From the sequence record MW584198.1: a stretch of DNA of 40,147 nucleotides; one strand, written 5' to 3'. A model generated the notes under the pieces. It did not search any database, was not told the origin of the DNA, and saw only the letters and a program-made list of their open reading frames with translations. The DNA is from Mycobacterium phage prophiGD43A-2. Made by a program: the position numbers and the translations under genes. Below are positions 1 to 40,147 of the stretch, one piece after another. Position 1 is the first letter of the stretch, and the number at the start of each line of letters is the position of its first letter.

Positions 1-40
1 GTAATGAATAGGTCAGGGGTTCGATTCCCCTGGGTGGCTC
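1..40 (+). repeat. attL core. 40-bp direct repeat identical to 40108..40147 with tRNA 3'-half features (T-arm AGGGG-TTCGATT-CCCCT, acceptor GGGTGGC)
   Basis: Exact 40/40 identity with the window's last 40 nt. It contains a canonical T-loop TTCGATT flanked by a 5-bp stem and a 7-nt acceptor strand. Confidence 0.85.
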
Positions 41-298
41 TGGGTCTGGCTGGGAGTCGTCCTTGCCGTCGATCAGCCATCGCGGCGAAACGCCGCACAT
101 CACCGCGATTTCGTTGAGCACGAACTTCTTGGGTGGGGCACCAGCATCACGGCACCATCTTGACGCCGTACCACGGCTTATCTCGAACTTCTCGACCAAA
201 TCGCCGTGCTTGAGCCCGCCATGATCTAGCGCCATCTGAATGCGCCACCCGAGTGTCAGCGGTGGTATGGCGCCGCTGACGTGTGCCTGCTCCGTCAT
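1..298 (-). CDS. Prophage immunity repressor, HTH protein. Its 3' end runs through attL and out of the window, so it is a host-junction-truncated form
   Basis: ATG at complement 298..296 is preceded by GGAGG 8 nt upstream and a TTGACG..TACTGT promoter-like pair. The translation is MTEQAHVSGAIPPLTLGWRIQMALDHGGLKHGDLVEKFEISRGTASRWCRDAGAPPKKFVLNEIAVMCGVSPRWLIDGKDDSQPDPEPPRGIEPLTYSL with no stop before the window edge. It has an XRE-type HTH (GTASRWCRDAG). It is not in the ORF track because it runs off the window. Confidence 0.75.
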   Translation of the reverse strand, partial: MTEQAHVSGAIPPLTLGWRIQMALDHGGLKHGDLVEKFEISRGTASRWCRDAGAPPKKFVLNEIAVMCGVSPRWLIDGKDDSQPDPEPPRGIEPLTYSL

Positions 299-431
299 GC
301 CTGAAACCTCCTGTTGTGGCATGACAAACAGTATTGGCGCATGACTGACATTCGTCAAGGTGAATCGATACCGCAGGACATGCATATGTCGAACAGTTGA
401 CAATTACAGCCATGTAAGTCAAATTGGTGCA
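299..431. promoter_or_regulatory. Divergent rep/cro promoter-operator region with low GC. It has -35/-10-like hexamers on both strands, the palindrome GACATGCATATGTC and the repeats GCATGAC
   Basis: GC is about 45%, against about 66% elsewhere. On the minus strand TTGACG-19nt-TACTGT lies upstream of the rep GGAGG. A TTGACA hexamer sits at 397..402 upstream of cro. There is an inverted repeat GACAT-GCAT-ATGTC at 378..391. Confidence 0.6.
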
Positions 432-635
432 ATGCATCAAAACGGCGTAGTTGATGAACTGATTACCAGCACGTGTGCTGGCCAGATTCTCAAGAAGTCC
501 GGTCGAACCGTGGTTCGTCACGCCGAGGCTGGGCGCATCCCGATTGCGGCCAGGCTCCCTGGCCCCAACGGGGCATATCTATTCAGCCGTCACGTGATTG
601 AAGAGTTGGCACGCACCCTGGCCGTCGCTTCGTGA
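432..635 (+). CDS. Cro-like / excisionase-family (HTH_17, MerR-like) DNA-binding protein
   Basis: A 67-aa product, MHQNGVVDELITSTCAGQILKKSGRTVVRHAEAGRIPIAARLP.., matches the Xis/HTH_17 pattern. It is divergent from the repressor. A GTG start at 360 is the alternative. Confidence 0.6.
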   Translation: MHQNGVVDELITSTCAGQILKKSGRTVVRHAEAGRIPIAARLPGPNGAYLFSRHVIEELARTLAVAS

Positions 636-850
636 CCGTTCGGATGCGATCAACCCGGCTGCGTGATGGGCTCGTTGCCCTCGCAGCTGGGGTTCTGTGC
701 TGCCTTGATGAGTTGGAGAAGGCCTTTCATGAGCTAGGCGCGGACTGTCGCGCCGGTGCCCAGGTACTCACCGAACTCCTCGTAGATCTTCTTACCCCTT
801 GGCCTTCGCAAGACGCCGCCGATCACGCCAGTGAGGGCCACCAAGACTGA
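632..850 (+). CDS. Hypothetical protein (GTG start, GTGA overlap with cro stop)
   Basis: 72-aa ORF translationally coupled to the upstream gene. There is no recognisable domain. Confidence 0.35.
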   Translation: MTVRMRSTRLRDGLVALAAGVLCCLDELEKAFHELGADCRAGAQVLTELLVDLLTPWPSQDAADHASEGHQD

Positions 851-966
851 TCTGCCCGCAAGACAACTGAATACGGAAATACCCCAGCGGCCGGGCTCAA
901 TTTCCCGCCAAGAAAATCCACACCCGGACCGCTGGGGCCACTGCAACCAGGATAGGAGAACCTGGC

Positions 967-1263
967 ATGTCCCACCGTATCCCCGATAGATATCAGCGTG
1001 TCGGCGGCGTCCGCGCGGCCATCATGCGACACGCATTTTGGACGGTCGCCGCGCTAGCCCTTGTCTTTGGGCTGGTGATGCTATCCGCCCACCAGTACCC
1101 GCAATTCGTTATCTGCATGGCGCTCATGGTGGCCGCGTCCTGCATCGATCTACGGGTGCACCGTCGTGGCCGGTACCGCGATCGCGCCGGGGTGCTGCTG
1201 TTCATCGCCGTAATGGCCATCGTTGTCACCGGCGTGTTCGCGCAGGTCGGGGTGAACGCATGA
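967..1263 (+). CDS. Small membrane protein (3 predicted TM helices)
   Basis: GGAGAA RBS 7 nt upstream. It has hydrophobic segments FWTVAALALVFGLVMLSA, FVICMALMVAASCI and VLLFIAVMAIVVTGVFA. Confidence 0.65.
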   Translation: MSHRIPDRYQRVGGVRAAIMRHAFWTVAALALVFGLVMLSAHQYPQFVICMALMVAASCIDLRVHRRGRYRDRAGVLLFIAVMAIVVTGVFAQVGVNA

Positions 1264-1568
1264 GCTTCACATTCGACCCCGCGCCCGAATTCGACTCTGC
1301 CATGGCTGCATTCGATAAGGCAGAGCAGGCGTGCGCCCTGACAGCGGGCGATGTGACCTTGCGTGCTGACATCGCCGAACTGCTCGAAGCGCTACCGATG
1401 CGCGAGCGACGGCGAGCGTGGGTCCAAGCTACCGAAGACGCCGGTACCGACCCACGAAACGGCTGGTACCTGTTCGCCGGGGCGATCAGCGAGGCCGCGC
1501 TAACGGACTTCTTCACCGATCGGGACGCACGGCCTACGGCTAGCGCCGTGCTCATGGAGGCGGTCTAA
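1260..1568 (+). CDS. Hypothetical protein
   Basis: ATGA start/stop overlap with the upstream gene. 102 aa, MSFTFDPAPEFDSAMAAFDKAEQ... Confidence 0.55.
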   Translation: MSFTFDPAPEFDSAMAAFDKAEQACALTAGDVTLRADIAELLEALPMRERRRAWVQATEDAGTDPRNGWYLFAGAISEAALTDFFTDRDARPTASAVLMEAV

Positions 1569-2317
1569 TGCAGAAGCCCACCAAGGCATTTGCCGACATG
1601 GTGCTTGAACTCGCGGACAACCTAGAGGCAGTCCTTAACGAGATGTACCCGGACGGCCAGCTTATCCCTGTGTTCGTCAGCCCCGAATCGCTGCGCGCGG
1701 AGGCGCGAGACCTCACGCGGAATGCCGAGGATACTCAGCGTTCAGTCGAACCATCCTTAGCGCCAGTCCGTTTCGCGCCCCTGTATCCAGTCACCTTGTA
1801 TCAGGCCGGGTGCACCTCGTGCGGCGCCGTCGTTGATGACTATGGCGACTACTCCTGCCTTGAGGACGACGAAGCAGTGGGATACGTCTGCGACCGCCTG
1901 GGATGGTTCGAAACGACACGGAGCGAGCCAACGCCGACACCCGAGATGCCCAATCTCGTTACCGTGCATACGGTCGAGCTGCTGTGCCCGGACTGCCAGC
2001 GCTGCGAAGTCTGCGGCGCCTGCAATCCCGCTGAGATTGACGAACATCTGGTGTGCGTCGAGCACGAAGACCATGACTTTAGTGATGCCCCAATCGATGT
2101 CGCCGAGGTGGGCTCACCGACCGGCGACCAGCCGGTCGGTGAGCATCCCCCGATCGATACGTACGACCTGGTGCCGATGGAGCTTCGGCTCCGGGCGCTT
2201 GTCGCCGTGAGAGGCGCAAGCGAGGCGCTGGCCAACCTTATCGGCGTCGATCTGTTCCCGGATTTCACAAGCGATTTCGCGGCGCTTCTGCGCTTGCCGA
2301 TCGCCCCAATCAACTAG
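1568..2317 (+). CDS. Hypothetical Cys-rich protein (multiple CxxC pairs)
   Basis: TAATG overlap with the upstream gene. 249 aa with CTSCG, CPDCQRCEVCGAC and VCVEHEDH motifs suggesting metal binding. Confidence 0.6.
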   Translation: MQKPTKAFADMVLELADNLEAVLNEMYPDGQLIPVFVSPESLRAEARDLTRNAEDTQRSVEPSLAPVRFAPLYPVTLYQAGCTSCGAVVDDYGDYSCLEDDEAVGYVCDRLGWFETTRSEPTPTPEMPNLVTVHTVELLCPDCQRCEVCGACNPAEIDEHLVCVEHEDHDFSDAPIDVAEVGSPTGDQPVGEHPPIDTYDLVPMELRLRALVAVRGASEALANLIGVDLFPDFTSDFAALLRLPIAPIN

Positions 2318-2332
2318 CGGGGAGACCCTTTC

Positions 2333-2728
2333 ATGTCGCGTTCGGAAGACCCTTTCATCCTGGAGTTGCAAGCCGGTGCCAGCGCGACCGGCGAAATACA
2401 CTCCTTCACAACCGAATCCATCGAGATACGCGGAACCTTCACCCTCGGCCAAGGGCTCGTATTACGCCCCGGTGCAAAGGTTTACATCCTTGCCGACGAC
2501 GACGCGGTGGATGTCATCAACGGATTCATTGCCGACGCCGAGGTAGCTGCCGAAGAGGGCGCGGCCGAGAAGGCTGTGCATGCCGCCGTCGATTCGTTCG
2601 CCGACGAGGTGATCGAGGCTGTGAAAGACGCTGTAAGCCAGATAGATCCCTCGTTGGCCGACAGCGCGCAGAAGGTCGCCGACGCGCTGATCGCAGCCAT
2701 TGAGAAGGCTAAGCGGGGCGACGAATGA
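2333..2728 (+). CDS. Hypothetical acidic Ala-rich protein
   Basis: GGGGAG RBS. 131-aa ORF in a tightly packed + strand operon. Confidence 0.55.
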   Translation: MSRSEDPFILELQAGASATGEIHSFTTESIEIRGTFTLGQGLVLRPGAKVYILADDDAVDVINGFIADAEVAAEEGAAEKAVHAAVDSFADEVIEAVKDAVSQIDPSLADSAQKVADALIAAIEKAKRGDE

Positions 2729-3873
2729 AATTCGCGATGGATACCGATCTGCTCGCTGAAACCATCACGGCGGCAATCAGTTCCCTACCGGCCCGGCCAA
2801 CGTCCCCGGTCCTGGGCGGGGTGTTGGTTGAGGTCGGTATCGGCTCGGTCACAATGTCGAGCTTCAACTACGAGCGCGCCACCAAGCGCACTGCCGCCGC
2901 GATGGACGTTACCGAGCCCGACGCAGCCGTCGTGTCAGGAAAACTGCTGGCCGCGATCGGCGGCAACCTACCCCGCAACAAGGACGCCACCGTTGATGTC
3001 AGCGGGCAGGAAATGGTTATCACAGCGGGCCGCACCGCCTTTCGCCTCCCGCTGTTGCATGGCGAGGACTTCCCCGAACTGCCGATCATGAAGCCCCGAG
3101 AGGATGCCATCGGCACGGTTGACGGCGACACGTTCGCCGAGGCCGTACAGGTCATCGGCGCCTTGGCCTCCACCGAAGAGCAACCCGCCAAGCTGACCGG
3201 AATCAATCTCACGTTCAGCCCGGATGGGTTGTGGCTGTGCGCCACTGACCGCTACATCGTGGGTAGGCGCCGTCTGGACTGGAACGGCAGCGTCCAGACA
3301 CAGACCCTCGTACCGGCTGCCGATCTGCTGGCCACGATCAAGGCCGCAGCCGGTTCCGCGCCGGAGAACATCGAAATCCTGTTGCGTGGCAGCTCAATGT
3401 TCGGCCTGCGCACCCCATCAACCACAGTCATGACCCGTTGCCTTGCTGAGGAATTCCCCGCCATGGAAACGGTGCTGACCCCGGCTGTCTACGCGGCTAC
3501 GTCCACGGTGGCCACCGCCGAACTCGCGGACATGCTGCGCCGGGCCTCGTCCATCGCTGATGACGGCAACGCCCAAATCGATATCGAGGTTGACGCTGGG
3601 GGCCTGGCGGTCACCACCACCAAGAGCGCTACCGGCAAGGTCAACGACAGCATCGCCGCTGTGCACCAGGGCGATTACCGCCGCGTCGCGTTGTCTGCTC
3701 GCCGCCTCAATAGCGCCCTGTCGGTGGTCAACGACCACGAGGTCACCTTGGGATTCCGCGAGACCGGCCAACTGGTGAGCATCCATCCCGGCGCACTGGA
3801 ACGCACCAACGACCCGGTTGACCTGCTGGCGTGCAACAACTTTGCACTGCTCATCGGAATCCGCGGGACGTAA
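2725..3873 (+). CDS. DNA polymerase III beta (sliding clamp) DnaN-like protein
   Basis: 382 aa. The N-terminus MKFAMDTDLLAETITAAISSLPARPTSPVLGGVLVEV...VVSGKLLAAIGGNLP...GEDFPELP follows the DnaN domain I pattern. ATGA overlap with the upstream gene. Confidence 0.7.
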   Translation: MKFAMDTDLLAETITAAISSLPARPTSPVLGGVLVEVGIGSVTMSSFNYERATKRTAAAMDVTEPDAAVVSGKLLAAIGGNLPRNKDATVDVSGQEMVITAGRTAFRLPLLHGEDFPELPIMKPREDAIGTVDGDTFAEAVQVIGALASTEEQPAKLTGINLTFSPDGLWLCATDRYIVGRRRLDWNGSVQTQTLVPAADLLATIKAAAGSAPENIEILLRGSSMFGLRTPSTTVMTRCLAEEFPAMETVLTPAVYAATSTVATAELADMLRRASSIADDGNAQIDIEVDAGGLAVTTTKSATGKVNDSIAAVHQGDYRRVALSARRLNSALSVVNDHEVTLGFRETGQLVSIHPGALERTNDPVDLLACNNFALLIGIRGT

Positions 3874-3878
3874 CGCCG

Positions 3879-4127
3879 ATGCCCGCAACCCCGCACAGCG
3901 CCCGCGTCTTCATCGTGGTTGACCCGGTGCAGGACTACGAAGAGTCATTGCAGATCCTCGGCGTCTTCGGATCGCTCAAGGCAGCGCAGGTCTCGGCACC
4001 GCGACTGATGAAAGTCGCATGGCGGTACGAACCGTATCGCACTGCCGAGGTTCAGGAATGGCGCGGCGACACCCTCGTAAACACCTGGACCTATCACCCC
4101 GATCGCGGCTGGCAGTTCACCGCATGA
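3879..4127 (+). CDS. Hypothetical protein
   Basis: 82-aa ORF starting MPATPHSARVFIVVDPVQDYEESLQ immediately after the dnaN-like stop. Confidence 0.5.
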   Translation: MPATPHSARVFIVVDPVQDYEESLQILGVFGSLKAAQVSAPRLMKVAWRYEPYRTAEVQEWRGDTLVNTWTYHPDRGWQFTA

Positions 4128-4155
4128 CCAACACCGAAATGGAGGCAGCAGCAGC

Positions 4156-4365
4156 ATGACCGTAACCTCAGGCCCATTCTTCAACGTCTTTGACGAAGAC
4201 GGTAGGCACCGCCGCGAGCTACGCGAGCGGGCACTGTATTCAGCCACACTCCTGCACTGCGAGACCGGCGACACCATGGCCATCCTCGACCGCGAGACGG
4301 CCGTCAAGGACGTGCTGGCCACCGCCCAGCAGTTCTATGACTGGATCGCCCAGGAGGCCGGGTGA
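4156..4365 (+). CDS. Hypothetical protein
   Basis: GGAGG RBS at -10. 69 aa. Confidence 0.55.
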   Translation: MTVTSGPFFNVFDEDGRHRRELRERALYSATLLHCETGDTMAILDRETAVKDVLATAQQFYDWIAQEAG

Positions 4366-5072
4366 TCACCCACAGTGGCGGCGCTACCCGCTTCTTCTGG
4401 TCCTGGCTCATCGGCTCGGCCGCGTTCTCCATCCTCGGCGTTGTCACGCACGCGGTGCTCGGTAGTGCACGATCATCGCTGATCGCCTCGGTGCTCGCGG
4501 TCGGCATCGTGGTAATCCAGCTGTGCGCCACCTACGGCGTGCACGCCTTGGTTCAGGAACGCATCACCGGCGCCGCATACCGATGGGCGCTCGCGATCGC
4601 CGTTGCACTCGCGCTCGGCGCGTTCGTGCTCAACTTTGTTGCTCTGCAAGACCTGGTGATCACCTGGGCAGGGACCGCGCCTGCGATCGCCTGGATTGTG
4701 CCCCTAATCATCGATCTGGGTATGACGGCAAGCACCCTGGCGATACTCGCGCTCACCGAAGCTCAACGCGCCGAGCAGCTGCACACACCCGCGCACCCTG
4801 ACGCACAAGCGGCGCCGTCCGTTCATGTCGAGGTGCACAACACCGTGCACGCCGACGCGCACGCCGCGCAGGACGGCGCACACGCTGCGCACGGCGATGC
4901 GCACCTAGTCGCCGCACAGCGCATCATCGCGCAAGGGGCGGTGCGTATCGAGGCGGAACGGATCGCGGCGGTGCTGGCCGTGCACGCCCAGGGCGTCAAC
5001 TCCGCGAGCATCATCGGACGGCGAACCAACGTCCACCACAAGACCGTGCGCCGCATCTTGGACGCAGCATGA
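4362..5072 (+). CDS. Membrane protein (4 TM) with a His-rich repeat segment and a C-terminal HTH DNA-binding domain
   Basis: GTGA overlap start. The N-terminal 140 aa form four hydrophobic helices. The central segment is VHVEVHNTVHADAHAAQDGAHAAHGDAH. The C-terminus SASIIGRRTNVHHKTVRRILDAA is HTH-like. Confidence 0.6.
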   Translation: MITHSGGATRFFWSWLIGSAAFSILGVVTHAVLGSARSSLIASVLAVGIVVIQLCATYGVHALVQERITGAAYRWALAIAVALALGAFVLNFVALQDLVITWAGTAPAIAWIVPLIIDLGMTASTLAILALTEAQRAEQLHTPAHPDAQAAPSVHVEVHNTVHADAHAAQDGAHAAHGDAHLVAAQRIIAQGAVRIEAERIAAVLAVHAQGVNSASIIGRRTNVHHKTVRRILDAA

Positions 5073-5491
5073 CGGGGCAGCTGGAGCTACTGGCCCGGTG
5101 CGCACTGCCGGGCTGCCCTGACGTTGTGACAGCGGCGGGCGACGTATGCGCGGGCTGCGTCCAAGCATGCGGGCCGTACCTGGCGCGCCGCGAGCCCCGC
5201 CCCGAGGTAACACCCGAGCAGATCGCCGACGAGCTAGCCGAGCGCGACCGGGGAACCATCGCGGCCTACGCGGCCCAAGCAGCGGCGGTTGCCGACGCAC
5301 ACCCCGCCGTTGAGTGGTTGGCCAAACGGCGCATTGAGAAGCACGTCACGGTCCACCCGGAAGTGCTCAAGGTGATCGAGGCTGTGGAGGTCCGCAAGCC
5401 TAACCAGCTGTGCTGGCTGTGCGAGGAACGCCGGGCATGCACCCACATTGATGGGCGCTGGGAGTGCGATAAATGCCGGGGCATCCAATGA
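5069..5491 (+). CDS. Hypothetical Cys-rich protein (zinc-ribbon-like)
   Basis: ATGA overlap. 140 aa with CALPGCPDV..CAGCVQAC and CWLCEERRACTHIDGRWECDKC. Confidence 0.55.
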   Translation: MTGQLELLARCALPGCPDVVTAAGDVCAGCVQACGPYLARREPRPEVTPEQIADELAERDRGTIAAYAAQAAAVADAHPAVEWLAKRRIEKHVTVHPEVLKVIEAVEVRKPNQLCWLCEERRACTHIDGRWECDKCRGIQ

Positions 5492-5515
5492 CAACGGCCA
5501 GAGGTGGTGTCACCG

Positions 5516-5770
5516 ATGGCGCCTAACGCCCCTACGGGCTTGGTGCGGCGCATGTTCGCGCTCTTTCATCTGGGCGGCGTGCAGCAGAAGCGGGCCGATC
5601 GGCTGGCTGTCGCGTCTTACGTCACCTGGCGCCGTATCGGCACGACCGATGACCTCACCGAGGCCGATATCAAGGCCATCGTCGCGACGCTGGAGTACTG
5701 GCGTTTCGCCGGCCAAATCGAGTACCGGTGCCGCCGCATCGCCGAATCAATGCAGGAGGTGTCGGCGTAG
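5516..5770 (+). CDS. Hypothetical protein
   Basis: 84 aa from an ATG preceded by an AGAGGTGG RBS. A GTG at 5504 is the alternative. Confidence 0.45.
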   Translation: MAPNAPTGLVRRMFALFHLGGVQQKRADRLAVASYVTWRRIGTTDDLTEADIKAIVATLEYWRFAGQIEYRCRRIAESMQEVSA

Positions 5771-6625
5771 ATGCTCACATTCGAGGATCGCCGGAAGTGG
5801 ACCCGACTGGTATTGCGGATGCCCAGTGCTGAGCTGTCGGCGTCGTGCAAGACGGTCCTGCTGGCGCTGGAAAGCTATGCGGACTACCGCGACGGCACCG
5901 GGGCACACCCCGGCGAGGAGAACCTGTCCAAGGCCGCTGACGTGAACGTGCGCACCGTACGGCGGGCGCTAGCGACTGGGCGCGCTCTGGGGCTGATCGA
6001 ACAGACCTCGGCAGCAAACTCAAAGGCGGGCAAGGCAGCCGAATACAGCCTGACCCTGCCGGGCAGTGCAGCCGTTACGACCGGACACCCGAGTCCTGTG
6101 GACAACTCCACGACCGGACACCACAGTCCTGTGGACAACTCCACGACCGGACACCACAGTCCTGTCGAAACAGTCCACGACCGGACAAATGCGACGCCAC
6201 GACCGGACACTGGTGTCCTCCCACCTAAGCCCTACACCAATAACCTAGGGGTGTTACGTAACTGGGGTACGTCACCAGCGCCGCGCATCACCGAGGACAC
6301 ACACCCTGAGCCTCCCTCGCGGTTCTGTGATGAGCACCCGATGGGCACTCGGGGCAACTGCGGCAATTGCGCAAACGCGCGAACTGCGTTCAACGCCTGG
6401 CAAGCCCACCAAGCCGTCCGCGATGTCGAAATCGCCCAAGCCGACACCCGGCGCCGACACGAGCAGCGCGTCAACTGCCCGTGGTGCCACGGCACCAACG
6501 TCCGCGACATCGGGGACGACCTCGTGGAGAAATGCGACCACCAGAGGCCCCCACAGGCCCGTAGAACCCTCTCGCTGGTGCCACCACTGCCGGGCGGGCC
6601 TGAAAACGTCAGAGCGGCGCAATGA
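5771..6625 (+). CDS. Winged-helix/HTH DNA-binding protein, candidate replication initiator. It has internal tandem repeats and a C-terminal Cys4 cluster
   Basis: The N-terminus KTVLLALESYADYRDGTGAHPGEENLSKAADVNVRTVRRALATGRALGLIEQ is a winged-helix-like fold. Repeated TTGH(H/P)SPVDNS peptides are encoded by 33-bp DNA iterons. The C-terminus carries CGNCAN...CPWCHG. Confidence 0.6.
   Translation: MLTFEDRRKWTRLVLRMPSAELSASCKTVLLALESYADYRDGTGAHPGEENLSKAADVNVRTVRRALATGRALGLIEQTSAANSKAGKAAEYSLTLPGSAAVTTGHPSPVDNSTTGHHSPVDNSTTGHHSPVETVHDRTNATPRPDTGVLPPKPYTNNLGVLRNWGTSPAPRITEDTHPEPPSRFCDEHPMGTRGNCGNCANARTAFNAWQAHQAVRDVEIAQADTRRRHEQRVNCPWCHGTNVRDIGDDLVEKCDHQRPPQARRTLSLVPPLPGGPENVRAAQ
6075..6221 (+). 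repeat. Iteron array. Five copies of ACGACCGGACA with 33/33/34/22-bp spacing, and three units carry the palindrome CCACAGTCCTGTGG. Candidate phage origin of replication
   Basis: ACGACCGGACA starts at 6077, 6110, 6143, 6177 and 6199. Full 33-bp unit copies lie at 6077..6109, 6110..6142 and 6143..6176. Confidence 0.55.
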
Positions 6626-6858
6626 GCGCCCATTCCGGCCACGCCGAGGCCGACGAGCCCACCACGTTCGAGCGTGGCCCTGGTAGGCGGCGCCGCAGCG
6701 CACCGGGGCCGGTCTACGACGCCTACGCCGTGACAGGAGCCATCAACCGGCCATGCACCAACTGCGGCGCCCAACCGCGCCAGTACTGCTACGCGCCCAA
6801 CGGCGCCGAAAGCAAGATCCCATGCCTGCAACGACTCTCAGAGAGGCAAGAGAGCTGA
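6622..6858 (+). CDS. Hypothetical Cys-containing protein
   Basis: ATGA overlap with the upstream gene. 78 aa. Confidence 0.5.
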   Translation: MSAHSGHAEADEPTTFERGPGRRRRSAPGPVYDAYAVTGAINRPCTNCGAQPRQYCYAPNGAESKIPCLQRLSERQES

Positions 6859-7733
6859 TGACGACCGAATGCCGCAACAAAGCCTGCAAGCGGGCCTCGC
6901 AGCTGTACCTGTGCAACGACTGCACCACCGTCCTGCGCAACATGCTCGACCAGGTACCCGACCTGCTGGCCGAACTCGACGCCCGCATTCAGAAACTCGA
7001 CCGCGTACCGCACGGCACCATCGGGCGCACCCGTGGCCCCTCGGACCTGAACGTCATGGATTTTGAGGCCGCCGAGACCGCCCGTGAAACCCGGAAGATG
7101 CTGCGGCGCTGGGTTGAAACCGTCGCCTCCCAGCACAGCGGACGGCGCCCACCCGGCCTAGACACCGTGGAGACCCGCATGTTCGCCCGCTGGCTACAGG
7201 TCAACGTTGAGGCCATCGCACGCCTGGACATCGCCGGAAAGATCTACGACGACATCAAGGAACTCATCGGTTCAGGCGACAAAGGCGGCACACTCGTACG
7301 GGCCATCGATCGCCGCGAACGGCACTTCGCCGGATCGTGCCCAACCGTCACAGGGTGGGACGCTAATGGTCGCGTCATCGAATGCGGAGAAATCCTCTAC
7401 GACGAATATGGCAGCAGGACAGTCGATTGCCCGGCCTGTGGGCAGGAAATCGACGTGAAACGCAACCAGGTAAGGGCGCTGGCTAGCCGCGACCTCATGC
7501 CCGCAGACACTCTGCTGGACGCGCTGGCCAACGCCGGGGAATCAGTGCAGGCCGACCAAATCGAGCGCTGGATAGCCATCAAACGACTACGCCCACGCGG
7601 CTACATGCACCAAGGAAAGTTCGTCAAAACCCGTGTGCAAGAAGCCGATAACGCCCTGTACAGCTTCGAGACCGCACGCAGACTGCTACGAAAAGACAAC
7701 CGACACACCAAACGTCAGAAAGTCAACCAATGA
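6858..7733 (+). CDS. Hypothetical protein with N- and C-terminal zinc-ribbon motifs
   Basis: TGATG overlap. 291 aa with CRNKACKRASQLYLCNDC and CPTVTGW...CGEILYDEYGSRTVDCPACG. Confidence 0.6.
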   Translation: MTTECRNKACKRASQLYLCNDCTTVLRNMLDQVPDLLAELDARIQKLDRVPHGTIGRTRGPSDLNVMDFEAAETARETRKMLRRWVETVASQHSGRRPPGLDTVETRMFARWLQVNVEAIARLDIAGKIYDDIKELIGSGDKGGTLVRAIDRRERHFAGSCPTVTGWDANGRVIECGEILYDEYGSRTVDCPACGQEIDVKRNQVRALASRDLMPADTLLDALANAGESVQADQIERWIAIKRLRPRGYMHQGKFVKTRVQEADNALYSFETARRLLRKDNRHTKRQKVNQ

Positions 7734-7747
7734 TCAAGGGAGAGAAC

Positions 7748-8146
7748 ATGACCACCAATACCGACCCCGACGCCGGGCTTGGACTATACGGCAAGTACCA
7801 CGTCGAAAAGACCAACGGCAAGCCAGTCGGTGAGTGCTTCGTACTGGAGGCCCACGACCGCCACGCAATCGCAGCAGTGCGCGCCTATGCGGACTCCTGC
7901 GCCAAGGATTACCCCAGCCTTGCAACTGATCTCGTGACAATGGCCGGACGGTGGGAAGACGAACAGGGCCGACCCCGAATCGAACCGCCCCAGTGCAGCG
8001 AGTGCGGCCGCAGCCGCACATTGCGAGATGCATACGACTATAACCCGATTCAGGTCGTCACCGGTCAGCGCCTCGGCTGGTATTCCGCCGACGACGCCGA
8101 GATGTGCCCCGAATGCATGGCCCGACTACTGGGCAGGGCTAACTGA
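7748..8146 (+). CDS. Hypothetical protein with a C-terminal CxxC...CxxC zinc ribbon
   Basis: GGGAGAG RBS. 132 aa with CSECGRS...CPECMARL. Confidence 0.55.
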   Translation: MTTNTDPDAGLGLYGKYHVEKTNGKPVGECFVLEAHDRHAIAAVRAYADSCAKDYPSLATDLVTMAGRWEDEQGRPRIEPPQCSECGRSRTLRDAYDYNPIQVVTGQRLGWYSADDAEMCPECMARLLGRAN

Positions 8147-8523
8147 TGAGCGCGCGAGCGAGCTGGCTTCGCTTCGCCGTGACACGCGCCGCATTGGGCG
8201 ATCGGGTCGTGTACGTCTGCGCGGGGCACGATTCCACGCGCGATGCCTTTCTGTTCGCCGAAAAGCTCGCCAAACGACATTTCGCCCAATGGGTAGAGCG
8301 GATCTACTGCGCCCGAGGGGAACAACAGATTCGGTTCACCTCCGGCGGCGTGGTCATGTTCTCAAACCCGCAGTGTCACAGCTATCGGGGCATGTCCTCG
8401 GATGTGCTCATTCTGGAATATGGTGCCGAGACGACAGGAACGGCTACCAGCCTGCTCGGCGCCAAGGCTGTACACCGCACTATTGAAAACTGTCCCGAAA
8501 CCATAAGCGAGGCAAAGGAATGA
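8146..8523 (+). CDS. Hypothetical protein
   Basis: TGATG coupling. 125 aa. Confidence 0.5.
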   Translation: MSARASWLRFAVTRAALGDRVVYVCAGHDSTRDAFLFAEKLAKRHFAQWVERIYCARGEQQIRFTSGGVVMFSNPQCHSYRGMSSDVLILEYGAETTGTATSLLGAKAVHRTIENCPETISEAKE

Positions 8524-8795
8524 GTAGCGCAACCCCCGCCGCGCTTCACTGGGTCGCCCCCGGATCGGCCCGGCAAGTTCAGGAGGCGCAGTATCAAGGC
8601 GGTAGATACCAGATCTACCCATGGAAGGGCGGGTGGACATTCAACCGCGATGACCATCCCCTGTTGCCGAAGTTCGACGGGGTGGTGGACACCGAATGTG
8701 AAGCAAAACTGCTGTGCCAGAATGACTATCAGAAAGTCGCACGACTCATAGCCTGGGTTGAGTACATCCTGAACAATGACCCGCCGTTGCCCTGA
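8520..8795 (+). CDS. Hypothetical protein
   Basis: ATGA overlap. 91 aa. Confidence 0.5.
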   Translation: MSSATPAALHWVAPGSARQVQEAQYQGGRYQIYPWKGGWTFNRDDHPLLPKFDGVVDTECEAKLLCQNDYQKVARLIAWVEYILNNDPPLP

Positions 8796-8958
8796 ATTGC
8801 GCACGCTACCCTGATAGCTGGTTCTGTAGCTCAAGAGGTGAGAGCAGGTGAACAAGTCCCCGGTGGAAACGTACGACACAAGTTCCGGGTGGAAACCAAG
8901 ATGCGGGATCATGGCCCGCCAGAACCCCTATGTCGGACCCTGGGAGTAGAACCGGCCA

Positions 8959-9369
8959 ATGGACGCACGCAAGGTCATCCGCGAGGTCATCGAGAGCATC
9001 CCGAACCTGTTCGGCGTAACCCGGAAGAAGACTATCGGCGCCGAGGGTGCGACCGAGACCATCGTCTACACGCAGGACCAAGTCGCTGACTTGATCGCCT
9101 CGATACTGCCCGACAGCCTAAAGGCGAAGGGCCACATGGTGATCGGGCCTCTGCCCGGTATCGAGTCGGTGCCTGACCAGCCTCGGCGGCGGTACGTTCG
9201 TGTGCCAATCACCTCGCAGCCGTGGTCTGACGGGGCGGTGCGTATCAGTCCGCACGGTGACGAGGTGGTCATTCGCAATCTGCCCGACCGGCTGCACATG
9301 CAGGACGTGCCCGCGCTGGCCGCTGCGCTCATGGCCGCCCACTCGACATGGCGACCGACGCGCCGATAG
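8959..9369 (+). CDS. Hypothetical protein
   Basis: GGGAG RBS. 136 aa. Confidence 0.5.
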   Translation: MDARKVIREVIESIPNLFGVTRKKTIGAEGATETIVYTQDQVADLIASILPDSLKAKGHMVIGPLPGIESVPDQPRRRYVRVPITSQPWSDGAVRISPHGDEVVIRNLPDRLHMQDVPALAAALMAAHSTWRPTRR

Positions 9370-9483
9370 GCCCGTGGGCAACCTGCATGTTTGACGGAAA
9401 ACACGCCGCCCCGAACCGGGCTGCGCGGAAATGTCCATTCTGACCTGCTACTATTCCGTTTCGAGTCGCCACCCCCATGCCCG

Positions 9484-9515
9484 AACCCCTTCGGACCTGG
9501 GGGTTTGTTCATTTC
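9484..9515 (+). terminator. Rho-independent terminator-like hairpin (AACCCC-loop-GGGGTT followed by TTTGTTCATTT) at the early/late boundary
   Basis: A 6-bp GC-rich stem with a T-rich tail lies in the 170-bp gap before the HNH/terminase operon. Confidence 0.4.
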
Positions 9516-9538
9516 CAGCTAACGTCAGTGGAGGTGAG

Positions 9539-9853
9539 ATGACGACCGTTCAACGCAACACCACCACCCGCGACAAGCACCGGCGCATCATCAGACTCGG
9601 GCTGGCGCCAAGCCCGTTCGGGCGAAACCCGGCCTGCTATCACTGCGGCGAGGACATCGACTACGACGCCCACCACCTCGACCCGCGCAGCTTCACCATC
9701 GATCACCTCAAGGCGCTGGCCAAAGGCGGAACCGACACCCTCGACAACATCGTGCCCGCGCACCGTGGATGCAACCGCAACAAGTCCGACAAAGACCTTG
9801 ACGAGCTGCTGCCCGGTGGCGTCACGTTCGTGACCGAACGCTGCTGGTGGTAG
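9539..9853 (+). CDS. HNH endonuclease
   Basis: GGAGGTGAG RBS. CYHCGEDIDYD...FTIDHLKALAKGGTDTLDNIVPAHRGCNRNK is a His-Asn-His motif. Its position directly upstream of TerS/TerL is the usual one for cos phages. Confidence 0.8.
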   Translation: MTTVQRNTTTRDKHRRIIRLGLAPSPFGRNPACYHCGEDIDYDAHHLDPRSFTIDHLKALAKGGTDTLDNIVPAHRGCNRNKSDKDLDELLPGGVTFVTERCWW

Positions 9854-9857
9854 GGCG

Positions 9858-10127
9858 ATGGACGAACGACGCGCCGCCGCATATCAGAGGCTCGACGAAG
9901 TGGTCCGCGACCTGACCGCGATCACCGAAGACGAAAGCGACGACGGCCAGCCCCGATACACGGCCACCGATTACGTGCTCATCGTTGGTGCGCAGACAAT
10001 CGACAACGACGGCGATCGCGTCGGATACGTCACCGTCTATCCGCAGGGCGGTTCGCAACCGTCGTACATCACCACAGGTCTTGTGGCTCAGGCCCAAGGT
10101 TTTCTCGCGGCCTCGCCCGCTGACTGA
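9858..10127 (+). CDS. Hypothetical acidic protein
   Basis: 89-aa ORF after HNH. Confidence 0.45.
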   Translation: MDERRAAAYQRLDEVVRDLTAITEDESDDGQPRYTATDYVLIVGAQTIDNDGDRVGYVTVYPQGGSQPSYITTGLVAQAQGFLAASPAD

Positions 10128-10352
10128 TCGAAAGCTGGACCGACCCCCTGGGGGACTGGACCCGAGGGGGTCGGCGCCCGCCCCTCATGGCTTAGGCGAC
10201 CGCCCCCCCCTGGCTGATTTTGTTTCGGGGTCGTTGGCCCCTGTGAAATCTCGTTTTTTGTTGACCACTAGGGCGATTCGCCGAGGGTGAAACCGGCTGA
10301 CCCGTATTTCGCTTCGGCACAGGCGATCTGAGAGCCCGAAAAGGAGGCCGTC
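10128..10352. other. Non-coding GC-rich region with an inverted repeat (CCGACCCCC...GGGGGTCGG), a C8 homopolymer and a T-run. Candidate cos/packaging site and late promoter
   Basis: 225 bp without an ORF immediately upstream of TerS. Arms at 10140..10148 and 10166..10174. Poly-C at 10203..10210. Confidence 0.4.
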
Positions 10353-10781
10353 ATGCAACTTACGCCCGTCGATTCCGCATCAGGCGGCGCACCGCTGCCT
10401 GCTGGACTGACCGAGGATGGTTCAGGCCAATCGCTGTGGCGTTCCATCGTGGACGACTACACGCTACGGCCCGATGAGCTGCGGTTGCTGGCCGATGCGT
10501 GCGAGCTGGCTGACCGTATCGACTACCGCAAGCGGCGGGCCGACGAGCTGCACCGCGAGGTGGGCGAGAACCTGCTTATCCGTGGTTCGACTCGCCAGCT
10601 TGTCAGGAACCCGCTGATTGATGAGGCCCGCCAGGAGTTGGCCGAGCAGCGCAAGGATCGTATCGCGCTCAACGATCTACTGGCCCGGCTCAAGCTGCCT
10701 GATCTGGACCCCGACCGCGACGGCGACGACCAGGGCCGTGACGGCGCCAGCTCCGGTGCGAAGCGATCGGCCTCGGCGTAA
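10353..10781 (+). CDS. Terminase small subunit (P27-family-like)
   Basis: Strong AAAGGAGG RBS. 142 aa. The segment RGSTRQLVRNPLIDEARQELAEQRKDRIALNDLLARLKL resembles P27-family TerS. Its position between HNH and TerL supports this. Confidence 0.6.
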   Translation: MQLTPVDSASGGAPLPAGLTEDGSGQSLWRSIVDDYTLRPDELRLLADACELADRIDYRKRRADELHREVGENLLIRGSTRQLVRNPLIDEARQELAEQRKDRIALNDLLARLKLPDLDPDRDGDDQGRDGASSGAKRSASA

Positions 10782-11176
10782 TGGCGAGGCGGCGCCACTC
10801 ACGTCGCCCGTCCGGGGCGAGTCATATCCGCGTGGTCAGTGACGACGAGCGCGCACCCGCCCCGGCGCACAACGACCCCGAGCTGTCCCCGAGCGATGGC
10901 GCGGCGCAATTGCCCGAGGCCGCGACGGCGCCTGCTGACGGTCAGATGTCGCTGGCCGATGCGGTCGCCGGTGGCGACTATCAGCAGATTTTGCAGGCCC
11001 AGGCGCGGGACATCATTCGGGACCTGGCGGCGGCGACCGGGGCGTCTAAGGCCGCGCTACACGGGCGTTTGATGACCATCTCCAAGGAAATTGAGAGCCT
11101 GAAAGCGGCGCCGGGCGGCGAAAAGTCCGTAGTGGCAACCACCGACGATGAGCCCTGGGACAGCACGGCTCTCTGA
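10781..11176 (+). CDS. Hypothetical Ala/Pro-rich protein
   Basis: TAATG coupling. 131 aa of low complexity. It overlaps the predicted TerL start. Confidence 0.4.
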   Translation: MARRRHSRRPSGASHIRVVSDDERAPAPAHNDPELSPSDGAAQLPEAATAPADGQMSLADAVAGGDYQQILQAQARDIIRDLAAATGASKAALHGRLMTISKEIESLKAAPGGEKSVVATTDDEPWDSTAL

Positions 11177-12602
11177 GGTCGCACGGCACGTCATCGCCCC
11201 GGCCGGGATTGTTTCGACCGGCTGGCCAGCGGTGCGCGACACCTGCAACCGCCTCGGTTGGGAGTTCGACGGCTGGCAGGACGGCGCGGGCCGCCTAATC
11301 CTCGGTAAGCGGGCCGATGGCCTGTACGCCGCCGACACGATCGTGTTGTCCATCCCGCGCCAGGTCGGCAAAACCTACCTGGTGGCGTGCATCATCTTCG
11401 CGCTATGCCTGATTCACCCCGGCTTGACGGTGATCTGGACAGCGCACCGAAAGACCACTGCCGCAGAGACTTTCGAATCGTTCGCCGGGATGGCGGCACG
11501 CCCCAAGGTCGATCCACACATTGAAGCGGTCCATCGCGCGCGCGGCGATGAGAAGATCATGTTCACCAACGGGTCACGAATCCTGTTCGGCGCCCGTGAA
11601 TCTGGCTTCGGTCGCGGATTCTCCGACGTGGACATTCTCGTGTTCGATGAGGCGCAGATCATGACCGAGGGCACCCTCGAAGACATGGCCGCAGCGCAGA
11701 ACGTGGCTGAGAACCCGCTGACGTTCATGATGGGCACACCGCCGAGGCCTAAAGACCCCGGCGAAGTGTTCACCATGCACCGCCAAGAAGCGCTCGACAC
11801 GCTCACCGACGAGACCGCCCGCCAGACCAACGAAACGGCGCTCATCGAAATGTCCGCCGATCGAGGGTGTAACCCGATGGATCGGGCGCAGTGGGCCAAG
11901 GCGAATGCCTCGTTCCCGCATCGCACTTCCGAGCGCGCCATGTTGCGTCTGCGTAAGAAACTCAAGTCGTTGGAGTCCTGGTGCCGTGAGGCCCTGGGCA
12001 TCTGGGATGAGGTCTCGGTACATCAGCCCGTGGTCACGCGCGAGGTGTGGGGCGAGCTGATCGACGTAGGCCCCGGCCACCGGGTTGCCCCGGACGGTAT
12101 CGGTGTCGATATGTCCCACGGGCTACAAATCTCGGTCAACGCCTGCTGGATCGAAGATGAATCGGCACATATCGAAGAGATTTGGGCCGGAACCGATGTG
12201 GCAGCGGCGACCGCCTGGACCGCCAAGGCCGCGGGCCGACGAATCGAGGTCGTGATCGATGACCTGTCGCCAGCGGCGCAGATGATCCCCGGCCTAAAGG
12301 CCCTCGGGGTCAACGTCCGCCGATCCACGGCCCGAGATATGACCAAAGGCTGCGGGCTGATAGCGAGCCGCATCAAGGCCCACACGCTCACCCACAGTGG
12401 CCAAAAGACTGTCACCTCAGCCATTCTCAACGCTATCCGCCGAAAGATTGGTGATGCCGGTGGCTGGGGCTGGGATCGGCGCGACTCAACGGTGGTCATC
12501 CACCCGGTCGTGGCCGCAACCCTGGCGCTGCTGGCCGCGACAACCAAACGTAAACCCCCATCGGGCGACAGCTCGCGAGGACGAGAGGCGGTGGTGCTGT
12601 GA
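11148..12602 (+). CDS. Terminase large subunit
   Basis: 484 aa with a Walker A-like PRQVGKT and a Walker B-like DILVFDEAQ. The C-terminal nuclease region is conserved. Confidence 0.9.
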   Translation: MSPGTARLSEVARHVIAPAGIVSTGWPAVRDTCNRLGWEFDGWQDGAGRLILGKRADGLYAADTIVLSIPRQVGKTYLVACIIFALCLIHPGLTVIWTAHRKTTAAETFESFAGMAARPKVDPHIEAVHRARGDEKIMFTNGSRILFGARESGFGRGFSDVDILVFDEAQIMTEGTLEDMAAAQNVAENPLTFMMGTPPRPKDPGEVFTMHRQEALDTLTDETARQTNETALIEMSADRGCNPMDRAQWAKANASFPHRTSERAMLRLRKKLKSLESWCREALGIWDEVSVHQPVVTREVWGELIDVGPGHRVAPDGIGVDMSHGLQISVNACWIEDESAHIEEIWAGTDVAAATAWTAKAAGRRIEVVIDDLSPAAQMIPGLKALGVNVRRSTARDMTKGCGLIASRIKAHTLTHSGQKTVTSAILNAIRRKIGDAGGWGWDRRDSTVVIHPVVAATLALLAATTKRKPPSGDSSRGREAVVL

Positions 12603-14068
12603 AGGTTTCAAAGATCACCCTTCCGGACTTCACGAACGATGAAAATGCCTTGCTGAACGGCCTTTTACAGCAGCTGGCGGATCGCCAGCCGAACAACTAT
12701 CTGCGCGCCTCCTACTACGACGGCAGGCACGCGGCCAAGGCCGTGGGTGAGGTGATCCCGCGCCAGTACTACAAACTGGGGCTAGTGCTCGGATGGTCCG
12801 GCAAGGCCGTGGACGTACTGGCGCGACGCTGCAACCTCGACGGCTTTGTCTGGCCTGGGAAAGATCTCGACTCATTGGGATACCAAGAGGTTTGGGACGA
12901 CAACTTTTTCGGCGCAGAATCCAGCAGCGCCACAATCTCCTCACTGATCCATGGCCCCGCGTTCCTGATCAATACCGAGGGCGGCGACGGTGAACCCAAG
13001 TCGCTGATCCACGTCAAGGACGCGCTTAACGCCTCCGGTGATTGGAACTCGCGCACCCGGCGCCTGGACAACCTGCTGTCAATCATTGCGTGGGACGAGG
13101 ATTCACAGCCCCGAGAACTCGCGCTTTACCTGAGAAACCGAACGGCAGTGGCCAGGAAAGACGGGCGGCGCTGGGAAGTTCAGTGGAACGAACACACCCT
13201 CGGTGTGCCCGCCGAGGCCCTGGTCTACAAGCCACGGGTGGGGCGACCGTTCGGGTCCTCGCGCATCTCGCGTCCGGTGCGCTCGATTCACGACCGCGCG
13301 TTGCGCGAGCTGATTCGTATGGAGGGGCACGCGGACATTTTCAGCTATCCCGAGCTGTGGATGCTCGGCGCCGACACGTCTATATTCAAGAACCCGGACG
13401 GCTCCCTGAAGCCCTCCTGGAAGGTAATGCTGGGGCGTATCAAGGGAATCCCGGACGACGATAAAGCCGACCCCAAGAACGCCCGCGCCGACATCAAGCA
13501 GTTTCAGGCCGCGAGTCCACAGCCGCACATCGACCTCTTGGAGCAGTGCGCCAACGAATTTGCGGGCGAAACTGACCTGCCCGTCTCGGCGCTCGGGGTG
13601 CAGGCCAAGACCAACACCACGACCGCTGACGGCTCCGACAACGCCGAAAAGCAGCTGATTGCCGAGGCCGAAGGCGCTACCGATGATTGGTCACCGGCTT
13701 TTCGCCGGTCCATGATGCGCGCGTTGGCCATCAAGAACAACGAGAATCAGATTCCCGCCGCCTGGCGCTCGATCGATACCAAATGGCGTAACCCTGCCTA
13801 CATTTCGCGTTCGGCGCAGGCCGATGCCGGTCTCAAACAGCTCTCGGCCATTCCGTGGCTTGCTGAGACCGAGGTCGGCCTGGAACTGCTGGGACTTTCG
13901 AGGCAGGACATCGACCGCGCCCTGGCTGAGCGGGACCGCGCCCAGCGCGCCCGCCAGATCGCCTCACTGGTGGACAAGCTCACCGGCGCCCCGATCCCCG
14001 ATCCGGCGCCGGGCACCGCCGAGCAGGCCGCACAGCAGGCGATCGGCAATGGTTCACGCGGTCTCTGA
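12599..14068 (+). CDS. Portal protein
   Basis: 489 aa. GTGA overlap with the TerL stop. The size and position are canonical. Confidence 0.85.
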   Translation: MKVSKITLPDFTNDENALLNGLLQQLADRQPNNYLRASYYDGRHAAKAVGEVIPRQYYKLGLVLGWSGKAVDVLARRCNLDGFVWPGKDLDSLGYQEVWDDNFFGAESSSATISSLIHGPAFLINTEGGDGEPKSLIHVKDALNASGDWNSRTRRLDNLLSIIAWDEDSQPRELALYLRNRTAVARKDGRRWEVQWNEHTLGVPAEALVYKPRVGRPFGSSRISRPVRSIHDRALRELIRMEGHADIFSYPELWMLGADTSIFKNPDGSLKPSWKVMLGRIKGIPDDDKADPKNARADIKQFQAASPQPHIDLLEQCANEFAGETDLPVSALGVQAKTNTTTADGSDNAEKQLIAEAEGATDDWSPAFRRSMMRALAIKNNENQIPAAWRSIDTKWRNPAYISRSAQADAGLKQLSAIPWLAETEVGLELLGLSRQDIDRALAERDRAQRARQIASLVDKLTGAPIPDPAPGTAEQAAQQAIGNGSRGL

Positions 14069-14921
14069 GTTCCAAGGGCTACTCGCGGCCCTGGGCGCCG
14101 AGCAGGCCGCCCAGCTTGCGCGGCTGCTGGCGCGCACCGACCGGCTCGACCAAGGCGAGCTGTTGGCATTCATCACCGACGCCTACCCCGAGGCCATCGC
14201 CCCGTTTCTGAGTGCCGCCGCCCTGTTGACTGCTCAGTGGTACGACGAACAGCCGACCAGCTCGACCTACACCGCCGCGCCCGCAGAACTCACCCCCGCC
14301 GCACAGCTGGCCGTCTCTGGGCGCTGGGCCATGCTGCAAACCGCCCCATTGGACGCCCTGACCGGCAGCGCCGCCCGCGCACTGTTCAACGCCTCACGAG
14401 AGACCGTGCTCACCAACGTGATGGCAGAGCCCGGCGCACGGTGGGCACGGCACGCCTCGGCCAACGCCTGCTCGTTTTGCCGGCTCATGGCCACCAGGGG
14501 CGCCGTCTACACCTCGGAAGCCTCGGCCACCAAGGTCACTGGGCGCGGCGCGAACCTGGAACGCTCCGACCGGCGCGCGATCGCGGCCGGACAGATGAGC
14601 AGAGACGAAGCCCTACAACGCCGCTCGGTGTACCGCTCCCAGCGTCTCGCGGCCAAAGCTGGCAAGAACGTCGGAGACAGCCGTATTGGCGCACAGCGCG
14701 GCACCCGCGCCCTGGGCGAGAGATACCACGACCGCTGCCACTGCATCGCGGTCATGGTGCGCCCCGGCAACACCTACCAGCCACCGCCCTACGTCGAGCA
14801 ATGGGAACGCGACTACCTCGACGCGGTGGAGGCCACCCGCACAGCCGGGCAGACCAAAGGCAAGTACGGCGCCATCGACCTGACCGCCGTCATACGCCAC
14901 ATGGACCACGCCCACCACTAA
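14049..14921 (+). CDS. Head morphogenesis / MuF-like minor capsid protein
   Basis: 290 aa following the portal. The ACSFCRLMATRGAVYT motif is like the SPP1 gp7/Mu F C-terminal domain. Confidence 0.55.
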   Translation: MVHAVSEFQGLLAALGAEQAAQLARLLARTDRLDQGELLAFITDAYPEAIAPFLSAAALLTAQWYDEQPTSSTYTAAPAELTPAAQLAVSGRWAMLQTAPLDALTGSAARALFNASRETVLTNVMAEPGARWARHASANACSFCRLMATRGAVYTSEASATKVTGRGANLERSDRRAIAAGQMSRDEALQRRSVYRSQRLAAKAGKNVGDSRIGAQRGTRALGERYHDRCHCIAVMVRPGNTYQPPPYVEQWERDYLDAVEATRTAGQTKGKYGAIDLTAVIRHMDHAHH

Positions 14922-14995
14922 CCGGCGCCCACCCGCGCCCCGCAAGCCCCCTTGGCCGAAACGGCCGAGGACGACCCGAAATGGGAGACAACCGC

Positions 14996-15565
14996 ATGTC
15001 CGAAAACACCACCCTGCCCGTACACCCGATCACCGGACTACAGGCCATTGGATTCACCCGACGCGGCCCCGTGTGGCCGGTCGTGGGCGCCTCTGAGCCG
15101 CCTGCTGGGGGAACCGAAACGGAACCCAAAAGCGAGCAGGACACCGACAAGCTGCCCGATGACCATCCGCTTGTAAAGACGCTGGCAGCCAACAAGATCG
15201 AAATCAAGGAACTCAAGGCCAAGGCTGCGCGCCTCGACGAAATCGAAGAGGCGCAAAAGACCCAGGCGCAAAAGGATGCCGACCGCATCACTAAGGCCGA
15301 GGCCGAGGCCGCAACGGTCCCGTCTCGGGTGGCCAATGCACTTAAAGAGCACCTGGTCACTCTCCACAAGATCGATGCCGAAGACGCCGAACTATTTCTG
15401 ACCGGCGACAACCCCGAGCTACTGCTCAAGCAGGTGGCCCGGTTCCTTGAACAAACGGACAAGAAGAGCAAATCAAACCGTGTGCCCAGCGAGGGCACCA
15501 ACGGCCGCGTAAAGCCCAGCAGCATGCAGGAGTTCCTGGGCGAAATAAACGGCCAATCTAACTGA
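14996..15565 (+). CDS. Scaffolding protein
   Basis: 189-aa charged coiled-coil protein (KIEIKELKAKAARLDEIEEAQKTQAQKDADRITKAEAEAA) directly upstream of the capsid gene. GGGAGA RBS. An in-frame ATG at 14981 is the alternative start. Confidence 0.8.
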   Translation: MSENTTLPVHPITGLQAIGFTRRGPVWPVVGASEPPAGGTETEPKSEQDTDKLPDDHPLVKTLAANKIEIKELKAKAARLDEIEEAQKTQAQKDADRITKAEAEAATVPSRVANALKEHLVTLHKIDAEDAELFLTGDNPELLLKQVARFLEQTDKKSKSNRVPSEGTNGRVKPSSMQEFLGEINGQSN

Positions 15566-15584
15566 CAACAAAGGAGATTACGCA

Positions 15585-16493
15585 ATGACCGTACAGAGTA
15601 CTGACCTACTTTTGCCGACCCAGATTGCCGATGGCATCGTGGAGAAGGCAAAGACCGGTTCCACGATCGCCGCGCTCTCGGCCCAGGAGCCCATGCGGTT
15701 CGGCAAGGTCGAAATCATCACCTTCAACGACGACCTGACCGCCGAATTTGTGGAGGAAACGGGCGCCAAGGGCTCTGATGAGGCCAAGCCCGAAGCCGTG
15801 AAGGCCGTTCCGCATAAGGCGGTCGTGCAGATGCGAACTTCGGATGAGTTCAAGATCGCCGACGAGGACTACCAGCTCAAGATCCTGGGCGAGTACGAGG
15901 TCAAGTGCGCACGGGCGCTAGCGCGAGCATTGGACCTGGGCCTGTACTACCGGATCAACCCGCGCACCGGCAACACCTTGCCCGCATGGACCAACTACCT
16001 GAACTCCACCACTAAGCGTGTGGAGATCACCGCCACCTCCGAGCCCGATCTAGATTTCGAGGCCGCTGCCGGTCTGGTCATCGGTGACGGCTACAGCGTC
16101 AACGGGGTTGCGTTCGATCCCAAGTACGCGTGGACCCTGTCTACGGCGCGCTACAAGGACGGTCGCAAGAAATACCCCGAACTCGGTCTGGGCGAGGGTA
16201 TTTCGTCGTTCGATGGCCTGCCCGCGGCGGTGTCGTCCACCGTCTCAGGCAAGGCCAAGGACGGCGATGCCACCGATAACAAGGTGCGCGCCATCCTCGG
16301 CAACTTCCGTAGCGGTGTCCGCTGGGGTGTCCAGCGTGAATTCCCCTTCAAGATCCTCGAATACGGCGACCCGGACAACACCGGCCGCGACCTGGCGGGC
16401 CACAACGAAATCCTGCTGCGCACGGAAATCATCTACGGCTGGTACGTATTCGCTGACGAGTTCGCTGTCATTGAAGATGCGGTGACCCCGTAA
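15585..16493 (+). CDS. Major capsid protein (HK97 fold)
   Basis: 302 aa with an AAAGGAG RBS. Its position after the scaffold and its size are typical. Confidence 0.85.
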   Translation: MTVQSTDLLLPTQIADGIVEKAKTGSTIAALSAQEPMRFGKVEIITFNDDLTAEFVEETGAKGSDEAKPEAVKAVPHKAVVQMRTSDEFKIADEDYQLKILGEYEVKCARALARALDLGLYYRINPRTGNTLPAWTNYLNSTTKRVEITATSEPDLDFEAAAGLVIGDGYSVNGVAFDPKYAWTLSTARYKDGRKKYPELGLGEGISSFDGLPAAVSSTVSGKAKDGDATDNKVRAILGNFRSGVRWGVQREFPFKILEYGDPDNTGRDLAGHNEILLRTEIIYGWYVFADEFAVIEDAVTP

Positions 16494-16831
16494 TGCCGAG
16501 GTTCCGCAACACGGTGAGCGGGTCCGTCGTCAACATTGACGACGGGCTCGCTACCCGCCTCGCCATCACCGAGAACCCGGCCTGGGAGCCCCTGGACGAA
16601 CACGCCCGCCCGGTAGTGGTGGCACCGGACATAACGGGTGCCGAGACGGCCTCCTTGATCGACCTTGACCTGGTGGTGTCCTCGGAGACGTTTGCCGCCC
16701 TCGTCCCCGACAACACCGTGGGCGCGCCCCCCGAGCCCAAGGCGCCAGCCAAGGGCAAGCCTGCGCGCAAGCCATCACCTACCGATCCCGAGGGAGTCAA
16801 GGATGCCAGCGGTACAGATCACGACCTCTGA
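16493..16831 (+). CDS. Hypothetical head-associated protein
   Basis: TAATG coupling to the capsid gene. 112 aa. Confidence 0.5.
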   Translation: MPRFRNTVSGSVVNIDDGLATRLAITENPAWEPLDEHARPVVVAPDITGAETASLIDLDLVVSSETFAALVPDNTVGAPPEPKAPAKGKPARKPSPTDPEGVKDASGTDHDL

Positions 16832-17300
16832 TCTGGCGCCGTTCGCCACCATCCCCGAGGTGAAAGCAACGGCGATGATTGCCGACGCGATGGCCATGGC
16901 CCTGCTGGTAGCGCCGTGTCTGGATGACCCGCAGCTGACCAACAAGAAAGCCGCAGCGGCCAAGGCGATCATTCGGGGTGCGATCCTGCGCTGGCATGAG
17001 GCCGGGTCGGGGGCTCTGTCACAAAAGCAGCAGAGCGCCGGGCCGTTCGCTCAGTCCGAAACCTACGACACCCGCCAGATACGGCGGGCGATGTACTGGC
17101 CCAGCGAAATTGAACAGCTGCAATCGATTTGCCGTGCCGACGATGACGCCTCGGGCGGTGCCTGGGGGTACGACGTGCTCGGCGCGTGCGGGCCGTCGCA
17201 CTCCCCGGTGTGCACGCTGAACATGGGCGGCACCTACTGCTCATGCGGGGCCAATCTGACCCACAACGAGCCGCTATGGGAGGCCACCAGCGATGACTAG
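16803..17300 (+). CDS. Head-to-tail connector/adaptor
   Basis: GAGGGAG RBS. 165 aa. Position in the head-tail joining block. Confidence 0.55.
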   Translation: MPAVQITTSDLAPFATIPEVKATAMIADAMAMALLVAPCLDDPQLTNKKAAAAKAIIRGAILRWHEAGSGALSQKQQSAGPFAQSETYDTRQIRRAMYWPSEIEQLQSICRADDDASGGAWGYDVLGACGPSHSPVCTLNMGGTYCSCGANLTHNEPLWEATSDD

Positions 17301-17637
17301 CTTTCCGCTGCCCTTCAAATGCGAACAGCACGCGTACATCCCCGGGGCCGACAATAGCCACGGAAACCCCGATGCCCAGTGGGCCGAGCCGGTAGAGCGC
17401 GACTGCTTCTGGTGGGACCCGGATTCGACGGAAACACCGACGCCGCCGACAGCAGGAACGCGCGCCCTGGCCGACCGCTACCTGGCCGTGGACGCCGCAG
17501 TGGCGGTCGATCACCGCGACAAATTCACCGTCAACGACCAAGAGTTCACCGTCACCGGACTGGCCCAGGATTTCAACCATGGACCGTTCGGATTCTCCCC
17601 GGATCGTCTGGTCATCGAACTGAGATGGGTGGGGTGA
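17293..17637 (+). CDS. Head-to-tail joining protein
   Basis: 114 aa. ATGA-type overlap. Confidence 0.5.
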   Translation: MTSFPLPFKCEQHAYIPGADNSHGNPDAQWAEPVERDCFWWDPDSTETPTPPTAGTRALADRYLAVDAAVAVDHRDKFTVNDQEFTVTGLAQDFNHGPFGFSPDRLVIELRWVG

Positions 17638-17638
17638 T

Positions 17639-17917
17639 ATGGCCGTGAAGTACACCGTCAGCTCGGCGACGATCCGCAAAATGATGACCTCAGCCGGGGT
17701 GAAAGCCGAAGTGCACGAGCGGGGATTGCGTTTAGCGGCCAACGCCAACGAGGTACCCTCGACCACCACCCCGGCGCATGACGGCCTGTACTACGAAGCG
17801 GTTGAAGCATCCGATGACAAACGCGCCCGTACCCGCGTGCAGACCACCGGCCCTCGCGCGGTCAACCATGAGGCCATCACCCAGGCCCTGCTGCGGGCGG
17901 TTTCCGATGCCCGTTGA
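17639..17917 (+). CDS. Head-to-tail/tail terminator-like protein
   Basis: 92 aa. Packed between connector genes. Confidence 0.5.
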   Translation: MAVKYTVSSATIRKMMTSAGVKAEVHERGLRLAANANEVPSTTTPAHDGLYYEAVEASDDKRARTRVQTTGPRAVNHEAITQALLRAVSDAR

Positions 17918-18332
17918 TCTGGTCGAGTTCCCCGACCTCACCGCCCTGGCCCGCGTCATCGCACTGCAAGAACTCGCCGCACGCGGGATCACGGGTATTG
18001 GCATCGGCTCGGGCGCAATCGGCGGCAAGCCACTGCCGCAGCGCTACATTCGGCTATACGCCCTGCCCGGCACCGAGCTATGCCGCCGCGTGCAGAGCGT
18101 CATGATTGTCGGCCAGGTCTACGACACCAACGAAATCCGTGGGTTCGCTACAGCCTCCAAGCTCGGCGCGATCCTGCGCGCCGCCCCTGAAATCGAGCTC
18201 GCAGCAGACAACCCGATCACCGAGCCATGCGAGCTGCACGGACCCTACCCATCCACCGATCCTGACCTACCGACGTATGCGCGGTATCAGGTCAATGTGC
18301 GCTGGACGGTCCAGTCCAGCATCACCGCATAA
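17907..18332 (+). CDS. Tail terminator / head-tail joining protein
   Basis: 141 aa. ATG at 17907 overlaps the upstream stop. It immediately precedes the major tail gene. Confidence 0.5.
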   Translation: MPVDLVEFPDLTALARVIALQELAARGITGIGIGSGAIGGKPLPQRYIRLYALPGTELCRRVQSVMIVGQVYDTNEIRGFATASKLGAILRAAPEIELAADNPITEPCELHGPYPSTDPDLPTYARYQVNVRWTVQSSITA

Positions 18333-18421
18333 CACACCAGTCCCAAGGTAAACCCTGTGTCGCAGTCGCGGACGGGGCAATTTGTCGTGCCCACTCGGGC
18401 GCACCCCAAGGAGGAAAGATA

Positions 18422-19282
18422 GTGGCGCACACCAATGTTCGAAACACCGGCGTTTGGGTCCCCAAGGGCCTGGGCGGCGTATTCCGATACCCGCTGGGCA
18501 CCCCCCTGCCCACCGACCCGTGGAGCCCACGGCCCGTCGTCCCCGGCTGGGACCCGCGCCTTGGCGGTTGCGATGACACCGGGGTCACGTGGACCACCAA
18601 GCGTGACACCGATAAAAAGAAGGACTGGAACGGCGACAAGGTGCGCGGCGTGCAGACCGGCAAGGACGACACCTGGAAACTGAAATACATCGAGCCCAAG
18701 AACTCGCGCGTGATGGAAGAGTATTTCGGCAAGGCCAACGTGACCGTCACCGAGGCCACCACACAGCACGGAACCCTGATTACTGCTGTGTCCAATTCCG
18801 ATGTGCTACCGCACTTCTCGTACATCGTGGATGTGTTCGACGGCGCGGTGCGTAAGCGCCGGTGCATTCCCGATGCGCAGGTCGCCGAAAACGGGGATGA
18901 GATCTGGCAGTCCAAGGACTGGACCGCCCTGGAGTTCACCTATGACATGTTCCCGGATTTGGCGGGCAATACGTTCTACGACTACACCGAGTTGGACGAC
19001 AAGCTGATCGAGGCCACCTATCTGGTGACGCTGGCCGGTTCGCCGACCGCTGGCAGCTTCGATTTCGTGGTGGCCGGGCAGCCCGCCGAAATCGCCTACA
19101 ACACCACGCAGGCCGCGTTTCAAACGGCCGTGTCCGCGCTGCCGAATGTCAAGGCCGCAACAGTCGCTGGCAGTGCTGGTGGCCCCTTCACGGTCAAGGT
19201 CACCACAGCCGGTGTGGCGCCGGTGTCTGTCGATGACACGGACCTGACCGGCGGCACGGTGTCTGTCGGCATCGCGCCGTAG
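18422..19282 (+). CDS. Major tail subunit (with C-terminal Ig-like domain)
   Basis: Very strong AAGGAGG RBS with a GTG start. 286 aa. The C-terminus has an Ig-like FTVKVTTAGVAPVSVDDTDLTGGTVSV. A hairpin follows. Confidence 0.8.
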   Translation: MAHTNVRNTGVWVPKGLGGVFRYPLGTPLPTDPWSPRPVVPGWDPRLGGCDDTGVTWTTKRDTDKKKDWNGDKVRGVQTGKDDTWKLKYIEPKNSRVMEEYFGKANVTVTEATTQHGTLITAVSNSDVLPHFSYIVDVFDGAVRKRRCIPDAQVAENGDEIWQSKDWTALEFTYDMFPDLAGNTFYDYTELDDKLIEATYLVTLAGSPTAGSFDFVVAGQPAEIAYNTTQAAFQTAVSALPNVKAATVAGSAGGPFTVKVTTAGVAPVSVDDTDLTGGTVSVGIAP

Positions 19283-19290
19283 CTGCCCCC

Positions 19291-19331
19291 TCTGGACCCC
19301 ACCGGCCGCCGTTTAACGCCTTGGGCGGCGG
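19291..19331 (+). terminator. Stem-loop after the major tail gene (13-bp perfect inverted repeat CCACCGGCCGCCG / CGGCGGCCGGTGG)
   Basis: GC-rich hairpin immediately after the highly expressed tail gene. There is no T-run, so it may act as an attenuator or RNA stabiliser. Confidence 0.35.
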
Positions 19332-19375
19332 CCGGTGGTCACAGGAAAAACCAAGGTGAGACAAGGTGATGTGAC

Positions 19376-19867
19376 ATGACAAAGAGCAAGAGGCTCGGCC
19401 CGCTGGATGAGTCGGGGATGCACACCGTTATCGAGACCGACGAGGCAACCCCGGAGGCCACCGAGACCACGGACGGCCCGGCCAGTGATGAGCCGCAGAA
19501 GCCGCTGCCGGGCGATGCGGAGTACGACTGGTCGGCACACTACGGTGAAGATGTCGAGTTGTACCGGCACACCTTCCGCGACGGAACGGTTGTGGCGCTG
19601 CGCCCATTCGGGTCAGCGTTCTCCAAGACGCTGCTGTGGAAACTCCGTAACGCCGAGTCTGAGGCCGAGGTGCAGTTCACGGCCATCATGCGCGGCGGAT
19701 GCCCTGCCGTTGATGTCGTGCTGGACCGGGTAGCTGCCGCAGCGCTCGACGCCGATGACTACGCGTACGACCCGATCGATGACCTGTTCGGGTCGTGGAT
19801 GAAAGCGGGCACCAGCACCACCGAAGACGCCGATGATGGTCTGTCACTGGGAAAATCCGCGAGCTAG
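19376..19867 (+). CDS. Tail assembly chaperone (G)
   Basis: 163-aa acidic protein between the major tail and tape measure genes. Slippery site G_GGA_AAA at 19849..19855. Confidence 0.8.
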   Translation: MTKSKRLGPLDESGMHTVIETDEATPEATETTDGPASDEPQKPLPGDAEYDWSAHYGEDVELYRHTFRDGTVVALRPFGSAFSKTLLWKLRNAESEAEVQFTAIMRGGCPAVDVVLDRVAAAALDADDYAYDPIDDLFGSWMKAGTSTTEDADDGLSLGKSAS

Positions 19868-20247
19868 CCGACATCGTCTTTGAACATATCGACGCCATCG
19901 AGCGCGATCTGTTCTCAGATAATCGGGTATTTGAAGACCTCGGCTGGCGCGGCTTGTGGGCCTATGTCACCGCCGCGCCACCGGGGACCGCGATCCACCA
20001 CGCCCGATCCGAGGGCATGTCGATCGAGGCCCAGCTCGGCGCCGAACTGCTCAACGAGCTTTCGGAACTGCATTGGCGTTACAACGCAGTGCATTTCGAG
20101 GGCGGATCAAAGATTGCGTTCCCAGAACGCTTGTCGTTGCGCGAGTTGATCTATGGCCGTGAGCCGGTTGAAGAGATCGATTATGACGCGCACATAGCCA
20201 ACACCGAAGTGGACCCCAGGGTCCGCGCGATGCTGCAAGGAGGTTGA
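19376..20247 (+). CDS. Tail assembly chaperone G-T fusion via programmed -1 frameshift at GGGAAAA (19849..19855)
   Basis: The -1 frame after the heptamer is open through to TGA 20245..20247, which is the track ORF 19954..20247 frame. This is the conserved arrangement upstream of the tape measure gene. Confidence 0.7.
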
Positions 20248-20254
20248 TTCAGCC

Positions 20255-23200
20255 ATGCCTGAGATAGAAACCCTCTGGATACCCCTTGCGGTCACGGGTA
20301 AGAACCTCAAGCGCGACATGGAGCGCGAGGTCACCGGCGTCGGAACGCACGGCGGTAACAAGATCGCCAAAGAGATGGAGGACGCCACCGGCAAAGGCGC
20401 TAAACGTGCTGCGGCGCAGATCGACCGGAGCCTGGGCCGCAGCCTGGGCGAGAGGACCGGCGCCGCACTGGGTACCGCGCTGGGTGTGGGGCTGCGTCCG
20501 GTCGTCGGGACCGTGCAGCGCCTCGGCGGCGAGGCTGGCCGCCAGTGGGTGCAGAAGTTCTCCCAGCAGCTCGCCAACGCAAAAGTCAACGCCCCCAAGG
20601 TCAACGCACCGATCAATGTCGATCTACCGGGCAGCAGCGGCGGGGGCAGTGGGCTCGCGGCGGCGGGCATGCTGGGGGCCATCACGCGCGTCGCTGGCCC
20701 CGCCGCGATCGCGCTCGGGGTCACCGGCTTGGCGTACAAAACATTGTCGGCCGGGTTCGACCGCGCGAAAAGCCTGGACGCTACCCGGTTTAAGTTGCAG
20801 GCGCTCGGCAATGACGCGGCGGCGGTCACCGCGATCATGAACGCCGCGCAGGGCTCGGTGAAGGGCACCGCGTTCTCGCTGGACGCGGCGGCCTCCACGG
20901 CGGCCACGGCGGTCGCAGCCGGGGTTAAGCCCGGCGAGGATCTGGCCAAGTATCTGGGCACGGTGGCCGATGCGGCGGCGATTGCGGGCGCCGACCTGGG
21001 CGATATGGGCCACATCTTCAACAAGGTGCAGACCTCAGGCAAGGCGATGACCGATGACCTGAATATGTTGGGCGATCGGGGATTGCCGATCTTCGCGTGG
21101 CTGCAAAAGGAATACAAGGTCACCGGCGCCGAGCTGTCCAAGATGGTGGAGAAGGGGCAAGTCGACGCCGCCACATTCCAGAAGGTCATCGCCGAGAACG
21201 TCGGCGGTGCGGCCAAGAAGATGGGCGGCACATTCGAGGGCTCGGTCAAGAACATGGGCGCCGCGCTCGGGCGCCTGGGGGAGGCGTTCATTTCCCCGTT
21301 CCTGGGCAGCGGCACCGATGCCCTCGGCCAAATCACAGTCGGCATTGACAAGGTGGCCGGGTTCATCAAGGAGCACCAGCCTGAAATCATCCGGTTCGCC
21401 GCCGCTGTCGGGACCGGGTTCACCTCCATGGCGGGCTCTATCGCGCGCGGTCTGGGCAACGGGCTGCGGTTCATCGCCCGTTTCGTGGACGGCATCAAAA
21501 CCGCCTCCAGCGGTATCGGCGGGTTCTTCTCAGCCTTGGGCCTGACCGGCATCGGGGATGCGTTGCAGCGCTGGGGCTCTGATCGCAGCGTCAACGACTG
21601 GCTGCGTGATGCGGCCAAGTCCGTGGATGACTTCGGGAACCGGGCGACCGCCGCCTCGGACCGGATCGCCAAGTGGGGTGAGGACACCGCCGAAACCACC
21701 AAGATCGTCAATGCTCTTGGGGCTGCGGTGCAGGAGGTGCCCGACACCCACGAAATCGTCCTGACGGACAACTCGCCCGAGCAGATCGCCAAGCTGAACG
21801 CCATCGGTTACACCGTCAAGACGATGCCTGACGGCAAGAACCTAGTTATCCGGGTCGATGACAGTGACGCCGCTGAACGCATGCGGGCGCTGCGCGCTGA
21901 ACTCGAGGATTTGGTCAGCCACCCCAAGACGGTCAAGGTCACCACCGAGTTCGCGCAGAACGCGGCCAGCGCCCAACCGGTTATCCCGACCACCTCGGCC
22001 CCGTCTGGGCCGTTCCCGTTCGCCACCAACCTGCTGCCACGCATGTTCGGGGCCATCGCCATGGCCTCTGGTGGGCTGCGGTTCATCAACAAACCGGCCT
22101 ACGCCGACATCTACGCCGGGCGCGGGGCGGGCACGATTTTCGCCGAGCAAGAAACTGGCGGCGAGGCATACATTCCGCTGGCGCCGTCCAAGCGTTCCCG
22201 CAGCACCGCGATCCTGCGCGAGGTGATGCGGATATTCGGCATCAACAGCTTCGCGGGCGGCGGCATCAGCGTCGACGAACTCAAAGCCATGGCCAGCGGT
22301 ATCGAGGGGCAAAGCTACGGCTGGGGTGCCCCGGCCGGGCCGAACTCAGATTGCTCGGGTACCCAATCGTGGCTCGCCAACATGATCAGCGGCGGCACCG
22401 GACGCTTCGCCACCGCCTCACAAGGCAGCGCGTTGGCAGCGCGCGGGTTTCAAATGGGAGACCCACCACCGGGTATCGCCGCGTACTGGATCGGCTGGAA
22501 AAACGGCGGGCCGGGCGGCGGGCACACCGCGGGCACCATCGTGGACCCCGAGGGCGGCAACGTCAACGTCGAGATGGGCGGCAAGCGCGGTAACGGGCAG
22601 TTCGGCGGCGGCGCGGCGGGCGCGCGTGACTTCCCGAGCCGGGCATGGATCGCGCTGGCCGCTGGCGATAACGGGCAAACCACCGGAGGCGGCGGCGCCT
22701 CCCCGTCCCAGGTCATGTCCGCGCAATCCTCGGTGCGCCGCACCAAGGCCGCCACAGCCGCAGCGCAGAAAGACCTGGATGACGCGAACGCCGAACTGAA
22801 CTCGGCCCCCGATGACAAGAAACGCGCTGCCGCTGAGAAGAAACGCGACAACGCCCAACGGCGCCTGGATTCGGCCAAAGACCGCCAGGCCGTCGCTGAA
22901 CAGCGCCTCTCTGAGGTCCTGGACAAGAAAGCCAAGGGCACCAACAAGGAGGTGGGCGATGCGGGTAGCGGCATGGGTCAAGGGCTCGGTGCGGGCATCA
23001 TCTCCGGCCTATTCCAAGGACTCGGTATCGATGGCTCGGTGTTCTCCAACCCGATGGACTGGCCCAACGTCAAGTCCGGTATGGCGGCGCTGAACTGGGG
23101 TCTGAACTTCGCCCAAAAATGGGCCGGCGCAGGAGCCCAAGACGGCGGTAGCGGCCAAATCCCCGGCGCAGGTGCCGAATTGAACTTCGGCGGCGAGGTC

Positions 23201-23392
23201 GCAGACGGCATGCTCGGCGGCCTGGGCCTGACCGCACCCAAGGAGCCCGCCCCGGCAACCGCGCCCGCCCCGAGCGGCGGCGGCGATACCTACAACCTGT
23301 CTGGTGTTTCACCAAAGGAGATCATGCCCAAACTCGAAGCGCGATCATTCGCGGCCAATCAGCGCCACCTGGGCACCAGGCGGCCATCATGA
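20255..23392 (+). CDS. Tape measure protein
   Basis: 1045 aa. It is Gly/Ala-rich with a C-terminal peptidoglycan-hydrolase-like region (CSGTQSWLANMISGG...). AAGGAGG RBS. Confidence 0.9.
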   Translation: MPEIETLWIPLAVTGKNLKRDMEREVTGVGTHGGNKIAKEMEDATGKGAKRAAAQIDRSLGRSLGERTGAALGTALGVGLRPVVGTVQRLGGEAGRQWVQKFSQQLANAKVNAPKVNAPINVDLPGSSGGGSGLAAAGMLGAITRVAGPAAIALGVTGLAYKTLSAGFDRAKSLDATRFKLQALGNDAAAVTAIMNAAQGSVKGTAFSLDAAASTAATAVAAGVKPGEDLAKYLGTVADAAAIAGADLGDMGHIFNKVQTSGKAMTDDLNMLGDRGLPIFAWLQKEYKVTGAELSKMVEKGQVDAATFQKVIAENVGGAAKKMGGTFEGSVKNMGAALGRLGEAFISPFLGSGTDALGQITVGIDKVAGFIKEHQPEIIRFAAAVGTGFTSMAGSIARGLGNGLRFIARFVDGIKTASSGIGGFFSALGLTGIGDALQRWGSDRSVNDWLRDAAKSVDDFGNRATAASDRIAKWGEDTAETTKIVNALGAAVQEVPDTHEIVLTDNSPEQIAKLNAIGYTVKTMPDGKNLVIRVDDSDAAERMRALRAELEDLVSHPKTVKVTTEFAQNAASAQPVIPTTSAPSGPFPFATNLLPRMFGAIAMASGGLRFINKPAYADIYAGRGAGTIFAEQETGGEAYIPLAPSKRSRSTAILREVMRIFGINSFAGGGISVDELKAMASGIEGQSYGWGAPAGPNSDCSGTQSWLANMISGGTGRFATASQGSALAARGFQMGDPPPGIAAYWIGWKNGGPGGGHTAGTIVDPEGGNVNVEMGGKRGNGQFGGGAAGARDFPSRAWIALAAGDNGQTTGGGGASPSQVMSAQSSVRRTKAATAAAQKDLDDANAELNSAPDDKKRAAAEKKRDNAQRRLDSAKDRQAVAEQRLSEVLDKKAKGTNKEVGDAGSGMGQGLGAGIISGLFQGLGIDGSVFSNPMDWPNVKSGMAALNWGLNFAQKWAGAGAQDGGSGQIPGAGAELNFGGEVADGMLGGLGLTAPKEPAPATAPAPSGGGDTYNLSGVSPKEIMPKLEARSFAANQRHLGTRRPS

Positions 23393-24486
23393 GCGCAAGC
23401 AAATGGCTCAAGTACGACCCGATCCTGGATCGCGCCGCGCAGCCCTCATTTGCGACCTGGACCGACCGGGACATGGGTAAGTACGCCAAGCAGTTGCAAT
23501 CGGATCAAACCAAACGGGTGTACGTGTCCCCGGACGGGCAGCGCGTCTATAACCTGGCGGGCGGATTCAAAGGGAACCGGGGCGTGGTGCAGGCACCGGG
23601 CATGAAGGGTGCCACCGGCGTCGCATTCGATCAGCTGTACTCATCGGGGCCGTGGATGCTCGGCGAAGAGCCTGAGCGCACCGACTACCGCAAGCGGGTC
23701 TTGAACCTTGCGCTGCATTTCGCCCCGCACATCAACGCCGTGTCGAAACTGCGCTACCCGGACACCGGTATAGCGCTAGAACAGATTCAGGCCCAATGGT
23801 GGCGGGACTGGCCCGAAGACGTTGATCTGCCCATGGGTTTCATGGGCGAGTTCACCCGCTACGACGGCTGGCACTGGATACGGGTCCGCAACGGTGAACC
23901 CAATTTCGATACCGTCGAGATTGACCCGCGCGCGTACGGAAACTATTACGCCGCAGCGTCCATGACGATTCACTGCCCGTTCCCGTTCTACTCCAAGCGG
24001 GCATTGACCCGCGAGTGGCGCAATGACGCGGCCAACGCCGTGATCAACGGGCGCAACCACGGCATATTGCGGCTACCCAACAAAGGCGACTACGAGCAAT
24101 GGCCCAAGTTCATTGTCGAGGGTGCAGGGAAGGTGTCGATTCAGGACGGATTGACCGACCGCATGGTGGACATCGAAATCTTCCCCTCGGACGGCATGGT
24201 GCTCGTGGACACCGACCCGTCGGCGCGAACCCTTACCTCCGAACATGATCCGATCGACAACGCGTTGTGGAAACTGATCCGCAACAGCGACATCCTTGAC
24301 TTCATCCTCGGGGACATCACCAACGCCCGCGCCGGTGTCCCGATCGGGCGCCGCGTGCCGGGCGGGGTCGGGTTCATGTCCCCGATTCCCTCGGAAAAGA
24401 TGGCCAATATCAAAGTGACGCACACCAATCCGGCAGGAAAGATCACCATGGTCATGTCGCAGTGGTACCGGCGCGGGGTGGCCTGA
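23389..24486 (+). CDS. Minor tail protein (distal tail protein-like)
   Basis: ATGA overlap with TMP. 365 aa. Confidence 0.7.
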   Translation: MSASKWLKYDPILDRAAQPSFATWTDRDMGKYAKQLQSDQTKRVYVSPDGQRVYNLAGGFKGNRGVVQAPGMKGATGVAFDQLYSSGPWMLGEEPERTDYRKRVLNLALHFAPHINAVSKLRYPDTGIALEQIQAQWWRDWPEDVDLPMGFMGEFTRYDGWHWIRVRNGEPNFDTVEIDPRAYGNYYAAASMTIHCPFPFYSKRALTREWRNDAANAVINGRNHGILRLPNKGDYEQWPKFIVEGAGKVSIQDGLTDRMVDIEIFPSDGMVLVDTDPSARTLTSEHDPIDNALWKLIRNSDILDFILGDITNARAGVPIGRRVPGGVGFMSPIPSEKMANIKVTHTNPAGKITMVMSQWYRRGVA

Positions 24487-26243
24487 TGTCCGACTCATGG
24501 CTTGACGTATGGGCCGACAATGCAAAGGTTCGGCGCGTCATCACCGCGCCCACCGATCCGATCACCAAGTACCGGCTGTTGGACGGTCGGCGCGAGATAT
24601 GGCGCCGCGCAGCCAAACAGCCGCCACTGCTGCGGGTCCTGGACAAGCAGCTCAAGTATCTAGGCACGCTGCGCGGCCAGGTCCGTGAAGGCGATTGGGA
24701 ACGGCTCTGTGATGACACCGGTGTCGGCAAGATCCGGGTACGCCGCGATGATTGGCTGGCCGACCTCATGGCCCGTGGCACCCGCTACACCGAGGACCTG
24801 CACCTGGCGATCGACCCCAACCCCAACATCCGATCCTGGAGAACTCGTCTCGGGTACCGGATTCAATCGGTGGTTGCGGTCAAAGATGAGGACGGCACCC
24901 ATTGGGTTGACCTGGAACTGATTTCGCTGCGCGAGCACGCCAAGCACATCGCCCTCATTCCGACACCCATCTCAGCCCCAGAGTTTCAGCCCCTCAAGGC
25001 GTGGGTGTGGTTGCAGAACTTCCGCTCGGGCATGGCGTTCACCACGTTCTTGAACCTGCTGCGCACGTTCTGGCCGTTCCTGGCGTTGCCGACCTCATGG
25101 GCCGATCCGGTGCACTGGCTGACCACCCGCGCCGGGAACCTCTCACCGCTGCATTGGCCGATTCAAGTCCAATTCGTCAACCCGGTCTTGGACACCTCGC
25201 GGATTGTTCCGATCGCCGCGAAAGCGCAAATGCTGCATGACATTCACGCCCCGCTCGGCGAAGACACCGGCGTGGTCTTGATGGACTATCTATGGCTAGA
25301 AGAGGATGAGACCAGCCCGCACCCCGAACTCGCCGCGCTCGTGGGCGAGAAACTGGCGCGGCCCACCCGCAACTGTGTGGTGCTCGCCTTTGAGCAGAAG
25401 GACGGGATTGTCGGCCCCACCGGAACGGCGTTCGACGGCGCTCTGAACGCTGTCGGCGCCATCCTGGATGACACCATCACCGAGGTCATCTTGCCCCTCG
25501 ACCAGGACGGCGACGGCCTGACCGATCCGTTCTTTCGGCGCCTGCTCGGCGTGGCACCCGAGAAACCCTCGCTGGTGTGGAGGGAATGCAAGCACTCGGG
25601 CATCATCACCAGCGCCCACCGCATGCAGCGTGGCACCGCCCGCACCGTTTGGACCGGCGGGCACAGCCCCACAATCCTTAACCAGGCCATCACTTTTGGT
25701 GTGCGCTATGCACTCGCGCAATTGGAACAGGTGATTCCTTATCCGGGCTCGGCGTATCAGCAGCCGGGCAGCTCGGGGCTGGACAACATCTACCAGGAGC
25801 AGCTGTCGGACCTGTTTTTCGCCTGGCAAAAGTGGACGAATCCTAAAGTGGCGCTGTGGCTTAACGACTACGCCCTGATCGATCACGTCGAGCCGGGCAA
25901 CGGTATCGCCTGGGTGGTCTCCAGTGCGTTGACGATCCGCCAGGGCATGAGTAAGACCATGCCCAAGGTCGCGTTCACCATGACCACCCGCGACGGGCAC
26001 CCCCACGTGTACGGATTCGACTACCTGGTGGGCGATCGCGGCATGTGGGAAGTCGATTCCATCTACTACGTCAACAACATTCGCGGCATGAAGTGGTCCG
26101 TGACCGAAAAGACCCCGATGGCGCAAACCCTCACCATCGGCAAGGCCCGCGATCATGACCCATTCGAGGCGGGCATGAAAGCACTCGCGGACGGCTGGAA
26201 CGCCATCGGCTCACTCATCGGCGGCGCCGCGATCGCGGCCTAA
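24486..26243 (+). CDS. Minor tail protein (tail-associated, baseplate hub-like)
   Basis: TGATG coupling. 585 aa. Confidence 0.7.
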   Translation: MSDSWLDVWADNAKVRRVITAPTDPITKYRLLDGRREIWRRAAKQPPLLRVLDKQLKYLGTLRGQVREGDWERLCDDTGVGKIRVRRDDWLADLMARGTRYTEDLHLAIDPNPNIRSWRTRLGYRIQSVVAVKDEDGTHWVDLELISLREHAKHIALIPTPISAPEFQPLKAWVWLQNFRSGMAFTTFLNLLRTFWPFLALPTSWADPVHWLTTRAGNLSPLHWPIQVQFVNPVLDTSRIVPIAAKAQMLHDIHAPLGEDTGVVLMDYLWLEEDETSPHPELAALVGEKLARPTRNCVVLAFEQKDGIVGPTGTAFDGALNAVGAILDDTITEVILPLDQDGDGLTDPFFRRLLGVAPEKPSLVWRECKHSGIITSAHRMQRGTARTVWTGGHSPTILNQAITFGVRYALAQLEQVIPYPGSAYQQPGSSGLDNIYQEQLSDLFFAWQKWTNPKVALWLNDYALIDHVEPGNGIAWVVSSALTIRQGMSKTMPKVAFTMTTRDGHPHVYGFDYLVGDRGMWEVDSIYYVNNIRGMKWSVTEKTPMAQTLTIGKARDHDPFEAGMKALADGWNAIGSLIGGAAIAA

Positions 26244-26314
26244 CCCACCACATCCAACACCCACCCCCCGGCGCCAGCTGCGGGGTCATTCGTCATACCC
26301 CAAAGGAGGGACAC

Positions 26315-26452
26315 ATGCAGTGTTGGCAAAACGCCGGCGGATGCCACAAACAGCCTGTCACCAGCGGCTCTGCGAGAACTCAGCTAAGGCCCCAGACCTG
26401 GGCGGGACATGCGCATGGTCGCAAGGAACGCATGGACGGTAACGCGGCATGA
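26315..26452 (+). CDS. Small Cys/His-rich protein (45 aa), not in the ORF track
   Basis: AAAGGAGGG RBS 5 nt upstream of the ATG. The translation is MQCWQNAGGCHKQPVTSGSARTQLRPQTWAGHAHGRKERMDGNAA. Its TGA overlaps the ATG of the 26449 gene (ATGA). Confidence 0.4.
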   Translation: MQCWQNAGGCHKQPVTSGSARTQLRPQTWAGHAHGRKERMDGNAA

Positions 26453-26838
26453 GCGAACGCAAGCCCAAGGACCCTAAGGCTCGTGAACTGCTCGACGCCG
26501 CCGCCCGCATCACCGACGCGCTGGCGTTCGCGCGCGGCCCACGCGGTGAGGTGCTGTACCTGACCGACGACCAGCGGGTCTGCTTCGCGTTCCACCTGGC
26601 CCGCGCCGGGGGCGATATCTACCCGGACAAGGCGATCATCAAGCGCCGCGCCCTGCCCGATCGTCCGGGGCAGCTCACGGGAGTTATCGACTGGGTGCCC
26701 CTCGATTGGGAAGAGGACCCCGAGGCCCCCGAACCCATCTCAGCGGTCGGGCCGGTCCCGGTGCCGCCCGAGCTGCCCGATTTCGACGCCATGACGCCAT
26801 GGCACACCAACACACGTATTGAAGGAGATTGGACGTGA
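26449..26838 (+). CDS. Hypothetical protein in the tail module
   Basis: 129 aa. Confidence 0.55.
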   Translation: MSERKPKDPKARELLDAAARITDALAFARGPRGEVLYLTDDQRVCFAFHLARAGGDIYPDKAIIKRRALPDRPGQLTGVIDWVPLDWEEDPEAPEPISAVGPVPVPPELPDFDAMTPWHTNTRIEGDWT

Positions 26839-27887
26839 CCACACCGCTGCCCGGCGCCCCGATACACCTCATGGACTGGCTCAACACCATGCACGTGTTC
26901 GGCGTCGTCTCCGACGGCGAGGTGCCTGGCCTGCGCACCTGCACATTCGAGGGCGTCAACGACGACATCGTGGCCACCGTCCCCGTCCTCAAAGGTGACA
27001 AGGGCGAAGACGGCTTGCCGTCGCCGGTCGTGGATCTGCACATCGATCCCACCATCACCACCCCGACACAGCTACCCACCGATCTTGGCCTGGCTGATAA
27101 GGGGAAAACGTGGTGGATTGGGGATCTGCTCTATGTGTGGATGGGTACCGAATACATCACGCGCCCAGCCGGATACGCCGGACGGCCCGGCCCCACGCCC
27201 AAGATGTCGTTCAGTATCGAACTGATCGCGCCAGGTGAAACCAGCGTCGTGATTCCCTCGGGCACCGACCAGAACCCGCACCTGCATTTCAAGATCGCAG
27301 CCCCGCGCGGTATCCCTGGACCTGCCGCCGCGATCCGGGACGCGCTGGACTACAACAACATTCTGCCGCCCACGGACGGGCAGGTCCCGACCTGGGACAG
27401 TCAGCAAGGCAAGTGGAAGCCCGAGAGTTTCGTCGGCAAGCGTAGCGGCGCATTCTCGATCCCCGAGGCGGCGTTCACCAACGTCACGAACATCATCAAC
27501 GGGCGCATCACGATCCTGTCGTATCAGCTGCCGGTGCAAGACTTTCCGGTCAAGGTCGCCGCGTCAGGTCATTTCAAGGCGTTCGGTATCGACCTGAACA
27601 TCTTGGACCCCTTCAAGATTGGTGCCGAGGTGCGTCTCGGTGACCCGATGAATGGGCAGATCATCGGGCGCGGCAAGGGCACCGTGGCCCAGGAGACCAC
27701 CGTGATACCGCACTACTCCACCCCTGGTGAGCCCACGGTGGCGATGACGATGGACAACGAGATAGCCCTGATTAACGCCGGGCAGCAGGCCACCTTGACC
27801 GCGAACCTGGTCAACGATGGCCTGATCGGCATGTACGCGTTCAACCGCCAGGACGCCCAGCTGTTCGTGCAGTGGTGGGAAGTCTGA
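26835..27887 (+). CDS. Minor tail protein
   Basis: GTGA coupling. 350 aa. Confidence 0.65.
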   Translation: MTTPLPGAPIHLMDWLNTMHVFGVVSDGEVPGLRTCTFEGVNDDIVATVPVLKGDKGEDGLPSPVVDLHIDPTITTPTQLPTDLGLADKGKTWWIGDLLYVWMGTEYITRPAGYAGRPGPTPKMSFSIELIAPGETSVVIPSGTDQNPHLHFKIAAPRGIPGPAAAIRDALDYNNILPPTDGQVPTWDSQQGKWKPESFVGKRSGAFSIPEAAFTNVTNIINGRITILSYQLPVQDFPVKVAASGHFKAFGIDLNILDPFKIGAEVRLGDPMNGQIIGRGKGTVAQETTVIPHYSTPGEPTVAMTMDNEIALINAGQQATLTANLVNDGLIGMYAFNRQDAQLFVQWWEV

Positions 27888-28168
27888 TGGCCTACACACG
27901 CGAGCTGAAAACGGTGGTGCCCGTGCTGGCGGCCGAGCACACACCGGCCGATGACGAGACGCTGGTGTGGCTGGTGCGTGAGAGTTTCGAACGTGAAGCC
28001 GCTAGTGAGCATCTGACGCTCACGGAGTGGTGCGACTGCGGAGACCTGGACCCCGCCGAGGTGTCACCGCAGACCGAACGCGAGGTGTTGAAGCGCCCGG
28101 CCACCGATTACCGCTGGCGCATGTTCACCGGCACCGCAACGAGGTTGGTCAATGCCAGCATCGATTGA
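27887..28168 (+). CDS. Hypothetical protein in the tail module
   Basis: TGATG coupling. 93 aa. Confidence 0.5.
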   Translation: MAYTRELKTVVPVLAAEHTPADDETLVWLVRESFEREAASEHLTLTEWCDCGDLDPAEVSPQTEREVLKRPATDYRWRMFTGTATRLVNASID

Positions 28169-30677
28169 CCTGGGGTCGTACCCGGCGATCACCCACCATC
28201 CGGCCCAGCGCCTTGACCCCACGCTGCCCCGGCTGCCGCAGTTCGACCCGCAGCAAGTCTTTGAGCAGTGGGCGCAACTGCTCAAGCAGATGACCGGGAT
28301 CGACCTGTCTAGCCCAGAAGCGTTGTTTACCAGCATCATTGGAAAAATTCAGGAAATTCTCGGGCCGATCTTCGGGGGTATCAATCTCACGGGCGGGCTC
28401 ACCCCGGAACAAATCTGGGCCGCGACGATCGCGAACCCGATCAAGTCGTTGACCGGAGTTGATCTGTCCTCGCCTGCGGCGCTGGTGGCCTCCATCATTC
28501 ATCTGATCACGGGCGGAAACAAGTTCCCTGGCGTGCTGGCTATCTCGCGTATCGCCAACGTGATTCAGGACTTGCTCGATGGCGCCGGGGACTTCCTGAC
28601 CGCCGACAGTGTGACCGATAACCCGTACTACGACTGGGATTCAGTGATGCCCGGTTTCGTCTCGGGCGGGTCGATCCGGGCGACCGCGAACGGCACGCAA
28701 CAGGTGATGCGTTCGGAGCCTTTCGAAGTATTCGGCGGCCAAACGCTGGAGCTGCGGTCAGCGGCGCAATGGACCGGGGCTAGCGCTACTGCGGGATCGA
28801 ACCCGGTCAAGGTCGGGTTCACCCCGTTCGACGCGGCGGGCAATCCGCTGGCCGATGTCATTCGCGGCACGCTGCAACCCTCGGGTGATCATGGCTGGCA
28901 ATGGGTTCCGGTTCAAGAGAAATGGCCGGTACCTGCTGGCGTCAAGTATGTCTCGCAGCTGCTCATGCTCGATAGCGGCGCGACTGCGGGCACGTTCTGG
29001 TTCTCCAACGCCTCGGCGTGGGCGTCCAACCTGCTGGACCTTCGGTTGGTCAAAGACCTGCGCGAAATGGTCGATGCGGTTGGGGGAGCGGTCAATTCCG
29101 GCGTGCACGACATTGAAGAGCGCTTGCAGGCGATCACCGCTGACGGCAAGATCACCGCGACCGAGATTGTCGGCCTGATTCAGCAGGCCCAAGTCTCGGG
29201 TCTGGTGATCATCCAAACGGTTCTCAATCAGATCCGCGACGTTGTCAACGGCAACGTGGTCACGCCCATCAACAATATCGTGCAGGACTTCATCGCCTGG
29301 TTTGGCTTGAATCAGAACAAGACTCAGAAGCTCACCAGCGGTGGCCACTTGAGCACATCCGATGTCGTCGGCACGTTCGACATGAGCCGGGTCAACGATC
29401 TTGTCGATAACCTCGGCAACATCCTGTCCGGGGTCAAGGACGGCGCCGATGGCGTGGGCACCGGCACCACGGGCGCCATTGGGGACCGCATCAATCAGGC
29501 CAAGGACTCGCTACTGGCGCTGCTGGGCCTGTCGCAGGACGCCCTCAAGAGCGCTATCGCCGCACAGACCACCCTGCAAGAGCAGGAGACCGAGCAGAAC
29601 ACCGGCGACGGCAATAGCTACAGCTTCGTGTTCTCCGGGGCAGACGGCGCCGCGCTGAATGCGACAGATTGGACCACCGGCCCCACGCCCGGCGATATCA
29701 CCATTCGGGGCGACTCGGGATATGCGGGTGTCAAGAACGGCAACCCTGATGGGTACTTTTTCGCCAGCCCCAACTACACCTATGCCAGCGACGGACAGTC
29801 GGCCTCGTTCGTGCTCGGCAACACCCAAAACGGAAACTACTACTCCGGGGTGTTCATTCGCTGCAACGCCGATCGCACCACGGGCGCCTACTGCCTGGCC
29901 AAAGAGGGCGAGGTCCGCGTCGGCAAGTTCACCCGCTCGGGCACCAGCTGGACGTTCGCCACACCGATGACCTTTCAAGGCGGGCTGTCATCGGTCAAAC
30001 AGGGCGCACGCATCGAAATCCGTTGCAGCGGCAACAACTTCTTTGTCCGCGTGAACGGCAAGCCGGTCACCTCAGCGACCGATGTCGCGGGCACCATCGC
30101 CGCCGGGCCGGACTATCGATACGCCATGTTCTGTGTTCAGCGGGCAACGTCGTGGTTCACCTACGACTCCTACCGCATCGCAGCATTCGCCATGTCCGAT
30201 TACAGCCCCTCGGGAGGTAGTGCCACCTTGTCGAACGCGTGGAGCCTAACCCGCTCGTCCACATCGGGTTTCACCTATACCGACCCAATCACTTCAGCGG
30301 GCCTGCTACCGGCGTCGTTTTTCACCTTCACCGACTACGCCAATGGCGCCACCATCACCGACCTTGGCCGGGGCGCGGTGACCGTGGACCAAGCCGGGCT
30401 CTACAAGCTGGCCACCACGTGTCGCCCCTACTCGGCCAAAGGTCCGGTGACCCCGCATTGGTGCCTGTACCGCAACGACGTTCAGGTCACCGGCGCCATC
30501 GGCCCCGGCGCCGAATTCGAAATCCTGCTCAACGCGGGCGACAAGATTCAACCCGCCCTGATCGTCGTCGATTACGACGTGCGCTCCAACGGCTCCACCG
30601 GCTCGGAAACCATCGTCTCGCGCACCATCACCCAAGTGTTCGGCGTGGCCTCCTTCACCGGCCGAAAACTCATCTAA
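28152..30677 (+). CDS. Minor tail protein (large, with internal sequence repeats TG(I/V)DLSSP(E/A)AL..SII)
   Basis: 841 aa with repeated N-terminal motifs and a beta-rich C-terminal domain. It is likely the receptor-binding or central fibre protein. Confidence 0.7.
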   Translation: MPASIDLGSYPAITHHPAQRLDPTLPRLPQFDPQQVFEQWAQLLKQMTGIDLSSPEALFTSIIGKIQEILGPIFGGINLTGGLTPEQIWAATIANPIKSLTGVDLSSPAALVASIIHLITGGNKFPGVLAISRIANVIQDLLDGAGDFLTADSVTDNPYYDWDSVMPGFVSGGSIRATANGTQQVMRSEPFEVFGGQTLELRSAAQWTGASATAGSNPVKVGFTPFDAAGNPLADVIRGTLQPSGDHGWQWVPVQEKWPVPAGVKYVSQLLMLDSGATAGTFWFSNASAWASNLLDLRLVKDLREMVDAVGGAVNSGVHDIEERLQAITADGKITATEIVGLIQQAQVSGLVIIQTVLNQIRDVVNGNVVTPINNIVQDFIAWFGLNQNKTQKLTSGGHLSTSDVVGTFDMSRVNDLVDNLGNILSGVKDGADGVGTGTTGAIGDRINQAKDSLLALLGLSQDALKSAIAAQTTLQEQETEQNTGDGNSYSFVFSGADGAALNATDWTTGPTPGDITIRGDSGYAGVKNGNPDGYFFASPNYTYASDGQSASFVLGNTQNGNYYSGVFIRCNADRTTGAYCLAKEGEVRVGKFTRSGTSWTFATPMTFQGGLSSVKQGARIEIRCSGNNFFVRVNGKPVTSATDVAGTIAAGPDYRYAMFCVQRATSWFTYDSYRIAAFAMSDYSPSGGSATLSNAWSLTRSSTSGFTYTDPITSAGLLPASFFTFTDYANGATITDLGRGAVTVDQAGLYKLATTCRPYSAKGPVTPHWCLYRNDVQVTGAIGPGAEFEILLNAGDKIQPALIVVDYDVRSNGSTGSETIVSRTITQVFGVASFTGRKLI

Positions 30678-30704
30678 CACCTGACACCACAGGAGAACTC
30701 ACCC

Positions 30705-31046
30705 ATGACCACACCGCAAGCACCCACCCCAGAGGACACCGAGGCTCTCCTGGGCTGCACCGACCTCTCAGCGGCCCTGATAGACCCCCCGGCGCCCTCG
30801 CCCACCCCGGACCCGCCCGCGCCGCAACAGCCGCAGGACCCGCCTACAGCGCCGCAACCGCAGACGGTGCAAACACCCGAGCCGGGCACCACATTCACCA
30901 TGCCCGAGCTACCCGGAATCACCTTTACGGTAATCCGCGGTGGCCTCAACGACGAAGGTAAAACCAACCCCGCCAACTGGATTGCAATCACCGGCGCCGA
31001 CGACGACGGAAACATGGTCTTCCGGGCGGGGTTCGCAGGCCCCTAA
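30705..31046 (+). CDS. Pro-rich tail-associated protein
   Basis: AGGAGAA RBS. 113 aa with a PAPSPTPDPPAPQQPQDPPTAPQPQ linker. Confidence 0.55.
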   Translation: MTTPQAPTPEDTEALLGCTDLSAALIDPPAPSPTPDPPAPQQPQDPPTAPQPQTVQTPEPGTTFTMPELPGITFTVIRGGLNDEGKTNPANWIAITGADDDGNMVFRAGFAGP

Positions 31047-32201
31047 ATGCCCTGGTCTACAGACCCGAGCATCGCCCCTGGCCGCTCGGGCGGTAAGTGG
31101 TACCCGAACCCGCACGTACCGGCACCGGCGCCAACTGGCCGGTGGCACGCGGTAATCGGACTCGATAGCGCACTGGCGGTGATGTGCGTCGGGCACGTCG
31201 AGCTAGCGGCCCTGCAAGCCCTCGGCGTGGTGCTGTCGGTGCACGCCGATCGCGCGCTGGCATTGACGGCGGTCTACCAGCTGGCGACTAAGCGGCCAGT
31301 GTTGGTGACCCGCGATCTGCAACTACAGGCCACGTTCCAACAGGACCTCGCCCTGGCGCTGACCATGGAGCGGGCACTGTTCCTGGCCAAAGTGATCGGC
31401 GCGGACCTCAGTAGCGCACTGGAGATGACCGGCACGATCGGTTTGCAACGCGTGGCCGCGATCGATCTGACGCGCAACCTGACCGCGCCCAGCTCGATCA
31501 GTTTCGACAAGCTGCTGCCCGTTGGGCTCACACGCACCGTGGCGATGTCCTCGGCCCTGGTGACCGAACGCGTCGCCAAGATCGACGCCGCCCTGTCGGT
31601 AACCATGACGCGGGCATGCAGCCTCGGTTATCCGCCAGGGGGGCTGCCCACGCTGGCCACCTACACCACGGCCGGGGCGTTCACCCACAACATCGTGCGC
31701 AACGCCGACTACATGGACTGCGTTGGATGCGGCGCCGGGGGCGGCGGGGGCGGCGGTGACGGCGGTCTAGGCAGCACAGGACAAGGCGGACGTAAGGGCG
31801 TATGGAACAACGCCACCGTAGCCCGCAACGTCGATCTGCCTGGATCGGCGCTGACGATCACCGGCACCGTGGGCGCGCCGGGAACTGCGGGCGCCAAAGA
31901 GAAAGACGGCGGTTCGGGCGGTGACACCACGTTCTTGGTCAACGGAATCACCACAACGTGTGCCGGTGGGGCAGGCGGTAAAGGCGCCTACGCGGGAAAC
32001 GGACTCAACCAGCCCGGCGAGGCTGCGGGCAACACCACCGTCAACGGACAGCCCTACAGCGGCGGCGCACAAGCGGGCACCAACACCAACGGCAACTCAC
32101 CCGGCGGCGGCGGTGGCCCCGGCTCGGGCGGCGCGTTCGGTATCGCCAACCCCGGCCGCGTCGGCGGAACCGGCATAGCACATATCCGGTCGTATCAATA
32201 G
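31047..32201 (+). CDS. Glycine-rich minor tail protein
   Basis: 384 aa. Its C-terminal half is dominated by GGGGGGDGG... and GGxG repeats, typical of mycobacteriophage Gly-rich tail proteins. Confidence 0.7.
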   Translation: MPWSTDPSIAPGRSGGKWYPNPHVPAPAPTGRWHAVIGLDSALAVMCVGHVELAALQALGVVLSVHADRALALTAVYQLATKRPVLVTRDLQLQATFQQDLALALTMERALFLAKVIGADLSSALEMTGTIGLQRVAAIDLTRNLTAPSSISFDKLLPVGLTRTVAMSSALVTERVAKIDAALSVTMTRACSLGYPPGGLPTLATYTTAGAFTHNIVRNADYMDCVGCGAGGGGGGGDGGLGSTGQGGRKGVWNNATVARNVDLPGSALTITGTVGAPGTAGAKEKDGGSGGDTTFLVNGITTTCAGGAGGKGAYAGNGLNQPGEAAGNTTVNGQPYSGGAQAGTNTNGNSPGGGGGPGSGGAFGIANPGRVGGTGIAHIRSYQ

Positions 32202-32216
32202 AAAGGGAAACCCACT

Positions 32217-32609
32217 ATGGCATGGGGAATTTCGGCCTACCTGGCGAACAAACTGCTCGATCACATCTGCCGCAACGTGGCCTACACACCACCGGCGACG
32301 GTGTACGCCAAGATGCACACCGGCGATCCCGGCGCGGCGGGAACGGCCAACGCGTCCTCGGTGCCCACCCGGTACGCCTGCGCATTCAACGCGGCGGCAT
32401 CCGGGTCGATCACCCAATCCAATACCCCCGAACACACCCTCGGGGCTACGGAAACCATTGCAGGCGTGTCATTCTGGGATACCCCCGGACCCACGGGCGG
32501 CAACTTTCTGTGGTCTTCGCAGGCGACCGCGAGCAAGTCGGGGGCTAGCGGAGACATCATCCGCATCAACAGTGACTCACTGACCCTCGCGCCGTTGGCC
32601 ACGACATGA
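32217..32609 (+). CDS. Minor tail protein
   Basis: GAAAGGGA RBS. 130 aa. Confidence 0.6.
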   Translation: MAWGISAYLANKLLDHICRNVAYTPPATVYAKMHTGDPGAAGTANASSVPTRYACAFNAAASGSITQSNTPEHTLGATETIAGVSFWDTPGPTGGNFLWSSQATASKSGASGDIIRINSDSLTLAPLATT

Positions 32610-32752
32610 TGCGCCGCCAGCTGCTCGGCGTGGGCGCCCTGTGTCTTGCCCTGTTCGCCGCCGCGTTCCGCCTCGGCTGGTGGGCCGCCGACCAGCTGTC
32701 CTCCTACGCCCAAGAGATCGACCCTCGTATTGAAAGGTTGTACACACGATGA
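32606..32752 (+). CDS. Small membrane protein (48 aa, 1 TM), not in the ORF track. Coordinates are approximate (+/-1)
   Basis: The ATG overlaps the upstream stop (ATGA). The translation is MMRRQLLGVGALCLALFAAAFRLGWWAADQLSSYAQEIDPRIERLYTR. Its stop overlaps the ATG of the next small gene. Confidence 0.45.
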   Translation: MMRRQLLGVGALCLALFAAAFRLGWWAADQLSSYAQEIDPRIERLYTR

Positions 32753-32913
32753 AATGGCCACGTAAACCAGCTGATTGGCTCATCAACTACATCGCTGACC
32801 GGTTCTACGACCGACTGCGCGACCGCCTCCTGGAGGACCTGGCACCTTGGGCCGGCAAGGGCCTGCACGGAGCGCACATCAAACTGTCCGATTTTCTCGG
32901 GGGGCCGCAGTGA
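32749..32913 (+). CDS. Small hypothetical protein (54 aa), not in the ORF track
   Basis: The translation is MKWPRKPADWLINYIADRFYDRLRDRLLEDLAPWAGKGLHGAHIKLSDFLGGPQ. ATGA overlap upstream and GTGA overlap with the lysin A start downstream. Confidence 0.45.
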   Translation: MKWPRKPADWLINYIADRFYDRLRDRLLEDLAPWAGKGLHGAHIKLSDFLGGPQ

Positions 32914-34151
32914 AGTACTGGCCCCTGGATGCTGGCCGCATCGTCACCTCACCGTTCGGCCCCCGCGACGGCGGCATGCACACCGGGACGGATTTCGGGT
33001 TCGTCGGCGGTTCCGGTGGCCGTGCGGTGTACGCCGTGCAGTCGGGCACGGTGATCTATGCCGGTGCCGCCCAAGGCTACGGCGGGCCTGACCCGGCAGG
33101 CTGGCTGGTCATCGATTCCGACGATCAGCAAGGCGGCGGCGTATTCGAGTACGGGCACATAGTGCGCGAGGTCGGCGCAGGGGCGAAAGTCGTAGCCGGG
33201 CAGCGCATTGGCCGGATCAACCCCGACTCCTCCACCAACGGCGGTGTGGCCCCGCACCTGCACCTGTCCTACATGCCCCGCGAGTACAACCCCGCCCGCA
33301 AGCAAGACCCCTTACCCGTCCTGGCCGGTGCCGCCGAGCCCGGCCAGCCCACCCAACCATCAGGAGGCAACGCTGTGACCATCTTCGGAATCGACATCAG
33401 CAACAACAACGGAGTTGTCGATATCGACCAAGTGAAAGCCGAGGGATTCCAATTCGTTTGGGCCAAGGTCTCCGAGGGCGCCACCTTCCGAGACGTGTTC
33501 TGGCCACGTACCCGCGATTGGTGCCGCCAAGTTGGCCTGGCGCTCGCCGGATACCACTACATCCGCGAAGGCGACGCGAACGCCCAGGCCGACAACTTCG
33601 TGGCACAGCTCGGAGACAAGTCCATCCCGGCCATGCTCGATTTCGAGGACGGCTCAGGCGGTATCGACAACTTCTGGGCCGTCAAGAACGCCATTGAGGC
33701 ACGCGGGGTCCGCGTGGCTCTGTCGTACATCCCGCGCTGGTACTGGGAGAAAATCGGCAAGCCCGACCTGTCCGGGGTGCCGGGCCTCATTCAGTCGTCG
33801 TACGTCAACGGCACCGCCTACGCCTCGGTGCTCTACCCCGGCGACGACAGCCCACGGTGGGCCGCGTTCGGGGGCAAGACACCCGACATTTTGCAGTTCA
33901 CCGACAAGGCGCTGGTCGCAGGTAAGAGCCTGGACGCCAACGCATTCCGTGGAACACTGGCTCAGCTCAACGCGCTACTGGGAGCCAAGCCCGAAACGCC
34001 GGGCGCCCCGGACTATGAACGCGAGATTTGGGACCAGCTGCGCCTGCGCTGGGAAATGCTCGGCTGGCAGACCCTCATCGAGGCATTCGCGGAAGTCCGC
34101 GACAAGGTGCTGGGTACCAGCGACCACGGCAAAACCGGAGTGCGGCCATGA
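32910..34151 (+). CDS. lysA: Lysin A (endolysin): N-terminal M23 peptidase, central GH25 muramidase-like domain and a C-terminal cell-wall-binding region
   Basis: GTG start overlapping the upstream stop. YWPLDAGRIVTSPFGPRDGGMHTGTDFG...HLHLSY is an M23 motif. TIFGIDISNNNGVVDIDQVKAEGFQFVWAKVSEG is a GH25 signature. Confidence 0.8.
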   Translation: MKYWPLDAGRIVTSPFGPRDGGMHTGTDFGFVGGSGGRAVYAVQSGTVIYAGAAQGYGGPDPAGWLVIDSDDQQGGGVFEYGHIVREVGAGAKVVAGQRIGRINPDSSTNGGVAPHLHLSYMPREYNPARKQDPLPVLAGAAEPGQPTQPSGGNAVTIFGIDISNNNGVVDIDQVKAEGFQFVWAKVSEGATFRDVFWPRTRDWCRQVGLALAGYHYIREGDANAQADNFVAQLGDKSIPAMLDFEDGSGGIDNFWAVKNAIEARGVRVALSYIPRWYWEKIGKPDLSGVPGLIQSSYVNGTAYASVLYPGDDSPRWAAFGGKTPDILQFTDKALVAGKSLDANAFRGTLAQLNALLGAKPETPGAPDYEREIWDQLRLRWEMLGWQTLIEAFAEVRDKVLGTSDHGKTGVRP

Positions 34152-35053
34152 CCCGACATGCGCTGCTGTGTTTCCGGGGCACCGGGGGCGAATGGGGCCT
34201 GGACTACACATCACGCGTCGCTCAAGCCTGCTCGGCGCTCGTTGAAGAGATTGATGTCGATGCCCCCGCGACCATGGGCGCCGCGCCCGTGGGAGCTGCC
34301 ACAGACCCCCTGGCGCCCAGCGGATTCGAATGCGTACACGCCATGGTCGAATGGGCCGTCACATGGGTGCGGAACAACCCCACCCGGACCTTTGGCGTCG
34401 CCGCCTACAGCCTCGGCGCGATCGGGGCCGTGGTCTTCGCCCAAGAGTTCAGGCCGGGCGGTCGGCTGCAACGCTACCGGCCAAATTTCCTGTTCGGTGT
34501 CACGTTCGGCAACCCGGCCCGCGCCCGTGGCCACACGTTCTACATGGGCGAAGACCCTGGCGGGGAAGGCATCTCCGATATCCGGCTACCCGAAGGCATG
34601 TTCGGCGCCGAATGGGCCGACCTCGTGCAGACCGGCGACCTTTACGGCAACGTGCTCGGAAATCCGTTGGTGGTCAAGGTGTGCCGTGACGCCTACGCGC
34701 TCGTGATGACCCAGCAGCTGCACGACCCGCTGCGGCTCGTATTCGACATGCTGCCCCTGATCCTGCGGATCGTGGCCGATTCGGTGAACATGCCCCTGTC
34801 TATCCCCGGCACCATCACCTCAGGATTCCTCGGCCTAATCGCCGCGTTCCTGCCGTACCTGCCGGTGGACAACGACAAGACCGCCGCAGCGATCGCGGCC
34901 GCAGTACAGGGCATCGGATTCGCCCTCGCTCAACCTCCCACCGCGCCGCACATCACCTACGAGTTCGCCGAAGTATGGCCCGGAATGACCTACTTCGATT
35001 TGGCTGTGCAGCACGTAAACGACTGGGCGGCACGCACTCCCGCTTCCGCTTAA
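34148..35053 (+). CDS. lysB: Lysin B (mycolylarabinogalactan esterase, cutinase-like serine esterase)
   Basis: ATGA overlap with lysA. 301 aa with the nucleophile motif AAYSLGA (G-x-S-x-G), a later HD pair, and a position directly after lysin A. Confidence 0.8.
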   Translation: MTRHALLCFRGTGGEWGLDYTSRVAQACSALVEEIDVDAPATMGAAPVGAATDPLAPSGFECVHAMVEWAVTWVRNNPTRTFGVAAYSLGAIGAVVFAQEFRPGGRLQRYRPNFLFGVTFGNPARARGHTFYMGEDPGGEGISDIRLPEGMFGAEWADLVQTGDLYGNVLGNPLVVKVCRDAYALVMTQQLHDPLRLVFDMLPLILRIVADSVNMPLSIPGTITSGFLGLIAAFLPYLPVDNDKTAAAIAAAVQGIGFALAQPPTAPHITYEFAEVWPGMTYFDLAVQHVNDWAARTPASA

Positions 35054-35081
35054 CCAACCCATCACAACTGAAAGGATCACA

Positions 35082-35309
35082 ATGCCCAACCCCGTACCCC
35101 AAAACGACACCACACGATTGGTGGTCTACGCGGCGATGTTCATCACCGTTTTCGCCGGGACGGTTGCGCTGGTCGCCTCCGGAAAGATGGACGCAGCCAA
35201 TGGGCTGCAATGGGTGATTTCCATTGCCGGACTTGTCGGTTCGGGCCTTCCGGGCCTCAAACTCGCCCAAGACATCCGTGGCAACGGCTCGGACAGGTCG
35301 GGCGAGTGA
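35082..35309 (+). CDS. Holin (2 TM)
   Basis: 75 aa with two hydrophobic helices (LVVYAAMFITVFAGTVALVA and WVISIAGLVGSGLPGL) and a charged C-terminus. It lies immediately after lysB. Confidence 0.75.
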   Translation: MPNPVPQNDTTRLVVYAAMFITVFAGTVALVASGKMDAANGLQWVISIAGLVGSGLPGLKLAQDIRGNGSDRSGE

Positions 35310-35557
35310 GCCCAGACCAAATTCAGGCCATCGGCGGGGCCGTAGCCGCGATCCTCACCGCATGGCAGGTTTTGACATCACGAAAGGTGCGTGACCTCGA
35401 AAACCGCATAAGGACAGTTGAATTAGAGCGAGACACCTTCCGAACAAAGTACAGGGCTGCCACGCGGCATATCCGCGAGTGGATGGGGTGGGCCATGCGC
35501 CACGCACCGGGGCACGTCCCACCCCTCTTGCCCGCCGAAGTGCGCGACGATATCTAG
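35306..35557 (+). CDS. Lysis-associated membrane protein (N-terminal TM plus coiled coil)
   Basis: GTGA overlap with the holin stop. 83 aa with an N-terminal helix IQAIGGAVAAILTAWQVL, then RKVRDLENRIRTVELERDTFRTKY. Confidence 0.5.
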   Translation: MSPDQIQAIGGAVAAILTAWQVLTSRKVRDLENRIRTVELERDTFRTKYRAATRHIREWMGWAMRHAPGHVPPLLPAEVRDDI

Positions 35558-35569
35558 TTCAGCGACGAG

Positions 35570-35609
35570 AAACCGCCCCACTCCTAGACTCAGGTGGGGC
35601 GGTTTTGTC
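35570..35609. terminator. Bidirectional rho-independent terminator (12-bp perfect stem AAACCGCCCCAC / GTGGGGCGGTTT, 12-nt loop, T-run)
   Basis: It lies between the convergent + strand lysis operon (ends 35557) and the minus-strand cassette (ends 35638). Confidence 0.7.
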
Positions 35610-35637
35610 GTCGTGGCTGACTGAGGGCGTCCGCAGA

Positions 35638-35955
35638 CTAGTTCGACGTTTGCTTAACCGAGTAGTTGAACTTGATGTCTTTACCCTCCACTGAGGTAGT
35701 CGTCACCACTACGTCGTAATGGATGCCCTCATCGTCTATCACAGTGCACTTTTGCGTCGCGCCCAACTTGCCGTCCAAAGGCCCTTGGCATTCAACCTTC
35801 TGTAGCTCGATTTTCTGCTTCTCTTTGGCAGCGTCTTTTAGGCCCTGTTGCAGGCCCTCGGTAGAGATTTGGTGCACCGTCTCGAAGTGAGTCACATGGC
35901 AACCCGACAGGGATGCCGCCAGCAATGCGGACCCAATCACTAAGCTAGCCTTCAT
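35638..35955 (-). CDS. Secreted lipoprotein (signal peptide plus lipobox LSGC) at the end of the toxin cassette
   Basis: MKASLVIGSALLAASLSGC.. is a classic Lpp signal with a lipobox. GC is about 50%. Its ATG overlaps the stop of the upstream immunity gene. Confidence 0.6.
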   Translation of the reverse strand: MKASLVIGSALLAASLSGCHVTHFETVHQISTEGLQQGLKDAAKEKQKIELQKVECQGPLDGKLGATQKCTVIDDEGIHYDVVVTTTSVEGKDIKFNYSVKQTSN

Positions 35956-36400
35956 CTTCCACCACTTCCAGTGTCTGTAGGAACGAAACAAACTCGGGCT
36001 TCACCAGATCATACTGGTCATACGGCGCACTGAATAACAGCTCGATTACCAACGACCGATTGTCCGTCTTGCGTACCGCCGAATAGAGACGGTCCCCTCG
36101 TACAAGTATTCCACCCTCAATGAACTCAAGCTCTTGGCCATACTGAGACACCGGCTTGAACGAGATGTACTCAGCTCGTGACACTCTGGCGTTGAGTCGC
36201 ATCGCATCGCCTTGAGCATGCTTCTCTAAGTTCACAGTGGGCGATTCTGCGGTGCGCTCCCGTACGACGATTCGCGGCGAGGGCAGCGTGGGTTCCCGCA
36301 TGAACACCGCTACAGCCTCGGGGTCGCCACCGTCTGCCAGTGGGATGGTTATCCAGCCGCGCGGAGCGTTACCGCTTACCTGGACCCGATACTTCGGCAT
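35945..36400 (-). CDS. Candidate immunity protein, translationally coupled to the toxin
   Basis: 151 aa. Its ATG (36400..36398) lies 1 nt after the toxin TGA (36404..36402). GC is low. No recognisable domain. Confidence 0.55.
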   Translation of the reverse strand: MPKYRVQVSGNAPRGWITIPLADGGDPEAVAVFMREPTLPSPRIVVRERTAESPTVNLEKHAQGDAMRLNARVSRAEYISFKPVSQYGQELEFIEGGILVRGDRLYSAVRKTDNRSLVIELLFSAPYDQYDLVKPEFVSFLQTLEVVEDEG

Positions 36401-36401
36401 G

Positions 36402-40147: not shown

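What the first reader, a model, noticed from the sequence alone, without database searches (positions are those of the whole stretch)
1..298. Integration-dependent immunity: the repressor gene spans the attachment core, so the prophage makes a C-terminally altered repressor and the virus a longer, -IAA-tagged one
The HTH repressor ORF (start 298, minus strand) has no stop before it crosses the 40-bp attL core. Joining the window end to its start (the excised circular attP form) continues the frame for 29 more codons (..LVGRTRSFRHTITSARNVAPPSDPDRIAA*) to a TGA at about 40021..40019. This gives a 128-aa viral form against at least 99 phage-encoded residues in the prophage form. That mirrors the 136/103-aa gp33 forms of mycobacteriophage BPs, whose viral C terminus is an ssrA-like degradation tag. 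The divergent cro-like gene and rep-then-int orientation also match that class.
Basis: partly seen in the sequence, partly recalled or inferred. Interest (0 to 1): 0.65.

Follow-up and report, generated by a model that had tools for sequence, protein, structure and literature searches.

The report
Known integration-dependent phage repressor switch
The window is a Mycobacterium abscessus prophage whose repressor gene is cut by the integration site, so the integrated and free forms make different repressor tails; this is real, but it has already been published for this phage group.

Summary
Bases 1-40 and 40108-40147 are an identical 40-bp core, the 3' part of a host tRNA-Thr(CGT). The minus-strand HTH repressor ORF from ATG 298 runs open through the core. 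Joining the window ends gives a 128-aa protein ending -PSDPDRIAA, with its TGA at 40021..40019.

I found the host junction in a genome contig identical to the window. The prophage form is 106 aa: 99 phage-encoded residues plus RVNCSTD read from the tRNA antisense. So the two forms have different C termini.

The repressor is homologous to BPs gp33 (33% identity) and the integrase to BPs gp32. The integrase also ends -AA. A second immunity type in the same phage cluster reads the core in another frame, and a 1-nt indel returns it to the same -DRIAA tail.

The window is a cluster MabB prophage at attB-2, and its length matches prophiGD43A-2. Dedrick et al. 2021 (mBio) describe integration-dependent immunity for MabB, including the seven host-derived residues and the -AA tails. 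GenBank records of near-identical phages carry the same note.

Tag-dependent degradation has not been tested for this phage. Low interest.

The parts
1..40 (+). attL common core. It is the 3' 40 nt of host tRNA-Thr(CGT), from anticodon position 2 to the 3' end. The rebuilt tRNA extends 33 nt to the left of the window.
   Evidence: Identical repeat. ARAGORN finds tRNA-Thr(cgt) at L004 5536-5609, which is window -33..40. L004 is 100% identical to the window over 6.6 kb.
40108..40147 (+). attR common core, the second copy of the 40-bp tRNA 3' segment.
   Evidence: 100% identical to 1-40. The same 40 nt are present in the attP regions of six related phages.
1..298 (-). Immunity repressor (HTH), the part shared by both forms: 99 codons from ATG 298 plus the first base of codon 100. 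The prophage form continues 7 codons into the tRNA antisense (RVNCSTD, then TGA), giving 106 aa.
   Evidence: Family matches are weak Pfam HTH_31/HTH_3/Phage_CI_repr and PHROG 2328 'transcriptional repressor' at E 4e-30. It is 33% identical to BPs gp33. The 106-aa protein is called on 7 contigs.
40019..40107 (-). 3' end of the viral (attP) form of the repressor: the rest of codon 100, 28 further codons ending -PSDPDRIAA, and the TGA at 40021..40019. Integration separates this segment from the gene.
   Evidence: The same tail is in phiGD34-2 gene 39. The exact 128-aa protein WP_131807291.1 is on contig L052. The tail is conserved across the two immunity types.
299..431 (.). Divergent regulatory region (46% G+C). 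It holds an AGGAGG Shine-Dalgarno at 311..306 (minus), a promoter-like site on the minus strand (-35 TTGACG from 358, -10 AATACT ending at 330), and the inverted repeat GACATgcatATGTC at 377-390, a candidate operator.
   Evidence: the motif is unique in the window; 0.02 expected by chance. BPs has CGACATATGTCG just upstream of its gene 34, the 12-bp palindrome operator half-site of PMC4557955. The operator role here is inferred.
432..635 (+). Divergently transcribed 67-aa HTH protein in the Cro position. It is annotated 'excise' or 'helix-turn-helix DNA binding protein' in relatives.
   Evidence: Weak Pfam HTH_17 match, E 0.0011, below the gathering score. Annotations. No similarity to BPs gp34.
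39807..40019 (-). 70-aa ORF directly after the viral repressor stop (TGATG overlap). Function unknown; Cys/His-rich.
   Evidence: PHROG 22760 at E 3e-22, unknown function. Present in all related phages between rep and int.
39556..39810 (-). 84-aa ORF overlapping the previous ORF by 4 nt. Function unknown.
   Evidence: No family match. Its position is conserved in relatives.
38422..39432 (-). Tyrosine integrase ending -ADSDAA. Relatives annotate the 336-aa version; an alternative start at ATG 39315 gives 297 aa.
   Evidence: Pfam Phage_integrase at E 5e-21. PHROG 1. 30% identical to BPs gp32, E 2e-24. C terminus.
38378..38417 (+). Third, diverged (83%) copy of the tRNA-Thr 3' segment, 4 nt after the integrase stop. 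Probably a remnant of a phage-borne tRNA-Thr. It is not one of the current att sites.
   Evidence: The T-stem changes are compensatory (AGGGG/CCCCT to AGCGG/CCGCT). prophiT36-2b has a complete tRNA-Thr(cgt) at this position. ARAGORN finds no tRNA in the window.

Best explanation
The window is a complete cluster MabB prophage of Mycobacterium abscessus, bounded by attL and attR at the tRNA-Thr(CGT) site attB-2. It carries an integration-dependent immunity switch of the BPs/Brujita/Charlie class.

In the free circular genome, one leftward operon reads rep, orf70, orf84 and int, and the 40-bp attP core lies in codons 87-100 of rep. That form makes a 128-aa repressor ending -RIAA. By analogy with the tested mycobacteriophage systems, this ssrA-like tail targets it for proteolysis, so it cannot establish immunity. 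The integrase (ending -SDAA) is presumably also unstable, which would set the frequency of lysogeny.

Integration moves the last 29 codons to the far end of the prophage. Translation then runs 7 codons into the antisense of the tRNA and stops at a TGA in the D-arm. The result is a 106-aa repressor without the tag, presumed stable, which represses the divergent early promoter, probably through the GACAT-N4-ATGTC repeat at 377-390.

Shown here: the anatomy, both protein forms, the host junction, the homology to BPs, and the conservation of the tail. Inferred: degradation, inactivity of the long form, co-transcription, and the operator.
For: - **Core and reading frame:**
- **Host junction:** tRNA-Thr and the 106-aa prophage form are seen in a contig 100% identical to the window.
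- **attP form exists in real data:**
  - phiGD34-2 is deposited as a phage genome, separately from its prophage record prophiGD34-2. Its rep region (window 1-1200) is 98.3% identical and its int-side region (window 38300-40147) 95.0%. It has int, two ORFs and an unbroken repressor ending -DRIAA.
  - The exact 128-aa protein is on a 39.7-kb contig that matches the joined window at 100%.
  - Close variants are on 40.4-kb contigs.
- **Homology:** rep is 33% identical to BPs gp33 (E 4e-13), including the core-encoded residues. Int is 30% identical to BPs gp32. Homologues include cluster P repressors, and Gordonia phage Phishy whose repressor ends -LAA.
- **Selection on the tail:** MabB phages of the other immunity type read the core in another frame, and a 1-nt indel returns them to the same ...PSDPDRIAA.
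- **Operon signs:** TGATG and ATGA overlaps. No terminator-like site between attP and int.
- **Literature:** Dedrick 2021 (PMC8092301) states that MabB phages at attB-2 use this system, add seven host-derived residues, and have -AA tails on Rep and Int. The mechanism was tested in BPs (PMC4557955, PMC9262239).
Against: - No experiment on a MabB repressor was found. Instability of the 128-aa form and activity of the 106-aa form are by analogy only.
- The open frame alone is not statistically unusual in G+C-rich DNA.
- G+C at the third codon position in the 29-codon extension (0.62) is not clearly coding-like.
- Int is separated from rep by two ORFs and a gap of 124-240 bp, so co-transcription is unproven.
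- The integrase tail -SDAA lacks the hydrophobic residue of canonical -LAA.
- The divergent gene is unrelated to BPs Cro.
Confidence: 0.87

Rival explanations
1. [quoted passage not shown] Both repressor forms are stable and active, and immunity does not depend on integration.
For: No functional data exist for MabB phages. BPs gp33(136) binds DNA as well as gp33(103) does in vitro (PMC4557955 abstract), so the long form need not be inactive as a DNA binder.
Against: The -PSDPDRIAA tail is kept across two immunity types by a frame-restoring indel. The integrase also ends -AA. A homologous Gordonia phage repressor ends -LAA. In the homologous BPs system the long form is degraded and gives no immunity.
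Confidence: 0.08
2. The frame across the join is a chance open frame in G+C-rich DNA. The true viral repressor is not this 128-aa product.
For: About a 1 in 3 chance of 42 stop-free codons at this composition (my estimate). G+C at the third codon position of the extension is unremarkable.
Against: The stop overlaps the start of the next gene. PHROG 2328 aligns to residues 2-121, including residues beyond the core. The tail is conserved at the protein level despite a frame difference upstream. BPs gp33 aligns through the core-encoded segment.
Confidence: 0.03
3. The two window ends belong to two different elements integrated in tandem at the tRNA, as the third core-like copy at 38378-38417 might suggest. 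Joining them would then create an artificial gene.
For: A third tRNA-Thr 3'-like copy lies next to int. Tandem MabN+MabB prophages at attB-2 are documented in strain T36 (PMC9934374).
Against: The outer copies are 100% identical, while the middle one is 83% and has no tRNA 5' half. Phage genomes and contigs carry int, orf, orf and rep contiguously across attP. phiGD34-2 lacks the middle copy yet has the same join. No other integrase turned up in the parts of the window I examined; I did not screen the whole window.
Confidence: 0.02

Closest known systems
Cluster MabB prophages of M. abscessus at attB-2: prophiGD34-2/phiGD34-2, prophi62-1, and probably prophiGD43A-2 itself (Dedrick et al. 2021, mBio, PMC8092301)
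   Same: The immunity region is 98% identical in DNA. The repressor, attP core, tRNA-Thr target, int cassette and -DRIAA tail are the same. GenBank notes 'attP within the immunity repressor'. The paper states that seven residues are added from the bacterial sequence. The window length of 40,147 bp equals that listed for prophiGD43A-2.
   Different: Essentially nothing differs. The deposited annotations start the repressor at ATG 385 or TTG 403 (163 aa viral form), whereas the evidence here favours ATG 298 (128 and 106 aa). The polymorphic-toxin cassette differs between members.
Mycobacteriophage BPs gp33/gp32 integration-dependent immunity (Broussard et al. 2013; Villanueva et al. 2015, PMC4557955)
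   Same: The repressor is homologous (33% identity) and so is the tyrosine integrase (30%). attP lies inside rep, at a tRNA 3' end read antisense in the same frame (PEGFEPPTFCL against PRGIEPLTYSL). The long viral and short prophage forms are 136/103 aa against 128/106 aa. A divergent gene follows, and a GACAT...ATGTC inverted repeat sits upstream of it.
   Different: BPs int directly overlaps rep; here two ORFs intervene. The BPs stop is created at the junction base; here 7 host-derived codons are added. BPs targets tRNA-Arg; this phage targets tRNA-Thr. The BPs tail is -DKAS; here it is the more canonical -IAA. The Cro-position proteins are unrelated. The function has been tested in BPs but not here.
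Cluster P mycobacteriophages (Malithi, Donovan, Phayonce) and Gordonia phages Phishy and Ewald
   Same: Their repressors are homologous (34-71% identity), with the same rep-then-int order. The Phishy repressor ends -LAA. Cluster P is listed among integration-dependent immunity users (PMC9262239).
   Different: They have different hosts and att sites. Malithi has no -AA tail. I did not check their attP positions here.

Membership tests
Integration-dependent immunity system (Broussard 2013; features as listed in PMC9262239) | The attP common core lies inside the repressor open reading frame. | tested here: met
   The 40-bp core covers codons 87-100 of the minus-strand ORF. The same arrangement is seen in the attP-form genome phiGD34-2 and in contigs L052-L054.
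Integration-dependent immunity system (Broussard 2013; features as listed in PMC9262239) | Integration gives a shorter repressor with a different C terminus, through a stop codon close to attL. | tested here: met
   The host junction in L004 gives 99 + RVNCSTD, then TGA, for 106 aa against 128 aa. This agrees with 'seven amino acids are added' for MabB.
Integration-dependent immunity system (Broussard 2013; features as listed in PMC9262239) | [quoted passage not shown] | tested here: met
   It ends -DRIAA. The tail is conserved in six related phages. This is a sequence-level result only.
Integration-dependent immunity system (Broussard 2013; features as listed in PMC9262239) | The viral form is degraded and gives no immunity; the prophage form is stable and active. 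| not testable with these tools
   This needs expression, immunity and protease-dependence assays. No such data for MabB phages were found in the papers I read.
Integration-dependent immunity system (Broussard 2013; features as listed in PMC9262239) | A tyrosine integrase lies downstream of rep in the same operon and also carries a C-terminal tag. | tested here: inconclusive
   Same strand. The order is rep, orf70, orf84, int, with overlapping stops and starts for the first three, then a gap of 124-240 bp. No terminator-like site. Int ends -SDAA. Co-transcription itself was not shown.
Integration-dependent immunity system (Broussard 2013; features as listed in PMC9262239) | attB overlaps a host tRNA gene, and the tRNA is rebuilt at the junction. 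| tested here: met
   An intact tRNA-Thr(CGT) is found at attL. The same 74-nt tRNA sequence is found in the genomes of 33 species, nearly all mycobacteria.
Integration-dependent immunity system (Broussard 2013; features as listed in PMC9262239) | A Cro-like gene is transcribed divergently from the repressor across a short regulatory region. | tested here: met
   A 67-aa HTH protein at 432-635 (+) lies 133 bp from ATG 298. It is not homologous to BPs gp34.
BPs gp33-like repressor protein family (PHROG 2328) | Sequence homology over the full length. | tested here: met
   PHROG 2328 at E 3.9e-30, aligning residues 2-121 to profile positions 1-125 of 128. BLASTP against BPs gp33 gives E 4e-13 and 33% identity over 122 aa.
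tRNA-dependent lysogeny (Guerrero-Bustamante & Hatfull 2024, PMC10865867), considered because of the tRNA-like copy next to int | A short (~10 bp) core so that the host tRNA is destroyed, with a phage-encoded tRNA of the same isotype complementing it. | tested here: not met
   The core is 40 bp and the tRNA is rebuilt intact. The window encodes no tRNA; only a 3' remnant is left at 38378-38417.

The most novel reading that the evidence does not exclude
The segment downstream of attP (tag codons, orf70, orf84, int) may act as a portable 'integration and degradation-tag cassette'. It is shared by MabB phages whose repressor DNA-binding modules are unrelated enough to read the same tRNA-derived core in two different frames. 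A 1-nt indel keeps the -PSDPDRIAA tag in frame for both. That would be direct evidence of selection on the tag itself, and of modular exchange of immunity specificity around a fixed attP. Phage-length attP-form contigs in several M. abscessus assemblies, one lacking the cro-like gene, might also indicate frequent or persistent extrachromosomal carriage.
Probability: 0.25. Interest if true: 0.35.

Novelty: already known. Interest (0 to 1): 0.12.

Why it matters
Integration-dependent immunity is a minimal genetic switch: one recombination event both inserts the phage and switches on a stable repressor. That makes it interesting for the evolution of lysogeny. It also matters in practice, because only the truncated prophage form of such a repressor works as a selectable immunity marker. 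M. abscessus prophages in turn influence susceptibility to therapeutic phages. For this window, though, the system was already recognised, annotated and published, so the finding adds confirmation rather than discovery. The modest new points are the likely mis-annotated start codon and the frame-restoring conservation of the tag.

Tried and rejected
- **Tandem elements.** I considered that the third core-like copy (38378-38417) marks two tandem elements. I rejected this: it is a diverged 3' tRNA-Thr fragment, it is absent from phiGD34-2, and attP-form genomes carry the rep-int join.
- **tRNA-dependent lysogeny.** Rejected. The core is 40 bp, the host tRNA is rebuilt, and the window has no phage tRNA.
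- **Annotated longer starts (ATG 385, TTG 403).** Rejected in favour of ATG 298 on six grounds (the Shine-Dalgarno comes from the sequence):
  - an AGGAGG Shine-Dalgarno 7 nt upstream of ATG 298;
  - a promoter-like site inside the supposed N-terminal extension;
  - third-position G+C of 0.49 in the extension against 0.70 in the gene;
  - homologue N termini and the PHROG profile begin at residue 1-2;
  - NCBI and Logan gene calls of 106 and 128 aa;
  - position 385 varies (ATG/GTG) among relatives, which is not decisive.
- **Broussard 2013.** PMC3557535 is not held, so I used PMC4557955 and PMC9262239 instead.
- **BPs record.** Accession NC_010762 is not in the collection; EU568876 worked.
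- **M. abscessus attB.** The genome-contig scan for the exact tRNA did not return an M. abscessus representative. It returned 33 other species, nearly all mycobacteria, including M. chelonae. So an empty M. abscessus attB-2 was not inspected.
- **Promoter for the cro-like gene.** The consensus scan found none on the + strand. A TTGACA at 397-402 has only a poor -10 match, judged by eye.

Full report
**1. The observation**

The first 40 bases of the window (GTAATGAATAGGTCAGGGGTTCGATTCCCCTGGGTGGCTC) recur exactly at 40108-40147. On the minus strand, an ORF from ATG 298 stays open to base 1, a run of 99 codons. It has weak but consistent helix-turn-helix matches: HTH_31, HTH_3 and Phage_CI_repr, all below the gathering score. 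It also has a strong match to PHROG 2328 'transcriptional repressor' (E 3.9e-30).

Joining 40107 to 1, as in an excised circle, continues the frame for 29 codons (LVGRTRSFRHTITSARNVAPPSDPDRIAA). It stops at a TGA at 40021..40019, giving 128 aa. Every coordinate and residue in the finding is correct.

An open frame of about 42 codons is not remarkable in 63% G+C DNA; I estimate roughly a 1 in 3 chance. The case therefore rests on the other evidence below.

**2. What the window is**

BLAST against deposited phage genomes finds Mycobacterium abscessus prophages and their lytically propagated counterparts.
- prophiGD34-2 and phiGD34-2 match window 1-1200 at 98.3% identity.
- A family of about 15 records shares the int-side region.
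- In the prophage records the repressor is a split misc_feature. Its note reads 'The location of the phage attachment site (attP) within the immunity repressor ...'.

Table 1 of Dedrick et al. 2021 (mBio, PMC8092301) places these prophages in cluster MabB at attB-2. It lists prophiGD43A-2 at 40,147 bp, exactly the window length. That record (MW584198) is not in the searchable collection, so identity is inferred from length, cluster and att site.

**3. The host junction and the prophage form**

A look-up of the neighbouring 67-aa protein returned an M. abscessus contig (GCA_000523935.1, locus L004). It is 100% identical to window 1-6635 and extends into host DNA.
- ARAGORN finds tRNA-Thr(CGT) at L004 5536-5609, which corresponds to window -33..40. 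The core is therefore the tRNA from anticodon position 2 to its 3' end, and the tRNA is rebuilt intact at attL.
- The same 74-nt sequence occurs in the genomes of 33 species, nearly all mycobacteria.
- In M. chelonae the sequence diverges from the phage directly after the tRNA 3' end, which places the right edge of the core at window 40.
- Reading the repressor frame into the tRNA antisense gives RVNCSTD and then TGA. The prophage form is therefore 106 aa.

**4. The viral form exists in real data**
- phiGD34-2 is deposited as a phage genome, separately from its prophage record. It has int, two small ORFs and an unbroken repressor gene ending ...PSDPDRIAA.
- The exact 128-aa sequence is an NCBI protein (WP_131807291.1). 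It lies on a 39,741-bp contig (L052) that matches the joined window ends at 100%.
- Variants differing by one to three residues lie in the interior of contigs of about 40.4 kb in other M. abscessus assemblies.
- The 106-aa form is called on seven contigs, up to 2.2 Mb long.

**5. Evidence that the tail matters**

MabB phages fall into at least two immunity types. phiGD89-1, phiGD21-1 and P3MA have a different repressor, about 40% identical in alignment. It reads the same 40-bp core in another frame (ATQGNRTPDLFITS instead of EPPRGIEPLTYSL). A 1-nt indel downstream returns it to the frame that ends ...PPSDPDRIAA. Even prophiT36-2b, only 81% identical overall, keeps GATCGGATCGCGGCG-TGA.

Other supporting points:
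- The repressor stop overlaps the start of the next ORF (TGATG). That ORF overlaps the following one (ATGA).
- No terminator-like site lies between attP and int.
- The integrase ends -SDAA.
- A homologous Gordonia phage repressor (Phishy) ends -LAA.

**6. Relation to BPs**
- The repressor aligns with BPs gp33 at 33% identity over 122 residues (E 4e-13). The alignment includes the core-encoded stretch, PRGIEPLTYSL against PEGFEPPTFCL.
- The integrase aligns with BPs gp32 at 30% identity (E 2e-24).
- BPs attP is annotated inside gene 33.
- The 136/103-aa forms, and the degradation of the long form, are documented in PMC4557955 and PMC9262239.

The differences are these:
- Two ORFs lie between rep and int.
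- Seven host-derived residues are added, rather than a stop created at the junction.
- The target is tRNA-Thr, not tRNA-Arg.
- The Cro-position protein is unrelated. It gives a weak HTH_17 match and is annotated 'excise' in phiGD34-2.
- BPs gp33 ends -DKAS. Villanueva 2015 calls that tail ssrA-like, while Dedrick 2021 groups BPs with phages lacking such a tag. The -IAA tail here is closer to the canonical tag than BPs's own.

**7. Start codon and regulatory region**

GenBank relatives start the repressor at ATG 385 or TTG 403. Six lines of evidence favour ATG 298:
- AGGAGG lies 7 nt upstream.
- A promoter-like site (-35 TTGACG from 358, -10 AATACT ending at 330, minus strand) lies inside the supposed extension.
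- The extension has 48% G+C and third-position G+C of 0.49, against 0.70 in the gene.
- The annotated N termini of Phishy and Malithi align with residue 1.
- The PHROG profile starts at residue 2.
- Independent gene calls give 106 and 128 aa.

The inverted repeat GACATgcatATGTC at 377-390 is unique in the window, with 0.02 expected by chance. It has the same arms as the BPs operator palindrome CGACATATGTCG, which also lies just upstream of the divergent gene. I propose it as the operator, by inference only.

**8. Mechanism**

I am about 87% confident that this is a working integration-dependent immunity switch, as described under the best explanation.
- *Shown:* the anatomy, both protein forms, the host junction, the homology and the conservation of the tail.
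- *Inferred from BPs-class experiments:* proteolysis of the tagged forms, inactivity of the long form in vivo, co-transcription of rep and int, and the operator.

**9. Novelty**

This is already known. Dedrick et al. 2021 name MabB and attB-2 among the integration-dependent systems. They describe the truncation, the seven added residues, the tRNA transcribed towards the truncated repressor, and -AA tails on Rep and Int. Their 2023 follow-up (PMC9934374) repeats this for MabB prophiT36-2b. The small additions from this work are the likely over-long start annotation, the frame-restoring conservation of the tag between immunity types, and the attP-form contigs in public assemblies.

Noticed in passing
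window 38378-38417 (compare L015 1175-1248): A third, 83%-identical copy of the tRNA-Thr 3' segment sits 4 nt after the integrase stop, with compensatory T-stem changes (AGGGG/CCCCT to AGCGG/CCGCT). prophiT36-2b has a complete tRNA-Thr(cgt) at this spot. phiGD89-1 and phiGD21-1 have the same partial copy, and phiGD34-2 has none. It is probably a decayed phage-borne tRNA or an old att remnant.
   Followed up: partly
L012 2988-3422, L013 2877-3299, L014 2873-3307 against window 1-298 + 40019-40107: A second MabB immunity type reads the same 40-bp attP core in a different reading frame. A 1-nt indel downstream restores the frame, so both types end in the identical ...PSDPDRIAA.
   Followed up: yes
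window 299-403; L002 2412-2903; L001 2-385: GenBank annotations of close relatives start the repressor at TTG 403 (163 aa) or ATG 385. The Shine-Dalgarno, a promoter-like site, codon-position G+C, homologue N termini and independent gene calls all favour ATG 298.
   Followed up: yes
L052 (GCA_900140265.1 contig FSOL01000023.1, 39,741 bp); window 438-899: This phage-length contig carries the attP join and the exact 128-aa repressor. It is 100% identical to the joined window except for a clean 462-bp deletion that removes the cro-like gene and the next ORF. By my arithmetic the contig ends overlap by about 96 nt, which suggests a circular molecule. Similar 40.4-kb attP-form contigs (L053, L054) keep the cro-like gene.
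   Followed up: partly
window 377-390 and 421-434; L018 3985-4013: GACATgcatATGTC is unique in the window and shares its arms with the BPs operator palindrome CGACATATGTCG. Both phages also have TTGGTGCA directly before the ATG of the divergent gene. Polymorphisms among relatives (385/386) fall inside the repeat.
   Followed up: partly
window 6072-6219: There are three to four tandem copies of a 33-bp unit (ACGACCGGACACC..AGTCCTGTGGACAACTCC), each containing a short inverted repeat. They look like iterons or a binding-site array in the early region.
   Followed up: no
window 36402-38375: A 500-aa and a 154-aa minus-strand ORF next to int have no Pfam match. The corresponding genes in relatives are annotated as WXG100 or polymorphic toxin and ESX-related proteins, and the cassette differs between MabB members.
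   Followed up: no
window 39807-40019: The 70-aa ORF translationally coupled to the viral repressor stop is Cys/His-rich (C..C.C...C....H...C). It belongs to PHROG 22760 (unknown function) and is conserved between rep and int in all MabB relatives.
   Followed up: no
L034 336-860 (Mycobacteroides chelonae S00154): At the same tRNA-Thr in M. chelonae, the flanking DNA differs from this phage. An ORF still reads through the tRNA antisense in the same frame (...EPPRGIEPLTYSLRVNCSTD*), next to an ORF with an HELGH (HExxH) motif. This may be another element at the same attB.
   Followed up: no
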